In this document: positions 1-64,000 of the stretch, piece by piece
Position numbering within the stretch: the first letter of the stretch is position 1
Layout of the letters: each line of letters begins with the position of its first letter
Origin: an uncultured Chloroflexia bacterium
Lineage (GTDB): Bacteria; Chloroflexota; Limnocylindria; Limnocylindrales; CSP1-4
NCBI GenBank assembly: GCA_963748625.1
Contig: CAVVJT010000007.1
Location: forward strand, 1,088,001-1,152,000
Direction: 5' to 3'
DNA length: 64,000 nucleotides
Notes under the pieces: generated by a model
What the model was told of the DNA's origin: nothing
Database searches by the model: none
What the model saw: only the letters and a program-made list of their open reading frames with translations
Position numbers and translations under genes: made by a program

Positions 1-556
1 GCGTGTGGGACTCGAGCGCGGCCTTGGCCGAGCTCACGACACCGTAGCTCGGCACGACGCGGCTTGAGCCCTCGGACGTCATCGCGTAGATCTTGGAGCC
101 CTGCTGGAGGAACCCGCCGCGCCAGAGGTCCTGGACCCAGTAGACGAGGCTGTTCGCCATGACGTCCTGGGTCATCTCCATCTTCTTGCGGTCCACGCAG
201 CCCTTGGGGTCCTCGGCCAGGAACGGCACAAGCGACCCGAACGCGAGCGAGTGCATGACCACGCGGACATACGGCTCGCGCCCGGCTGCGCGGGAGGCCT
301 CGAAACGCTCTGCCAGCGAGGTCAGGGCCGACGTGCGCTTCTCGTCGTCGGCGGCGTTCATGTTGAGGTACAGCGCCTGGACGCCGAGCGTCTCGATGCG
401 CTCCTTGATCTCCGCGACATGGGCCAGGGCCGCGCGGAAGTCGAGGTGGACGCCGCAGATGTTGTAGCCGGCGGCCGCCAGCGTCAGGGCCGTCGCCTCA
501 CCCATGCCCGAGGAGGCGCCGAGAATCAGGGCCCAGCGCTCGCGGTCGTCGGTCAT
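1..556 (-). CDS. SDR-family enoyl-ACP reductase-like protein (FabL/FabI type), 3' end outside the window
   Basis: My translation of the minus strand from ATG 556 (GGAG RBS at 561-564) gives MTDDRERWALILGASSGMGEA (Rossmann motif) and YGVVSSAK (Y-x6-K catalytic motif). The frame is open to the window edge. Confidence 0.8.
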   Translation of the reverse strand, partial: MTDDRERWALILGASSGMGEATALTLAAAGYNICGVHLDFRAALAHVAEIKERIETLGVQALYLNMNAADDEKRTSALTSLAERFEASRAAGREPYVRVVMHSLAFGSLVPFLAEDPKGCVDRKKMEMTQDVMANSLVYWVQDLWRGGFLQQGSKIYAMTSEGSSRVVPSYGVVSSAKAALESHT

Positions 557-676
557 CGTGCTCCTCCGGGGGGACTGCAGGGGATCCGCGGCAGGGGCAT
601 CGCGGCACAGCGGAGTCTACCAGCGCGGGATACACGGCCCGAACCCGCGCAGCGCGCGCCCCTTGACGGCCAGGTG

Positions 677-714
677 TATTTTGGCATCGACCTAATTCGT
701 CGAATGCCGAAATA
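677..714. promoter_or_regulatory. Inverted repeat, probable ArsR/SdpR operator
   Basis: TATTTTGGCAT (677-687) and ATGCCGAAATA (704-714) are inverted with one mismatch. AT-rich, just after TTGACG (663-668) and directly before the ArsR start codon. Confidence 0.65.
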
Positions 715-718
715 GGAG

Positions 719-1003
719 ATGGTGACGAACCGCGTCTACAAGGCCCTCGCGGACCCCACCCGCCGGCGCATCCTCGCGCTCCTCCGGGAGCGCCCGATGA
801 CCGCGGGCGAGCTCGCGTCCCAGTTCGAGCTCGCGTGGCCCACGATGTCCGGCCACTTCGCCGTCCTGCGCGAGGCGGGCCTCATCCAGGCCGAGCGCGC
901 GGGCTCGACCCTCACCTACCGGCTCAATCAAACCGTGCTCCAGGAGGCCCTCATGGCGCTCATGGACATGCTCGGGGTGGATCCCACGGAGCGCCCAGCA
1001 TGA
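719..1003 (+). CDS. ArsR/SmtB-family repressor (SdpR-like)
   Basis: YKALADPTRRRILALL...MSGHFAVLREAGLI winged HTH; lies upstream of an SdpI-like gene. Confidence 0.9.
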   Translation: MVTNRVYKALADPTRRRILALLRERPMTAGELASQFELAWPTMSGHFAVLREAGLIQAERAGSTLTYRLNQTVLQEALMALMDMLGVDPTERPA

Positions 1004-1677
1004 ACCTGCGCACCTTCTACATCGTTGCTGCAGTTGGCATCGTCGCGCAGCTCGCCCTCGCCGCATGGGGGTTCGTCCAGGTCGGCTTCACCGGGACCGT
1101 GCCCATGCATTGGGGCGTGAACGGCGAGGTGGACGCGTGGGGACCCGCCTGGCTCTCGTTCCTGCTCGCACCGGTCGTGTCGATCGGCCTCACCGCGCTG
1201 TTCGGCGTGCTGCCCCGCTTCGAGCCGCGCCGGGAGAACCTGCAGCGCTCGGCACGCGCGTACCGCCAGCTGGGGATCGCGGTGATCGCGCTGATGACGC
1301 TGGTGGAGATCGGCGTCGTGCTGGCGGCCACGGGCCGCGACGTGCCGATGGCGTTCCTCATGGGTGTCGGGGTTGGCGTGCTGTTCATGGTCATCGGCAA
1401 CCAGATGGGCACGGTGCGCGCGAACTACATGTTCGGCGTGCGCACACCCTGGACGCTCACCAGCGACCTCGCCTGGGACAAGACGCACCGGCTGATGGGG
1501 CGCCTCTTCTTCCTGGGCGGCCTGGGCCTGGTGCTGCTGTCCCTGTTCGGTCGGCCCGAGATCGTGCTCGTCGCGATGCTCGTGTTCATCGGGGCCATCC
1601 TCGTGGTCGGCTTCGTCTACTCCTACCAGGTCTGGAAGACCGATCCGGACAAGCACACGAACGGGAGCGTCTTGTGA
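1000..1677 (+). CDS. SdpI-family immunity membrane protein (DUF1648 + SdpI)
   Basis: ATGA overlap with the ArsR gene; VPMHWGVNGEVDAW and NYMFGVRTPWTLTSDLAWDKTHR motifs; about 6 TM segments. Confidence 0.9.
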   Translation: MNLRTFYIVAAVGIVAQLALAAWGFVQVGFTGTVPMHWGVNGEVDAWGPAWLSFLLAPVVSIGLTALFGVLPRFEPRRENLQRSARAYRQLGIAVIALMTLVEIGVVLAATGRDVPMAFLMGVGVGVLFMVIGNQMGTVRANYMFGVRTPWTLTSDLAWDKTHRLMGRLFFLGGLGLVLLSLFGRPEIVLVAMLVFIGAILVVGFVYSYQVWKTDPDKHTNGSVL

Positions 1678-3026
1678 ACCTGCCCGACGGATTCGATCCC
1701 GCGCTTCTGCTGTTGATCGTCCCGCTCGTCCTGCTGGAGCTGGGCCTCCTCGTCTACGCCATCTACGACCTGCTCAAGGAGGGTCGGTACGTGCGGGGTG
1801 GCTCGAAGGCCGCCTGGGCCGTGGTGATCCTGTTCCTCAACGGCATCGGGCCGCTCGTCTACCTGCTCGCGGGCCGGGTGGACCGCCCTGCCGACGATCC
1901 TCCAGCCCAGGGGCAGCCCGGTTGGGGCAGCCCCCACGATCCGCCGCCTGCCGGCACGGTGCCGCCGCCTGCCGGCACGACACCCACACCCACGTGGGCC
2001 CAGCCCGGCGCATCCACGCCCGCCGCGTCCCCACCCGCCGCGTCCCCACCCGCCGCGTCCCCACCCGCCGGGCCGGCGGCCATCGCGATCACCGGGCTCA
2101 CGAAGCGCTACGGCGGCGGCGGCGTCCTGGCCCTCGACGCACTCGATCTCATCGTCCCGAAGGGCTCCGTGTTCGGTCTGCTCGGACCGAACGGCGCCGG
2201 CAAGACGACCACCCTGCGCATCATCGCCGGCCTCACCCGGCCGACGGGAGGGCGCGCGGTGGTGGACGGCACCGCTGTCGACGATGATCCGCTGGCCGTA
2301 CGCCGGCACCTCGGCTTCCTCGAGCAGGACCCGCGCGCCTACGGCTGGATGACCGGCCGCGAGCAGGTGGCCCTGCTGGGCCGCATGCACGGGCTGGCCG
2401 GGGACGCCCTCGCGGACGCCGTCGCCGGCGCCCTCGCACGCGTGGACCTCGGCGCCGCGGCCGACCGGAGGACGGGCACCTACTCGGGCGGGATGCGCCA
2501 GCGCCTGGGGATCGCGGGGGCGCTCGTGCATCGGCCGCCCATCGTGATCCTCGATGAGCCGGCGAGCGCCCTCGATCCGGAGGGGCGACGAGACGTCCTG
2601 GAGATGATCGCCTCGCTGCGCGGCGAGACCACCGTCCTCTTCTCCTCCCACGTCCTCGCCGACGTCGAGCGGATCTGCGACCGGATCGCCATCCTCGACC
2701 ATGGCCGCCTCGTGGTGGAGGGACCGCTGGCCGAGCTCCTGGATCGCTACGCCCTCCCCGTCTACCGCGTGGAGGCGGAGTCCGGCGAGGGGGCTGCGCT
2801 GGAGCAGCTCGCCGCCACCCTCCGCACAACACCGTGGGTCACGGCAGCCGCCGTGGAGCACGGCGTGCTCACGGTCGCCGTGGCCGACCCGGCCGTGGCC
2901 GCCCGGGAGCTCCTGCCGGCGATCTCCGCCGCCGGGGTGCCGGTGGTCTCGGTGGCGCGCGCACGCCCGACCCTCGAGGACGTGTTCCTGCGCCTGACCG
3001 GCGATGACCGGGAGGCGGCGGCATGA
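1674..3026 (+). CDS. ABC transporter ATPase with N-terminal PLDc_N-like two-TM domain and Pro/Ala linker
   Basis: GTG 1674 overlaps the upstream stop; SKAAWAVVILFLNGIGPLVYLLAGR; Walker A GPNGAGKT, signature YSGGMRQR, Walker B ILDEP. Confidence 0.88.
   Translation: MNLPDGFDPALLLLIVPLVLLELGLLVYAIYDLLKEGRYVRGGSKAAWAVVILFLNGIGPLVYLLAGRVDRPADDPPAQGQPGWGSPHDPPPAGTVPPPAGTTPTPTWAQPGASTPAASPPAASPPAASPPAGPAAIAITGLTKRYGGGGVLALDALDLIVPKGSVFGLLGPNGAGKTTTLRIIAGLTRPTGGRAVVDGTAVDDDPLAVRRHLGFLEQDPRAYGWMTGREQVALLGRMHGLAGDALADAVAGALARVDLGAAADRRTGTYSGGMRQRLGIAGALVHRPPIVILDEPASALDPEGRRDVLEMIASLRGETTVLFSSHVLADVERICDRIAILDHGRLVVEGPLAELLDRYALPVYRVEAESGEGAALEQLAATLRTTPWVTAAAVEHGVLTVAVADPAVAARELLPAISAAGVPVVSVARARPTLEDVFLRLTGDDREAAA
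2019..2069 (+). repeat. Coding 15 bp tandem repeat (PAASP x3+) in the ABC linker
   Basis: CCCGCCGCGTCCCCA three times plus a partial copy; a 21 bp-period PPPAGT duplication lies just upstream (~1941-1979). Confidence 0.9.
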
Positions 3027-3796
3027 CCGGCCTGCGCGTCCTGCTGGGCAAGGAGCTGCGCGAGGCATGGCGCACGCGGCGCCTGCCGGTGGTGGCCATC
3101 CTCTTCGTGATCGTGGGCATCCTCTCGCCGCTGACCGCGCGCTACCTCAATGAGATCCTGGAGGTGGCGCTCGCGGGCCAGCTGCCGATGGCCCTCCCCG
3201 ACCCCACGATCGCCACCGTGGTGGAGCAGCTCCAGAAGAACCTGGGCCAGCTTGGTGCCCTCGCTGCAATCGCACTCGCGATGGGATCGGTCGCAGGCGA
3301 GCTCGACAAGGGCACGGCGGCGCTCATCCTGGCGCAGCCCGTGACGCGGCCGGCGTTCCTGCTGGCCAAGCTGGTCGCCCTCGCGGTGGTGCTGCTGGTG
3401 TGCACCGTGCTCGGCGTGGCCGTGGCCTGGATCTATACCGCGATCCTGTTCGAGCCGGCCTCGATCGGGGGCTGGCTCGCCTTCGCCGTGCTCGCCTGGC
3501 TGGCGCTCCTGGCATGGGCATCCATCACGTTCCTCGCCTCGACGGTGACTGGATCCACCACCGCGGCGGCCGGCCTCGGCTTCGTGGCGCTCATCGTGCT
3601 GAGCCTGCTCGCGGTGCTGCCGGCGCTGGACCACGTCCTGCCAACCGGCCTCGCCCTCCCGGCATCGCTCCTCGCCGCGGGCAACGACGGAGCAGTCGAG
3701 GTCGGCAACCTGGCGACCGCCGTGGCTGGGACCGTGGTCCTGGTCGTGGCGTGTGCGGCGGGCGCCATCGCGTCGCTCCGCCGCCGGGAGCTGTAG
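3023..3796 (+). CDS. ABC-2 type permease
   Basis: LLGKELREAWRT start; GELDKGTAALILAQPVTR...LLAK motif; about 6 TM; coupled to the ATPase gene. Confidence 0.9.
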   Translation: MTGLRVLLGKELREAWRTRRLPVVAILFVIVGILSPLTARYLNEILEVALAGQLPMALPDPTIATVVEQLQKNLGQLGALAAIALAMGSVAGELDKGTAALILAQPVTRPAFLLAKLVALAVVLLVCTVLGVAVAWIYTAILFEPASIGGWLAFAVLAWLALLAWASITFLASTVTGSTTAAAGLGFVALIVLSLLAVLPALDHVLPTGLALPASLLAAGNDGAVEVGNLATAVAGTVVLVVACAAGAIASLRRREL

Positions 3797-4014
3797 GCGC
3801 ACGTGACCGGAGGACGCCGCGGACGCCGCGACGCCGGCTGTCGTGGATCGCGCGATCCACGCCCCAGTCCCGCCGCGACGGGTCCCCGGACCGTTGCGCT
3901 CCAGCACGCGACAGGTGTCGACGTCGCGCCACGGCAACGTGAACGCGCAGAACCGCCACAATGCCCGCACCACACCACCGTCCAAGGGGGAGGGCACCGG
4001 ATCCTCCGGAATCC

Positions 4015-7000
4015 ATGAGCGACACGGACCTGCCGGCCGCCGCACGTGCGGCCGGCTCGCAGCACCCGGAGCCCGAGGTGGCGCGGGACCGTCCCGACGC
4101 CTATATCGCGCGCGACCGGCGACGGGCGCTGCATGCCGGCCGGAACCTGCCTGACCGCGTCCAGGGCGCGGCCCTCTTCGCCGACATCAGCGGCTTCACC
4201 CCGCTCACGGAGGCGCTGGCCGGCGAGCTCGGGCCACAGCGGGGCGCGGAGGAGCTGGTCGCCAACATCGGGCGCGTGTTCCACGCCGTGATCGCCGAGC
4301 TCGATGCCTACGACGGCAACGTCATCTCTTTCGCCGGCGATGCGATCACCTGCTGGATCGACGGCGACGACGGCTCGCGCGCGTGCGCGGCGGCGATGGG
4401 CATGCAGGAGGCCATCGCCCGCACCGGCACCATCACCACGCCCGGCGGGACCATCGTGCAGCTCGCGATGAAGGTTGCGGTCGCGGTGGGCAGCGCCCGC
4501 AGGTTCGTCGTGGGCGACCCGGACATCCAGTTGATCGACGTCCTCGCCGGACGCCTGCTCGACACGCTGGCCGCCGCCGAGCACCACGCCGAGAAGGGCG
4601 AGATCGTGCTCGACCAGTCCGTCGTGGCGGCGATCGGGCCACGCCTGGTCCTGGGCGCATCGCGCGAGGATCCCGACACCGAGCGCACGCTACGGGTCCT
4701 GCTCGACCTGCGGGGCGATCTGCGGGGCGACGTGCCGGTCGTGCCGAGCGACGAGCCGGACCCGCTGCCGGACGACGTCGTCAGCCAGTGGCTGCTGCCG
4801 GCGGTGTACGAGCGGATGCGCACCGGGCGTGGCGAGTTCCTCGCCGAGCTGCGCCCGGCGATCCCGATCTTCCTCCGCTTCTCCGGTATCGACTACGACG
4901 GCGCCGAGGATGCGGTGGCCAAGCTCGACGACTTCGTTCGCGCGGCCCAGCGGGTGATGCACGGCTACGGGGGCAACGTCCTGCAGCTGACCCTCGGCGA
5001 CAAGGGCGCCTACCTGTATGGCGTGTTCGGCTCGCCGCGAGCCCACGAGGACGACGCCGCGCGCGCGGCTGCGGCGGCGCTCGAGCTGCGCGACCTCGAC
5101 CGCTCCACGGCCGTCCGGGACATCACGGTCGGCGTGGCGCACGGCCGGCTCCGGAGCGGCTCGTACGGGCATGCCATGCGTCGCACCTTCGTGTGCATGG
5201 GTGACGCGGTCAACCTCGCCGCACGCCTGATGACCAAGGCCCCGCCGGGATCGATCTACGTTGCCGACACCGTCCGTCAGGATGCCGGGGAGGCCTTCAT
5301 CTGGCAGCGCCTGGAGCCCCTCCGCCTCAAGGGCAAGGCAGAGGCCGTGCAGGCGTGGTCGCTGACCGGCTCGCTGGAGGGTGCCTCGCGCCGCAAGACC
5401 CGGTTCGAGTTGGACCTTGTCGGCCGGCTGGCGGAGCTCGAGGTCCTCGACCACGCCCACGCGGGCGCCCTGGCGGGTCGCGGCGCCGTCGTCGGGATCG
5501 CCGCTGAGGCCGGGATGGGCAAGTCCCGCCTGGTGGCGGAGTTCGTGCGCAACGCGCGCCGCGGCGGCCACATGGTCGTCTTCGGGGAATGCCAGGCGTA
5601 CGGCACCAGGACGCCGTACTTCGTGTGGCGGGAGATCTGGCGCCGCCTGTTCGGCCTCGAGGACGAACCGGTCGAGGCGCAGATCGCAACCCTCGAAGGG
5701 CAGCTGGCAGCCGTCAGCCCGGGCCTTGTCGCCCGTGCTCCGCTCCTTGCCGACGTCGTGGGGCTGCCCATCCCCGACACCGACCTGACGCGCAGCTTCG
5801 ACGCCAAGCTGCGGAAGGCCTCGCTCGAGGAGCTGCTCGGAGACGTCCTGCGCGCTCGCGCGGCCGAGGCTCCGTTCGTGGCAGTCCTCGAGGACTGCCA
5901 CTGGATCGACGAGCTGTCCCGCGACCTGCTGCACGGGCTCATCCGGGCGGCGAGCCAGCTCCCGGTCCTGTTCGTGCTCGCCTACCGTCCGGCAACGGAG
6001 CCCGGCGGTGGCCTAGGGGTCGCGGACGAGCCAGGTTTCACCGAGCTCGAGCTGGACCTGATGGATGCCGGCAGCATCGCAGTCCTCGCCCGCGCCAAGG
6101 CCAGCCAGCTCGCCGGCGCCGATGCGGTCGTCAGCGACGACCTGGTGACGCTCGTCGCCAGCCGTGCCGAAGGCAACCCGTTCTACGCCGAGGAACTGCT
6201 CTCCTACCTCGTCGCCCGGGGCGTGGACCTCGCCGATCCCGCCTCGGCAGCGACCGTCAGCGTCCCCGACAGCCTCCACAGCCTCGTGCTCTCGCGGATC
6301 GACGCCGCGGCCGAGAGCCCTCGCCGCACCATGAAGGTGGCCAGCGTTGTCGGCCGGGTCTTCGAGGCGCCGGTGCTGCCAGGCGCGTACGAGGAGCTGG
6401 GCTCGCTCGAGACAGTGGTGGGCGACCTCGAGGCCCTCCGCTCGCTCGACCTGGTCTCGCTCGATCGGGCCGAGGAGCAGGCCTGGATGTTCAAGCACGT
6501 GGTCACCCAGGAGGTGGCCTACGAGAGCCTGCCGTTCGCGCTCCGAGCGGACCTCCACGGGAGGGTGGGGGCCTACCTGGAGCGGCGGGAGGCGCAGGAC
6601 CTCGACCGCTGGGTGCCGCTCCTGGAGCACCACTACTGGCGGAGTGACCGGGAGGACAAGAAGCGCCTGTACCTCCGCCTCGCGGCCGAGGCGGCGCAGG
6701 CGTCCTACGCGAACCAGGCCGCGATCGCGTACTACGACCGGCTGATCCCCCTCCTCGAGGACGCCGAGCAGGTGGACGCGCAACTGAAGCTCGCGAAGGT
6801 CCTGGAGCTGACAGGCGCCTGGGTGCGCTCCGAGGAGATCGTGGGTGAGGCACGAGCCACGGCGGTCGGTCTGGCGGACACCGGCCGCGTTGCCTGGTGC
6901 GACACCGCCCTGGCCGAGGCCGCGCGCAAGCAGGGCCGGTACGACGAGGCCGGTGAACGCCTGGCGGCAGCGCGGGCAGGCTTCGAGGGGGTCGGTGCAG

Positions 7001-7776
7001 ACGACGGCCTCGGGCAGGTGCTGCACCTCGCCGGCACGCTCGCGGCGCAGCGCGGCGACTACGCGGCGGCGCGCGGGCGCTACCTCGAGTCGCTGCCGAT
7101 CCGCCACCGGCTCGGGGATCGCTCCGGTGAGGCCGCGCTCTACTCGAACCTGGGCGTGGTTGCCGAGTACTCCGGCGACTACGCGGCGGCCCGCACGTTC
7201 AACGAGCGCGCCCTCGCGGTGCGCACGGAACTGGGTGACCGCTGGGCGATCGGCGTGTCGCAGAACAACCTGGGGATGATTGCGCTCCATGAGCGGAGGT
7301 TTGCCGAGGCGCGCGCGTGCTTCGAGGAGTCCATGCGCCTCAACCGGGAGGTCGGCGACGCCTGGATGGTGGCGATCGGCCACAACAACCTGGGCAACGC
7401 GGCACGCGGTCTGGGCGACCTCGCGGCTGCCCGGGCGAGCTACGCGCAGAGCCTGCGCGCCTACCAGGCCTACGACGACCGGTGGGCCCTGGCCTTCCTC
7501 CTGGAGGACACTGCGATCCTCGGAGCCCGGCTCGGTGCTGCCGAGCGTGCGTTCGAGCTGCTGGGGGCCGCGGAGACGATGCGGACAGGGATCAACTCGC
7601 CTCGGGGCGCGGCCCTGGAAGAGGAGCTGAACGGCCATCTCGCGCAGGCAATGTCTGTGATTGGCACCGAGCGTGCCAATGCTGCGGTGCTGCGCGGCCG
7701 GAGGCTCGACACCGGGGCGGCGGTCAAGGTGGCATTGGAGCTGTGCCTCGACGCACCGGGTACCATCACGTTATAG
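4015..7776 (+). CDS. Class III adenylate/guanylate cyclase (two catalytic domains) + STAND/AAA ATPase + TPR repeats
   Basis: Domain 1 FADISGFT/FAGDA; domain 2 GDKG/GDAVNLAARL; P-loop AEAGMGKS; Walker B VLEDCHWID; GNPFY; FKH; C-terminal NNLG TPR repeats. Confidence 0.92.
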   Translation: MSDTDLPAAARAAGSQHPEPEVARDRPDAYIARDRRRALHAGRNLPDRVQGAALFADISGFTPLTEALAGELGPQRGAEELVANIGRVFHAVIAELDAYDGNVISFAGDAITCWIDGDDGSRACAAAMGMQEAIARTGTITTPGGTIVQLAMKVAVAVGSARRFVVGDPDIQLIDVLAGRLLDTLAAAEHHAEKGEIVLDQSVVAAIGPRLVLGASREDPDTERTLRVLLDLRGDLRGDVPVVPSDEPDPLPDDVVSQWLLPAVYERMRTGRGEFLAELRPAIPIFLRFSGIDYDGAEDAVAKLDDFVRAAQRVMHGYGGNVLQLTLGDKGAYLYGVFGSPRAHEDDAARAAAAALELRDLDRSTAVRDITVGVAHGRLRSGSYGHAMRRTFVCMGDAVNLAARLMTKAPPGSIYVADTVRQDAGEAFIWQRLEPLRLKGKAEAVQAWSLTGSLEGASRRKTRFELDLVGRLAELEVLDHAHAGALAGRGAVVGIAAEAGMGKSRLVAEFVRNARRGGHMVVFGECQAYGTRTPYFVWREIWRRLFGLEDEPVEAQIATLEGQLAAVSPGLVARAPLLADVVGLPIPDTDLTRSFDAKLRKASLEELLGDVLRARAAEAPFVAVLEDCHWIDELSRDLLHGLIRAASQLPVLFVLAYRPATEPGGGLGVADEPGFTELELDLMDAGSIAVLARAKASQLAGADAVVSDDLVTLVASRAEGNPFYAEELLSYLVARGVDLADPASAATVSVPDSLHSLVLSRIDAAAESPRRTMKVASVVGRVFEAPVLPGAYEELGSLETVVGDLEALRSLDLVSLDRAEEQAWMFKHVVTQEVAYESLPFALRADLHGRVGAYLERREAQDLDRWVPLLEHHYWRSDREDKKRLYLRLAAEAAQASYANQAAIAYYDRLIPLLEDAEQVDAQLKLAKVLELTGAWVRSEEIVGEARATAVGLADTGRVAWCDTALAEAARKQGRYDEAGERLAAARAGFEGVGADDGLGQVLHLAGTLAAQRGDYAAARGRYLESLPIRHRLGDRSGEAALYSNLGVVAEYSGDYAAARTFNERALAVRTELGDRWAIGVSQNNLGMIALHERRFAEARACFEESMRLNREVGDAWMVAIGHNNLGNAARGLGDLAAARASYAQSLRAYQAYDDRWALAFLLEDTAILGARLGAAERAFELLGAAETMRTGINSPRGAALEEELNGHLAQAMSVIGTERANAAVLRGRRLDTGAAVKVALELCLDAPGTITL

Positions 7777-7907
7777 GCCATTCGGCATACTGAAAATGGC
7801 CCAAACGTCACATTACCCGTTGCCGTGACCTCCAAGAACGCGTAGTGTCACGGCCACTCGCGTCCCCGTGCCCTGGACTCGAGCACCTCCGTCACTCGAG
7901 GTTCACG

Positions 7908-10900
7908 ATGCGCTTCCGTCCCGTCCGCTTCGGTCCGACCCATTCCGGCAGCACGCCGAGCCGCGGCAGACCACGGATCGCGAAGCGGGCCGCGTCGCTG
8001 GGCGCTGCCGCGGTCATGGCGGCCACGAGCGTGCTGTCCATCGCGCCGGCGCCGGCGCGCGCGGCCGAGTACATGGTGGTCTCGACCGATGACAGCGGCG
8101 CGGGCACGCTGCGCCAGGCGATCCTCGACGCCAACGCGAGCCCCGGCTCCGATGTCATCTCGTTCGGATTCGAGGGACCCTACCCCCTCGTCATCCAGCC
8201 GGCGACGCCGCTCCCCGCCATCACCGGCAGCGTCACGATCGACGGGTCGATCGGTGGCAATCCCGCGATCCGGCTTGACGGCACCCTCATCGCGGACGTC
8301 GTCGGGAGCCTGAACGAGAACGGCCTGACCCTGAACGGGGGCGCCGGCGGCTCCACGATCACCGGCCTCCAGGTCGTGCGCTTCCCGGACAGCGGCATCA
8401 TGCTCAACGGCGTCTCCGGCGTGACGGTCGAAGGCAACTACCTCGGCACGGACGGCGCGGCCGACCTGGGCAACGGCGGCTACGGGCTCACCCTCTTGGG
8501 CGCCAACGGCAACACCATCCTGGGCAACGTGGCCTCCGGCAACGGCGCCCCGGCGGGCACCGGCGGCTGCTGCTCGGCCGGATTCGGCATCTGGCTGGGC
8601 GACGCGAATGCGGCCAACAACACCATCAAGGGCAACCGCATCGGGACCAACGCCGCCGGCACCGCGGCGATCGGCAACCAGAACTACGGCCTCGAGGTCC
8701 GCTCCCCGGACAACACGATCGGCGGGACCACCGCGGCGGACCGGAACCTCATCTCCGGCAACGGCCGGGGCGTGCACTTCGTCGGCACGACCCTCCAGGG
8801 CAATGTGTTCCAGGGGAACCGCGTGGGCACGAACGCGGCTGGCACGGCCGCGATCGCCAACGGCTCGCAGGCCATCCTTCTCAACGGCACCGACGACGCC
8901 ATCACGATCGGCGGGACCGCCGCTGGAGCCGGCAATCTCATCTCCGGCAACGGGAGCGCGATCATCCTGGGGTCGTCCTCGAACGCGCTGATCCAGGGCA
9001 ACCTGGTCGGCGTCGCCGCCGACGGCACCACGCCGCTCGGCAACGGGGGCGCGGGCGTCACCCTCAATCCCGGCACGAGCGCCACCGTCGGCGGGTCCGC
9101 GGCCGGCGCCGGCAACGTGATCGCCAACAACACCGGGGCGGGAGTCCTGGTCCTCGACCCATCGACCGGCAACAGCATCCTGGGCAACTCGATTCACGAC
9201 AACGGCGCCCTCGGCATCGACCTCGGCAACAGTGGCGTCACGGCGAACGACGCCGGCGACGTGGACACCGGGGCCAACGGGCTCCAGAACTTCCCGGTCA
9301 TCACCTCCACCAGCCCCACCAATGTCGCTGGGACCCTGGACTCCGCGCCGGGCGCCACCTACCGCATCGAGTTGTTCAGCAACACCACATGCGACGCGAG
9401 CGAGCATGGTGAGGGCGCCCAGCTGCTCAAGGTGGCCGTCGGACAGGCCCCAGGGCCGATCGGATTCGACGTCCCGGTGTTCAACGGCACCTTCCTGACT
9501 GCGACGGCCACCAACGAGACCACCGGTGAGACGTCGGAATTCGGCCCCTGCTTCGAGGTCACGGACGCGCTCCCTGCCCCAGGCTCGTGGTCGGCCTTCA
9601 AGAGCGCCACGACCGCCGGCACGTTCATGGCCGCCGGCAACGGTGCCGCCGGTCCGGCGCAGTTCACCTACGACCGCCTCGACCCACTTCCCAATGTGGC
9701 CGACGGCGGCGGGGAGTCCGGCGAGTGGACGTTCTTCACCACCGCGGGCTCGCCAGGGTCCATCACCGTTCCATGGCGCTACACCGGCTTCCACGCCTTC
9801 GCGGGGGTGACCGTCGGCCTGCGTGCCGTCGTGATCCGGGACGGCGACACCGAGGTGTCCAGCGAGGTGCTTGTCGATGCCGGGCCGCAGTCGTGCTGCA
9901 CGACGCCGTCCGCCGGCTTCGACTACACCGGCAGCGCCACGTTCGCGGTCCAGGCCGGCGACGTCTACGGCTTCGAGCTGACCGGCACCAACGGCGACAG
10001 CAACGACACCCTCAAGGGACAGCTCATCCTGGGCACCCAGGTCCCGACGAGCTGCTCCAACGCGCAAACGCTGTACGACACGACGTCCGACGGCCGGTAC
10101 GTCATCCACCCGATCGATGGCCAGCAGTTCTCCGTGTACTGCGACGGCATGAACGACACGCCGCGCGACTACCTGGACCTCAACGTGGAGCGGATCGGCC
10201 AGGGGTACAACTTCGCCTCCTACGACGCGGGCGATTCGCAGGGCACCGACGTCGTCACCAGCTTCACGAAGCTCCGCTTCGACCCGGCGACCCTCCGGGT
10301 GGACATCGGCGACCTCACGTTCGCCACCTCGACCGGCAGCCTGACCCATCCCGACCAGGGCGGCCCACAGACCGTGGCGTCCATGCCGTACGGCGTGGCC
10401 ATGGCCTGCAACAGCGGGGAGTGGGGCGACGGCGCCGCCAACGTGGACCTCTGGGGCACGCCGTTCGCGGTGGACGACGCCTGGGTCCCGCTGGGCACCG
10501 GCTCCGAGTTCTACGGCGGCGCGATCTTCTCGGGTGCGGACCAGACGGTGGACATCACCGCCAACGGCTTCTGCGGCTGGCGGACGCCGGACCCCGCGAC
10601 GTCGTTCTTCGTGTGGGAGACGCCGCCCGGCCAGGCCTACCTGCAGCTGCGCTACCTGAACGCACCCCCGGAGCCCACGCTCGCCACGCCAGTCCTGTTC
10701 GCGTCGGTCACCACGGCGCCGAACACCGCCGACGTGTACGGCCTCGTGGCCGGCGCGGCGAACCAGCACCTCGACCTCGAGATCCACGCCAGCGCGGCCT
10801 GCGTGGGCGGCGTGCTGCAGGATCCCGCACCCGTGATCGGCTCGGCCTCGGTCACGACCGACGCTGAAGGCTACTTCAAGGTGGCCGGCCAGTCCGGCCT

Positions 10901-13900
10901 CCCGTCCGGCAGGTTCGTGGCGGTGCATGTCACGAGCCCTGCCACGACGGATGTCTCCAGCTGCGTCCGCACCAGCGCCGACAACGACTACTGGCCCAAG
11001 GCCCTGGCCCTGGGCAACTCCGCATCGGTGAGCACGCAGGACGTCATCGACGTCCGCGGCAAGGCTCGCTGGTACCGGATCCCGGTCGTGCCCGACCAGC
11101 GCGTCACGGTGCGCCTCAAGAACCTGCCGGCGGACTACGACCTCGCGGTGTTCAAGGACATCGCGAAGGAGTTCGCCGCCCAGCTGGCGCCCGAGGACAC
11201 CACCGACCTGACCAGGCTCTCGGCAGAGTTCGCGCCCTCGGTGTTCAGCCCGAGCGTGTTCAGCCCGAGCGTGTTCAGCCCGAGCGTGTTCAGCCCCGAC
11301 GCCTACGCGCCGTCGGTGTTCAGCCCCTCGGTGTTCAGCCCGAGCGTGTTCAGCCCCTCGGTGTTCAGCCCGAGCGTGTTCAGCCCCTCGGTGTTCAGCC
11401 CGAGCGTGTTCAGCCCCTCGGTGTTCAGCCCGAGCGTGTTCAGCCCCTCGGTGTTCAGCCCCGAGCGTGTTCAGCCCCAGCGTGTTCAGCCCGAGCGTGT
11501 TCAGTGAGGAGGACGTCGCGCGCGCCTTCTCGTCCGCCCAGACACGGAGCCTGATCGGCGTGTCGGCCCAGGCCGGGCCGGGCGACGAGTCGGTCGTCGT
11601 GAACTCGTGGAACAACACGGGCGACGTCTACATCCGGGTCTCCGGCCGCTCCGGCGCCTTCGACCTGGACGGCCTGTTCACGGTCGAGATCGAGAAGTCG
11701 GCCAGCACGTGCGACGGTGTCACCGACACCACGCTCACGCCGCGCGCCGACGCGCCTTCGGCTGGTGTCCAGTCGGTCATCCTCACCGACTCCTCGATCC
11801 TGCAGCTCGGCGACGCGGGCAACCCCGCATCGCTCCGCGCGTCGCTCGACGACTTCATCGCGAGCAGGGAGGTCGCCGGCATCCCCGTGGATGCTCTCGT
11901 GGATGTCGCGGGCGACGTTCGCGTCGGCGAGCTCAAGGCCCAGGTCGCAGCGCATCCGGCCTGCCCGTTCGCCGTCAACCTCCTCGCGGAGGAGATCAAG
12001 GGGATCGTGGACTCGTACCGGGCGAACAACCCCGGCCTGCGCTACGTGACCATCCTCGGCGGCGACACCGTCATCCCGTTCTTCCGCTACCCCGACCAGA
12101 GCCTCCTGGGCCAGGAGTCCGGCTACTTCCCGCCGGTGAAGAGCGACTCGATCTCCGAGGCGAGCCTCCGCAGGGACTACGTCCTCAGCCAGGACGCCTA
12201 CGGCTCCGGCGTGTCGGTCTCGCTCCGGATCAACAGCTTCCCCGTCCCGGGCCTGGCCGTCGGCCGGCTGGTGGAGACCCCGTCCGAGATCGCGGCGCTG
12301 CTGGACGCCTACGTGACGGCCAACGGCACGATCACCCCGGAGACGTCGCTCGTCACGGGTTACGACTTCCTGGAGGACGCCGCCAAGGGCGTCCGCGACG
12401 AGCTCGCCGCCGGCACGGGCACGGCACCCGACGACACCCTCATCACGCCCAACGGCGTCTCACCCAGTGATCCGCAGTCGTGGACCGCGGACCAGTTGCG
12501 GGCCAAGCTGCTGACGGGCGGCCGGCACGACCTCGTGTACCTGGCCGGGCACTTCTCGGCCAACAGCGCGCTGGCGGCCGACTTCAGCACCAGCGTCATC
12601 ACCACCGAGCTTGCAGCGTCGAGCGCGAACCTGGTCAACACGATCGTGTTCAGCGCCGGCTGCCACTCCGGGTACAACCTGCTCGACGCCGAGGCGCTTC
12701 CGGGCGCGTCGCTCCCGCTCGACTGGGCGCAGGCGTTCTCGCAGAAGCGCGCGATCCTGCTCGCCGGGACCGGCTACCAGTACGGGGACACCGACTTCCT
12801 CGAGTACAGCGAGCGGCTCTACCGTGACTTCGCCCGTGAGCTGCGGACCGGCACCATCGGCACCGCGGTCTCCATCGGCGAGGCGCTCCGCAATGCCAAG
12901 CTCACATATCTGTCCACGACCCCCGACATCCGGGGAATCCACGAGAAGGCGCTCCTCGAGGCGACCCTGTTCGGTCTGCCGATGTGGGGCGTGGACATGG
13001 ACGGCCAGCGGACCGGGACCCCGGGAGCCGGCACGGGGATCGCGCCGGCTCCGGTCACGAGCGGTCCCGCCTCGACGCTGGGCCTCGCCACGGCGCCGCT
13101 CCTGATCACCCCGAACCTGGGCCCCCGCAAGACCCTCGACCTCGTGAACGCCCCGTACACCAACCCGGCCGACACCACGACCGCGTCGTGGTACGAGGGC
13201 CCGGGTGGCGCCGTGACCACCAACCCCGCGGAACCGACGCTCCCGCTGCTCGTCCGCAACGTCACCTCGACGACCAGCGGCTATGTCCTGCGGGGGATCG
13301 GCTTCCGGGGCGGCAGCTACACGGACACCTCCGCGGTCACGCCGCTCACGGGTGCCCCCACGACCGAGCTGCGCGGGGTGCACGCACCCTTCGTCTCGCC
13401 CGTCTTCTTCCCGATGCGACCGTGGACGCCGAACTACTTCGGGGCGCTCGGCGGATCGGGTGGCACCAACCTGCTCACGACGCCCGTCCAGTACCGGGCC
13501 GACCCTGCCAACCCGGGCAAGGGCATCGAGCGCAAGTACACGGGCCTGGAGCTGAAGCTGTTCTACAGCAACAACCTCACCACGGCTGCCCTCTCCGAGG
13601 CACCGACCATCGTCAGCGTCGAGGCCGTCCCCGACGGCAGCGATCTCATCTTCTCCGCGGAGGTCGTGGGTGATCCAAAGGCCGCGGTCCACACCGTCTG
13701 GGTGACCTGGACCACCGGGACCGGGACGTGGGCACCGCTCGACCTCGCCCAGTGCGTGGCCCCGCTGCCGGCCGCCTGCGGAACGACGGAAGACTCACGG
13801 ATCTGGCGCGGCCGGCTGCTGAACAGCCCCGCGAACATCCAGTACGTGATCCAGGCCGCGAACGGCCTCGGCATGGTGTCGCTCAGCGACAACCTCGGGG

Positions 13901-15435
13901 CGTACTTCGGCCAGGCGGCTGCGGCCCCGTCGGCGGCGACCCTCGAGCTCGTCGATCCGCCCACCTCGGGCACCTTCGGCGAGACGAGGCCTGTCACCGT
14001 GCGGCTGACCTCGGGCACGACCGATGTCGGCGGCCGGACCGTCTTCGTCACCATCGGCGGCACAACCGCCTCGGGCACGACGGACGCGAACGGGCGCACA
14101 ACGGTCAACGTGCCGCTGAGCTCGCTGCCGGGTGCGACCCAGGTGAGCGCCTCGTTCGGCGGTGACGACACGTATGGCGCGGCCTCGGCGCCGGGCCAGC
14201 CGTTCAGCATCGGGAAGGCGGCGAGCAGCCTGGCAGTCACCGCCGGACAGAACCCGGTGGATTACGCCGCCGGCACCACCGTCAGCGCCACCCTCTCGAG
14301 CGGCGGCACGCCGCTGCTCCAGCGGACGGTCGCCTTCCTCGTCACCGCGCCGGGAGGGTCGACGACCCTCGCGTTGCGGACGACCGACTTCACCGGCAAG
14401 GCAACCCTCAACCTGCCTTCGGGGACCGTCGGGTCGTACGGGGTCGAAGCCCGCTTCGGGTCCGTGGTCAACGTCCCCGGCGGCGGCACGGTCGACCTGA
14501 CCGACGCGACCTACGGAGCGGCGGCGCAGGAGGTGACCGTGACGATGACGGCCGCGACCGTGACGACCGTCACGCTGGTGCGGTCGCCGCAGCCGTACGT
14601 GTACGACAGTTCCCCGTTCGGGGCGACCGCTGGCGTCACCGGCCCGGGACTCGACACGACCCTCAGCCCAACCTATACGGGTACGACCTTCGCCGGCAAC
14701 GTCTACGGCCCGACGGCCACCGCTCCGACCGATGCCGGCAGCTACCGGGCGACCGCAACCTACGCCGCCAGCGGCGGCTACGTCGCCAGCGAGGCCTCCG
14801 TCGACTACGTCGTCGGCAGGGCTGCCTCGACGGTGACGCTGACCCTCAACGGCACCTCGCCGTTCCCGTTCGACGGCCAGCCGCACGGCGCCACAGCCGT
14901 CGCGTCGGGGGTCGGCGGTCTCAACGTGCCCCTGACCGTGACCTACTCGGGCACGGGCTCGACGGTCTATCCATCGACGACCACGGCTCCGACCGCCGCG
15001 GGCTCCTACATCGCACAGGCCACCTACCTGGGCGGATCCAACCACACCGGCAACGCGGCCAGCGCCGCATTCACCATCGTGCCGTGGCCGTTCACCGGGT
15101 TCTTCGCCCCGGTGGACAACCTGCCGACGCTGAACACGGCGACGGCGGGACAGACGATCCCCGTCAAGTTCAGCCTGGGGGGCAACCGGGGCCTGGCGAT
15201 CTTCCAGCCCGGCTACCCCAGGGCCGTGACCGTCGCGTGCCAGGCGAACGCCACGCTCGACGTCATCGAGGAAGTGTCGACGGCCACGACGAGCGGGCTC
15301 CAGTACGACGCCACGACGAACCGCTACCAGTACAACTGGAAGACGGCCAAGACCATGGCGGGCAAGTGCTGGCAGCTCCAGCTCGGCCTGAAGGACGGCA
15401 GCACCGCCGCCCTGGCGAACTTCAAGTTCAAGTAG
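7908..15435 (+). CDS. Large secreted multidomain protein (~2508 aa if one extra C at 11459-11462 is removed): signal peptide, parallel beta-helix, GON-like, split PPC-like, C25-like peptidase, Ig/MBG, PxKF domain
   Basis: ORFs 7845..11507 and 11467..15435 join inside the repeat. Motifs: signal ending APARA; DDSGAGTLRQAI; GNRIGTNAAG repeats; VILGGD-like TILGGDTVIPF, AVGRL, AGHF, SAGCHSG; PTDAGSY; C-terminal IPVKFSL. Start codon uncertain (ATG 7908 follows GAGG). Confidence 0.8.
11235..11505 (+). repeat. Coding pentapeptide tandem repeat, 17 PSVF(S) units (4 + DAYA interruption + 13)
   Basis: GTGTTC recurs every 15 nt (4 copies at 11241-11291, 13 at 11316-11502). Units alternate AGCCCCTCGGTGTTC and AGCCCGAGCGTGTTC, giving a 30 nt higher-order period. 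Confidence 0.97.
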
Positions 15436-15471
15436 ACCCGCCCGGGCGTCCATCCGGCGTCCGGACGCACG

Positions 15472-15500
15472 ACGGCCCCGCCAAACGGCGGGGCCGTTTC
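15472..15500 (+). terminator. Intrinsic terminator-like hairpin after the large gene
   Basis: ACGGCCCCGCC-AAAC-GGCGGGGCCGT (11 bp stem) followed by TTC. Confidence 0.75.
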
Positions 15501-15533
15501 ATGTCCGGCGTGACCAGTCGCCCGGAATCACGA

Positions 15534-15555
15534 ACGGCGCCCTTGCGGGCGCCGT
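15534..15555 (-). terminator. Terminator-like hairpin after rpmE
   Basis: Minus strand ACGGCGCCC-GCAA-GGGCGCCGT, GNRA loop, about 40 nt after the rpmE stop. Confidence 0.7.
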
Positions 15556-15595
15556 CTGCGATCGCGTGGCCGGCCGGGGCATGCCCGGCGGCTGG

Positions 15596-15808
15596 TCAGG
15601 CGCGGGCCTGGCGCTCGAGGCGGCGCTGGAAGCGCTCGACCTGGCCGGCGGTGTCGATGATGTTCTGCTTGCCCGTGTAGAACGGATGGCAGTTGCTGCA
15701 GACGTCGATCCGCAGCTCATCGCGGGTTGATCCAACCTCGAACTCCGTGCCGCAGGAACCGCAGTGGACCTTGGCCTGGCTGTAACGAGGGTGTGTTTTC
15801 GGCTTCAC
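15596..15808 (-). CDS. rpmE: 50S ribosomal protein L31 (zinc-binding type)
   Basis: MKPKTHPRY...CGSCG...DVCSNCHPFYTGKQ. Confidence 0.97.
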   Translation of the reverse strand: MKPKTHPRYSQAKVHCGSCGTEFEVGSTRDELRIDVCSNCHPFYTGKQNIIDTAGQVERFQRRLERQARA

Positions 15809-15874
15809 AGGTGCTCCTTCGACGCCGTCCGAACGGGTCCGTGCCCGCCGGTGGCCGCCGCTGTCGGGTGCGGT

Positions 15875-16156
15875 CTAGGCCTCGGCCGCGACCGGCTCGG
15901 TCACAACCGGGATGATCCGGACCCGCTTCTTGGACTTGGTCTCGTGCTCGAAGCGCACCCTACCGGTGATCTTCGCGTAGATCGTGTAGTCCTTGCCAAG
16001 GCCGACGTTCTCGCCGGCCTTGAAGGTCATGCCGCGCTGCCGGACGATGATCGACCCTGCCGGCACGAGCTGGCCGTCGCCGCACTTGGTGCCAAGTCGC
16101 TGGCCAACGGAGTCGCGGCCGTTCTTCGAGCTCGAGCCCGCTTTCTTGTGCGCCAT
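15875..16156 (-). CDS. rpmA: 50S ribosomal protein L27
   Basis: [16 protein letters not shown]...IIVRQRG. Confidence 0.98.
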
Positions 16157-16159
16157 CGC

Positions 16160-16855
16160 TTACTCGTCCTTCTTCGCGCGAGTCGTGCGCTTCTTCGGCG
16201 CCGCCTCGGTTGTCTCGGTCTCGGCGGCCGACTCATCCGCGGGGGAAGCGTCGGCCTCGGGGGCGTCGGCCTCGGCGGCCTCGGTGGCCTCGGTGGCCTC
16301 GGCGACAGCTTCGGCCTCAGGGGCCTCGGCGGGAGCGGCCTTGGCGCGGGACTTCTTCGGGGCCGGGGCCTCTTCGGTGGCTTCCTCGGCGGGCGCCTCG
16401 GCCTCCGCCGGAGCGGCGACCTTGAGCGACGCGGCGAGAGCAGCGTCCTGCGCAGCCTGGCGGGCGGCGGCCTCTTCGATCGCCTTGCGGTCGTCAGCCT
16501 GCTTGGGTGCCTTCTCCGCCTTGTCCTCGGCCGCGCTCTTGCCACCGAACGTGATGTCGGCGATGCGCAGGACCGTCAGCTCCTGGCGGTGGCCCTTCTT
16601 GACCCGGCGACGGGCCTTGGGGCGGTACTTGAACGCGATGACCTTGTCACCACGAATGGCGCCGACGACGTCGGCCTGGACAGTTGCGCCGTCCACGATG
16701 GGCTTGCCGACGGCGGCAGTGTCCCCGTCGACAACGAGGAGCACCCGGTCCAGCGTGATGGACTGGCCGGCCTCCACGTCAAGCAGCTCAACCTCGAGCT
16801 GGGTGCCGACCTCGACGCGGTACTGCTTCCCGCCGGTCTCGATGACTGCGTACAT
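16160..16855 (-). CDS. rplU: 50S ribosomal protein L21 with long Ala/Glu-rich C-terminal extension
   Basis: MYAVIETGGKQYRV...KKGHRQELT; GAGG RBS; 231 aa. Confidence 0.95.
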   Translation of the reverse strand: MYAVIETGGKQYRVEVGTQLEVELLDVEAGQSITLDRVLLVVDGDTAAVGKPIVDGATVQADVVGAIRGDKVIAFKYRPKARRRVKKGHRQELTVLRIADITFGGKSAAEDKAEKAPKQADDRKAIEEAAARQAAQDAALAASLKVAAPAEAEAPAEEATEEAPAPKKSRAKAAPAEAPEAEAVAEATEATEAAEADAPEADASPADESAAETETTEAAPKKRTTRAKKDE

Positions 16856-17021
16856 GGGTCCTCGGAAGAGCGATAGCGGCCGCGGGGCGACCGCGACTTT
16901 GACATGGTGAAGCGCCGACGGCCATCGCGGGCGCGAAAGGGGAGTGTAGGACGGATGCGCGAGGACCGTCAACGCTCCCGCCGGCGCGTGGTGGCCGTGC
17001 TGTTGAGCGCAGCCCGGGCGC

Positions 17022-17789
17022 TCAGCGCCTCGGAGGTCGCGGACCTCGCCGTGGCGGCGGGGTCGGCGTCACGGGATCTGCCAGGACGAGGGCCTCCCGG
17101 ACGATGTCCGAGGCCGTGACATCCCGGCCCAGCCCCGCAGCGAGGGCCGCCAGCATCTCCTCCGGCCGTCCCACACCCTTCTCCGGGTCGTGGCGGAGCG
17201 TCATCCCGACGACGCTCGCACCTGCGTCGGCGATCGTCACCGAGAGTCCGTCGATGAAGGGCCGGAGATCGTAGCCGACGAGACGCTCACCCTTCTGGCG
17301 CTCGCGCGGAAGCGACGACGCCGCAAGGAGCCGCTCGCACACGGGTTCGAGCTCGTCCACGGGGGCGTCAACCCGGGCCCGGTAGACCGACGCCACCACC
17401 CGACCCGGGAGCGATGCCTCGCCCAGCCACACGTCGTGCAGGTCCAGGAGCCGGTGCCCGGACGGCATGTTGGCCGCCAGCGCCTCGCGCACGCGCCACA
17501 CGGGCAGGCGCTCGACCAGCCACACGTCAACGAGCTCCGCCTCGCCCGGGATCGATCCGCTCAGTGGCGCCGCCGGCTGGTACCTGGGCCTCGGCTTGGG
17601 GGCGTCCAGGCCCGCGAGCGGCAGTCCGCTGGCAACGAGCGAGGCCTCCCACATCGCCTGCTGCTCCCGCTGCCCGTCGCCTCCCACCGCCGCGCGGGCA
17701 AGCACGAGCCGCCATCGCTGGACAGCGTCACGCAGTACCGGAGGGGGGGTGTCAACCGGCTCGATCGGGTGGTCGGAAGGCTGCTGCAC
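17022..17789 (-). CDS. DUF2344 / radical SAM-linked family protein
   Basis: QRWRL...WEASLVASGLPLA...KPRPR...AAPL....GEAELVD and YDLRP, RPEE motifs; these genes often lie upstream of rplU. Confidence 0.7.
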   Translation of the reverse strand: MQQPSDHPIEPVDTPPPVLRDAVQRWRLVLARAAVGGDGQREQQAMWEASLVASGLPLAGLDAPKPRPRYQPAAPLSGSIPGEAELVDVWLVERLPVWRVREALAANMPSGHRLLDLHDVWLGEASLPGRVVASVYRARVDAPVDELEPVCERLLAASSLPRERQKGERLVGYDLRPFIDGLSVTIADAGASVVGMTLRHDPEKGVGRPEEMLAALAAGLGRDVTASDIVREALVLADPVTPTPPPRRGPRPPRR

Positions 17790-17914
17790 GCGTGCTAGTC
17801 TGCCGCCGATGGCGCCAGCCGTCGCGCACCGCCTCGCAGTCCGCCCTCAACTGGCCGCGCGACGACACGCCCAGCGCCCTTTCCCGGAGGGGATCTCCGC
17901 CACGTGAGCCGCCC

Positions 17915-18655
17915 GTGAGCGTCCCGGACCCGTACAAGGTGCTCCAGGTTGATCCTTCGGCTGAGGCCGACGTGATCGAGGCCGCCTACAAGCGCCTCGC
18001 GAAGCAGTTCCACCCTGACGTCGCCCCGGGTCCCGAGGCGCAGGCGCGCATGGTCCAGATCAACCTTGCCCGCGACGTCCTGCGTGACCCGGTTCGGCGA
18101 GCAGCCATCGATCGGGCACGGGTTCGCGCACAGGCCACCTCGGCCCGGGTCGTCGCCGACGAGGGCCGCACGCACGCGAGGCCGGGCACGCCGCCGAAGC
18201 CCGCAGCCCCCCGAACCGCCCACGCGGCACCCGGCGGGACCCTGCCGCCCGGCACGCCGGATCGACAGACCGGGGCGGCGGCCAGCTGGCCGTTCCCCGG
18301 CATGGCGGATCCGGGCTCCACCTTCGGCGAGCGGATGTCCACGAGCTGGACGTCAGGACGCTCCACCGAGGGGTACCGCTACGACGCGTCGTCCATGGGC
18401 ACGCGCGATGGCCATGGCGCAGCCGGCCCGCCGCCCGGGAGCCCGTCGGGCAGCATCCTGACCTTCGGGCGCTACAGCGGCTGGACCCTGGGAGAGGTGG
18501 CGCGGACGGATCTCGAGTACATCGAGTGGCTCGACCGCATGCCGATTGGACGGCCCTACGCGCCCGAGATCGACGTCCTGCTGCGAGCGCACGGGCGTCG
18601 CGTCGCGGACGCGGACAAGGCCGACCCGCGGCACGGCCTCTTCCGCCGCCGCTAG
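17915..18655 (+). CDS. J-domain (DnaJ N-terminal) protein with a small C-terminal FG(K/R)Y domain
   Basis: DPYKVLQV...AAYKRLAKQFHPD (HPD motif); C-terminal LTFGRYSGWTLGEVARTDLEYIEWL. Confidence 0.85.
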   Translation: MSVPDPYKVLQVDPSAEADVIEAAYKRLAKQFHPDVAPGPEAQARMVQINLARDVLRDPVRRAAIDRARVRAQATSARVVADEGRTHARPGTPPKPAAPRTAHAAPGGTLPPGTPDRQTGAAASWPFPGMADPGSTFGERMSTSWTSGRSTEGYRYDASSMGTRDGHGAAGPPPGSPSGSILTFGRYSGWTLGEVARTDLEYIEWLDRMPIGRPYAPEIDVLLRAHGRRVADADKADPRHGLFRRR

Positions 18656-18719
18656 GGAGCTCTGCCGGGTCGAGCGCATCGCGCACCTCGGCTCGCGGGA
18701 CGATCGTGCGCCCGCCACC

Positions 18720-20042
18720 TCAGGCTGCGGGTGCCGCCTCGGGGTCTGCGGCCGCTGCATCAGCGGCAGCGGCCCGGGGCACCGCCCACGCCAGGAGATA
18801 CGGCGCGGCCACCGTCGTGAGGACAACCGCAACGAGCATCTCGGCGAACAGCGTCGCGTCCACCACGCCGGTTGCCAGGGCCAGGTTCGCGACCACGATG
18901 CCCACCTCACCGCGGGGCACCATGCCGAAGCCGACGGTGACCGATCCCCAGCGCCCGAGGCTCGCGGCGCCGACGATGCCGCCGACCGCCTTGGTCACCA
19001 CGCCGACCAGCGCCAGGGCAATCGCGAACAGCGCCACCTCCGGGTTGAGCATGACCGAGAGGTCCAGCTGGGCCCCCGTCACCGCGAAGAAGAACGGTGT
19101 GAAGATGGAGGCGAGCGGCTTGAACTCCTGCTCCAGCTCGTGCGCTGCCTCCGTCTCGGCGACGATCAGGCCGGCCACGAAGGCACCGATGATCGCCGCA
19201 AGGCCGATGAGGGCCGCGAGCAGCGCAATGGCCAGCATGATCATGAACGCGGGCACAAGCGGCGTGTCGGCGAACAGCGGCCAGGTGAACACGCTGCGCG
19301 GCAGGCCCCGTGCCCTGCGGGCGATCACAAAGCCGAGCAGCACCAGCCCGACGCCCGCAACGCCCACGACCAGCGTCATCACCGACACGCTGCCCTCGGC
19401 GGCGCCCGTTGCGAGCCCGATCAGGACGAGGGCCAGGATGTCGTCCACCAGGGCCGCCCCGATCACCACCCTGGCGAACTTCCGGTCGAGCACGCCCATG
19501 TCACGCAGGACGCGGCTCGTGATGCCGATGCTGGTGGCGGCGAGCGCGAGACCCATGAACACGGCGGCCATCGAGTCGTAGCCCAGGGCCACGGTGAGGC
19601 CGAAACCGCCCGCGAGCGGCAGCAGCGCCCCGATCACCGCGGTCAGCAGCGCCGCCTTGCCCACCTTGAGCAGGTCGTCGGTCTTGACTTCCAGCCCAAC
19701 CGTGAACAGCAGCACGACCACGCCCAGCTCGGCCATGACCTGTGCCGTCTCCCCCGGGATGACCAGGCCCAGCGCATACGGTCCCACGAGGAAGCCACCC
19801 AGCAGCTCACCCACCACGCCGGGCTGCCCGAGTCGGCGGGCGACCTCCTCGCCCAGCTTCGCGCCGAGCAGGAGGATGAACAGGCCGGCCATCGCCTCGG
19901 TGATGCCCTCGGCTCCGCCGGCTCCGAAGCCGGACAGCAGCTCCGGAACAGGCACCCCGGCTGATGCGAGCACGTTCGGTGCGACCACGAATGCGGCGAA
20001 CGCTCCAAGCAGGAGCGCCAGCCGGCGGGGGCCCGCTACCAC
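18720..20042 (-). CDS. Cation:proton antiporter (CPA2 family)
   Basis: GQPGVVGELLGG, ATSIGIT, ALVDD, GAFVAG and MVPRGEV motifs; multi-TM. Confidence 0.9.
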   Translation of the reverse strand: MVAGPRRLALLLGAFAAFVVAPNVLASAGVPVPELLSGFGAGGAEGITEAMAGLFILLLGAKLGEEVARRLGQPGVVGELLGGFLVGPYALGLVIPGETAQVMAELGVVVLLFTVGLEVKTDDLLKVGKAALLTAVIGALLPLAGGFGLTVALGYDSMAAVFMGLALAATSIGITSRVLRDMGVLDRKFARVVIGAALVDDILALVLIGLATGAAEGSVSVMTLVVGVAGVGLVLLGFVIARRARGLPRSVFTWPLFADTPLVPAFMIMLAIALLAALIGLAAIIGAFVAGLIVAETEAAHELEQEFKPLASIFTPFFFAVTGAQLDLSVMLNPEVALFAIALALVGVVTKAVGGIVGAASLGRWGSVTVGFGMVPRGEVGIVVANLALATGVVDATLFAEMLVAVVLTTVAAPYLLAWAVPRAAAADAAAADPEAAPAA

Positions 20043-21196
20043 TCCGCCTTTCCCTGCCGGATGTTGACGCTCTGCATGACCCCGAGGCCGATCGCGATGG
20101 TCACCAGGGACGCGCCACCGTTGCTGATGAACGGGAGCGGGATACCGGTGACCGGCATGATCCCGATCACCATCCCGACATTCACGAACACCTGGAACAG
20201 AAGGGCGGACGCGAGACCCGCCCCGAACAGCGTCCCGAACGGGTCACGCGAGCGCCACGCGCTCGCGAGGATGCGCCAGATCAAGGCCACGAACAGGACG
20301 AACACCAGGAGCGCGCCGATGAACCCGAGCTCCTGGGCAAGGACGGCGAACACGAAGTCGGACTCGGCGACCGGCAGGAACTCCCCGCGGACATGCTGGC
20401 CGTTGGTGAGGCCCACGCCGAACGGGCCACCGGAGCCCACGGTGAGCTGGCTCTGGTACACCTGCCAGCAGGAGCCCTGGACATCGGTGCACGGGTTCAG
20501 GAACGACGTCAGGCGCTCCTTCTGGTAGTCACGGAGGACGTAGGTCCAGGCGATGGGGACGGCCGCCACGCCGGCCGCCACCATCAGCAGCAGCCAGCGC
20601 AGGCTGGCGCCGGACATGAAGAGCATGCCCGCCAGGATCGAGGCGAGCACCAGGGATGTGCCGAGGTCGGGCTGCAGCATCACGAGCACCAACGGCGGGC
20701 CCATCAGCAGGCACGCGCCCAGGATCGCCACGATGGAGTCCAGCCGGCCCTCCCGGTTCCCGAGGTACGTCGCGAGAACGATGATCATCAGGATCTTCGC
20801 GAGCTCGGAGAACTGGAACGTGAGCGGCCCCAGCCTGACCCAGCGGGCGGAACCTCCCACCCCGTCGCCGATGGCCAGCGTGAGCACGAGCAACCCGAGG
20901 TTCACGAAGTAGATCGGCCATGCGAGCGTCTTGAGCCAGCGGTAGTCGAAGGCCGTCATGGCGATGAAGACCACGATCGCGAGGGCCGCCCACATGAGGG
21001 CGCGTGAGAAGACGGTGCCCTCGGACAGGACCGACTGGCCCGCCTCGACGCTGTTCGTGTACGCCATCACCAGGCCGATGGCGCCCAGCAGGGCGGCGTA
21101 CGTCGTGAGCTGGAGGTCGTAGGCGCGCCACACCGCACCGACGGACTTCGCAGTCGCGCCGGCGAAGCGCCCGGGCTCGGCCCGCATCACGCGCAT
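20036..21196 (-). CDS. rodA: SEDS-family peptidoglycan glycosyltransferase RodA
   Basis: GSARW, FQFSELAK, LQPDLGT, SDFVFAV, PVTGIPLPFISNGG; downstream of PBP2. Confidence 0.93.
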   Translation of the reverse strand: MRVMRAEPGRFAGATAKSVGAVWRAYDLQLTTYAALLGAIGLVMAYTNSVEAGQSVLSEGTVFSRALMWAALAIVVFIAMTAFDYRWLKTLAWPIYFVNLGLLVLTLAIGDGVGGSARWVRLGPLTFQFSELAKILMIIVLATYLGNREGRLDSIVAILGACLLMGPPLVLVMLQPDLGTSLVLASILAGMLFMSGASLRWLLLMVAAGVAAVPIAWTYVLRDYQKERLTSFLNPCTDVQGSCWQVYQSQLTVGSGGPFGVGLTNGQHVRGEFLPVAESDFVFAVLAQELGFIGALLVFVLFVALIWRILASAWRSRDPFGTLFGAGLASALLFQVFVNVGMVIGIMPVTGIPLPFISNGGASLVTIAIGLGVMQSVNIRQGKAEW

Positions 21197-21209
21197 TCGA
21201 CGATGACCC

Positions 21210-23111
21210 CTAGTTGCTCTGGTAGAAGTTGCCGCGATCGAGGAGGTTGCGGTTCAGGTAGTCCTTCTTGATGTGATAGTGCAGCTGGAGGAACGCCTTG
21301 GCGATCTCTGTTCCAGCGTTGCCCTTGGTGCGGGAGTCGTACGCGAACGCGAGGAACACCAGCTCCGAGTCGGTCTTCGCGAAGTCCGCCTTGTAGGGAT
21401 CCTTGCCCACGAAGCCGACGAACCAGGAGTGGTAGGGCAGACGGCCCTTCTTGTCGCGCTCGCCGAACTCCGCGGTGCCTGACTTGCCGGCCACCTTCAC
21501 GGGCATGTCCACCAGGTTGTAGGTGTGGCGCAGGGTCACCGTGGACCGGCCCGCCAGCCGCATCGAGCGCAGCGTCTTCTGCGACACGGGCATCTTGCGG
21601 ATGAGCTCCGGCTTGAACTTCTTGATCACCGTCCCGTCCGGGCCGATGACCTCACGCACCACCTGCGGGCGGTACAGCTTGCCGCCGTTCGCGAGCGCGG
21701 CGTACGCGTTGATCAGCTGGATCGGGGTGACGACGTCATACCCCTGGCCGATGCCGGCCTGGTAGACCTCGCCCGCGAACATGGGCTGGCCGAGCGCGTC
21801 GATCTTCCACTGGTTGGAAGGGACGATGCCCGGGACCTCCCCAGTCAGGTCGATGCCGGTGGGCTTGCCGAAGCCGTACATCCGCCCCCAGTAGGCGAGG
21901 CGGTCGGCGCCCAGCATGCCGGCAACCTGGAAGAAGTACGTGTCCGACGAGTGCCCGAATCCGCAGTTCATGTCGCACAGGCCGAAGCCGCGCCGGTTCC
22001 AGTCGTAGTAGCGCGCGCCTGCCAGGGTGAGATAGCCCCTCGTGCGGATCAGGGTGCTGGCGGTGATCTTCTTGTCCTGGAGGCCGCCGGTGCCGGCGAC
22101 CAGCTTGTACGTGGAGCCGGGCGGGTAGTGGGCCTGGACCGCGTGGTTGGTCAGGGGCTTGTTCTTGTCGTTGACGAGCTTCTGGAAGTCGCGGTTCGAG
22201 ATGCCCTTCGCGAACAGGTTGTTGTCGTACGTGGGCAGGCTGACGAGGGCAAGCACCTCGCCGGTCTGCGGGTTCATGACGATGAACACGCCGCGCTTCA
22301 GGCCGGCCGCCTTCATGCCCCACTTGAGGGCCTGGGTGGCCTCCTTCTGGATCGTGCGATCGATAGTCAGCGTGAGGGACGCACCGGGGACGGACTGCTG
22401 GAGCGACTGCAGGACCTGGACGTCCTTGCCGGTCGCGTCCCGTTCGACCAGCTCGATGCCATAGGTGCCGCGAAGCTCTTCTTCGAAGGTGGCCTCGACA
22501 CCGGACTTGCCGATCAGGTCGTCCGCGAGATAGCCGCTGGCCTTGAGCCGCGCGTATCCGGCCGCATCAATGGGGCCCGTGTACCCGAGGATGTGCGACA
22601 TGAGCGCGCCGTCCGGGTACTCGCGCCGGGTCTCGACGGCGATGTGGACGCCGGGCAGGGCGTCCGACGACTCGGCGACGAGGCGGGCCGTCCCCTCCTC
22701 CACGTCCTGCGCAATCCGCACCGGGTCGAACCGGGAGCCGGGCGCAGCGTCGATGGTGGTCAGGATCTCGGCCGGGTCCAGCCCGAGCAGGCCGCCCAGG
22801 CGCTGGGCCACCTCGTCCCGGCGGCTGTACGGCAGCTCCGAGGGCGTGATCTTCACCGCGAAGGTCGCCACGTTGGTGACGAGCGGGCGGCCCTTCCGGT
22901 CGTAGATCAGGCCGCGCGGAGCCGGGACGGCCTCCTCCGCGGTCCGCTGCTCCTCCGCCTGCGCGGCCAGGCTCTGGCCGTTGTTGATCTGGAGGTAGGC
23001 GAGGCGGAGCGTGAGCAGGCCGAAGACAACGATGGTGATGACGCCGAAGGCGACGAAGCGCAGGGGCCGGCGGTCGCGATCAGGCTTCGAGCCCAGGTAT
23101 GTGCCGTTCAC
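21210..23111 (-). CDS. mrdA: Penicillin-binding protein 2
   Basis: APRGLIYDR; catalytic motifs STYK, SSD, KSG; between mreD and rodA. Confidence 0.95.
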   Translation of the reverse strand: MNGTYLGSKPDRDRRPLRFVAFGVITIVVFGLLTLRLAYLQINNGQSLAAQAEEQRTAEEAVPAPRGLIYDRKGRPLVTNVATFAVKITPSELPYSRRDEVAQRLGGLLGLDPAEILTTIDAAPGSRFDPVRIAQDVEEGTARLVAESSDALPGVHIAVETRREYPDGALMSHILGYTGPIDAAGYARLKASGYLADDLIGKSGVEATFEEELRGTYGIELVERDATGKDVQVLQSLQQSVPGASLTLTIDRTIQKEATQALKWGMKAAGLKRGVFIVMNPQTGEVLALVSLPTYDNNLFAKGISNRDFQKLVNDKNKPLTNHAVQAHYPPGSTYKLVAGTGGLQDKKITASTLIRTRGYLTLAGARYYDWNRRGFGLCDMNCGFGHSSDTYFFQVAGMLGADRLAYWGRMYGFGKPTGIDLTGEVPGIVPSNQWKIDALGQPMFAGEVYQAGIGQGYDVVTPIQLINAYAALANGGKLYRPQVVREVIGPDGTVIKKFKPELIRKMPVSQKTLRSMRLAGRSTVTLRHTYNLVDMPVKVAGKSGTAEFGERDKKGRLPYHSWFVGFVGKDPYKADFAKTDSELVFLAFAYDSRTKGNAGTEIAKAFLQLHYHIKKDYLNRNLLDRGNFYQSN

Positions 23112-23608
23112 CAGTCCATCCGCTCCTGGGCATGGCGGCGCACCACGATCGCAATGACGAACGGTCCGAGGATCGCCGCCACGATCGTGTCGTATACGGT
23201 CGAGGGCAGCACGGTTGAGAGCGCCGCCTCTGAGAGGGGCGCCGTGGTCAGCAGCGTGGTGGCGAACAGCAGGAGCAACTGGTAGACCGGACTTGCGACA
23301 GCGGTGGCGGCGATCGGGGCGATGATGCGGATCCTGGTGAGCGCCCCACCGATCAGGGATGCGATACCGACGGCGACGAGCAACGCGAAGGCCGACGAGC
23401 CAAGGGGGCGTTGCCCGAGGATGTCGAGCGCGATGCCGCCGACGAAGGCGAACGTCAAGCCGACTTCGAGACCACCCGCGATGGTCCAGATCACACCGAT
23501 GACGAGCACCGCATCAAGCGTCGCGTCACCGATCTGCAGATATGGGACGACCGTGAACTCGGCGAGCGCGGCCACCACGGCGAACGCCGCGGCGATGATG
23601 TGATGCAT
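23108..23608 (-). CDS. mreD: Rod shape-determining protein MreD
   Basis: 166 aa hydrophobic protein with AFVGGIALD...PLG; overlaps the mrdA start. Confidence 0.8.
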   Translation of the reverse strand: MHHIIAAAFAVVAALAEFTVVPYLQIGDATLDAVLVIGVIWTIAGGLEVGLTFAFVGGIALDILGQRPLGSSAFALLVAVGIASLIGGALTRIRIIAPIAATAVASPVYQLLLLFATTLLTTAPLSEAALSTVLPSTVYDTIVAAILGPFVIAIVVRRHAQERMDW

Positions 23609-23859
23609 GTGAGCGAACGATCCTCGGCTGACGAGCCGACGGTCGGGCCCAAGCCCTAGGCGACCGCGACGACGGGTGACAGCAAACGCAGCCCGAAGTA
23701 TCCCACGGGCCTCCAGAACGGGCAATCGCCGCCTAGTGGTCGCGCGCGGGAAGCCGTGCGGGCAGGGTCCATGCGCCCGGTCCAACTCACCGCACAGGAG
23801 GACTCCCACCTATCCGCGTGGATCGGCTACCGGGTCGCCGCGCGGGCCTGATCTCCGGT

Positions 23860-23875
23860 TGTTTCACGTGCAACA
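23860..23875. promoter_or_regulatory. parS: parS centromere site 1
   Basis: TGTTTCACGTGCAACA, one mismatch to the consensus TGTTTCACGTGAAACA; upstream of parAB. Confidence 0.9.
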
Positions 23876-23915
23876 TCGGCCGACTCGAGGCCCAGGCGGC
23901 GACTGCTGGGTCTGG

Positions 23916-23931
23916 TGTTTCACGTGCAACA
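23916..23931. promoter_or_regulatory. parS: parS centromere site 2
   Basis: Identical 16-mer TGTTTCACGTGCAACA, 56 bp from site 1. Confidence 0.9.
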
Positions 23932-24077
23932 CTCCAGTGTCGCGATACGAACCATCGGCCCGATGGGCCTCGGCGCACGGTTCTCCACAGCCCCCGTAAG
24001 TCACCGATACGCGGCAGGCGCGATCATGGCGCCCGCCATGCGGACACGCTCTGCTGGGTCGGGGAAAGGGCCTCCAA

Positions 24078-24086
24078 TGCTAGAAT
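24078..24086 (+). promoter_or_regulatory. Extended -10 promoter for parA
   Basis: TGcTAGAAT; GGAGG RBS precedes GTG 24122. Confidence 0.55.
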
Positions 24087-24121
24087 TGCCCTTCATGATC
24101 ACGATTGGAACGGGAGGCTGA

Positions 24122-24930
24122 GTGGGCCAGACGATCGCCTGCAGCAATCAGAAGGGCGGCGTCGGGAAGACCACCACTGTGGTCAATCTCGCAACCTATC
24201 TGGCTCTCCTCGGTGACAGCGTCCTGGTCATCGACCTCGATCCCCAGGGCAATGCGACGAGCGGCTTCGGCATCGACAAGGCCGCCGTCACCGGCTCGAT
24301 CTACGACGCGCTCGTAGGCGGTCGGGCCCTCGCGGAGCTGCACATTCCCACCGCCGTGGACGGCCTCCGCATCGTGCCATCCTCGATCGCGCTCGCCGGT
24401 GCCGAGGTGGAGCTGGTGAACGAGGAGGGGCGCGAGCGGCGCCTCGCCCGGGCGATCGCTGCCGAGCGCGAGGCGTGGGACTGGATCATCGTCGACTGCC
24501 CGCCGTCGCTCGGCCTGCTCACGGTCAACGCCCTCACCGGTACGGACGCCGTGCTGATCCCGCTGCAGTGCGAGTACTACGCGCTTGAAGGCCTGAGCCA
24601 GCTGCTCGCGACGGTCAACCTGGTGCGCGATCACCTCAACCCGGAGCTCGGGATCTCGGGCGTGGTGCTGACGATGTACGACGCGCGCACCAGGCTCTCG
24701 GCAGAAGTCGCCAACGAGGTGCGCAGCCACCTCGCCGACGCCGTCTTCGACACGATCGTCCCGCGCAGCGTGCGCCTGTCCGAGGCGCCAAGCCACGGCA
24801 AGCCGATCGCCCTCTACCGGCCGGATTCCAAGGGCGCCGAGGCGTATGAGGCCCTCGCCCATGAACTGCGCGCACGCCGCGATGCAGCAGCAGCGGCAGT
24901 GCCAGCAACCGCAGCTGCGGGAGCCGCCGC

Positions 24931-24934
<4 letters not shown>
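24122..24934 (+). CDS. parA: ParA/Soj ATPase
   Basis: NQKGGVGKTT, DLDPQGNAT, DCPPSLG, QCEYYALEG. Confidence 0.97.
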
Positions 24935-28274
<3,340 letters not shown>

Positions 28275-28278
<4 letters not shown>

Positions 28279-29264
28279 GCAGCGCGACCGTGAGCCCCAC
28301 CACGGAGCGCGCCCGCGCACTCGTCGCGGAGCGATCCGCCGATGCGCTCGCCCTCGGGCGCCGGGCAGGCGATCTCGTCGGCAGCCCGGCGGAGCTGGTG
28401 GCCGAGCTCCGGACGGGCCTCTCGCTCCTCGCCGATCCTGCGTACCTCGAAGGCCAGCGGCGCGTGGCGCCGGGCATCGGGCTGATCGCCGGCGTCCGCC
28501 AGCCGCTCCTCGCACAGGTCTCGCGAGGCCTCCGCTCGGCGACCCGCCGCGATCGCCCCTCCACCCTGATCGGGGTCGCCCAGGCGATGCTCAGGGACCC
28601 CCTCCTGGAGCTCCACTGGCTCGCCTTCGACCTGCTCGAGCGCACGATCGGGGCAGAGCCCGAGATCACCTGGCAGCTTGTCCGCGCGGAGAGCCGTCGC
28701 GCCGCGGACTGGATCACCGTGGACAACCTGGCCCACGTGGCCGGACGCGGGGTCCTCGCCGAGCCCTACCGCTGGGCGGAGCTCGAGCAGCTCGTCTACT
28801 CCCCGTCGCGCTGGGAGCGCCGCCTGGCCGGCTCCACGGTCGCAACGATCCCGACCGTGAACCGCGAGGCCGGCCGCACGCGTGATGTCGCCCGCCACGG
28901 CCTCGAGATCGTCGGCCAGCTCATCGGCGACCCCGAGCCCGACGTCCAGAAGGCGCTGGCCTGGGCCCTGCGCTCGATGTCGGCCATCGCACCCGATGCC
29001 GCCGAGGCGTTCCTGCGCCGGGAGGCGGACATCGCGCGCACGAAGGCTGACGGCGCCCGAGCCTGGGTCATCCGCGACGGGTCCACCAAGCTGCCGGCGC
29101 CGGCCCGCGCGGACCTCCTTCTCGCCGTTGCCGGCCTCCGCCGCATCCCCGGCGCCCGGAACACCTCCCGCGCCGCCACGGCCGCGCACGACTTCCTCCA
29201 CCTCGGCCTCGCGGTCCCGCCGGCCGAGCGGACCACCATCGACCGATCCTCACCACCCGCCTGA
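28275..29264 (+). CDS. DNA alkylation repair protein (AlkD-like HEAT repeat)
   Basis: GVR, DWITVDNLA, WERR, DVQKALAWALR motifs. Confidence 0.75.
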
Positions 29265-29289
29265 CCTTCACCGGTAGGAGAGCCACCAC

Positions 29290-31860
29290 GTGACCGACGA
29301 CATGGGCGACGTTCGAGCCATCCGCATCGAGGACGAGATGCGCGTCTCGTACCTCGACTATGCGATGAGCGTCATCGTCGCTCGCGCGCTGCCGGACGTG
29401 CGCGACGGCCTCAAGCCCGTGCACCGGCGGATCCTCTACACGATGGGCGAGATGGGGTTGTCCGCCACCAGCTCCTACCGCAAGTGCGCCGCCATCGTCG
29501 GCGAGGTCATGGGCAAGTACCACCCGCACGGTGACGTCGCGCTGTACGACGCGCTGGTGCGCCTGGCCCAGGACTTCTCGCTGCGCTACCCGCTGGTGGA
29601 CGGCCAGGGCAACTTCGGCTCCATCGACGGCGACTCGGCCGCTGCCATGCGCTACACCGAGGCCCGCCTCACGGCGATCTCGGCCGAGATGCTCGCCGAC
29701 ATCGACAAGAACACGGTCGACTATGTCGACAACTACGACGGCACCCACAAGGAGCCGACGGTCCTGCCGGCCAAGCTGCCGAACCTGCTGATCAACGGCT
29801 CGTCGGGGATCGCGGTCGGCATGGCCACCAACATCCCGCCGCACCACCTGGGCGAGGTGGTGGACGCCACGATCGCCTACATCGAAGACCCGACCATCAC
29901 CAATGACGACCTGTGCAGGATCGTCAGGGGTCCGGACTTCCCCACCGGCGCCTCGATCTTCCGGTACGAGACCCGTCGCAACTCGCTGACCGGCGAGCAG
30001 GAGACCGTGGACGCGATCCGCGAGATGTACGCCCACGGCCACGGCCGGGTCGTGATGCGGGCGCAGGTCGCCTTCGAGGAGACCCGCCTCGACCGGACCG
30101 CGATCATCGTCACCGAGCTCCCCTACCAGGTGAACAAGGCGACGCTGCTCGAGAAGATCGCGGACCTCGTCAAGGACAAGAAGATGGAGGGCATCAGCGA
30201 CCTCCGCGACGAGTCCGACCGCGACGGCATGCGGATCTACATCGAGATCAAGCGGGACGCCAACCCGCACAAGGTGCTGAACAACCTGTTCAAGCACACG
30301 GCGCTCCAGACGACCTTCAACCTCAACCTGCTGGCGCTGGTGGACGGCCAGCCGCAGACCCTGCCGCTCAAGGGCGTCATCAGCCACTACACCGACCACC
30401 GGCGCGAGATCGTGACCCGCCGGACGCAGTTCGACCTCGAGAAGGCGCGCGCCCGGGCCCACATCCTCGAAGGCCTCAAGATCGCGCTCGACAACCTCGA
30501 TGCGGTGATCGCGCTCATCCGGGCCTCGGCGGACACGCCCACCGCGCGCACCGGCCTCATGGACACCTTCGGTCTCTCCGAGCTCCAGGCCGACGCGATC
30601 CTGGACCTGCGCCTCGCCCGCCTGGCCGCCCTCGAGCGCCAGAAGATCGAGGACGAGTACCTCTCGGTCATCCAGCTCATCGCCGAGCTCGAGGACATCC
30701 TGGCCAACCCGGCCCGGGTGCTCGCGATCATCAGGGACGAGCTCGAGTTCCTCAAGAAGAAGTACGCGGGCGAGCGCCGCACCAGGGTGGTGGACGACTC
30801 CAGCCGCGAGATGACCGACGAGGACCTGATCGCCGACGAGGACGTCGTCGTCACGATCAGCCGGCGCGGCTACATCAAGCGCCAGCCGGTCGCCACCTAC
30901 CGCCGCCAGCATCGGGGCGGCAAGGGGATCATCGGCCACGTGACCCGCGAGGAGGACGCCGTCGAGCACCTCCTTGCCGCGAACACCCACGACTGGGCGC
31001 TGTTCTTCACCAACCGCGGTCGCGTGTTCAGCGCCAAGGTCCACTCCATCCCCGACGCCAGCCGCCAGGCCAAGGGCATGGCGATCATCAACCTCCCGGG
31101 CGTCCAGGTGGAGTCCGGCGAGGTGCCGGTGGCCACGATCTGCCTGCCCAACTTCGAGCCCGGCCACTTCCTGGTGCTCGCCACCCGGCGCGGCATCATC
31201 AAGAAGACCCCGCTCGAGCAGTTCGAGCGCGTCCGCTCCACCGGCATCCGTGCGATCACCATCGCGGACGCCGACGAGCTCGCGTGGGTCTCGGTCTCGG
31301 CCGGTGAGGACGACGTGATCATCGCCACCAACCAGGGCATGCTCGCCCGGTTCCACGAGGACGAGGTCCGGCCGATGGGCCGCGACGCGGCCGGCGTGAT
31401 CGGCATCCGGCTTGCCCGCCAGGGTGACGCGGTCGTGTCGATGAGCGTCGTGGAGCCCGAGTCCGATCTCCTCGTGCTGACGGAGACCGGGTATGGCAAG
31501 CGGGTCCCGCTCTCCGAGTTCCGCGTGAAGCACCGCGGCGGGCAGGGCGTCCGCCTGATCGCCCTCGAAGGGCGCAAGACCGGCCTCGTGGCGGCTGTCC
31601 AGCAGGTCAAGGAGACCGACGAGGAGCTGGTGCTCATCTCGGCCGGCGGCCAGGTGATCCGCACCGATGTCAAGAGCGTCAACCGCTACTCGTCGGGCGC
31701 GCGTGGCGTGATCGTCATGCGCCTCTCCGATGGCGACACCGTGGCGGCCATCGCTGCCTTCCAGTTGGGGCTGGCGGACCGGGGTGCCATGGGCGACAAT
31801 GACGACCCCGCGCCGACCGACGGCGGGTCGCAGGACGGCGGGACGGGACGCTCGGAATGA
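29290..31860 (+). CDS. gyrA: DNA gyrase subunit A
   Basis: [23 protein letters not shown], GyrA-box QHRGGKG. Confidence 0.97.
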
Positions 31861-32939
31861 CCGCCTTCGGTGCGAGGGAGGCCGGGATGCTCGCGGACCA
31901 GTACGAGATCTACCACGGCAACGCCAACCCCGAGCTTGCGCGCAAGATCGCGCACTGGCTTGGCTCCGAGCCGGGGCGGGCCGAGGTGTTCGAGTTCGCG
32001 AACGAGAACATCTTCGTGCGGATCCTGGACAACGTCCGCGAGAAGGACATCTTCCTCGTCCAGCCCACCAGCCGGCCGGTCAACCAGTCGATCATGGAGC
32101 TCCTGATCATGATCGACGCCTTCAAGCGGGCGTCCGCCGGGCGGATCACGGCCGTGGTGCCGTACTACGCCTACGGCCGCTCGGACAAGAAGGACCAGCC
32201 CCGCGTCCCGATCACCGCACGGCTCATCGCAGACATGATCACCGTGGCCGGCGCCGACCGGATGCTGACGATGGACCTCCACCAGGGCCAGATCCAGGGC
32301 TTCTTCAACATCCCGGTGGACGAGCTGACGGCTGTGCACATGCTCAGCCGCTACTTCATCGAGAAGGGCCTCGGGGACGCGGTGGTCGTCACGGACCTCG
32401 GCTTCGCCAAACGCGCCCGCGCCTTCGCGGAACTGCTCGACGCACCGCTCGCGATCGTGGAGAAGCGCCGCCATGGCAACCTTGACCGCGCCGAGGTCAT
32501 CAACGTCATCGGTGAGGTGAAGGACCGCCGGGTCATCATCATCGACGACGAGATCGACACTGCCGGCACCCTGATCGAGATCTCCCGGGCGCTCGAGAAG
32601 GCCGGTGCCCTCGACATCCACGCCTGCGCCACCCACGGTGTCCTGTCCGATCCGGCCATCGACCGCATCACGAGCTCCAACCTCGAGGAGGTCGTGGTCA
32701 CGGACACCATCCCGCTGCCTGCCCACAAGCACATCCCGCGGATCAAGGTCCTGTCCGTCGCACCGCTCATCGGCGAGGCCATCAAGCGCATCCACCGCGG
32801 CGAGTCCGTGGGCGCCCTCTTCTCATCGGAGGTCTCGTTCACGCAGGAGATGCTCCTCTGGGAGGACGGGCTGCAAGGCCCCTCGCGCGAGGCCGAGGAC
32901 GACGTACCATCACCGCTGACCACGCCGGCGGGCGCCTAG
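31857..32939 (+). CDS. prs: Ribose-phosphate pyrophosphokinase
   Basis: [36 protein letters not shown]. Confidence 0.95.
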
Positions 32940-32961
32940 GGCCCGCCCAGAACGGAGATCC

Positions 32962-33210
32962 ATGACCCTGCAGCAGGCCCCGGGCGCCAAGCCGACCCAG
33001 GGCGACGCCGACACGGACTATCGCGACCAGCTGCGGAACCCGCGCTGGGGCAAGGCGCTCAAGGGCGGCCGCCTGCCCGAGATGGCCAACTCCGAGATGA
33101 ACCCCACCTCGACCGGCCGTGCGGTCGCCTTCTGGCTGGTGCTGGGGATCCTCACCTTCGTGATCATCGTGGCCGGCTACACGGTCAACCTGTGGAGCTT
33201 CGCCTCCTAG
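32962..33210 (+). CDS. Small hypothetical membrane protein (one C-terminal TM)
   Basis: GGAG RBS, high-GC3 codons, hydrophobic AVAFWLVLGILTFVIIVAGY. Confidence 0.75.
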   Translation: MTLQQAPGAKPTQGDADTDYRDQLRNPRWGKALKGGRLPEMANSEMNPTSTGRAVAFWLVLGILTFVIIVAGYTVNLWSFAS

Positions 33211-33247
33211 GGAACCGCGGCTGCCGCTCCGGCGTCCGGAGGGCACC

Positions 33248-33436
33248 ATGACCCGAGCGCTGATCTGCACCGGCGTCCTCGGCGGTGGCACCGCCGTCGT
33301 CTTCGCGCTCGCGCTCGCCGTCTCCGTCCTCTTCCCGCAGGGCTCCCTCGTGCCCATGGGCTGGAACGGGGGCTGGGGCAATCCCGTGCCGATGGTCATG
33401 GGCGGCAACGTCTGGACCAACGACGTCTTCATGTGA
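33248..33436 (+). CDS. Small hypothetical membrane protein (paralogue 1)
   Basis: GGAGG RBS; similar to the next ORF. Confidence 0.7.
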   Translation: MTRALICTGVLGGGTAVVFALALAVSVLFPQGSLVPMGWNGGWGNPVPMVMGGNVWTNDVFM

Positions 33437-33478
33437 GCCCGCGGTCCCCGTTCCCGCACCCGTGGAGGCCGAGTCCTG

Positions 33479-33694
33479 ATGCGCGATGCGGCGGTGGTGG
33501 GCGGCGTGCTGGGGGCGGGCTGTGTGGTCGTCTTCGTCCTGGCCGCCCTCGCCTCGATGCTGTTCCCCAACGGGACGCTGGTCAGCCCCGGCTTCTGGGG
33601 TGGCGGCAAGATCATGGTCGACCAGGCGATGCCCGCGGTCGAGCCGGCGATCCTCGACGTGCCGGCCGACGGCGCGGAGGGCGCCGAGAAGTAG
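33479..33694 (+). CDS. Small hypothetical membrane protein (paralogue 2)
   Basis: GGAGG upstream; shares GVLGxGxxVVFxLAxxxSxLFPxGxLV with the previous ORF. Confidence 0.7.
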   Translation: MRDAAVVGGVLGAGCVVVFVLAALASMLFPNGTLVSPGFWGGGKIMVDQAMPAVEPAILDVPADGAEGAEK

Positions 33695-33749
33695 CGCCGG
33701 ACCCGCGTGCACGGGGTCCGAGGGCGCCTGACCCTATACTCACCCGGCC

Positions 33750-36893
<3,144 letters not shown>

Positions 36894-36919
36894 CCAGCCG
36901 CAGCGTCGGGCGGGATCTC

Positions 36920-37522
36920 ATGCGCATCGCAGTCATCGGCGGCCTGCTGGTCGTCCTCGCCGCTGGAGCGGCGACGCTGCGCATCTGGCACCAGGGCACC
37001 ACGGACGAGCAGCGCCCCGTGGATGCCATCGTGGTGCTCGGGGCGGCCCAGTACGACGGGCGTCCCTCGCCTGTCTTCGAGGCGCGCCTGGAGCACGCGG
37101 TACAGCTCTGGCACACCGGGATCGCCGATGCGTTCGTGGTGACAGGCGGCAAGCTCGCCGGCGATCGCACCACCGAGGCTGCCGTGGCTCGTGCCTACGC
37201 GATCGAGCACGGTGTGCCGGCCACGGCCATCTTCGGCGAGGACACGGCGCACAACACCCTGACCTCTCTCCGTGCGGTCAACGACCTCCTGGGGGAGCGC
37301 GGGATGACGTCTGCGGTCTTCGTGTCGGATCCGACGCACATGCTGCGCGTCCTGCGCATCGCGGACGACCTGGGCATCGACGCCTACGGATCGCCTACGA
37401 CCACGTCCCCCGTCTGGGATGACCCGATGCGCACGCTGGAAGCGACCATCCATGAGCTGGGCGCGCTCGCGGTGTACTTCGTGACGGGTGGCGCGCCGTC
37501 CGTGGAGCAGTCCGGCCGCTGA
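36920..37522 (+). CDS. YdcF/DUF218 family protein
   Basis: DAIVVLGAAQYDGRPSP..RL, VTGG, TEA, VSDPTHMLR. Confidence 0.9.
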   Translation: MRIAVIGGLLVVLAAGAATLRIWHQGTTDEQRPVDAIVVLGAAQYDGRPSPVFEARLEHAVQLWHTGIADAFVVTGGKLAGDRTTEAAVARAYAIEHGVPATAIFGEDTAHNTLTSLRAVNDLLGERGMTSAVFVSDPTHMLRVLRIADDLGIDAYGSPTTTSPVWDDPMRTLEATIHELGALAVYFVTGGAPSVEQSGR

Positions 37523-37604
37523 CAGGCTCGGGGACCGCGCCCACCCCTGGGTCAGTGGTCCATCTCGCGTTGCGGAGCGGGTGGCGCCGCACTATCGTCG
37601 GACC

Positions 37605-38762
37605 GTGGTGGCAGCGGCGAAGGTGCGGGAGCTCCGGGGCGACGAGTTGGCGGACTGGGACGCCCACGCGGTTGATGCGCCGGGTGGCCACGTCTACCAG
37701 TCCCGGGCGTGGGCGGACCATCGCGCGGCCAACGGCTGGCGCCCGCGGTTCATGGCCATGGGGGATGCGCGCGCGCTCGTGCTCGTTCGACCCTGGCCGG
37801 GCCTGCCAGGTGGCTCCGGATACATCCCCAGGGGTCCGGTAGGACCGATCGTGCCGTGGTCGTATGCGGGGGCGCCGGCCGCCGACGGCGCCGGACGAGC
37901 GGTAGGCGAGGCGCTCGCCGCAGTCACGTCGCTGCTGGCGGCCGAGGGCCTCGACGTGCTCGCGGCGGATCCCGAGGTGGCTGAGGGCAACGAGGCCTAT
38001 GGGCGCATCCTCCTGAACAGTGGGTTCCGCGGTATCCCGGAGATCCAGCCGTCGCGTCACAGGCTGGCGCTGCGCCTGACCGGGGTTGACGAGGGCGCCG
38101 CCTTCGGTGGGGTCACCAAGGCGACCCGTCAGCGCATCCGGCAAGCGGAGCGCGAGGGCGTGGTCGTCGTGCGTCATGACACGACGCTCCAGGATCGGGA
38201 TGGCTTTGTCCGTCCCGCCTCGGGCTCGGGCAACGCGCTGGAACAGTTCCACGCACTGATGATCGCGACCGGGCAGCGCCGCGGGTTCGACTTCCCCGGC
38301 CCGGGCGAGTACCTGGCCTGGTGGCATCGGGCCCTGGAAGCGGGACACCTGGTGCATCTCGAGGCGCGCGATGGCGGGCCGGCCGGCGAGGTGCTCGGGG
38401 GGCTCACGTTGTACCGCCACGGCGCACGGCTCTCGACCCAGCATGCCGCCGATCGCGCGGACCGGCGACGCGATCGCCCGGGCACGATGCACCTGCTCCG
38501 ATGGCGCGCGATCCAACTCGCCATCGCCGAGGGCCGTGCCGAGATGGACCTCGGCGGCGTCGACATCGCGGGGGCCCGCCGGATCCCCACTCCGGGCGAG
38601 TCCACCTACGGACTGTACGAGCACAAGCGCTCGTTGGGGGCTGCGTGGGTCGCGCTGGCGGGTGCGCACGAGCGCGTCGAGCGACCCTGGCGGTACGCGG
38701 CAGGCCGGGCTGCGGCACGCGCGGTGCGGACGCTCGGACCGGTGAGACGCGGGAGCCGGTAG
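37605..38762 (+). CDS. FemAB/FemX-like peptidoglycan bridge aminoacyltransferase family
   Basis: HVYQSRAW, YIPRGP, TRQRIRQAEREGV, HLLRWRAI, DLGGV, GLYEHKRSLG; start inferred from TATCGT 6 nt upstream. Confidence 0.8.
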   Translation: MVAAAKVRELRGDELADWDAHAVDAPGGHVYQSRAWADHRAANGWRPRFMAMGDARALVLVRPWPGLPGGSGYIPRGPVGPIVPWSYAGAPAADGAGRAVGEALAAVTSLLAAEGLDVLAADPEVAEGNEAYGRILLNSGFRGIPEIQPSRHRLALRLTGVDEGAAFGGVTKATRQRIRQAEREGVVVVRHDTTLQDRDGFVRPASGSGNALEQFHALMIATGQRRGFDFPGPGEYLAWWHRALEAGHLVHLEARDGGPAGEVLGGLTLYRHGARLSTQHAADRADRRRDRPGTMHLLRWRAIQLAIAEGRAEMDLGGVDIAGARRIPTPGESTYGLYEHKRSLGAAWVALAGAHERVERPWRYAAGRAAARAVRTLGPVRRGSR

Positions 38763-38818
38763 CCGGGGCCTGCGCGCGACCCGCACGGAGCGACGCCTCC
38801 GCCGCGCATACTCGGCTC

Positions 38819-39760
38819 GTGATCGAGGTGCGGCCCCTCACGGTGGCGGACGTCGCACCGTGGGCACGTCTGCTCGCGGTCTGCTTCGATCGCTCGCCGA
38901 CCCAGATGGAGGCACTGCTCCGCTGGTTCCACGCCGGCTTCGAGCTCGTGACCATGGGGGCCTGGGACGGCGAGCGGCTCGTCGCCCAGTACAACGCCCG
39001 CCTGCTGCATCTCGAGGTCCCCGGGTTCGAGATGCCGCTGCCCGGCGCGATGGGGCTGAACATGGCCGTGGATGCCGAGTTCCGCGGCCGGGGACTCCTG
39101 GACAAGGTCGCGGCGCCGGTGCACGAGTCGCTCACCTCACGGGGATGCGTGGCGGGGGTGGGCTTCTCCAGTGCGGGCGGCCTCGCCGTCACCAAGGCGA
39201 GTCGGCACTACGGGTACGAGGTGTTGGGGCCGATGGTGTCGCTCGCGGTGCCCCTGGTTCGCCCGCGGTATCCGGAGCCGCTCACAGTCAGCACGTCCTG
39301 GCCAGCCGGACCCGTCAGCTTCGGCGCCGCCAACGACGGCTTCGTCCGTTACGCCACCACCCCCGAATCGTTGCGTCACCGCTACGCGGAGCACCCGTTC
39401 CGTCAGTACGCCTTTGCCACGCACGAACTCGACGGGGTCATCGATGGGCTCGTGGTGTTCCGCGAGACGCGTCTCCGGGGCGTCCCAGCGGTCTCGCTGC
39501 TCGCGGTGCACGGCGACGATCCGGCGATGCTCCTGGGCTCGTTCGCAGCCAGCCTCAGGGCGCGCCGCACCACCCTCGTGCACATGCTCCTTGCTCCGCG
39601 CTCGCCGCTCCGGCAGGCGCTCGCCGCGATGGGCCCGGTCATCGCACTGCCACGCAGCCGGAACCCGTACCACTTGATCACGCGCCGGCTGCAGCCGGAC
39701 GCCCCGCCGATCCTGTTCGACCTCGGACGGTGGGACTGCGCCGGCGGGGACATCCTGTGA
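38819..39760 (+). CDS. GNAT-family acetyltransferase
   Basis: IEVRPLTVAD start; MAVDAEFRGRGL acetyl-CoA motif; ends GGDIL. Confidence 0.8.
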   Translation: MIEVRPLTVADVAPWARLLAVCFDRSPTQMEALLRWFHAGFELVTMGAWDGERLVAQYNARLLHLEVPGFEMPLPGAMGLNMAVDAEFRGRGLLDKVAAPVHESLTSRGCVAGVGFSSAGGLAVTKASRHYGYEVLGPMVSLAVPLVRPRYPEPLTVSTSWPAGPVSFGAANDGFVRYATTPESLRHRYAEHPFRQYAFATHELDGVIDGLVVFRETRLRGVPAVSLLAVHGDDPAMLLGSFAASLRARRTTLVHMLLAPRSPLRQALAAMGPVIALPRSRNPYHLITRRLQPDAPPILFDLGRWDCAGGDIL

Positions 39761-40941
39761 CTGGAGCGCTCGACGGGGTCCGCGTGCTGGACCTCAGCCG
39801 CTTCATCGCAGGGCCGATCTGCGCCCAGATCCTCGGCGACATGGGCGCGGAGGTGATCAAGGTGGAGCGGCCCGGCGGCGAGGATGCCCGCTTCCAGGGC
39901 CCGTTCCTGGACGGCGAGAGCCTGTATCCGATGGCGTACAACCGCAACAAGTCGTCGGTGACGCTCGATACGCGGCACCGGGACGCGGCACGGATCCTCG
40001 AGCGGCTCGTTGCCTGGGCGGACGTCCTGGTCGAGAACTACCGGCCGGGGACGCTTGACGCGATGGGTTTCGGCTGGGTCCGGCTGCATGACGCGTACCC
40101 ACGGCTCGTGCTCACGTCGCTGTCGGGCTTCGGTCAGACCGGACCCCTCGCCGATCGCGCGCTGTTCGACCCGATCGCGCAGGCAGCATCGGGGCTCATG
40201 AGCCTGACCGGGGAGCCCGGCCGACCCCCGATGCTTGCGGGCACGTACATCGCAGACCACGTGGCCGGCCTCTACGGTGCGATCGGGACCCTGGTCGCGC
40301 TCCTTGCGCGGGCGTCCACAGGCGTCGGGCAGCGCGTGGACGTGGCCTCGCTCGACGCGCTCGTGTCCGTGCTTGGGACGCGGCCGATGGCGTATGCGAT
40401 GCTGGGCGAGCAGCCGGCGAGGATGGGCTCGCGAGACCCCTACTCCGCGCCCGCCAACGTCTTCAAGGCCGCCGACGGACACGTGTACCTCCACGCGGGC
40501 ACGGACTCGCTGTTTCCCAGGCTGTGCACGGCCATCGGCCGCGAGGCGCTGGCCGCCGACCCGCGCTTCGCAACGATCGCCGCTCGCCTCGCCAACGTCG
40601 ATGTGCTGGAGGCGGAGGTGGGCGCGTGGACCATTCTCCGCACGAAGCTCGAGATCGAGGAGATGCTCGCCGCAGCAGGCGTTCCCTGCTCAGGCGTCGC
40701 GGACATGGCCGACGTGATCACCTCACCGCAACTGCGCGCCCGGGACATGTTCGTGGAGATGGCCGGGACGCCCGTCGGCACCGCTGTCCTCACTGGGATC
40801 CCGATGAAGCTCGATGGCACGCCGGGGTCGATCCGCAGACCGCCACCGAGCGTCGGTGCCGATACGGACCGGGTGCTCACCGAGATCGTCGGGCTCGACG
40901 CAGCGGCCATCGGGGTGCTGCGAGCGTCCCGGACCATCTGA
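39757..40941 (+). CDS. CaiB/BaiF family III CoA-transferase
   Basis: LDGVRVLDLSRFIAGP, GAEVIKVE, NRNKSS, ADVLVENYRPG, SGFGQTGP. Confidence 0.93.
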   Translation: MTGALDGVRVLDLSRFIAGPICAQILGDMGAEVIKVERPGGEDARFQGPFLDGESLYPMAYNRNKSSVTLDTRHRDAARILERLVAWADVLVENYRPGTLDAMGFGWVRLHDAYPRLVLTSLSGFGQTGPLADRALFDPIAQAASGLMSLTGEPGRPPMLAGTYIADHVAGLYGAIGTLVALLARASTGVGQRVDVASLDALVSVLGTRPMAYAMLGEQPARMGSRDPYSAPANVFKAADGHVYLHAGTDSLFPRLCTAIGREALAADPRFATIAARLANVDVLEAEVGAWTILRTKLEIEEMLAAAGVPCSGVADMADVITSPQLRARDMFVEMAGTPVGTAVLTGIPMKLDGTPGSIRRPPPSVGADTDRVLTEIVGLDAAAIGVLRASRTI

Positions 40942-41090
40942 CCGTCGCTTCGATCTCGTCGGCCGGCTGGTGCGACATCCCGCCGACCTGCCCCCACCTG
41001 CGGTGCGGCCCACTCGGCCCACTTTGGCCCGCGGGACGCCGAAGCCGCAAGATTCGCGCGAAATAGGGGGCCTAAGGCCTTCCTGCCCTC

Positions 41091-41119
41091 TTGGAATGCT
41101 GGGAATCGGCCCCTATACT
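41091..41119 (+). promoter_or_regulatory. Sigma70-type promoter for the Cys-rich ORF-prfB unit
   Basis: TTGGAA (41091-41096), 17 nt spacer, TATACT (41114-41119). Confidence 0.65.
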
Positions 41120-41240
41120 CGCCTTCAGTCTTTCGCTCCAGGGACCCGCGTCGCCGGTATACCACTCCAGCCCAGCGTCCGGCGCCGCAACGTCCCGCAC
41201 CGTCACACGTCCGACAGCGAAAGGCCAGGAGAGAGGGACT

Positions 41241-41465
41241 GTGAAGCAGGCTGAGGAAGCCCAGTTCGTGGATCTCATCGCTTGCGAACGTGACTGCCGC
41301 AATTGCAGCTACGCGTCCTCGTTGGACTGCGATGGCAACTGCGGTGTCTGCACCCACAACGCGTATTGTCCTTGCGTGAACCCCGTCGTCGCCCGGAGCA
41401 AGACCGCCCTTCGGCTGATCGAGCTCCGTCCGATCCTGCTCCAGGACCTCCAGGTGCGCTCCTAG
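41241..41465 (+). CDS. 74 aa cysteine-rich protein of unknown function
   Basis: Purine-rich RBS (AGGAGAGAGGGA) before GTG; 8 Cys in CERDCRNC, CDGNCGVC and CPC; stop overlaps the prfB start. Confidence 0.7.
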   Translation: MKQAEEAQFVDLIACERDCRNCSYASSLDCDGNCGVCTHNAYCPCVNPVVARSKTALRLIELRPILLQDLQVRS

Positions 41466-42587
41466 TGGATGCCGCTTCCCTGAAGGACCTCGCCGAGCGG
41501 ATCCGGGCGACCTCGGGGCGTCTTTGACTTAGCCGCCAAGGAACAACGCGTCGCCGCTCTCGACGAGCGCGCGCTCGAGCCCGGTTTCTGGAACGACCAG
41601 CGCTCCGCGCAGAAGGTCGTCCGCGAGGCCCAGGGCCTCCGCGACGAGATCGAGCTCTGGACCGGGCTGCAGAAGCGGGTCGCCGACCTTGAGGAGCTGC
41701 TCATGCTGCTCGAGGACAGCCCGGACCCCGAGACCGAGGCCGAGGTCGCCCGCGAGGCTGATGCCCTGGCCGTGGACTTCGCACGCGAGCGCACGCTGCT
41801 GCTGTTCTCAGGTGACTACGACAGCAAGAACGCGGTGATCTCGATCAGTGCGGGTGCCGGCGGCACCGAGGCCACCGACTGGGCCGAGATGCTCGAACGC
41901 ATGTACCTGCGCTGGTGCGAGCGCCACCGCTTCAAGGCCGAGGTCATCGACTGGCAGCCGGGCGAGCAGGCGGGCATCAAGAGCGCCACGATCCAGGTCA
42001 CCGGGCGCTTCGCGTACGGCTGGCTGCGCGTGGAGCGCGGCGTCCACCGGCTGGTCCGCATCTCCCCGTACGACGCCCAGAACCGCCGCCAGACCACGTT
42101 CGCGCTGCTCGAGGTGATGCCCGAGGCGGACGACGACGTGGCGATCGAGCTCAACTGGGACGAGATCCGCGTGGACACGTTCCGCTCATCGGGCGCGGGC
42201 GGCCAGCATGTCCAGAAGACGGAGTCCGCGATCCGCCTGACGCACATCCCCACCGGCATCGTGGTCGCGTGCCAGAACGAGCGTTCCGCAACCCAGAACC
42301 GTGAGATCGCGATCCGGGTCCTCAAGTCCCGCCTCCTGGAGCTGGAGCTGGAGAAGCGCGAGGAGGAGCTGCGCAAGCTGCGCGGCGAGCATGTGACGGC
42401 CGGCTGGGGCAACCAGATCCGCTCCTACGTCCTGCACCCGTACCAGATGGTCAAGGACCTTCGCTCGGCCCACGAGACATCCAACACGGGCGCAGTCCTC
42501 GATGGCGACCTCGATCCCTTCATGCAGGCCGAGCTCGACCGTCTCGCGACCGGCCGGCCCGCCGCCGAGGTCGGCGACGACGACTGA
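41465..42587 (+). CDS. prfB: Peptide chain release factor 2 with programmed +1 frameshift
   Basis: GTG 41465 runs to CTT TGA C (41522-41528); the +1 frame continues DLAAKEQR... into ORF 41703..42587 with GAGGTEA, ISPYD and GGQ. Confidence 0.96.
41515..41528 (+). promoter_or_regulatory. prfB programmed frameshift cassette
   Basis: GGGG (SD-like), 3 nt, then CTT TGA C: the canonical RF2 autoregulatory arrangement. Confidence 0.93.
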
Positions 42588-43623
42588 GCCGGCCGGGCCT
42601 GACGGCCCCATCCCGCCGTTCGGCGGCGGGCACGCGCGCAACCCCGTCCGCTACCGGCCCGGCACGCTGGACGACGTGAATGCATGCGCGCTTCTCTGGA
42701 AGGACGCGATCGAGGACTACCTGGTCCCGCTCGGGCAGCCGGCCCTCTCCGACGAGCTGGGGCCGCTGAAGCGGCTGCTGGCCCACACGATGGCAACGGA
42801 CCCTGACCGGTTCTGGGTGGCACTGGACACTGGCGGGGCGTTCGCCGGGTTCTCGTCCGCCACCGTCCGCGAGGGGCTGTGGTTCCTTGCGATGCTCTTC
42901 GTGCGGCCCGGTCTGCAGGGGCGTGGGGTGGGCGAGGCGCTGATGGACCGGGCGCAGGCGGGCCGGGACGTGGATCCGGGCGGGCCTGCGGTGCCATCGC
43001 CGGACCAGCCGTTCGACACGGGCTTCCACACCTGGGGCATGTGCACCGACGCCGCCCAGCCGCGCTCGAACGGGCTCTACGCCCGGCGCGGCATGCCGCC
43101 GCGCGTACCTGTCTGGCGCGTGGTCGGCGAGGTGCGCCGGTGGTCGGCGCTGCCAGCGCTGCCCTCGTCGCTGGAAGCCGTCCCGTTCGAGCACCTGGCA
43201 CTCGACGGGCCTGACGGCGAGCGGCGGCTGGAGGAGACGGTGGCCACCGTGGACCGCGAGTTGATCGGCGCGGCCCATCCGCCCGATCACTGGCACCTGC
43301 GCCAGGAAGGCCGCGCCGGGTTCCTGGTCCGGGAGCGCGCGGGCGGGCGGGCCCTGGGCTACGTGTACGGCTCGGGGGGCGGGCGCCTGGGTCCGCTGGC
43401 AGCGTTGGACCCGGAGCTCCAGCCGGCGCTCTGCGGCGTCGCGATCCGGGACACCCCGACGTTCGGGACCGTCGCGATGTGGGTTCCGGGCACCGCCGAC
43501 CGGGCGATGCGCGCCCTGCTCGCAGCCGGGCTTCGCCTGGAGGGGTTCCCGGGCCTCGTGTGCTGGTCACGCGCCGACCACCCCTTCGAGCGCTACGTGC
43601 CCATCTCGCTGGCCCTGGTGTAG
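42502..43623 (+). CDS. GNAT-family acetyltransferase (start uncertain)
   Basis: VRYRPGTLDD first strand; LFVRPGLQGRGVG; LYARRG. Confidence 0.8.
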   Translation: MATSIPSCRPSSTVSRPAGPPPRSATTTEPAGPDGPIPPFGGGHARNPVRYRPGTLDDVNACALLWKDAIEDYLVPLGQPALSDELGPLKRLLAHTMATDPDRFWVALDTGGAFAGFSSATVREGLWFLAMLFVRPGLQGRGVGEALMDRAQAGRDVDPGGPAVPSPDQPFDTGFHTWGMCTDAAQPRSNGLYARRGMPPRVPVWRVVGEVRRWSALPALPSSLEAVPFEHLALDGPDGERRLEETVATVDRELIGAAHPPDHWHLRQEGRAGFLVRERAGGRALGYVYGSGGGRLGPLAALDPELQPALCGVAIRDTPTFGTVAMWVPGTADRAMRALLAAGLRLEGFPGLVCWSRADHPFERYVPISLALV

Positions 43624-43717
43624 CAGCCACAGGCCCCGAACGATGGGCGGGAGCACGACCCACCCGCCCATCGGCGGGCGGGCACGATGCGGCACGCGAT
43701 GCTAGCCTCGGGGGAAC

Positions 43718-44512
43718 GTGGCGACCCCGAGCCAGCAGGCATCCCCCGCACCCGAACGGCAGGCGAGTCCCTCGCTGCTCCGGCGCCTCACGCGACGTGG
43801 CGCGGTGACGGGCAGGGACGCCTCGGTTGTGGTGCTGCACGACGTCACCAAGAGATACCCCAACGGCAAGGTCGCGCTCAAGGACGTGGACCTCGTGGTG
43901 CCCGAGGGCGACTTCGTGTTCCTGGTGGGCCCGTCGGGTGCCGGCAAGTCCACCCTGTTGAAGCTGCTGATCCGCGACGAGCTGGCCACGCGCGGAGACG
44001 TGGTCATCGACGGCTACGACCTCGCCCGGATCCGCCGCCGCCAGGTGCCCAAGATCCGACGCAAGATCGGCATCGTCTTCCAGGACTTCAAGCTGCTCCC
44101 GCGCAAGTCGGTCTACGAGAACGTCGCCTTCGCGCTGGAGGTCACGGGCACGCCGCGGCGCGAGATCCGGCCTGCCGTGGAACGCGTGCTCGCGCTCGTG
44201 GGCCTCACCGGCCAGGCCGACCAGATCCCCACCCAGCTGTCGGGCGGCGAGCAGCAGCGCACCGCGATCGCTCGAGCGCTCGTCCACGACCCCCGGATCA
44301 TCATCGCGGACGAGCCCACCGGCAACCTGGACCCGGTGATCAGCTGGGAGATCATCCAGCTGCTGCTGCGCATCAACGAGCTGGGCGTCACGATCCTCAT
44401 GGGGACCCACGACGCCGAGGTGGTCACAGCACTGCGCAAGCGCGTGGTGGCGCTCGAGGACGGCCGGGTCATCCGTGACGAGACCGGCGCCGCCTACCAC
44501 CGCGAGGACTAG
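43718..44512 (+). CDS. ftsE: Cell division ATP-binding protein FtsE
   Basis: GPSGAGKST, IGIVFQDFKLL, LSGGEQQR, ADEPTGNLDP; followed by ftsX. Confidence 0.95.
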   Translation: MATPSQQASPAPERQASPSLLRRLTRRGAVTGRDASVVVLHDVTKRYPNGKVALKDVDLVVPEGDFVFLVGPSGAGKSTLLKLLIRDELATRGDVVIDGYDLARIRRRQVPKIRRKIGIVFQDFKLLPRKSVYENVAFALEVTGTPRREIRPAVERVLALVGLTGQADQIPTQLSGGEQQRTAIARALVHDPRIIIADEPTGNLDPVISWEIIQLLLRINELGVTILMGTHDAEVVTALRKRVVALEDGRVIRDETGAAYHRED

Positions 44513-44515
44513 CCG

Positions 44516-45400
44516 ATGCTCGTGTTCGTCCTCTTCTCGTTCAAGCGGGCCTGGCAGGGGTTCTGGCGCAATGCGTTGATGAGCCTCGCGGCGACGCTCA
44601 CGATGGTGCTGATGCTGCTGCTGCTCGCGGGCTTCTTCATCCTCCAGAACGTGCTGCTGGCGTCGCTCGCGTTCGTGGAGCAGAAGGTGCAGGTGGTCGC
44701 CTACATCGAGAACACGGCCACGACGGACCAGGTGGACACGCTGATCGCCCGGGTCGACGGCATGCCCGAGACGGCATCGGTGGAGTTCGTGAGCCGCGAT
44801 CAGGCGCTCGAGTCGTTCCGCCAGGCGCAGGAGGCGCAGGGCCGCGAGGACCTGACCAAGTACCTCGAGTCGAACCCGCTCTACGCCTCGATCAACGTCA
44901 AGTTGACGGCGCCCACGGACCTCGACACCGTGGTGACCGCGCTCGACGACGACCCGATCGTGCGCAACGTGCTCAACATCGAGGCGCTCGTGAACCGGGT
45001 GGTCACAGTCACCACGTTCGTGCGCACGGCGGGGGCCGTGATGGTCCTGATCGTGGGTGTGATCGTGCTGTTCATCATCGTCAACACGATCCGCCTGGCG
45101 GTCGTCGCACGGGCGGAGGAGATCGAGATCATGCGCCTCGTGGGCGCGTCGGACGCGTTCATCCGCTGGCCGTTCGTGTTCGAGGGCGCCCTGGTGGGCC
45201 TGTCGGGCGCGTTGATCACGCTGGGCCTGCTGGCGCTGGCGGCCGACCCGCTCTCCCAGGCGATGGTCGGGTTCTTCAACGTGCTGCCGCTGCAGCTGGG
45301 CACGGTGAGTCGCGACGTGGCCGCGCTGGTGCTGGGGACGGGGCTGGGGCTGGGAGTGCTCGGGTCGTGGGTGTCCGTGCGGACCTACCTGATCCGCTGA
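44516..45400 (+). CDS. ftsX: Cell division permease FtsX
   Basis: IVNTIRL...EIEIMRLVGASDAFIRWPFVFEG; 4 TM. Confidence 0.95.
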   Translation: MLVFVLFSFKRAWQGFWRNALMSLAATLTMVLMLLLLAGFFILQNVLLASLAFVEQKVQVVAYIENTATTDQVDTLIARVDGMPETASVEFVSRDQALESFRQAQEAQGREDLTKYLESNPLYASINVKLTAPTDLDTVVTALDDDPIVRNVLNIEALVNRVVTVTTFVRTAGAVMVLIVGVIVLFIIVNTIRLAVVARAEEIEIMRLVGASDAFIRWPFVFEGALVGLSGALITLGLLALAADPLSQAMVGFFNVLPLQLGTVSRDVAALVLGTGLGLGVLGSWVSVRTYLIR

Positions 45401-45725
45401 CAGACCGGGTGCAGCCGGGCGGGTGGCCGGGATCGCCGGCGGCCGGGGCGAGGCCGTACGGGACCGCGGGGCCGTGCGCCCTGAGCGCGCCAACCGGCGC
45501 GTGCCCTGTCGATTCTGTACGGCCAGCGCGCCTCTCGGGTCCGAGACCCCATGTTCCGGCACGGTGGGCGCGCAGGATTCGCACGACACCCGCGCGTTCG
45601 CACGGTGAGCGCGCACCAGGGGCCGGTGCAGGGCCGGGGGGCCGTGCACCACGAGCCTCGGGGCCGCCCGCCGCCATGTCCGAAAACCGCTAGCGCGCGT
45701 TCCCGCGGGCTGGCATCCTCGGGCT

Positions 45726-47391
45726 ATGACCACGACCGCCACCGCCGACGGGGTGCTCTTCGAACGCCGCTACCGGGCCGTCGCCAGCCGCGACCGCCGG
45801 TTCGACGGGTACTTCTACACGGCCGTCACCTCCACCCGCATCTACTGCCGGCCGAGCTGCCCCGCGACGACGCCGAGGGCGGACCGGGTGCGCTTCTATC
45901 CCACCGCGGCCGCCGCTCAGGGAGCGGGTTTCCGCGCCTGCAAGCGCTGCCTGCCGGGTGCTGCACCGGGCTCGCCCGAGTGGGACCTGCGTGGCGATGT
46001 CGCAGGGCGCGCGATGCACCTGATCGACGAGGGGCTGGTGGAGCGCGAGGGTGTTCCGGGCCTGGCCCACCGGCTGGGCTACGGGGAGCGGCAGTTGCGC
46101 CGGATCCTCCAAGCGGACCTGGGCGCACCGCCGCTGGCGCTTGCCCGCGCCCAGCGCGCCGGTGTCGCGCGCCTGCTGCTGGAGACAACCGATCTGTCCG
46201 TCACCGAGGTGGCGTTCGCGGCCGGGTTCGCGTCCCTGCGCCAGTTCAACGACACCATCCGCGCGATCCACGACGCCACGCCCACGGAGCTGCGCGAGCG
46301 GGGGCGCAGGCGGGGCACGCTGGCTGGTGGCATCGCGCACCCGGCCCAGGTGCGGACACCGGCCCGGTGCGAACAGCGGTCCGGGCGCGGACAGCGGCCG
46401 AGGCGCGGACGCCGTGCCGGGCAATCACGGCCCAGGTGCGGACACCGTGTCGGGCGATCACGGCCCCCGTCCGACACGCCTCACCCTCCGCCTCGCCCGG
46501 CGTGAGCCGTTCGACTTCGCATCGCTGCTCGCGTTCCTCGGTCCGCGCTCGATCCCCGGGGTGGAGGAGGTCGTGGACGGCGTCTACCGGCGCAGCCTCC
46601 GCCTGCCGCACGGCGCGGGCCTCGCCGAGGTGCGTGACGGGGACGGCGTCGTGCTCTGCACGCTGGCACTCGCCGATCCGCGCGACCTCGCGCCCGCCGT
46701 GGCCCGTGTCCGGCGCCTCCTGGATCTCGATGCCGACCCGGTCTCGGTGGCGGAGAGCCTGGGGACTGACCCGGTGCTCGGCGCGCTGGTCGCAGCGGCC
46801 CCCGGACGGCGGGCGCCCGGCGCGGTGGACGGCCTGGAGCTGGCGATTCGCGCCATCGCGGGCCAGCAGGTGTCGGTCGCTGCGGCGACGCGCATCGCGG
46901 GCCGGATCGCGGAACGGCTGGGCACGCCGATCCCGGGCGCGGCCGGCCGCGTCACGTCGATCCCGGGCGCGGCCGGTGGCGTCACGCACCTGTTTCCTGA
47001 CGCCGCCACGCTCGCCGAGGCGGACGATGCCGACCTGCCGGTCCCGGTGGCCCGCCGGCGCACGATCCGCACCCTGTCGGCGGCGATCGCCGGCGGGCGG
47101 CTGGACCTGGGGCTCGGGGCGGACCGGGAGGCGGCGCGCGCGGAGCTCCAGGCGATCAGCGGCATCGGACCGTGGACGGCGGGCTACATCAGCCTGCGGG
47201 CACTCGGTGATCCCGATGTGCTGCTCACCGGCGATCTCGGCGTGCGCAAGGCCGCCGTCCGCCTTGGCCTGCCCGATGACCCGGGCGCACTCGCCGCCCA
47301 CGGGGCACGTTGGGCGCCCTGGCGGTCCTACGCAACCCATCACCTCTGGGCATCACTGGCTGGCCCGTCCCTCGAGGAGTCCCGATCGTGA
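45726..47391 (+). CDS. alkA: Ada-AlkA fusion (Ada Zn domain + AraC HTH + AlkA glycosylase), frameshifted at ~46300-46366
   Basis: YCRPSC...FRACKRC and [10 protein letters not shown] in one frame; AIAGQQVSV, Hh[21 protein letters not shown] in another. Probably sequencing error; pseudogene not excluded. Confidence 0.85.
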
Positions 47392-47871
47392 CCGTCTATA
47401 CCCTGCACCCGAGCCCCATCGGCGACCTGCTGCTGGTGGGCGAGCCCGTCGGCGATGGGATCGCCCTGTCCGGCCTGTACATGGAGGGCCACAAGCGCGG
47501 TCCGTCGGTCTCCGAGGCCTGGGTCCGCGACAACGCTGCCTTCGCCGCCGTCGGTCGCCAGTTGGACGAGTACTTCGCCGGAGCCCGCCGCACGTTCGAC
47601 CTGGCGCTCGCCCCCCACGGGACGGCATTCCAGCTGGCGGTCTGGGAGCAGCTGCGGCTGATCCCGTGTGGAGCGACCACCACGTACGGCGAGCTCGCGC
47701 TGCGGGTCGGCCGCCCGGGGGCGGCGCGTGCGGTCGGGTGCAGCGGTGGGTCGCAACCCGATCTCGATCATCGTCCCGTGCCACCGCGTGGTCGGCTCTG
47801 ACGGCACCTTGACCGGCTTCGCGGGCGGTCTCGATCGCAAGCGCACGCTCCTCGCGATCGAGCAGGGCTGA
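47388..47871 (+). CDS. ogt: Methylated-DNA-protein-cysteine methyltransferase, extra G at 47736-47738
   Basis: GTAFQLAVW...AARAVG, then in the +1 frame [17 protein letters not shown]. Confidence 0.88.
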
Positions 47872-47874
47872 CGG

Positions 47875-47926
47875 CTGGGGTCTCGCGCACCCTGGGGTCT
47901 CGCGCACCCGAGAGGCCTCGCGCACC
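47875..47926. repeat. Intergenic 17 bp tandem repeat
   Basis: CTGGGGTCTCGCGCACC twice plus a degenerate third copy keeping CTCGCGCACC. Confidence 0.85.
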
Positions 47927-47958
47927 CGATCCGCGTCCCCGCGGTACGCTGGCGACCC

Positions 47959-49348
47959 ATGACCGACCTGCCGCCGACCACCGACGCGACCGTGCCGTCC
48001 TTCGACGAGGCGGTCGAGCCGGCCGTGGTCGATCCTAACCCGGTCGCGACGGATGTGGTCGAACCCACCGTGGTCGCCCAGCCGAAGTCCCGCAGTCGCG
48101 TCCCGGCGATCATCGCCGTGTCCCTGCTGGCCGTACTCGCGGGCACCGCGCTGTTCTTCTCCGGCTGGACGATGGGCCGCCACGCCGCGCTGACGCCCGG
48201 CACCCCCGTGGACGAGGCCGAGGCCTTCCAGCCGTTCTGGGACACGTGGCGAGCCGTCACGGAACGCTACGCCGGGCAGCGAGGTCGACCGGAAGAAGCT
48301 GATCGAGGGCTCGATCAAGGGGATGATCGGCGCGCTCGAAGACCCGTACTCCATGTACCTCACGTCCGACGAGTTCAAGGCGACGCTGCGCGACATCTCC
48401 GGCGAGTTCGAGGGGATCGGCGCCACCATCGGCACCGTGGACGCCACGGGAGCCAGCGCCGGCTGCACCGATCTTGGGCCGGACTGCCGCATGGTCATCG
48501 TCGCGCCGATCAAGGACTCGCCCGCCGACAAGGCCGGTCTCGAGCCCGGCGACATCGTGATTGCCATCGACGGCACCCCGGTTGCCGGCCAGACGCTCGA
48601 CGAGGCGCGCTCGAAGGTGCGCGGGCCGAAGGACACCGCGGTCGTGCTTGCGATCGAGCGCGACGGCGCCGCCCCAGTCGACATCGAGATCGTGCGGGCC
48701 GTGATCATCTCGCCCGAGGTGGAGAGCAGGGACCTCGCCGACGGGAAGGTCGGCTACATCCGCCTGTCGGGCTTCTCGGACCATGCGGCAGACGAGCTGG
48801 CGCGCGTCGCGGGCGAGGACGTCAAGGACGGTAAGGAGGCGCTGATCCTCGACCTGCGCGGCAACCCGGGAGGGTTCGTGACCGCCGCCCGCTCGATCGC
48901 CAGCCAGTTCCTGGCCGACGGCACGGTCTTCTGGGAGGAGGACGCCGACGGGAACCTCCAAGAGACGGTCGCGGAACCCGGCGGCAGCGCCACGGACACG
49001 GCCATTCCGCTGGTCGTGCTGGTCGACGGGGGGTCGGCGTCGGCGTCGGAGATCGTTGCGGGCGCGCTGCAGGACCGCGGCCGCGCGAAGCTGGTGGGCA
49101 CGAAGACCTTCGGAAAGGGCACGGTCCAGCAGTGGACCCAGCTCGAGGAGGACAGCGGCGGCTTCCGGCTCACCGTCGCCAAGTGGCTGACGCCCGACAA
49201 GACCTGGATCCACAAGGCGGGCATCACCCCCGACGTGATCGTGGACGAGGTGCCCGCGAAGCCGGGCGACGACCCGGTGCTCGAGAAGGCGCTCGACGTG
49301 CTGGGCTTCGGCGAGCCCGCCGGTTCGGCCCTGCGCGCCGCCGCCTGA
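47959..49348 (+). CDS. ctpA: S41A carboxyl-terminal processing protease (CtpA-like), extra G at 48274-48276
   Basis: N-terminal TM and FWDTW..VTERY in one frame; +1 frame has LEDPYS, FEGIG (PDZ), DLRGNPGG, SASASE, KTFGKG. Confidence 0.88.
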
Positions 49349-49375
49349 GCTTGAGCCAGCGCACAAACTGCGGGC

Positions 49376-49405
49376 TTGCCAACCTCGCACATCGTCGGGT
49401 AGGGT
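49376..49405 (+). promoter_or_regulatory. Putative sigma70 promoter
   Basis: TTGCCA (49376-49381), 18 nt spacer, TAGGGT (49400-49405). Confidence 0.55.
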
Positions 49406-49410
49406 TCGCG

Positions 49411-49545
49411 CAGACGAAAGGAGGTGATGTGCAGTGATCGACAGTAGTAGTTGCTGCACCACCTCGGCGGAGATCGTCGCCTAGAGACGATCCGGCCGGG
49501 TGGTCGGTAGCAATCGGACGCCGGTCCAGCGATGGGCCGGCGTTC
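49411..49545 (+). ncRNA. Candidate structured small RNA or leader containing a 16-codon ORF (49434..49484, MIDSSSCCTTSAEIVA)
   Basis: Promoter upstream, AAAGGAGGTGAT, two stems and a terminal 13 bp GNRA hairpin; see findings. Confidence 0.55.
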
Positions 49546-49553
49546 GTGCGTCC

Positions 49554-49585
49554 GGGACCCGGGGTGCCCGGGACCCGGGGTGCCC
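49554..49585. repeat. 16 bp tandem duplication
   Basis: GGGACCCGGGGTGCCC twice. Confidence 0.85.
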
Positions 49586-49692
49586 GCGACCAGCGATGCG
49601 GGCCCGGAGTGCCTGCATCAGTGCCTCGGACCCGGAACCCGGACCTCCATGCGAAACTGACCCCCCACACGCTCACCCGAGGAGACGCCGCC

Positions 49693-50154
49693 ATGGGCGA
49701 GACCATCGCCCAGAACCGAAGAGCCCGCCACGACTACAGCATCGAGGACACCTTCGAGGCGGGTATCGTGCTGCGCGGCACCGAGATCAAGAGTGTCCGC
49801 GCCCACAAGGTGAGCCTGGCCGATGCGTACGCGCGGATCGAGCGCGACGAGGCCTGGATCATCGGCCTGCACATCGCTCCGTGGGAATCGACGGACCTCC
49901 GCTTCAACCACGAGCCCAAGCGCGCGCGGAAGCTGCTCCTCCACCGGCACGAGATCGACGAGCTGTTGGGCAAGACGAAGGCGAAGGGCCTCACGATCGT
50001 GCCCCTCGCGCTCTATATCAACGACCGCGGCAGGGCGAAGATGAACCTCGGGCTGGCCAAAGGCAAGCAGACGTGGGACCGCCGCCGCGAGATCGCCGAA
50101 CGGGACGCCAAGCGGGACATGGCACGCCAGGTCGCGGACGCCCGGCGGCGCTAG
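49693..50154 (+). CDS. smpB: SsrA-binding protein
   Basis: IAQNRRARHDY, EAGIVLRGTEIKSVR, RKLLLH, AKGK..WDRR; GAGGAG RBS. Confidence 0.98.
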   Translation: MGETIAQNRRARHDYSIEDTFEAGIVLRGTEIKSVRAHKVSLADAYARIERDEAWIIGLHIAPWESTDLRFNHEPKRARKLLLHRHEIDELLGKTKAKGLTIVPLALYINDRGRAKMNLGLAKGKQTWDRRREIAERDAKRDMARQVADARRR

Positions 50155-50177
50155 GCAGCCGAGGAGGCCTTCACACG

Positions 50178-51230
50178 ATGCGGCTCGCGCGGATGATCCA
50201 GGCGGTCGATGTGCACGCGGGCGGCGAGCCCGGCCGGGTCGTGGTCGGCGGTGTCCTGGACGTTCCGGGAGCCACCATGTTCGAGAAGGCGCAGCACCTC
50301 GAGCACCACGCCGACACGCTCCGCAAGATGATGCTCAACGAGCCGCGCGGCTATCCGGCCCTCTGCGCCAACGTCATCCTCCCGCCGACCCACCCCGATG
50401 CCGACGCCGGCTACGTGATCATGGAGCACGTCGAATACCCGGGGATGTCCGGGTCGAACACGATCTGCGTCGCCACTGCGCTGCTCGAGACGGGCATGCT
50501 GCCGATGACCGAGCCCGTGACCGACATCACGCTCGAGGCGCCGGCCGGCCTCATCCGCATCCGGGCGACCTGCGAGAACGGCAAGGTCACCGGGGTCACG
50601 TTCCGCAACGTGCCGGCCTTCGCCACCCACCTCGATGCCGTCGTCGAGGTACCGAACCTGGGCACGGTCACGGTGGATGTCGCCTACGGGGGCATGTTCC
50701 ACGTCATCGCGGACGCGGAGGCCCTCGGCTTCCGCATCACGCCCGACGAGGGCGCCGACATCACCCGCATCACCGAGATGATCAAGGCCGCCGCCGCCGA
50801 GCAGCTCCCGGTCGTCCACCCGGACCAGCCCGGGTTCGCCGGCATCACCATCGGCCAGGTGAGCGGCCCGCCGCACGACCCGCGCAACTCGTGGCGCAAT
50901 GCCACCACGGTGTCCACCCGCGCCTTCGCATGGGACAACCCTTCGACCTGGACCGGCGTCCTGGACCGGTCCCCGTGCGGCACGGGCACCTGCGCCAAGA
51001 TGGCCGTCCTGCACGCGAAGGGCGAGCTCAAGGTCGGTGAGGACTTCCGCCACGAGAGCATCATCGGCTCGGTGTTCACGGGCCGCCTCCTCGAGGAGAC
51101 GCGCGTCGGCCAGTACGCCGCCGTCGTGCCCGAGATCACCGGAACGGGCTGGATCTATGCGCTCAGCTCGTACGTGGTGGACCCGACCGACCCGTTCCCC
51201 GAAGGCTTCACCGTCGGCGACATCTGGTAG
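50178..51230 (+). CDS. Proline racemase-family protein (Ser/Cys catalytic pair)
   Basis: HAGGEPGR, EPRG, MSGSNT, DVAYGG, DRSPCGTGT, DPTDPFPEGF. Confidence 0.92.
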   Translation: MRLARMIQAVDVHAGGEPGRVVVGGVLDVPGATMFEKAQHLEHHADTLRKMMLNEPRGYPALCANVILPPTHPDADAGYVIMEHVEYPGMSGSNTICVATALLETGMLPMTEPVTDITLEAPAGLIRIRATCENGKVTGVTFRNVPAFATHLDAVVEVPNLGTVTVDVAYGGMFHVIADAEALGFRITPDEGADITRITEMIKAAAAEQLPVVHPDQPGFAGITIGQVSGPPHDPRNSWRNATTVSTRAFAWDNPSTWTGVLDRSPCGTGTCAKMAVLHAKGELKVGEDFRHESIIGSVFTGRLLEETRVGQYAAVVPEITGTGWIYALSSYVVDPTDPFPEGFTVGDIW

Positions 51231-51438
51231 CGACCTCCACAGTGGCGCGGCTCGCGACCGAGACCCCCGGATGGACGCGGAGTCCATGGATCCGCGGTTC
51301 GGGCTGCGCTCGGATAGCCGTCAGGCCCCGTGCCGGCCGATTCGTGGACGGCGCGTCCCGGAATCCGCCGCCAGGAGGCAACCGGCGGGTCGGCGCCGAG
51401 GGTTCATGGACGCAGCGCCCATGCGACGCGACGGAGCC

Positions 51439-51494
51439 CCTACCCGTCGAGGCCTACCCGTCGAGGCCTACCCGTCGAGGCCTACCCGTCGAGG
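51439..51494. repeat. Perfect 14 bp tandem repeat x4
   Basis: CCTACCCGTCGAGG at 51439, 51453, 51467 and 51481; the last copy holds the stop codon of the minus-strand GNAT. Confidence 0.95.
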
Positions 51495-52132
51495 CCGATA
51501 AGCCTCCGCACCGGGCCGAGCCCATCGACCGAGATCGGCTCGCCGCGGACGAGACCGTCAGGCGTCAGCACCAGCTGCTGGTTCTCGGCGAGCTCGCCAC
51601 GCCGGACCATGCGAATACGCCCGTTGTCCACGTAGCCCACCTTCCGGCTCACCGCGAGCGAGGCCGGGTTGTCCAGGAACGCGCCAGAGTGCACGACCTC
51701 CGCGCCGAGGTGGTCGAACAGGAACGCGCAGATCGCCTGGCGCATCGCGGTCCCGATTCCGTGGCCCTGGTGCGCAGCTCCCAGCCACGAGCCGGTCTCC
51801 CCGGTCCGCGTGACCAGGTAGTCGCGCGTGAAGAACCCCTGTGTCCCAACGACGACGCCCTCCCAGCGCACGACGAAGTCCAGCGTCCAGCGCTCCCGGG
51901 AGAACGACGCGCGGTTTCCCCAGTGGTACTGCGCGAACCGCAGCGGCAGCTCGTCGGCGGGGGCGTCCGTCCAGGGCACCGCGAACGGCATCCGCTCCGG
52001 CGGGTGGATCCCGGCCAACGCGAGACCGACCAGCGCCGCGATGTCGTCATCCGCGATGCCGCGCAGCTCCAGCGGCCCCGCGGTGATCCGAAGCCCGAGC
52101 ACCGGGAACAGGTCGGTCGGCGACAAGCCCAT
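51482..52132 (-). CDS. RimJ/RimL-type GNAT acyltransferase (Rv0802c-like)
   Basis: LRITAGPLELR, MPFAVPWTD, ETGSWLG..HQGHGIGTAMR, DNPASLAVSRKVGY. Confidence 0.88.
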   Translation of the reverse strand: MGLSPTDLFPVLGLRITAGPLELRGIADDDIAALVGLALAGIHPPERMPFAVPWTDAPADELPLRFAQYHWGNRASFSRERWTLDFVVRWEGVVVGTQGFFTRDYLVTRTGETGSWLGAAHQGHGIGTAMRQAICAFLFDHLGAEVVHSGAFLDNPASLAVSRKVGYVDNGRIRMVRRGELAENQQLVLTPDGLVRGEPISVDGLGPVRRLIGLDG

Positions 52133-52140
52133 GACGAGGC

Positions 52141-53859
52141 CTACCGCAGCAGGTACCGGCGGCTCAGCGGCACCTCGCTCACGGCCTCTGCCGCCAGCGC
52201 CCGCCCGCCCAGGGACACCGCGCCCGTCCGCAGGTCGATGTCCACCGGCGCCACCGCCCGGTTCGCGACCAGCGACGACCGCGTGACCCCGCGCATCCCT
52301 TCGGCCACCACCAGCTCCCGCCGCGTCCCAAGCCACCGCGCCAGCGCCTCGCGATCCACCCCCGACGCCACGAACATCACCGCCGACTTCGGCGCCGCCG
52401 TGGACACCCCGCCCCAGTCCGCCCGGTAGCGGGTCGGCTCCGACCGCTCGACGGTCGAGTTGCCCTCGCCCAGCGCGCCCCAGGCCGGGAACCCGCCCTT
52501 GAAGATCCACTCTGGCTTGACGCCGAAGAACGCGGGCGACCACAGCACGATGTCGGCGAGGCGCCCCACCGCGAGCGTTCCCACGTGCGCCGCCACACCG
52601 TGCGTGATCGCGGGCTCGATGGTGATCTTGGCCAGGTACTGCAGCACGCGCGCCGTGTCGTCGCGGTCGTCCGGGTCGCGCAGGCCGGGATCGTCCGGCA
52701 GGCCGGGGACGCCGTACGCCCGCTCGGACCTGCGCCATGCCTTCATGACATGGGCCAGCTGGAACGTGCGCCTGAACGTCTCGCCGATACGCCCCATCCC
52801 CTGCGAGTCCGAATTGACGATCTGGATGGCGCCCAGCTCGTGCAGGGGCCCCTCGGCCGCCATCCGCGCTTCCAGCACCCGCTCCCGGACCAGCGCGACG
52901 TCCTCGGGCACCGCGAACGAGAGCCCGTGGTTCAGCACGACCATTGGCACGTGCTCCACCGCGCAGTGCACCCCGAACGGCAGCGTGGGCGTCGTGGACG
53001 AGCACAGGATCGACGGCTCCCGGACCAGTCCCAGCAGGTCCGGCACGTGGCCGCCACCCGTCCCCTCCACGTGGTAGGCATGGACCGTCCGCCCGGCGAT
53101 CGCCGCGACCGTGTCCTCGAGCTCCGCCGACTCGTGCAGCCCGTCGGTGTGGAGGCTCACGGACACGTCGCGGGCGTCGGCGTAGCGCAGGACATGGTCG
53201 ATGATGTCCGGGTAGGCGCCATTGTCCTCGTGGATCTTGAAGCCGATCGCGCCGACCTCCACCATCGCGTCGAGGTGGGAGGATTCGGCGGCCCGGGCAC
53301 CCGCCTGCATGCCGATGTTGATCGGCCAGGCCTCGAGGCCGGCCAGGACTCGCTCCATCGCGAACGGCGGCTCCTCGAAGCCCGCCGTGATGAAGGTGGT
53401 GACGCCGCCCGCCAGCGCCGGGGCCAGGAGCTCCGGGTCGATGGTATGGACGTGCGAATCCACGGCGCCCGGTGTCGCGATCAGCCCGTACGCCATGTAC
53501 GACTTCGTGTGCGGACCCACGACCAGGTCGATGCCGTCGCTGATGGCCGGGCTGCCCGACCGCCCGATGCCCGCGATGCGGCCGTCCTTGATGCCGATGT
53601 CGGCCTTGACCACCCCGATGACGGGGTCGATGACGAGCGCACCGCACAGGAGGACATCCAGCTCGGACGGGCCCGACGCCTCGTCCCACTGGGCCTGGCG
53701 GGAGCGGAGGTTCTTGGCGTAGCCCCAGATGGGCTCGTCGCCGGGGGAGGATCGGTCTTCGGCCACGCGGACCCACAGGTCGGTGTCGCCCAGCCGGATG
53801 CGGTCTCCGGTGGTGGGGCCATAGCGGGCCCGGTACTCGGCGCCGGAGATGCGGGTCAT
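52141..53859 (-). CDS. ureC: Urease alpha subunit homologue (divergent)
   Basis: YGPTTGDRIRLGDT, DSHVH, FKIHED, HTD, HVEGTGGGH.PD, SDSQGMGR, final LSRRYLL. Confidence 0.88.
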   Translation of the reverse strand: MTRISGAEYRARYGPTTGDRIRLGDTDLWVRVAEDRSSPGDEPIWGYAKNLRSRQAQWDEASGPSELDVLLCGALVIDPVIGVVKADIGIKDGRIAGIGRSGSPAISDGIDLVVGPHTKSYMAYGLIATPGAVDSHVHTIDPELLAPALAGGVTTFITAGFEEPPFAMERVLAGLEAWPINIGMQAGARAAESSHLDAMVEVGAIGFKIHEDNGAYPDIIDHVLRYADARDVSVSLHTDGLHESAELEDTVAAIAGRTVHAYHVEGTGGGHVPDLLGLVREPSILCSSTTPTLPFGVHCAVEHVPMVVLNHGLSFAVPEDVALVRERVLEARMAAEGPLHELGAIQIVNSDSQGMGRIGETFRRTFQLAHVMKAWRRSERAYGVPGLPDDPGLRDPDDRDDTARVLQYLAKITIEPAITHGVAAHVGTLAVGRLADIVLWSPAFFGVKPEWIFKGGFPAWGALGEGNSTVERSEPTRYRADWGGVSTAAPKSAVMFVASGVDREALARWLGTRRELVVAEGMRGVTRSSLVANRAVAPVDIDLRTGAVSLGGRALAAEAVSEVPLSRRYLLR

Positions 53860-54476
53860 GCGCCTGCCCCCGCGTCGGTGCCGGCGCCGATCGTCCCTGC
53901 GTAGCGCACCAGCCGCACCGTCTTGGTCTCGCCGGGATCCCAGCCGACGTACGCCCCCGACGGGATGTCCAACCGGAAGCCCCGGGCCGCATCCCGGTCG
54001 AACTCGAGCCGGTCGTTGGCCTGGTGGAACGGGTAGTGCGAGGAGATGCGGACAAGTCGCTGCGACCGCGACGTGACCTCCAGGACGAGGGTGTCACGGC
54101 CCACGTTGATCTCACGGTCGCCGTCGTCGCCCATCACGAGCGCGCCCGGCCCGAAGGGATCAGCCGGCTGGCCACGGTCGAGCGGGTCGAGGAGCACGAT
54201 GAACCGCGCACCGTCACCCATGAGGACCTCCAGGCGCACCTCCGAGAGGAGCGCACGCACGCCCGGCAGCACCTCGTGCGGCTCCACGGCAGAGCGCCCG
54301 ACCGCCTCCACCTGCTCGTACGTCGCGCCGGCGCGGGCGGCCTCGAGCATGGCGTCGCAGATGACGGCGACAGCTTCGGGATGGTTGAGCAGAAGCCCGG
54401 CTGTCCGATGGCGGCGGGCGAGCTCGGCGGCGGCGAACAGTTGGAGGCGCTCCTCCTCCCACGGGATCATGCGCAT
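53856..54476 (-). CDS. ureAB: Urease gamma/beta fusion subunit homologue
   Basis: AAELARR...LNHPEA (gamma) fused to SHYPF...GFRLDIPSG...PGE (beta). Confidence 0.88.
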   Translation of the reverse strand: MRMIPWEEERLQLFAAAELARRHRTAGLLLNHPEAVAVICDAMLEAARAGATYEQVEAVGRSAVEPHEVLPGVRALLSEVRLEVLMGDGARFIVLLDPLDRGQPADPFGPGALVMGDDGDREINVGRDTLVLEVTSRSQRLVRISSHYPFHQANDRLEFDRDAARGFRLDIPSGAYVGWDPGETKTVRLVRYAGTIGAGTDAGAGA

Positions 54477-54557
54477 TGCGGCATGGTAGCGAAGGGCCCG
54501 GGAACCGGGGGTGCGCCGCGACCGTCCGGGCGGTGCGTCCACCGCCGGGAGAACCAC

Positions 54558-55910
54558 ATGCGCCGCTCCATCGTTCTCATCCTGACCGCCGCGCTGGTGG
54601 CCGGCTGTTCCGGTGCCACGCCGACGATGGGGCCTGCCTCCCCGACGACGGGGCCGACCGCGCAGCCCACGGGCCCGGCGGAGCCGACCGCGCAGCCAAC
54701 CACCCCAGGCGACGACGGCATCGAGCTCGCCAAGGCCGACGTCGCGCGGTTGAGCACCACATCGGATGACGCCTCGGCCGCCGGCACCGCCGTCAACGCC
54801 TTCGGGCTCGACCTGTACAAGCGCATCGTCGCTGCCGACCCCGACGCAAACGCCGTCTTCTCGCCCGCCTCGATCGCGCTCGCGCTGGCGATGGCGCGCG
54901 CCGGGGCGAAGGGCGACACGGCCGCCGAGATGGACGCCGTCATGCACAACCTCGGCACCGATGCGAACGCCGCCTGGGTCGCCGCCCTGGACGCCTCGCT
55001 GAACACGAAGACCGCGACCTTCAAGGACGCCATGGGGGAGCCGGCCAAGGTGACCCTGCGGTCGGTCAACGCCCCCTTCGCCCAGCGCGACTACCCATTG
55101 GAGACCGTGTATCTCGAGGCGCTCGCGGAGCGCTTCGAGGCTGGGCTGCGCCAGGTGGACTTCGTCGGCGACCCGGAGGCCTCGCGTGGCGCGATCAACG
55201 CCTGGGTCAACGACCAGACCGAGGCCCGCATCCCGGAGCTCCTGGCCGAGGGGACCATCGACGAGGCCACGCGCCTCGTGCTCGTCAACGCGATCTACCT
55301 CAAGGCCCCGTGGAACGAGCCGTTCTTCGAGGAGGCCACCCGAGACGAGCCGTTCACCCGCCTCGACGGCTCGCAGGCGACCGTCCCGATGATGCACGGG
55401 GGCGGCTATCACCCCTACGCCGAGGGCGACGGCTGGCAGGCCGTCCAGCTGGGCTACGCCGGCGACGGCCTCGCGATGCTGGTGATCGTCCCCGAGGACC
55501 TAGTGGCGTTCGAGGCGACGCTCGACGGGGCGGCCCTGGACCGGATCGCTGCCTCGATGGACACCGTCGACGTGAGCGTCGGGCTGCCCAGGTTCAGCGT
55601 CGAGACGGCGCTGGACCTCGGTGACACCCTTGCTGCCCTGGGCATGCCCGCGGCCTTCGACCCCGGTTCCGCCGACTTCTCGGGTATGACGACGGCCGAC
55701 CGCCTGTACATCGGCAAGGTCGTCCACCAGGCGAACATCGACGTGGATGAGAAGGGGACCGAAGCCGCAGCTGCCACCGCGGTGGCGATGGCGGCCGGCG
55801 CCGCGCCAGGCGAGCCGAAGGTGCTCCTGGCCGACCAGCCGTTCCTGTACGCACTGCGCGACGTGGACAGCGGCGCGATCGTGTTCCTGGGCCGCGTCAC
55901 CCAGCCGTAG
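54558..55910 (+). CDS. Serpin-family lipoprotein
   Basis: Lipobox LVAGC; NAVFSPASI, LVNAIYLKAPW, VPMM, LPRF, hinge VDEKGTEAAAAT, ADQPF, VFLGRV. Confidence 0.93.
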   Translation: MRRSIVLILTAALVAGCSGATPTMGPASPTTGPTAQPTGPAEPTAQPTTPGDDGIELAKADVARLSTTSDDASAAGTAVNAFGLDLYKRIVAADPDANAVFSPASIALALAMARAGAKGDTAAEMDAVMHNLGTDANAAWVAALDASLNTKTATFKDAMGEPAKVTLRSVNAPFAQRDYPLETVYLEALAERFEAGLRQVDFVGDPEASRGAINAWVNDQTEARIPELLAEGTIDEATRLVLVNAIYLKAPWNEPFFEEATRDEPFTRLDGSQATVPMMHGGGYHPYAEGDGWQAVQLGYAGDGLAMLVIVPEDLVAFEATLDGAALDRIAASMDTVDVSVGLPRFSVETALDLGDTLAALGMPAAFDPGSADFSGMTTADRLYIGKVVHQANIDVDEKGTEAAAATAVAMAAGAAPGEPKVLLADQPFLYALRDVDSGAIVFLGRVTQP

Positions 55911-55937
55911 ACACCCCGACCGCGTTGCCGGAGCGCG

Positions 55938-56255
55938 TCAGCGACGGCGAAGGATCTCGCGGGCCAGCCTGCCCCACGCCAGCGCCGTCCACGCCACAAG
56001 CAACGCGACGACGAGGACCGCAGCCGGCACCGGCAACGACGACTGCGTCAGCCACAGCCCGATGCAGATCGGGAGGAACAGGATCCAGGCGGCCGCCGCT
56101 CCAACGAGCCCGAGGCCCCCGATCCACGCCCATGCCTGGTCGAACAGCGCGCCTTCGCCCGCGAGGCCGATGGCGGCCCCAACCCAGAGCACCGCGAACA
56201 CGCCCGACGCCCACGCACCGAGCACAAGCGAAGCCTTCCGCCCGCCATCACGCAT
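55938..56255 (-). CDS. Small hypothetical membrane protein
   Basis: About 3 hydrophobic segments, Trp-rich; starts 3 nt after the upstream stop. Confidence 0.65.
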   Translation of the reverse strand: MRDGGRKASLVLGAWASGVFAVLWVGAAIGLAGEGALFDQAWAWIGGLGLVGAAAAWILFLPICIGLWLTQSSLPVPAAVLVVALLVAWTALAWGRLAREILRRR

Positions 56256-56258
56256 GGC

Positions 56259-56888
56259 TCAGGGCGCCTCGGGAAGGGGGATCGAGACAAGCACCCTCGT
56301 CCGGCTTTGCGCCATGACCTTGTTCGTGAGCACGAGCTCGATCTGCGAGAAGCCGATCGTCAGCCGGGCCAGGCGCCCATCGAGGATCGTGGCCTGGCGT
56401 GCGTCCACGGAGGGCACGCTGTGGCGCGCGAGCGTGACGTGCCAGCCGTCGCCCGTGAGGCCTCGTCCGGGCAGCGTCTCGCGCAGGTCCCAGGCATCGG
56501 CCAGCCGGATCCGGAGCGCCCGGAGCGCAGGTGCGGGGGTGACGCGGGCAACCGTCGCGCAGCGCGTGGCCATGACACCGCTCACGGTGGACGACCAGTC
56601 GCCTGCCTGCCGCACCGCTCGCCCGATGTCCGCCACCTCGTCCGCGATGTCCGCCCGCTGGACGGACGTGGCGGTCGCATCCAGCACGGTCGCATGGAGG
56701 GATGCCGTCGGGTAGAGGTGCAGGTCGGGACGCTTCATCGCGAGGTGGCCAAGCTGGTGCACGAGGCGCTGGGCGTCGGCCTCCCGGACCCGCAGGACCA
56801 CCGTGAGGATCGTCGCCGGGGCATCGGGGTCGACGTTGGGGCAGGGCGGAACGGTCCAGGACGGCATCGGCATCGCGCAACAGAGCAT
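56259..56888 (-). CDS. 2H phosphoesterase-like protein
   Basis: Two HxT motifs (LHATV, WHVTL) about 85 aa apart; start uncertain. Confidence 0.6.
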   Translation of the reverse strand: MLCCAMPMPSWTVPPCPNVDPDAPATILTVVLRVREADAQRLVHQLGHLAMKRPDLHLYPTASLHATVLDATATSVQRADIADEVADIGRAVRQAGDWSSTVSGVMATRCATVARVTPAPALRALRIRLADAWDLRETLPGRGLTGDGWHVTLARHSVPSVDARQATILDGRLARLTIGFSQIELVLTNKVMAQSRTRVLVSIPLPEAP

Positions 56889-57000
56889 GGCACGGCCGAT
56901 CCCTGCGCGCCCCCGAGGTTGGTCGGGCTGGCTGGCGACGTCAGCCGCGGAGGTCGTTCGACCGCCGGCGCCTTCTGGGCCGCCGGCGCCGCCCGCTACA

Positions 57001-57984
57001 TCAGGCTGGGTTCAGCCTCGTCACCGATGATCGGGCCAGCCGCTCTTCGAACCGCTTCGCAGCTGCGTCGAGCTTGTCCAGGTGGTCGGCCAGCCGCTGG
57101 CGGGCCTCTTCGGCGGCGGCATCGAGCCCGGTCAGCTCGAAGATGCCCCAGTGCTTCAACACCGGCATGAGCACCTCGTCGCGGTGGACCCGCAGGTCGT
57201 AGATGCCGGCCTTCGCGATGTCGGCCGCCTTGCGCATGAAGTTCTGGATCCCGGCGCCTGGCATCTCGAACCCGAGGACCTCGTCCACGATCGCCCGGAC
57301 CGCCGCGGACGGCTCGATCAGCAGGGCCGCCTTGAGGATGTCGCGGTAGAACACCATGTGCAGGTTCTCGTCGGCCGCGATCCGGACCATGATCTTGTCC
57401 GCCACCGGGTCATCCGAGTAGCGCCCGGTGTTGCGGTGCGAGATCCGGGTGGCAAGCTCCTGGAACGCCACGTACGCGAGGCCGTGGAGCGTGTCGGGGT
57501 TGTTCCGGTCGTAGCCCTGCTGGAGCTGCGCCATGCGGCCTCGCTCCAGGAGCGTCGGGTCGAAGTTCCGGGTGACCACGAGGTAGTCCCGCAGGACGAT
57601 CGCGTGCCGGCCCTCCTCGGCGGTCCAGCGGCCAACCCAGTTGAGCCATGCGCCATCGCCCTTGCCGAACATCCCGTGGATCAGGCGGTGATAGCTGGGC
57701 AGGTTGTCCTCGGTCAGGAGGCCGATCTCGAACGCCGTCTGCGCAACGCCGGTGAGCCGCGGCTGGTCCGGGGTCCAGGGCTCCTTGTCGAAGTCACGCC
57801 CCAGCCGGTAGGGGATGTACTCGTGGGGGAACCACTCCTGCGTCACCTTGAGGTGCCGGTCCAGGAGGCGGCCGGCCTCGGGCTCGAGCTCGGCGAGCAG
57901 GCGCCGATCGAGCGCTGGGACGTCGGACGGGTGGATGGGGTCGGCGGGGACCTGGAGCGCGTCGGGCGCGATCTCGTCGGGCAT
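57001..57984 (-). CDS. Acyl-ACP desaturase (DesA-like di-iron enzyme)
   Basis: WFPHEYIP, LTEDNLPSYH, WTAEEGRH, FQELAT, DENLH, FEMPG. Confidence 0.93.
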   Translation of the reverse strand: MPDEIAPDALQVPADPIHPSDVPALDRRLLAELEPEAGRLLDRHLKVTQEWFPHEYIPYRLGRDFDKEPWTPDQPRLTGVAQTAFEIGLLTEDNLPSYHRLIHGMFGKGDGAWLNWVGRWTAEEGRHAIVLRDYLVVTRNFDPTLLERGRMAQLQQGYDRNNPDTLHGLAYVAFQELATRISHRNTGRYSDDPVADKIMVRIAADENLHMVFYRDILKAALLIEPSAAVRAIVDEVLGFEMPGAGIQNFMRKAADIAKAGIYDLRVHRDEVLMPVLKHWGIFELTGLDAAAEEARQRLADHLDKLDAAAKRFEERLARSSVTRLNPA

Positions 57985-58369
57985 CGGAGTCACCAAGGTG
58001 GGGGGTGGGTGGGACTCGGGCCCCTCGCGCCCGGTTGGCGCAGCGTACGTGCGCCGCCCCCCGTGCCTCGTGAACTTCGGTGCAGGACTGCAGCGACCGG
58101 CCGCGTCCATCGGCATGACCGGTGCTCCGCCGTCTCCATGTCAACGGATCCCCGCATCAGGGCGCCGAACCGGCCTGTATGCGGGCCACTGTTGCAGCCC
58201 CGGCAACGGATCCCCGCAAACGGGCACCAGGGACCCGTGCTTGTGCCCTTTCGTTGGTTTCCACGCACGTCACCGCCCAGCTCGGCCCCGCGCTCGCGCC
58301 CAAGCCCCGCCCTGCACCCCATCGACCATGGTGCTAGCATTCGCGTCCCGAACAGCGGTTCGGTCCTGT

Positions 58370-58740
58370 GGGGATGCGTGGTTTCGACAGGGCTTGGCTG
58401 CTTGGAGACGCGAGCCGAGGTGCCGTCAGGCCTCGTTAAACAGGCGGCAAACAGAAGTAACTGCCAACAAGCAGCCTGCTCTCGCCCTCGCCGCTTAGGC
58501 GGTAAGGTGAGCATGGAAGCGGCCTCCCCTTCGCGGGCCGTGGAAGTGTCACTCAGCGAAGGTGCAACCCCGGTGAGGTCACGTAGCCGGGAGCCAAGCC
58601 CGATCTAGGGACACGGGAATGGACCGGACGGAAGCCTGCCGATGGGCGTCCGCCGGTTGACGAAAATCATCGGACACGCTCGTAGTGGATCCAGGCGAAG
58701 GGTTCTGGACGGGGAGTTCGACTCTCCCCCATCTCCACCA
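58370..58740 (+). ncRNA. ssrA: tmRNA
   Basis: 5' GGGGATG pairs with 3' CATCTCC-ACCA with a G3.U wobble; GGTTTCGAC; T-arm GGGGAGTTCGACTCTCCCC; tag frame 58463..58498 ANKQPALALAA*; extended -10 TGcTAGCAT at 58332-58340. Confidence 0.97.
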
Positions 58741-59067
58741 ACCCGTCCTCCGGCACGTGATGACGGGCCTTCTGTGGGCCGCTCCGGCGAGGGGCCGCCT
58801 GCCGGGAATTCGACCCCAAACCTCCCTGGCTGCCGTGACATGGGGGCCGGGTACTGGGGCCCGTAACCCCGGCGCTGGCAACGCGCAACGGGTCCACAAT
58901 TGGTGACCATTGACGCTCAACGGCGGGCCGCACCCCCAGTAGGGTAGCGACACCGGTTGCGTCGGCACCGCCGACCTGTCCCCAGGCGGGCCTTCCTTCC
59001 GGTCGACCACCAACGGAGAGACCCCGCATGCCCAGCGCCATCCCCGTACCTAGCGTGAGCCGCACCC

Positions 59068-59799
59068 ATGCGTAACGTCGCCGTCGACCTCAGCTCGCTG
59101 CCGCCCGCCACCGAGCCGCACGAGACCAAGGGCACGAGCGTGCTGCGCCCGGTCGTCTTCGGGGCAAACGACGGGCTGGTGTCCAACCTCGCCCTCGTGA
59201 TGGGCGTGGCGGGCGCGAACCCGGAGCCCGGCGTGATCGTCCTCGCCGGCGTCGCGGGCCTGCTCGCCGGCGCCTTCAGCATGGGCGTGGGTGAGTACAT
59301 CTCGGTCCAGAGCCAGCGGGAGCTGCTCGACTACCAGATCGCCTTCCAGCACAAGCAGCTCCGCGAGGCGCCGGAGCAGGAGCGGGCGATCCTGGAGCGC
59401 ATCTACCGCGAGCGCGGCCTGTCCGAGGAGGAGGCCCGGCGCTTCGTGGAGGTTGTCTTCGAGGAGCCCGAGCAGGCCGTACGGCTGCTGATCTTCGAGG
59501 AGGTCGGCCTCGACTCCCGCTCCATCGGCTCCCCGATGGCCGCTGCCGTCGGATCGTTCATCGCGTTCACTGCCGGAGCCTTCATCCCACTCGTGCCGTA
59601 CCTGCTCGCCTCGGGCTCCGAGGCGTTCTACGCGAGCCTCGTGGCCAGCCTGCTCGCGCTCGCCCTCCTGGGCGCCGGCATTGCCAAGCTCACGCGGCGC
59701 CCGCTCTGGTACGGCGCCATCCGCCAGGTGCTGCTCGGCGGCATCGCGGCGGCCGTGACCTACGGCGTTGGCCTGCTCATCGGGGTGTCGGTGAGCTAG
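59068..59799 (+). CDS. VIT1/CCC1-family Fe/Mn transporter
   Basis: VFGANDGLVSN, GAFSMGVGEYISV.SQ, FTAGAFIPLVPY. Confidence 0.93.
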   Translation: MRNVAVDLSSLPPATEPHETKGTSVLRPVVFGANDGLVSNLALVMGVAGANPEPGVIVLAGVAGLLAGAFSMGVGEYISVQSQRELLDYQIAFQHKQLREAPEQERAILERIYRERGLSEEEARRFVEVVFEEPEQAVRLLIFEEVGLDSRSIGSPMAAAVGSFIAFTAGAFIPLVPYLLASGSEAFYASLVASLLALALLGAGIAKLTRRPLWYGAIRQVLLGGIAAAVTYGVGLLIGVSVS

Positions 59800-59944
59800 G
59801 CGCGGGAGGTCTCCGGAGCGCCGCTCCGGGCGAACCGGCTCCGTCAGTCCGACGATCGGCCCTTCCGGCCGACGGGCCGGGTCTGTACGGTGCGCTTGAC
59901 GCGACGGTGCCCGCCGTCGCTCGCCCGCGTTGTGGATGCCTGCC

Positions 59945-60850
59945 ATGGCCGGTCCTGTGATCGAGGCCGAGCGCCTCACCAAGCGGTACGGGGGCGATCG
60001 GGGTATCTCCGATCTCGACCTCATCGTCGAACCCGGGGAGGTGTTCGGCTACCTTGGCCCGAACGGAGCCGGCAAGACCACGACCATCCGGCTCCTGCTC
60101 GACCTCATCCGTCCGACGAGCGGGCGTGCCCGCGTCCTCGGCATGGACTGCCGCCGCGATTCGGTCGCGATCCGCCGCCGTGTCGGCTACCTGCCCGGCG
60201 ACCTGCGCCTGTACATGAGCCTCAGCGGACGTGAGCTCCTCACCTACTTCGCGGGACTGCGTGGAGGCGTCTCCGACGTGCGCGTCAGGGAGGTCGCCGA
60301 CCGGCTCGATTGCGACCTGAGCCGCGAGATCCGTACCCTGTCCAGCGGGAACCGCCAGAAGCTTGGCCTGATCCAGGCGTTCATGCACGACCCGGAGCTC
60401 CTGATCCTCGACGAGCCCACCAACGGCCTGGACCCCCTCGTCCAGCAGGTGTTCTACGAGATCGTGCGCGGGGCGCGCGACGCCGGGCGCACGGTCTTCC
60501 TGTCGTCCCACGTCCTGCCCGAGGTGCAGCGCGTGTGCGATCGCGTCGCGATCCTGCGATCAGGGAGGCTGGTCGCGGTCGAGCGGGTCGCGGACCTGCG
60601 GGCGCGCGCGGTCCGCACGATCGACATCGAGCTCCCGGCGCCGCCGCAGGATGACGCCTTCACGGGCCTGGACGGCGTGCGCGATGTCCGGATCGACGGG
60701 ACTCGCGTCCAGTGCATGGTGGTTGGTGATATGCACGCTGTAATCCGCCGTGCGGCCGATCTCGGTGCGCGCCTCCTGACGAGCGAGGAGCCATCGCTTG
60801 AAGGAGCCTTCCTCGCCTACTACGGGGAGGACGATCGCGATGCTGCGTAG
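59945..60850 (+). CDS. ABC transporter ATP-binding protein
   Basis: GPNGAGKTT, LSSGNRQK, LDEPTNGLDP. Confidence 0.93.
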   Translation: MAGPVIEAERLTKRYGGDRGISDLDLIVEPGEVFGYLGPNGAGKTTTIRLLLDLIRPTSGRARVLGMDCRRDSVAIRRRVGYLPGDLRLYMSLSGRELLTYFAGLRGGVSDVRVREVADRLDCDLSREIRTLSSGNRQKLGLIQAFMHDPELLILDEPTNGLDPLVQQVFYEIVRGARDAGRTVFLSSHVLPEVQRVCDRVAILRSGRLVAVERVADLRARAVRTIDIELPAPPQDDAFTGLDGVRDVRIDGTRVQCMVVGDMHAVIRRAADLGARLLTSEEPSLEGAFLAYYGEDDRDAA

Positions 60851-61640
60851 CGTGATCGGGAAGATGGTCCACGACCTGTGGCGCGTCACCCTGATCTGGA
60901 CCGTCGTCGCGGGGCTGCTCGCCGGGTTCTATCTCTCGCTGTACCCGTCCCTCGGGGCGGTGGAGGAGATGGCGCAGATGCTTGAGCGCATGCCCGCGGA
61001 GCTGCGGGCGATGTTCGCACCTGAGGGTGCGGACCTGAGCACTGCTGCGGGCTACCTGAACATCGAGCTCTTCACGTTCATGATCCCCCTCCTGGTGGCG
61101 GCGGTCACCCTGACGGCCGCCGGCGGTGCGACTGCGGGTGAAGAGGAGCGGGGGACCATGGACCTGCTGCTGGCCCATCCGATCCGGCGCTGGCGAATCG
61201 TGATCGAGAAGGCGCTGGGGATGGCCCTCCAGGCCGGCGTCCTGTGCTTGGGCATCTGGTTCTCACTCGCGCTCACGGCATCGCTCGTGGGCATCGACCT
61301 CGCGCTCGAGCGCGTCGCTGCAGCGCTCTTCAGCGCGTGGCTGCTCGGACTCGCGCTCGGTGGGGTGGCGCTCGTCGTGGGAGCAGTGACCGGCAATCGG
61401 ATGCTGTCGATCGCCATCGGACTCGGGGTGGCCCTGGTGGGCTTCTTCGTCAACGCGCTCGCACCGCTGTCCGACGTGCTCGAGCCGTGGCGGCCGCTCT
61501 CGCTGCACTACCTCTACCTGGGCAACGACCCGCTGACGCACGGGCTCGACCCGGTCCATGCGCTGGCGCTGGCCGTCCTCGCGCTGGCACTTGCAGCGCT
61601 GGCCGCCGTCGGATTCGAGCGCCGCGACCTTCGCGCCTGA
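60840..61640 (+). CDS. ABC-2 type permease
   Basis: AGEEERGTMDLLLAHPIRR; ends FERRDL; about 6 TM. Confidence 0.9.
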   Translation: MLRSVIGKMVHDLWRVTLIWTVVAGLLAGFYLSLYPSLGAVEEMAQMLERMPAELRAMFAPEGADLSTAAGYLNIELFTFMIPLLVAAVTLTAAGGATAGEEERGTMDLLLAHPIRRWRIVIEKALGMALQAGVLCLGIWFSLALTASLVGIDLALERVAAALFSAWLLGLALGGVALVVGAVTGNRMLSIAIGLGVALVGFFVNALAPLSDVLEPWRPLSLHYLYLGNDPLTHGLDPVHALALAVLALALAALAAVGFERRDLRA

Positions 61641-61676
61641 GGCCGTCCCGCGCCGGTGGCGATCAGCGGAGGGCGG

Positions 61677-62342
61677 TCAACCTTCCGTGGCGTTGCCTGC
61701 TGAGGCAGCCCGTTCCCCGGCCACCTGCTCGAGCACCTGCAGCAGGGTGTCGGCCGGCTGCGCGCCCGACACGCCGTAGGTCCGGTCGAAGACGAAGAAC
61801 GGGACCCCGGTGATCCCCAGCTCGACGGCTTCACGCAGGTCGGTGCGGACGGCTGCGGTGAAGGCGTCACCGCTGAGCACGCCACGCGTGTCGTCCTCGG
61901 GCACGCCGATCTCGGCCATCACGCGCACCAGCGTGTCGGTGTCCTCCAGCAGCAGGCCTTCGACGAGCTGCGCGTGCAGCAGGCGCTCGTGCGCATCGGT
62001 GCCCAGTCCCCGCGACTTCGCGAGGTGGAGGACGCGGTGCGCGTCGAAGGTGTTGATCACCTTGTAGGTGTCGAAGTGGTAGTCGAGGCCCTCGACGGCA
62101 GCCAGCTCGACGACGCGATCGTTCATCGCCCGGACCTGCGTGACATCGGCGCCCATCTTGTGGGCCAGGTGCGTCTCGAGCGCCTCCGCCGAGCCCTTCG
62201 GCTGCTCGGGGTTGAGCTGGAAGCTCTTCCACTCCACTTCGACGTCAGCGGCGCCCGGGAAGCGCGCCAGGGCGGCCTCGAACCGGCGCTTGCCGATGTA
62301 GCACCAGGGGCAGACGACGTCCGACCAGATCTCGACCTTCAC
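61677..62342 (-). CDS. DsbA-family oxidoreductase (FrnE-like)
   Basis: EIWSDVVCPWCYIGKRR, NTFDAHR, GITGVPFF, VSGAQP. Confidence 0.93.
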   Translation of the reverse strand: MKVEIWSDVVCPWCYIGKRRFEAALARFPGAADVEVEWKSFQLNPEQPKGSAEALETHLAHKMGADVTQVRAMNDRVVELAAVEGLDYHFDTYKVINTFDAHRVLHLAKSRGLGTDAHERLLHAQLVEGLLLEDTDTLVRVMAEIGVPEDDTRGVLSGDAFTAAVRTDLREAVELGITGVPFFVFDRTYGVSGAQPADTLLQVLEQVAGERAASAGNATEG

Positions 62343-62364
62343 GACGGGCTCCGATTCGCGCTAG

Positions 62365-62382
62365 TAGTTGCAGCGGCAACTA
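62365..62382. promoter_or_regulatory. Palindromic operator overlapping the -10 of the FrnE-like gene
   Basis: TAGTTGC-AGCG-GCAACTA, perfect 7 bp arms; minus-strand TATAGT at 62379-62384. Confidence 0.7.
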
Positions 62383-62428
62383 TACAGCTCGCCCGCCGGA
62401 TCGCTGCCGGCCGGGCTACCCTGCCCGT

Positions 62429-63037
62429 GTGACCCCGCTCGACGACCTCGCCACCACCCCCGGCTGGCGGTGCTCCCGGTGCGGCTCGCCACGCCCCGCA
62501 ACCGACGGGTTCTGCGGCGTGTGCGGCGCCCGGATGCCGCGCGACCTGGTCAAGGCCGCCCGTGTCGGCCCGGCTGCGGCCCCGGAGACAGCGGTCGGGG
62601 ATGCGGCGCGCCCCGCGTCGTCGATCCTCCGGCCTCTCGTGCTCGCCGGGATCCCCCTGGTGGGCGTGGCGCTGGCGATCCTCGTCGCCCGGCCCGCGGA
62701 CACGGGTCCGGCCGTGATCACCGCCAATCCGCTGACCTGGCGCTGCGACGAGGGCAGCCCAACCTGGTCCGGACCGATCCGCGCAGCCGGTGACACCATC
62801 ATCGTGGAGTGGCGGGCGGGCGGCCTCGACGGGTCCGCCGTCGTGTCCGAGCGGGTCGGGCGCTACCTGCTCGACGGCTACCGGGGGGTGGACGGGATCT
62901 ACGTGATCCCGGCCGCCGGCGTGGACGTCACGGCAACCGCCGCCTGCACGCTCACGCCCGGGGCCTACACGCTGGTCGTGGTGGACACCGCCATCGACGA
63001 GGTGGTCGCCGCGGGCCCCGTCACCATCGCGCCTTGA
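62429..63037 (+). CDS. Hypothetical protein: N-terminal zinc ribbon, TM, extracellular domain
   Basis: CSRCG...FCGVCG; hydrophobic LVLAGIPLVGVALAILVA; TACCCT 6 nt before GTG. Confidence 0.7.
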   Translation: MTPLDDLATTPGWRCSRCGSPRPATDGFCGVCGARMPRDLVKAARVGPAAAPETAVGDAARPASSILRPLVLAGIPLVGVALAILVARPADTGPAVITANPLTWRCDEGSPTWSGPIRAAGDTIIVEWRAGGLDGSAVVSERVGRYLLDGYRGVDGIYVIPAAGVDVTATAACTLTPGAYTLVVVDTAIDEVVAAGPVTIAP

Positions 63038-63059
63038 GCGGGTCACCGGGACGCATCGC

Positions 63060-64000
63060 CTACCCGCTGGTCGGGATGATCACCAGGAACCGCCCGTCAC
63101 GGGACGGATACCGGCCCTCCGGGCGGCGCCACGGCAGGAAGTTGCGGCGCATCTCGCCTGCGTCCTGGTAGACGCCCGGGCCATCGGAGCGACCCCAGAT
63201 CGAGGAGACCCGCGGATACCACGGGTCCAGGATGTAGGCGCCCTTGACCACGGCGTTCTTGAAGACGAGCGGGTCCGCGGTGGCCTTGTAGCCGGACATG
63301 ACCCAGGCGTGGGCACCGCGCCACGCGAGGAGGATCGCCGGCCGGTCGGTCCGCGCGATGGCCTTCGCCGCGGCGAGCAGCGCGGCACTGCGCGACGGGT
63401 AGCTCCGCAGCTCGTAGTCCACGCCGCCCAGCCGGTTGAGCGTGGCGACCATGCCCTCCGGTCCCGCTCCGCCGTTGCGGCTGTCGGACCGCGAGGTGGC
63501 GGCCACCTGGAGCCGGTGGATGCGCGCCTGGCGATCGTACGTGGTGTCCGGTCGATCGCCGTTGGCATTGAGCACGATCTGGACGGCCGCGGCAGCGCAC
63601 CAGGTCTTCTCGGCCTCCGAGACGAACACCGCCTTGGGCTTTGCGACCACCTTCACCGTCACCGGCTTGGGCTTGGGCTTTGGGGTGGGCGTGGGGGATG
63701 GGCTTGCGGCCGGCGTGGGTGACGGTGATGGGATGACGATCGCACCCCCTGGAGCGATCGAGGGAGACGGCGCAGGCGTGGCCGTCGTCGGCGACGAGGC
63801 CGTCGCGGTGGGGCGCGCGAAGGCGACGCTGGTCACCTGCCCCACGGCATTCCAGGTCACGAGACCCGCGACGGCAGCGGCCACCAGGAACAGGACGATG
63901 CCCAGGTCCTTGAACATCGAGAGGTCCCGCGGGCCGCGCTGCTTGGGCGGGTCGTACACCAGGTCGGGTTCCTCGAAGCGGTGGCGCGGCTGCTGGCTGT
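63060..64000 (-). CDS. Membrane-anchored papain-like (C39-like) peptidase homologue, 5' end may lie outside the window
   Basis: TM, Pro/Thr linker, then WCAAAA...GAHAWV...ILDPW (Cys-His-Asp order); frame is open to 64000. Confidence 0.65.
   Translation of the reverse strand, partial: SQQPRHRFEEPDLVYDPPKQRGPRDLSMFKDLGIVLFLVAAAVAGLVTWNAVGQVTSVAFARPTATASSPTTATPAPSPSIAPGGAIVIPSPSPTPAASPSPTPTPKPKPKPVTVKVVAKPKAVFVSEAEKTWCAAAAVQIVLNANGDRPDTTYDRQARIHRLQVAATSRSDSRNGGAGPEGMVATLNRLGGVDYELRSYPSRSAALLAAAKAIARTDRPAILLAWRGAHAWVMSGYKATADPLVFKNAVVKGAYILDPWYPRVSSIWGRSDGPGVYQDAGEMRRNFLPWRRPEGRYPSRDGRFLVIIPTSG

Follow-up and report, generated by a model that had tools for sequence, protein, structure and literature searches.

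A selected pentapeptide array in a PPC-like domain of a predicted gingipain-fold protease family, and the gene that accompanies it

Why does a gene for a secreted bacterial enzyme carry the same five residues over and over inside one of its domains, and is the repetition kept by selection on the peptide or produced by slippage of the DNA? The question is raised by a locus of an uncultured Chloroflexia bacterium, of which a stretch of 64,000 nucleotides (the window) was analysed here. An earlier note, made from the sequence of the window, had described 17 PSVFS pentapeptides lying between the two halves of a PPC-like beta-sandwich, next to a protease domain, and had proposed that they are maintained at the protein level.

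Anatomy of the array and of its split gene

The protease gene and its parts are as follows.

7845..11507, + strand: ORF1 (1220 aa), N-terminal part of the split protease, with a signal-like N-terminus, a right-handed beta-helix (aa 160-347), a GON domain (aa 734-792), the N-terminal half of the PPC-like domain and part of the array
11067..11153, + strand: N-terminal beta-strands of the PPC-like sandwich (RWYRI...DYDLAVF), from AlphaFold2 and fold search
11154..11234, + strand: helical neck preceding the array (KDIAKEFAAQL...DLTRLSAEFA), from AlphaFold2 and the family alignment, in which its AEF motif is conserved
11235..11505, + strand: tandem array of 17 PSVFS units and one PDAYA unit (4 + break + 13), read unit by unit, with 15-nt units in two alternating codon versions
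11459..11462, + strand: CCCC run, one base more than at every other unit junction, giving a +1 frame break (unit-by-unit reading)
11467..15435, + strand: ORF2 (1322 aa), C-terminal part of the split protease, with three units, the C-terminal half of the PPC-like domain, the C25-fold domain, Ig-like domains and PxKF
11506..11718, + strand: post-array helix (EEDVARAFSSAQTRS) and C-terminal PPC-like strands, ending at a conserved Cys, from AlphaFold2 and fold search
11776..12993, + strand: gingipain-fold (C25, clan CD) catalytic domain, from fold search and family conservation
12550..12552 and 12661..12663, + strand: candidate catalytic His and Cys, respectively, from family conservation
15094..15432, + strand: C-terminal PxKF domain (NF038114, 123.8 bits, cut-off 35)

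The tandem repeat with its single break and its blocks of four and thirteen was recovered by a unit-by-unit count and by Tandem Repeats Finder, which reports it with a period of 30 (9.0 copies, score 403, 11235-11504) and with a period of 15 (17.5 copies, score 298). All four Pro-Ser codon pairs listed earlier (CCC TCG, CCG AGC, CCG TCG and CCC AGC) are present: six PSVFS units have CCCTCG, one CCGTCG and one CCCAGC, and those of the CCGAGC type comprise seven that end in AGC, one that ends in AGT and one that holds an extra C. A degenerate DNA pattern spanning two units matched 13 times in the 4.6-Mb genome, always within the array, and its reversed control did not match at all. The flanking motifs that had been quoted could also be located, RWYRI...DYDLAVF at 11067-11153 and LIGVSA and DVYIRVSG at 11548-11646, and the flank motifs AEF and SAQ are kept in the protease family. 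A search of 10500-12200 against Rfam gave a single chance-level row (E 0.98), and an identity with Pfam Extensin_1 was rejected, the matches being of low complexity and far under the cut-off.

The earlier note had overlooked the extra C in the CCCC run. The unit that starts at 11460 is 16 bases long and, as assembled, the protease gene consists of two ORFs, the first of which ends out of frame at the TGA at 11505-11507, its C-terminus reading ...SPERVQPQRVQPERVQ*. Seventeen units are indeed present in the DNA, but ORF1 has only 14 PSVFS units and the PDAYA break in its frame, the last three units lying in ORF2. Since the extra C splits the gene, the count of 17 in one protein and the flank that begins with LIGVSA appear only by read-through, which was made across the frame break with a four-letter step (GAGC=S); an unbroken gene would encode 2,541 residues.

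The extra C was either introduced by the assembly or marks a gene inactivated recently. Contigs from four public runs, placed on 10700-12200, end within the array and none crosses 11459-11475 in register, so that they give no evidence for or against the additional base; the one contig with a base absent at 11465 was discarded as frame evidence, as it represents the 5' array edge of a relative aligned to the wrong unit. Elsewhere in the window, those long genes that were inspected (SecA, 1047 aa; the cyclase gene described below, 1271 aa; PBP, 633 aa) each form one ORF and match their domains over the full length, so that no high rate of errors shows in this part of the assembly. Frame breaks in the protease-cyclase gene pair also occur in four other genomes of the genus. 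A programmed frameshift or phase variation was rejected: no stimulatory element is visible in the sequence, the run has only four bases and the frames of relatives are intact.

The host is a predicted secreted cysteine protease with several domains, some 2,500 residues long, whose catalytic domain has a C25 (gingipain) fold. In Foldseek, the model of a 75% identical homologue (P0002) matched 4ief_D (E 6.3e-11), 1cvr (2.7e-10) and 4rbm (1.6e-7), and after the gingipains RgpB/Kgp the next matches were separase and CHAT proteases. Five homologues, 60-70% identical, scored 32-47 bits against Pfam Peptidase_C25 (PF01364, cut-off 23) over nearly the whole profile; window ORF2 had no match to this profile at E<=1. 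In a sequence search of the PDB the single protein found no match, and the family profile matched repeat proteins only and no peptidase. The His of the GHF motif is kept in 248 of 250 homologues and the Cys of GCHSG in all 250, and both are present in the window, in agreement with the suggestion that a protease domain with a catalytic Cys, its activity predicted, adjoins the repeat. Shared with the C25 gingipains are the catalytic fold (Foldseek E 6e-11 to 1.6e-7), the His/Cys pair, the secreted multidomain build and the Ig-like domains that follow. The window family differs in that the place of the gingipain-type N-terminal prodomain is taken by a PPC-like sandwich whose repeat loop has about 100 residues, in N-terminal modules that vary across the family (beta-helix, Kelch, DUF642, VWA), in the C-terminal PxKF domain and in its pairing with a cyclase-STAND-TPR gene.

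Conservation of the array and selection on its units

The earlier interpretation depended on homologues carrying a repeat at this position, and they do: a repeat ends at the same point in 187 of the 193 homologues that have the upstream region, with a period of 5 in 172 and of 10 in 14, and in a second homologue set the period is 5 or 10 in 77 of 81. The units follow the consensus [S/A/T]-P-x-x-[F/Y/W]. All 54 unit types have F, Y or W at position 0; of these types, 52 have S, A or T at -4, 46 have P at -3, and 28 have D, E, Q or N at -2. The number of units is also kept, with 20 aromatic-ended units in 81 of 181 arrays, 18-21 in 133 of them and exactly 20 in 42 of 64 arrays from named genomes. 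The insert has a median length of 90 residues (IQR 85-94), a length of 99 residues is exact even in the mixed-unit arrays of P0392 and P0426, and the layout of four units, break and thirteen units is retained as the identity of the catalytic part falls from 77% to 55%; a family member with the PSVFS 4 + 13 layout is found in Paraglaciecola aestuariivivens (WP_447133031.1).

The identity of the unit itself changes readily. At least 80 unit-type changes are required on the tree of 181 proteins, one genus alone has PSVFS, GSGFS, APPAY, APPSY, IGNPSY and IGNSSF, and the loop varies in net charge, from about 0 with PSVFS to about -19 with PDAFS. Some arrays are made of units with no aromatic residue (PSMLS, PGAPS, PGSPS), some have Arg at the aromatic position (ARGAR units), arrays of period 7-8 occupy the same site, and short ones of 5-6 units exist (L099, L105). 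In the L021 paralogue clade, only 6 of 120 proteins match both flank profiles, and in this small sample five inserts are non-repetitive (37-69 residues) and one is a GGFQM/GAYQM array. The family is large, with 2,736 representative clusters at E<=0.001 and 494 matching stretches among genomes of 185,579 species, and bacteria of soil, sediment and freshwater commonly have it.

To what extent these arrays are held by selection can be read from their codons. In 61 arrays of other genomes, the median number of identical peptide units is 15 and that of the different DNA versions encoding them is 9; not one array uses a single DNA version. Compared with the consensus of their own array, the 5155 codons show 1519 synonymous and 207 non-synonymous differences. 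As judged from these sequences, every unit is under purifying selection, and the proposal that the repeat is maintained at the protein level, beyond what slippage would leave, holds, on firmer ground than the note could have had.

These numbers also bear on the view that the array is a functionless, slippage-prone microsatellite in a tolerant loop, here in a dead gene. The broken frame inside the array in this genome, the lack of any match to the protease query in 24 of the 36 same-genus genomes searched and the short arrays of 5-6 units would agree with it. However, codon-scrambled identical units, a count and layout that are kept across phyla and the conserved AEF and SAQ flanks are the opposite of what neutral slippage is expected to produce, GC3 is 0.93 in both ORF halves and the candidate catalytic residues are intact, and we find this view barely credible.

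Two known systems offer analogies, neither of which implies membership. The tail of RNA polymerase II is an array of YSPTSPS heptads, peptide-identical and codon-varied, with a copy number typical of the lineage and low predicted order, and both it and the window array are tandem arrays of one short motif with an aromatic residue, Ser and Pro; the window array instead is bacterial and extracellular, has a period of 5, sits in a loop of a protease's domain and differs in its unit between close lineages. The yeast alpha-factor precursor holds many identical short peptides in one secreted chain, and RRNPP peptides of the Phr/PapR type are sensed by TPR proteins. Identical units, lineage-specific sequences and a cytoplasmic TPR protein next door recall these systems, whereas here the carrier is an enzyme of 2,500 residues, the copy number is fixed, and the TPR protein, no RRNPP regulator, combines a STAND NTPase with cyclase domains. 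If each of its identical units is read alike, the array would by analogy work like the heptad array or a multi-copy peptide precursor, and unlike a plain linker. Titles and abstract openings in the literature yielded nothing on this protease family, on the PxKF domain in proteins or on the repeat words, and in that material we could find no described counterpart of a codon-scrambled, peptide-identical pentad array with a fixed count of about 20 units, set in a domain loop and tied to a cyclase-STAND-TPR gene.

Fold of the PPC-like domain and shape of the loop

Modelling of the domain with the frame read through supports the claim that the repeat is a loop insertion between two halves of one domain. 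In the AlphaFold2 model both flank halves have a pLDDT of 89-97, and VIA-align matched it to the C-terminal jelly roll of Tk-SP (3afg_B, Z 10.9), the collagen-binding domain of ColH (3jqw_A, Z 9.9) and the pre-peptidase C-terminal domain of a Bacillus collagenase (5sv5_A, Z 9.7, 92 residues aligned to a target of 105), and also to 9ues_B (Z 10.9) and 1nqd_A (Z 9.3). These matches cover model residues 1-232, that is, both halves, so the array is a loop insertion in one domain, and the two flanks form, in the model, one contiguous beta-sandwich of the PPC/collagen-binding type. With the PPC (PF04151) and collagen-binding domains of collagenases and subtilases it shares the sandwich, at Z 9.3-10.9 over 91-98 residues. 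It differs from them in being sub-threshold in Pfam, in lying N-terminal to the catalytic domain, mid-protein, where PPC domains are C-terminal, and in being split by the helical neck and the array. The read-through domain had no match to PF04151 at E<=10 (gathering score 25.9 bits), relatives match the first half of that profile only, below threshold (P0163 20.2 bits, L012 16.0, L017 15.9), Foldseek of the PPC-like model against the PDB gave nothing at E<=0.001, and the ESM Atlas gave no usable match for residues 540-675 of P0002.

The array itself forms a low-confidence loop of about 100 residues, with a pLDDT of 43-51 when modelled in its own domain alone and of 26-30 beside the catalytic domain. 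AlphaFold2 predicts neither strands nor a solenoid for it in either setting, and in the two-domain model (pTM 0.79) the loop is not docked on the catalytic domain. Low pLDDT is no proof of disorder, and the loop is, going by this predicted confidence, probably flexible.

A fixed number of units could nevertheless mean that the array folds. In this explanation a beta-solenoid rod of fixed length would project from the PPC-like domain, possibly for binding or oligomerisation, with pentads stacked as in a pentapeptide-repeat (Rfr-type) helix, 20 units making five coils of four, and hexads forming a left-handed beta-helix; uniform units would give regular ladders and a fixed count a rod of set length. 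The copy number is sharply centred on 20 across the 54 unit types and the 99-residue length is held in heterogeneous arrays; a count of about 20 and an exact length are what is expected of a folded element or a ruler, and a substrate or peptide precursor needs neither. The period-6 arrays of the same-genus proteins L017 (42.0 bits) and L018 (35.6 bits) pass Pfam Hexapep (PF00132, cut-off 27), with no more period-6 arrays among 81 further relatives. Pentad arrays of relatives score 20.7-26.9 bits against pentapeptide families, below the cut-off of 38 (the GSGFS array matches Pentapeptide_4 at 20.7 bits), those of P0040 and P0410 match Decapeptide and Pentapeptide_4 below threshold, and in the PDB the family profile matches the decapeptide region of IcmE/DotG (E 1e-6) and the pentapeptide-repeat domain of SV2C (E 0.12-0.5). 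As these are repeat classes that form beta-helices, the Hexapep passes and the sub-threshold matches count against a flexible loop.

On the other hand, repetition inflates HMM scores, and the window array had no match to the pentapeptide families (PF00805, PF13599) or to Hexapep at E<=10. It shares with pentapeptide-repeat proteins a period of 5 and a central aromatic residue followed by Ser. The core pattern of those proteins is A(D/N)LXX, and with a polar residue at -2 in 28 of 54 unit types and P fixed at -3, neither register fits it. In known solenoids the exposed positions normally differ from rung to rung, whereas here all five positions are held constant; the units are identical, their Pro is fixed, the residue two before the aromatic is polar and no helix of strands is predicted, unlike in pentapeptide or hexapeptide helices. 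Units with Arg in place of the aromatic and arrays of period 7-8 at the same site speak against the rod as well, as does the AlphaFold2 result, and overall we regard it as rather unlikely.

A second possibility is an uncleaved, flexible aromatic brush or tether near the active site that has no sequence-specific reader, its aromatic stickers and Ser/Pro spacers binding a polymer, a surface or substrate proteins, or associating with one another. The low predicted order would suit such a brush, and so would the conservation of an aromatic, a small residue and Pro where the x-x positions and the charge are free to differ from lineage to lineage, the occurrence of periods 5, 6, 7 and 8 at one site with a similar total length, and the binding-type N-terminal modules of the family. 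But a generic sticker-spacer sequence does not need identity at five positions, and the excess of synonymous over non-synonymous differences argues for a sequence-specific constraint; the brush also leaves the conserved cytoplasmic partner gene unexplained. We regard the brush, like the rod, as rather unlikely.

The position of the domain suggests a third role by analogy, that of a built-in pro-region whose loop would act as a pseudo-substrate or latency belt over the cleft and be removed or displaced on activation. The PPC-like domain takes the place of a prodomain, directly N-terminal to the C25 catalytic domain, and the pTM of the two-domain model is in keeping with this. PPC domains of other proteases are removed during maturation, and the RgpB prodomain reportedly has an inhibitory loop (PDB entry 4IEF). 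Yet the loop receives no placement from AlphaFold2, the 50 entries listed for the PPC-like model do not include the prodomain chain of RgpB, and one inhibitory segment needs no 20 identical copies. The large charge differences between orthologous loops also fit poorly with one conserved cleft. A pro-region of this kind is quite improbable.

The partner gene and possible readers of the units

One gene accompanies the protease across the family.

3961..7776, + strand: partner gene, whose cytoplasmic product (1271 aa) combines two class-III cyclase-type regions with an AAA_16 (STAND) NTPase and TPRs at the C-terminus

Of the 49 loci whose flanks are complete, 42 have a gene for such a cyclase-AAA-TPR protein at most 10 kb from the protease; both gene orders occur, and four phyla are represented. 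It is the only other family common to many loci (60 of 79, the runner-up being found in 12), and the window neighbours ABC2, L21 and DUF2344 recur in none of the 79. In same-genus genomes, a cyclase orthologue is present in exactly the 11 that have an orthologous protease. The gene is absent nearby in 7 of the 49 full loci; whole-genome searches for five of these left two genomes with no cyclase orthologue at E<=1e-50. No peptide permease is conserved near the protease loci.

The distance between unit sequences correlates with the divergence of the partner's arm once the partner core is controlled for (partial Mantel, phylogeny uncontrolled; partial r 0.26, p 0.003), and the same analysis, likewise with phylogeny uncontrolled, gave a partial r of 0.23 (p 0.049) for the TPRs and of -0.13 for the N-terminus. 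At the level of sequence, the unit type may thus weakly track the sensor part of the partner. The partner shares over aa 324-939 (E 3.8e-50) the cyclase-NTPase-arm region of TIGR03903, a family tied, judging by its name, to peptide natural-product loci. Membership as a TOMM system kinase/cyclase fusion was rejected, as the score of 170.8 bits falls short of the 705.75 cut-off and there is no kinase domain and no TOMM gene nearby. A reading as a defence system was set aside too, PADLOC giving only weak PycC and TPR matches for the partner and none for the protease.

We tentatively lean towards an explanation in which selection maintains many copies of one short motif on a flexible loop, where a co-evolving partner reads them. 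About 20 copies of [S/A/T]-P-x-x-aromatic, here SPSVF, would be carried on a loop of about 100 residues that exits and re-enters the PPC-like sandwich via the helical neck, directly ahead of the catalytic domain. The partner would read each copy alike and its preference would shift between lineages; with one such reader, units are expected to be identical within a protein and different between lineages. The likeliest candidate for the reader is the protease's own cleft, which would cut after the aromatic and make the loop a built-in multi-copy substrate; a covariation scan of unit residues against catalytic-domain columns gave just 9 independent pairs on supported branches, too weak to use. 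Ranked second is the TPR sensor of the neighbouring cyclase-STAND-TPR protein, which might bind released peptides or an unexported precursor, and third some external ligand. Counting against this explanation are the loop that AlphaFold2 leaves undocked, the arrays whose units lack an aromatic, the full loci with no cyclase gene nearby, and the span of net charge, which is hard to square with docking on one conserved surface.

The most far-reaching form of a reader and its peptides would be a self-processing poly-pheromone. Once the protein is exported, the gingipain-fold domain or other exoproteases would cut the loop after its aromatic residues, and some 18-20 identical pentapeptides, here SPSVF, would be freed, taken up and bound by the TPRs of the STAND-cyclase, leading to a cyclic nucleotide; the lineage-specific units would then be 'pherotypes' that co-evolve with their sensor. 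We consider this chain of events unlikely.

The kind of enzyme that hosts the array, a C25 cysteine peptidase, is already known, and it is the array element for which we could find no described counterpart. If its units are read or released, they would represent a new principle of signalling or regulation in secreted proteases, and if they fold, a new minimal solenoid; in either case, exact repetition is under strong selection in an extracellular protein of bacteria. Should the poly-pheromone prove true, it would be a new form of signalling, between cells or of protease activity, that spans Chloroflexota, Actinomycetota, Pseudomonadota and Verrucomicrobiota. As the array is carried by a named species, Paraglaciecola aestuariivivens, the question would be directly testable if a culture is at hand.

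The frame break within the array

The protease gene is assembled as two overlapping open reading frames, and the overlap falls within a tandem repeat (11235-11505):

7845-11507, + strand: ORF1, 1220 aa, in another frame than ORF2
11467-15435, + strand: ORF2, 1322 aa, beginning inside the array

Tandem Repeats Finder returned a period of 30 with 9.0 copies (score 403) and also a period of 15 with 17.5 copies. Counting unit by unit, we found 17 PSVFS units and one PDAYA unit, laid out as four, the PDAYA break and 13. Two main DNA versions alternate, CCCTCGGTGTTCAGC (six times) and CCGAGCGTGTTCAGC (seven times), beside minor versions that occur once each (CCGTCG, CCCAGC and one ending in AGT), and the repeat DNA is confined to this array, which holds all 13 pattern matches in the 4.6-Mb genome (control, 0). 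The unit starting at 11460 has 16 bases, and its extra C, which makes CCCC at 11459-11462, shifts the frame, so that ORF1 runs into ...SPERVQPQRVQPERVQ and a stop and ORF2 starts within the array. The 17 units claimed in the earlier note are obtained when reading across the break and not in the assembled frames; likewise, the flank that it placed after the array appears only on reading across and is not found in the ORF1 frame.

We treat this break as a sequencing or assembly error or a recent mutation, not as a designed feature. GC3 is 0.93 in both halves, the catalytic residues are present, and the other long window genes looked at are single ORFs with full-length domain matches. Public short-read contigs end within the array and none spans the break site in register. 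In four other same-genus genomes, G013, G016, G028 and G031 (loci L015, L019 and L028-L032), frame breaks or in-frame TGA codons interrupt the protease gene, the neighbouring cyclase gene or both, and the single array at L015 has several. This pattern looks like base-level assembly error, which is its likely origin.

Two other window genes are recorded here. In a release-factor-2-type gene (41703-42587, + strand) the Pfam PCRF match begins only at profile position 62; CTTTGAC at 41522-41528 (+), some 180 bases ahead of the listed start at 41703, resembles the programmed +1 frameshift site that is classical for prfB. The ORF for ribosomal protein L21 (16160-16972, - strand) encodes 270 aa with a Pfam L21 match to aa 40-140 only, and has either a long extra tail or a listed start too far upstream.

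A loop of a PPC-like domain in a C25-type protease

In ORF1 a signal-like N-terminus is followed by a right-handed beta-helix and then by a GON domain. In ORF2, Ig-like domains scoring below threshold precede a C-terminal PxKF domain (123.8 bits against a cut-off of 35). The 500 residues after the array, used as query, matched 2,736 representative clusters at E<=0.001, or 1,139 when the limit was set to E<=1e-30, and a separate search listed 1,130 proteins. Their N-terminal modules are very different from one another, and some are named by their sources 'C25 family cysteine peptidase', 'PxKF domain-containing' or 'choice-of-anchor C/Q'. A Pfam C25 search with ORF2 itself gave no match; Peptidase_C25 was passed by five homologues 60-70% identical to it (32-47 bits, cut-off 23). 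When the PPC-like and catalytic parts of a 75% identical homologue, P0002, were modelled by AlphaFold2 (pLDDT 78.5, pTM 0.79), the structure matched the gingipains RgpB (E 6e-11) and Kgp and, after these, separases and CHAT proteases. Among homologues, the candidate catalytic His is present in 248 of 250 and the Cys in all 250. The C25-type enzyme is of a known kind and its array and gene pairing are undescribed; the portion of the full-text literature available to us held nothing on the protease family, the array or the cyclase pairing.

The proposal that the array is a loop insertion between the halves of one PPC-like domain was borne out when the read-through domain was modelled by AlphaFold2 (alignment of 21 rows). 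On both sides of the array the model has strands at pLDDT 89-97, with helices next to it at model residues 51-59 and 166-180; within the array pLDDT is 43-51, and the chain there is probably flexible. A VIA-align fold search over 48,161 chains returned related folds in alignments covering model residues 1 to about 232, so that both halves are used:

Fold matches of the read-through domain
3afg_B / 9ues_B: Tk-SP C-terminal jelly roll, Z 10.9, 97-98 residues aligned
3jqw_A: ColH collagen-binding domain, Z 9.9
5sv5_A: pre-peptidase C-terminal domain of a Bacillus collagenase, Z 9.7, 92 aligned, target length 105
1nqd_A: ColG collagen-binding domain, Z 9.3

Foldseek with the PPC-like model gave no match at E<=0.001, and Pfam PPC aligned in relatives with the first half of its profile only, below threshold. 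The domain is therefore PPC-like by fold but not by sequence profile.

Units of the array across the family

The region upstream of the match is included in 193 of 250 homologues, and in 187 of these a tandem repeat ends exactly at the match start, the same position as in the window (period 5 in 172, 10 in 14, 8 in one); the other six have a weak repeat or none. A second set of 81 proteins with both flanks gave period 5 in 71, 10 in six, 7 in three and 12 in one. Heptad or octad units form some arrays, and two proteins carry period-5 inserts of non-identical units. The 181 arrays whose main unit has five residues use 54 distinct units. Exceptional arrays have Leu or Pro in place of the aromatic (PSMLS, PGAPS, PGSPS).

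Residues at each unit position, counted by unit type (n=54)
-4: S 31, A 13, T 8
-3: P 46, G 5
-2: D 19, S 16, A 5, E 4
-1: A 22, V 6, M 5, Q 5, I 5
0: F 40, Y 10, W 4

Copy number and layout are conserved. Aromatic-ended units per array peak at 20 (81/181; 18-21 in 133/181), 42 of 64 arrays in named genomes have 20 units, and the insert has a median of 90 residues (n=197, IQR 85-94; modes 90, 43 inserts, and 94, 40 inserts). Many unit types, mixed ARGAR/SPDAL arrays included, share a length of 99 residues, counted from the A that follows the AEF flank motif to SAQ, and the window's 4+break+13 layout is kept in homologues whose catalytic part is 77% to 55% identical. The copy number of 20 and the exact length would suit the main rival reading, a folded beta-solenoid, as would sub-threshold pentapeptide and decapeptide matches and the hexads of two same-genus relatives, IGNPSY (L017:922-1707) and IGNSSF (L018:859-1689; genomes G013 and G033), where about 20 hexapeptides at the pentad-array site score 42.0 and 35.6 bits, above the Pfam Hexapep cut-off of 27. 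No further period-6 arrays occurred among 81 more relatives. However, the AlphaFold2 models, the Pro fixed in the units, the polar residue two before the aromatic, units with Arg and the identity of all five positions argue against a solenoid.

Other inserts were seen at this loop. L099 and L105 have merely 5-6 units in 29-residue inserts, either true short arrays or collapsed short-read assemblies, and the L105 unit, SPAAL, has Leu where an aromatic is usual. L021 (G004) and P0253-P0372 form a paralogous clade of PxKF/C25-type proteins, several of which sources name pentapeptide-repeat proteins (YjbI); five of its six proteins with both flanks have a non-repetitive Pro-rich insert of 37-69 residues, and in P0359, a distant member, the insert consists of some 20 GGFQM/GAYQM pentads.

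The units are maintained at protein level, as the earlier note had claimed. Four arrays at same-genus loci each have 15-16 identical SGSGF units encoded by 6-10 DNA versions, TCN/AGY serine switches included; 61 arrays of other genomes have a median of 15 identical units, written in a median of nine DNA versions with 3.5 differences per 15 bases, and none of these arrays uses one version only. Against their own array consensus, 5,155 codons, break units included, show 1,519 synonymous and 207 non-synonymous differences. Between proteins, a tree of the 181 requires no fewer than 80 changes of unit type, and arrays mixing units one substitution apart exist. Neutral slippage does not yield such uniformity within proteins together with turnover between them; this combination points to a constraint set by something reading each unit.

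The adjoining cyclase gene and a proposed reader of the units

The gene upstream (3961-7776, + strand) encodes 1271 residues with two cyclase-type regions, an AAA_16 NTPase and TPRs, and no membrane-like segment. Its nearest curated families score far below cut-off: the TOMM kinase/cyclase fusion, with 170.8 bits where 705.75 are required, and a RiPP-associated TPR protein. In each of the 11 same-genus loci examined the protease gene is its direct neighbour, and among 36 same-genus genomes its orthologue occurs in exactly the 11 with an orthologous protease, kin that are not independent. In loci of other genomes it has a match, mostly nearly full-length, in 62 of 79, and other window neighbours tested (ABC2, L21, DUF2344) have none in these 79. 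Clustering their ORFs gave just two widely common families, the protease (79) and the cyclase protein (60), the next reaching 12. The gene is present in 42 of 49 loci with full 10-kb flanks (26 upstream, 12 downstream on the same strand, four on the opposite strand). Whole-genome searches for five of the other seven found a full-length or weaker relative elsewhere in three, one just beyond the flank, and none at E<=1e-50 in two.

On a tree of the catalytic part from L034-L112 (Chloroflexota 39, Actinomycetota 17, Pseudomonadota 17, Verrucomicrobiota 1) the phylum label needs at least eight changes (minimum possible three), which suggests that the gene pair moved between phyla or that contigs are mis-binned. 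Records titled Limnocylindrales, Gaiellaceae and Betaproteobacteria contain PSVFS arrays with the window's layout, and a named Paraglaciecola species also has the 4+13 layout.

Partial Mantel tests covered the window and 44 further loci, 45 protease-cyclase pairs in all. Unit difference weakly followed divergence of the arm (partial r 0.26, p 0.003) and TPR (0.23, p 0.049) in the sensor part of the cyclase protein and not that of the protein's N-terminus (-0.13); phylogeny was uncontrolled and we therefore count the link as a hint only. A possible reader is the enzyme's own cleft, which would cut behind the aromatic residue; AlphaFold2 models of loop and catalytic domain showed no docking of the loop (pLDDT 26-30). 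Other candidates are the adjacent TPR sensor, after release and uptake or before export, and an external ligand. The best-supported reading is that the loop shows about 20 copies of one short motif beside the active site, each read alike by a putative co-evolving partner.

Follow-up and report, generated by a model that had tools for sequence, protein, structure and literature searches.

Directly upstream of smpB, the 64,000-nt window (the whole stretch of DNA that was analyzed) contains a compact RNA unit in which an extended Shine-Dalgarno (SD) sequence precedes a mini-ORF. The unit is real and strongly selected, not a product of chance. Judged by its sequence, it appears to be a variant of the rre/CC2171 kind of small gene that would work like those genes, rather than a formal member of either family. 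We favor, with moderate confidence, its interpretation as an autonomous small gene of this kind, a ribosome-trapping mini-mRNA with a functional tie to the rescue of ribosomes. The unit has two conserved pairings that exclude each other, and related units stand in front of genes of ribosome rescue or RNase R in three separate lineages.

Anatomy and conservation of the unit

The unit is located between a gene for an S41/PDZ peptidase (Pfam) and smpB, and is present in a single copy in its genome (Table 1). Every coordinate given in the initial annotation of this DNA matches the sequence upon re-reading of the window.

Table 1. Features of the unit and of the adjacent smpB gene, in window coordinates
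Feature	Coordinates	Strand	Basis
Promoter-like hexamers TTGCCA (49376-81) and TAGGGT (49400-05), 18-nt spacer	49376..49405	+	Sequence; register kept in relatives
Extended Shine-Dalgarno GAAAGGAGGTGAT, 13 nt	49416..49428	+	Perfect complement of own 16S 3' tail
12-nt SD as first described, AAAGGAGGTGAT	49417-28	+	Sequence
Mini-ORF, GTG start, 16 codons, TAG stop (49482-84), peptide MIDSSSCCTTSAEIVA	49434..49484	+	Sequence
State A hairpin: SD and spacer (49421-34) with in-ORF anti-SD mimic CTGCACCACCTC (49454-65)	49421..49465	+	MFE, pairing in relatives
State B hairpin: in-ORF TTGCTGCACCACC (49451-63) with downstream SD mimic GGTGGTCGGTAGCAA (49500-14), enclosing stem 2	49451..49514	+	MFE, covariation
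Stem 2, GATCGTC (49472-78) with GACGATC (49486-92), stop codon in loop	49472..49492	+	Sequence, covariation
13-bp GCGA-capped hairpin (49516-45) and conserved tail GTGCGTCC, no U-tract	49516..49553	+	Covariation, tail conservation
Variable spacer with two tandem copies of GGGACCCGGGGTGCCC	49554..49585	+	Sequence; not conserved between relatives
TGCGAAACT, candidate extended -10 of a separate smpB promoter	49650..49658	+	Motif in same-genus loci
smpB, with SD GAGGAG (49679-84)	49693..50154	+	Pfam PF01668, E 1e-58

The 16S rRNA of this genome ends in ..GGAUCACCUCCUUUCU at its 3' end, and the unit carries a perfect complement to this end that spans 13 nt and is separated by 5 nt from the GTG start. 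The super-Shine-Dalgarno proposed initially is thus borne out, and is extended from 12 to 13 nt on the genome's own 16S tail. The duplex energy is -20.6 kcal/mol for the 13-nt SD paired with 16S rRNA, versus -7.0 kcal/mol for GGAGG. Across all 4.63 Mb of the genome, the 11-mer AAGGAGGTGAT has just two occurrences, one in the unit and one as the complement of the 16S end. The 13-nt SD is invariant in all 46 aligned members of the class, save for A/G at one position.

The promoter initially read as TTGCCA-18-TAGGGT is present in the form of hexamers, with TTGCnC and TAnnnT in constant register across 30 same-genus loci; the corresponding hexamers of another family are TTGACG-17-TAGCAT. Strict scans for sigma-70 promoters and U-tract terminators returned 0 sites. 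The 5' end of the RNA is predicted at about 49412-14.

The annotated mini-ORF has counterparts throughout the class. Among 86 distinct units, the start codon is GTG in 83 and ATG in three; the ORF spans 13, 14, 15, 16 or 17 codons; and the stop codon is TAG in 65, TAA in 16 and TGA in five. All five lengths end at the aligned stop, and every one of the 86 units retains a start and an in-frame stop; in family f3, the mini-ORF has 28 codons. That at least four changes in length have left the start, frame and stop intact speaks for an ORF that is read, and the unit is probably both transcribed and translated. In the control with frames +1 and +2, GTGA itself gives an immediate stop. Sensing specific to RF1, that is, to UAG, was considered and rejected because TAA and TGA stops are used as well.

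The encoded peptide looks incidental, as far as can be judged from the codons, because loop codons vary at all three positions and the conserved residues coincide with paired RNA: T-T-S corresponds to the anti-SD mimic CACCACCUC, E-V or E-I to a GAGGUG-like segment, and the Cys and Thr codons likewise fall on paired positions. Rare AGU codons are retained in this genome of about 70% GC. Peptides of different clades (types of 14, 18, 21-25, 13-17 and 28 aa) are unrelated; the peptides are hydrophilic, and those of the class are rich in Ser, Thr, Cys, Asp and Glu.

The unit is also found in RNA libraries, as contigs of close relatives in three of four metatranscriptome runs, each from a different study. 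All four RNA contigs containing the unit begin at positions equivalent to 49421-32, with nothing upstream, and extend for 15-75 nt beyond the hairpin, into spacer sequence that is dissimilar. The smpB contigs begin at 49662-87, including 49677 and 49687; no contig bridges the unit and smpB, and 49570-49633 is without cover in the four runs, which is uninformative either way. RNA libraries may hold DNA and contigs cannot prove transcript ends; these contigs hint only weakly at read-through and at a 5' end immediately ahead of the SD.

Two mutually exclusive pairings

The MFE fold of 49405-49550 has a z-score of -6.28 relative to shuffled sequences. It contains a second pairing (49451-63 with 49500-14) that is absent from the initial annotation and competes with stem 1. 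Stem 1 itself, in which GAGGTG (49421-26) pairs with CACCTC (49460-65) and GTGCAG (49429-34) with CTGCAC (49454-59), is present as first drawn. It constitutes state A, in which the SD and the spacer are paired with CUGCACCACCUC inside the ORF, and which is part of the MFE structure of all seven diverse units folded from the predicted 5' end. GAAAG at the 5' side of the SD is unpaired, and pairing begins at the GGAGG core. Over 46 sequences, 93.7% of the state A cells are paired; as the SD side is frozen, most changes affect one side only and keep the pairing. From class to class, the spacer changes together with its partner (GUGCAG/CUGCAC versus GCCU/AGGC versus GCCC/GGGU).

In state B, the in-ORF segment pairs with a downstream SD mimic, GGGUGGU..GUAGCAA, and this fold becomes the MFE structure once the 5' end is blocked, as it would be by 30S. 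The core helix is 94.1% paired over 46 sequences, and its column pair 55-100 is A-U in 39 sequences and G-C in seven, the latter coming from two lineages. Either the SD pairs with the in-ORF anti-SD mimic, or the mimic pairs with the downstream SD mimic, and both of these mutually exclusive arrangements are conserved. The mean energy difference between states A and B is -0.3 +/- 5.5 kcal/mol, with 17 of the 46 sequences within 3 kcal/mol; state A is favored by 3-12 kcal/mol in two families.

The two other stems described at the outset were recovered as well. Stem 2, with TAG in its loop, has double-sided changes at eight of its 10 pairs in relatives. The 13-bp GCGA-capped hairpin at 49516-45 is 96% paired, with eight to nine covarying pairs, and its tail is conserved throughout family f1. 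Whether the RNA is folded free, with a ribosome at the start or with one at the stop, this 3' hairpin is present in 7/7 units. Pairing of the SD mimic with the 3' hairpin as an antiterminator was considered and rejected, as the constrained folds of the seven units contain no such pairing.

Relatives and gene neighborhoods

Among same-genus genomes, 35 of 36 carry the unit, at 84-92% identity. In another family, with genomes of 1.0-1.4 Mb, the sequence match is limited to the 5' 33 nt. A 16S-derived origin of these short matches was rejected because the loci contain the same unit before smpB, once with ATG instead of GTG. A covariance model built from 46 units yielded one to two matches each in 147 of 151 genomes of the class, six of which are flagged as unpublished; the matches include 110/110 high-quality genomes and cover five families and 35 genera. 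In 41 of 136 other Chloroflexota genomes (one flagged as unpublished), the model matches at E<=0.01. Apart from these two counts, nothing reported here depends on the unpublished genomes. The class of carriers is probably Limnocylindria, in the phylum Chloroflexota. The comparison across related genomes that had been called for initially yielded homologues, covarying stems and a kept ORF.

At the gathering score, Rfam detects nothing at the unit. The best match is RF01867 (CC2171), at 19.8 bits versus a gathering score of 75 and an E-value of 0.017-0.09; it is below the threshold, but the unit is the best CC2171 match in the whole genome and is aligned over its full length. CC2171 is a Caulobacter sRNA, reportedly described by Landt et al. 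in 2008. The unit resembles it in the 5' CGAAAGGAGGUGAU..CAGUG and in the 3' GC hairpin with a GCGA loop, whereas the internal domain differs.

The initial annotation could not match the unit to a named family. This remains accurate for Rfam at threshold, but a described kind exists, the rre small mRNAs: rreB of Bradyrhizobiaceae (14 aa) and rreR of Rhodobacterales (18 aa), each with a 17-nt SD (Hahn et al. 2016, PMC5711450). According to the accessible text of that paper, rreB accumulates as a discrete small RNA on Northern blots, co-sediments with 30S and is found mainly in the ribosome fraction, is weakly translated, and decays in a start-codon-dependent manner; its overexpression has no growth phenotype. 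The same text describes the RreB and RreR peptides as unstructured, reports that the extended SD lowered translation, suggests a trapped ribosome, cleavage and rescue, and finds the genomic context of rre not conserved outside Bradyrhizobiaceae (PMC5711450). The terms arfB, yaeJ, smpB, Chloroflexi and CC2171 have no occurrence in this accessible text, and our literature search found no later paper on rre genes. CC2171 is likewise expressed as a discrete small RNA in Methylorubrum, by Northern blot, according to the accessible part of that report (10.1101/2022.01.24.477521).

Compared with rre as described there, the unit has the same general design. The rre genes encode a discrete small transcript with its own promoter and terminator; in the unit, the promoter-like hexamers and the 3' hairpin are conserved, and the RNA contigs begin at 49421-32 and run past that hairpin. 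In rre and in the unit alike, a 5'-proximal SD is extended over the single-stranded 16S tail and is followed by a GTG mini-ORF (14-18 codons in rre; 13-17 codons here, with GTG in 83/86); the 5' seed is single-stranded, while a conserved first hairpin takes up the remainder of the SD; there is one copy per genome; and the peptide is not conserved between clades. The unit also differs from rre. The complement spans 16-17 nt in rre and takes in the start codon's first base, whereas here it spans 13 nt (14 in family f3) and ends 5 nt before the start. In addition, the ORF of the unit contains an anti-SD mimic, and an SD mimic lies downstream; the two give rise to the second, competing hairpin. 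Furthermore, rre genes are alphaproteobacterial, whereas the unit belongs to Chloroflexota and is fixed before smpB.

A scan of one genome per species with the motif GAAAGGAGGTGRT-N1-3-CAGTG identified at least 120 loci. Among the matches listed, the 21-nt form of the motif is that of Chloroflexota (contigs named Chloroflexota, Limnocylindria and Limnocylindrales), and the 19-nt form is mostly that of Alphaproteobacteria, with a few matches in Planctomycetota, Acidobacteriota, Gemmatimonadota and others, a distribution which suggests that mini-ORFs with an extended SD are broader than Alphaproteobacteria and Chloroflexota. The mini-ORF types among these listed matches are MSHC... (21-25 aa), MSxxKRCHLAGIAR (14 aa) and MSRVILERGVGT... 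(18 aa). The MSHC-type alphaproteobacterial units are bona fide CC2171 (80-97 bits); the KRCHLAGIAR and MSRVILERGVGT types match rreB and rreR, respectively, as given in the accessible text of PMC5711450, and are also missed by the CC2171 model at threshold. Our class covariance model also aligns end-to-end to alphaproteobacterial units, at up to 44 bits, at loci preselected by the motif.

Individual loci add some detail. The 19-nt extended SD with GTG, followed by ORFs of 12-26 codons, is present in Planctomycetota (L044, L075, L142), Acidobacteriota (L060, L070, L113), Gemmatimonadota (L096) and MAGs labeled Burkholderiales (L078, L087). In other Chloroflexota classes (L207-L226), the extended-SD mini-ORF units are free-standing, have U-tract terminators and are often flanked by mreB on one side and a biotin-protein ligase gene on the other; in some of these, GGAGGTGATG is repeated once more inside the ORF, and CUCCUUU is present as an anti-SD mimic.

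Neighboring genes were named by Pfam scans, because antisense shadow ORFs confound the clustering of flanking ORFs when the DNA is GC-rich. In 88 of 90 distinct units of the class, smpB starts 10-216 nt after the hairpin; the other two units run off contig ends. In families f3 and f5, smpB follows in 14/14 loci. In total, the unit is upstream of smpB in 102 of 104 loci of the class, so the linkage to smpB first seen in the window holds across the class. Among Chloroflexota units outside the class, smpB was found within the fetched flanks in 0 of 23, and at least nine of 21 precede birA (biotin-protein ligase), the others having other neighbors.

In Rhodobacterales, the gene that follows rreR encodes an ArfB-type protein of about 140 aa with an RF-1 domain (Pfam). 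Among the matches listed in the first sample, arfB is at +179 to +316 in 14 loci and farther in three. An independent draw, in which one exact 19-mer occurred in 71 of 121 genomes and 30 loci were read (L242-L271), gave a similar picture: arfB follows rreR in 25 of the 30, at +175 to +360 in 24 and at +473 in one, and is not found within 1.5 kb in the remaining five. Loci of the first sample with rreR directly before arfB include L048, L050, L059, L066 and L072; in L072, the ATG of arfB lies only about 11 nt after the terminator tail. In Bosea (L079, 3017-3191), a bona fide CC2171 copy (88.5 bits) is located 289 nt upstream of a same-strand RNase R gene with RNB, CSD2 and S1 domains. Two Xanthobacteraceae-like loci have a CC2171 copy that precedes DUF188, and many alphaproteobacterial copies have unrelated neighbors.

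Three separate lineages thus place extended-SD units before smpB, arfB or rnr, and from this recurrent synteny we infer a functional tie of the unit to ribosome rescue. As every conserved adjacency could go back to a single inherited event, the case for a rescue theme amounts to about three independent events, noticed post hoc. A literature search found no described leader or sRNA before smpB or arfB.

Two further features of the window lie downstream. A tmRNA gene (58370-58740, plus strand, 132 bits) is located 8.2 kb downstream of smpB, so that the rescue partners are near each other, not adjacent. About 750 nt upstream of the tmRNA gene, there is a match to the mycobacterial sRNA ASdes of Rfam (57549-57615, plus strand, 41.5 bits versus a threshold of 40), which is probably due to chance or mis-assigned.

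Proposed mechanism and alternative explanations

We propose that an mRNA of about 140 nt is made from the unit's own promoter, with the 13-nt 16S complement at its extreme 5' end, followed by the GTG mini-ORF. In the free RNA, most of the SD would be locked with the in-ORF anti-SD mimic, leaving only the 5' GAAAG single-stranded as a seed. By analogy with rreB, 30S would dock on this seed and invade the hairpin. The freed anti-SD mimic could then re-pair with the downstream SD mimic, forming the second hairpin around the stop codon. The ribosome, positioned on a poor GTG start, would be held by the -20.6 kcal/mol SD helix behind it and by a roadblock ahead. Translation would be slow or arrested, and turnover of the RNA would depend on the fate of that ribosome, as the experiments on rreB suggest. 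Given that such units have been retained immediately upstream of smpB, arfB or rnr in independent lineages, the trapped ribosome would presumably be resolved by the ribosome-rescue machinery. The activity of the unit may be coupled to the adjacent rescue gene via read-through of the U-poor hairpin, interplay with the smpB promoter, or both. The anatomy, the conservation, the two-state pairing, the synteny and the presence in RNA libraries are observed; capture of 30S, trapping and the link to rescue are the conjectural parts of this scheme, with binding, translation and trapping carried over from rreB.

The autonomous-gene reading is ranked first. The second-ranked explanation, which we consider unlikely, is a cis-acting leader or attenuator, whereby ribosome occupancy of the mini-ORF decides transcription or mRNA survival into smpB, so that SmpB would be under feedback control by ribosome or rescue status. 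The fixed place before smpB (10-216 nt, 88/90 and 14/14 loci) fits this explanation, as do RNA contigs that continue 15-75 nt past the hairpin and, in Rhodobacterales, the short distance from the terminator tail to arfB in L072. So does family f4, where only about 28-64 nt, with no visible SD or promoter, lie between the hairpin and the smpB ATG. The hairpin tail is also U-poor in the class (a mean of 1.6 U of 9 versus 4.6 in the free-standing units of other classes), although this comparison is confounded by genome GC and by the script's placing of the stem end. However, the hairpin persists in every constrained fold of the seven units, with no antiterminator, and units of this kind occur as free-standing elements both in other classes and in the majority of alphaproteobacteria. 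Moreover, smpB appears to have its own promoter, which makes a cis attenuator less likely: the motif TGn[GCA]AnACT, a TGCGACACT-like sequence resembling an extended -10 (49650-58 in the window), is located between the hairpin and the smpB SD in 26 of 31 distinct same-genus loci. In families f3 and f5, whose units have U-tract terminators, a script located a TAnnnT hexamer immediately after the terminator in nine of 14 loci, at a distance of 6-9 nt from the start of smpB; this suggests that smpB is leaderless there, with its own promoter. The SmpB proteins of these two families (L228-L241) have an N-terminal extension relative to the SmpB of the window. Of the attenuator envisaged initially, therefore, the linkage to smpB (102/104) stands, whereas the Ser/Cys/Thr codons vary, no antiterminator was found in the seven units and smpB seems to have a promoter of its own. 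The narrower version, a sensor of amino acids based on these codons, strikes us as barely credible, and the same applies to a type I toxin mRNA. The window's ORF does contain runs of such codons, and a sequestered SD is a feature of many type I toxin mRNAs, too; but the runs are not conserved (for example, MSSPCHATTEAVR and MSERRRCTTSQEMTV), and smpB has no link to the supply of Ser, Cys or Thr. In particular, the hallmarks of a trp-type attenuator are absent, with no conserved codon run across the class and a 3' hairpin that persists in the constrained folds of 7/7 units. The toxin proposed initially is not supported by the comparison either: the peptides are short, hydrophilic and variable between clades rather than hydrophobic or membrane-active, and the genome has no second copy.

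Less likely than a cis-acting leader is a trans-acting RNA or 30S decoy that is not productively translated, and that titrates or marks 30S, or pairs with the SDs of other mRNAs through its CACCUCC-like anti-SD mimic; the adjacency to smpB would then be inherited synteny without function. CC2171 and rreB do accumulate as discrete small RNAs on Northern blots (10.1101/2022.01.24.477521; PMC5711450), rreB mainly in the ribosome fraction and with weak translation (PMC5711450), as far as the accessible texts go, and the anti-SD and SD mimics are conserved. Among the three options raised in the initial annotation, a 30S-binding or decoy RNA is the best supported, by analogy with the co-sedimentation of rreB with 30S. 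A pure decoy, however, would not need a start, a frame kept over five lengths and an in-frame stop in 86/86 units; overproduced, ribosome-binding rreB did not slow growth in the experiments described in the accessible text (PMC5711450); and pure chance is an unlikely cause of the repeated placement of such units next to smpB, arfB and rnr in separate lineages. A micro-protein gene, with the 16-aa peptide (motif S-C-x-T-[ST]-x-E) as the product and the strong SD serving high expression, is improbable. The similarity of peptides within clades and the synonymous differences between families (TCG/TCT, GCC/GCA) would fit such a gene, but peptides of different clades share no sequence, the conserved residues map to paired RNA (CACCACCUC for T-T-S, GAGGUG for E-V), and rare AGU codons are kept despite the GC-rich genome. 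The unstructured RreB and RreR peptides, and the lowering of translation by the extended SD, also argue against a micro-protein, within the accessible text of PMC5711450.

The ribosome-trapping reading can be extended to a broader proposal, which is possible but which we hold only tentatively. SecM-secA and MifM-yidC2 are monitoring substrates, in which nascent-peptide arrest unmasks a downstream SD, and for arfA, the non-stop mRNA of the rescue gene itself serves as the sensor. In E. coli, arfA is under trans-translation control, according to the accessible text of PMC10107115. Together, rre, CC2171 and the Chloroflexota variant might form a cross-phylum monitoring substrate, in which an SD tether and an RNA roadblock trap a ribosome; the speed of its clearance by tmRNA-SmpB, ArfB or RNase R would set the fate of the RNA and, via read-through or promoter interplay, the expression of the downstream rescue gene. 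As in the arfA, SecM and MifM systems, a stuck ribosome may report the capacity of the factor that resolves it and set the expression of that factor. Unlike in those systems, the proposed arrest would result from the SD tether and the RNA roadblock on a separate mini-ORF, with a coupling mechanism that is only hypothetical.

The rre/CC2171 RNAs, known since 2008/2016, are conserved, expressed and ribosome-bound, and units of the type described here escape gene callers and Rfam at threshold. Alphaproteobacteria are not the only bacteria with this kind of RNA: nearly all members of one Chloroflexota class have it, and it is present in others, and the two-state switch of SD, anti-SD mimic and SD mimic is part of the design of the Chloroflexota variant. 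The location of rreR before arfB, of a CC2171 copy before the RNase R gene in Bosea, and of the variant before smpB are new here. They turn the speculative remark on a trapped ribosome, cleavage and rescue in the accessible text of the rreB paper into a concrete hypothesis that is testable in Rhodobacter, Dinoroseobacter and Caulobacter. If this hypothesis is true, the unit would be the first described regulatory or sensing element adjoining smpB or arfB.
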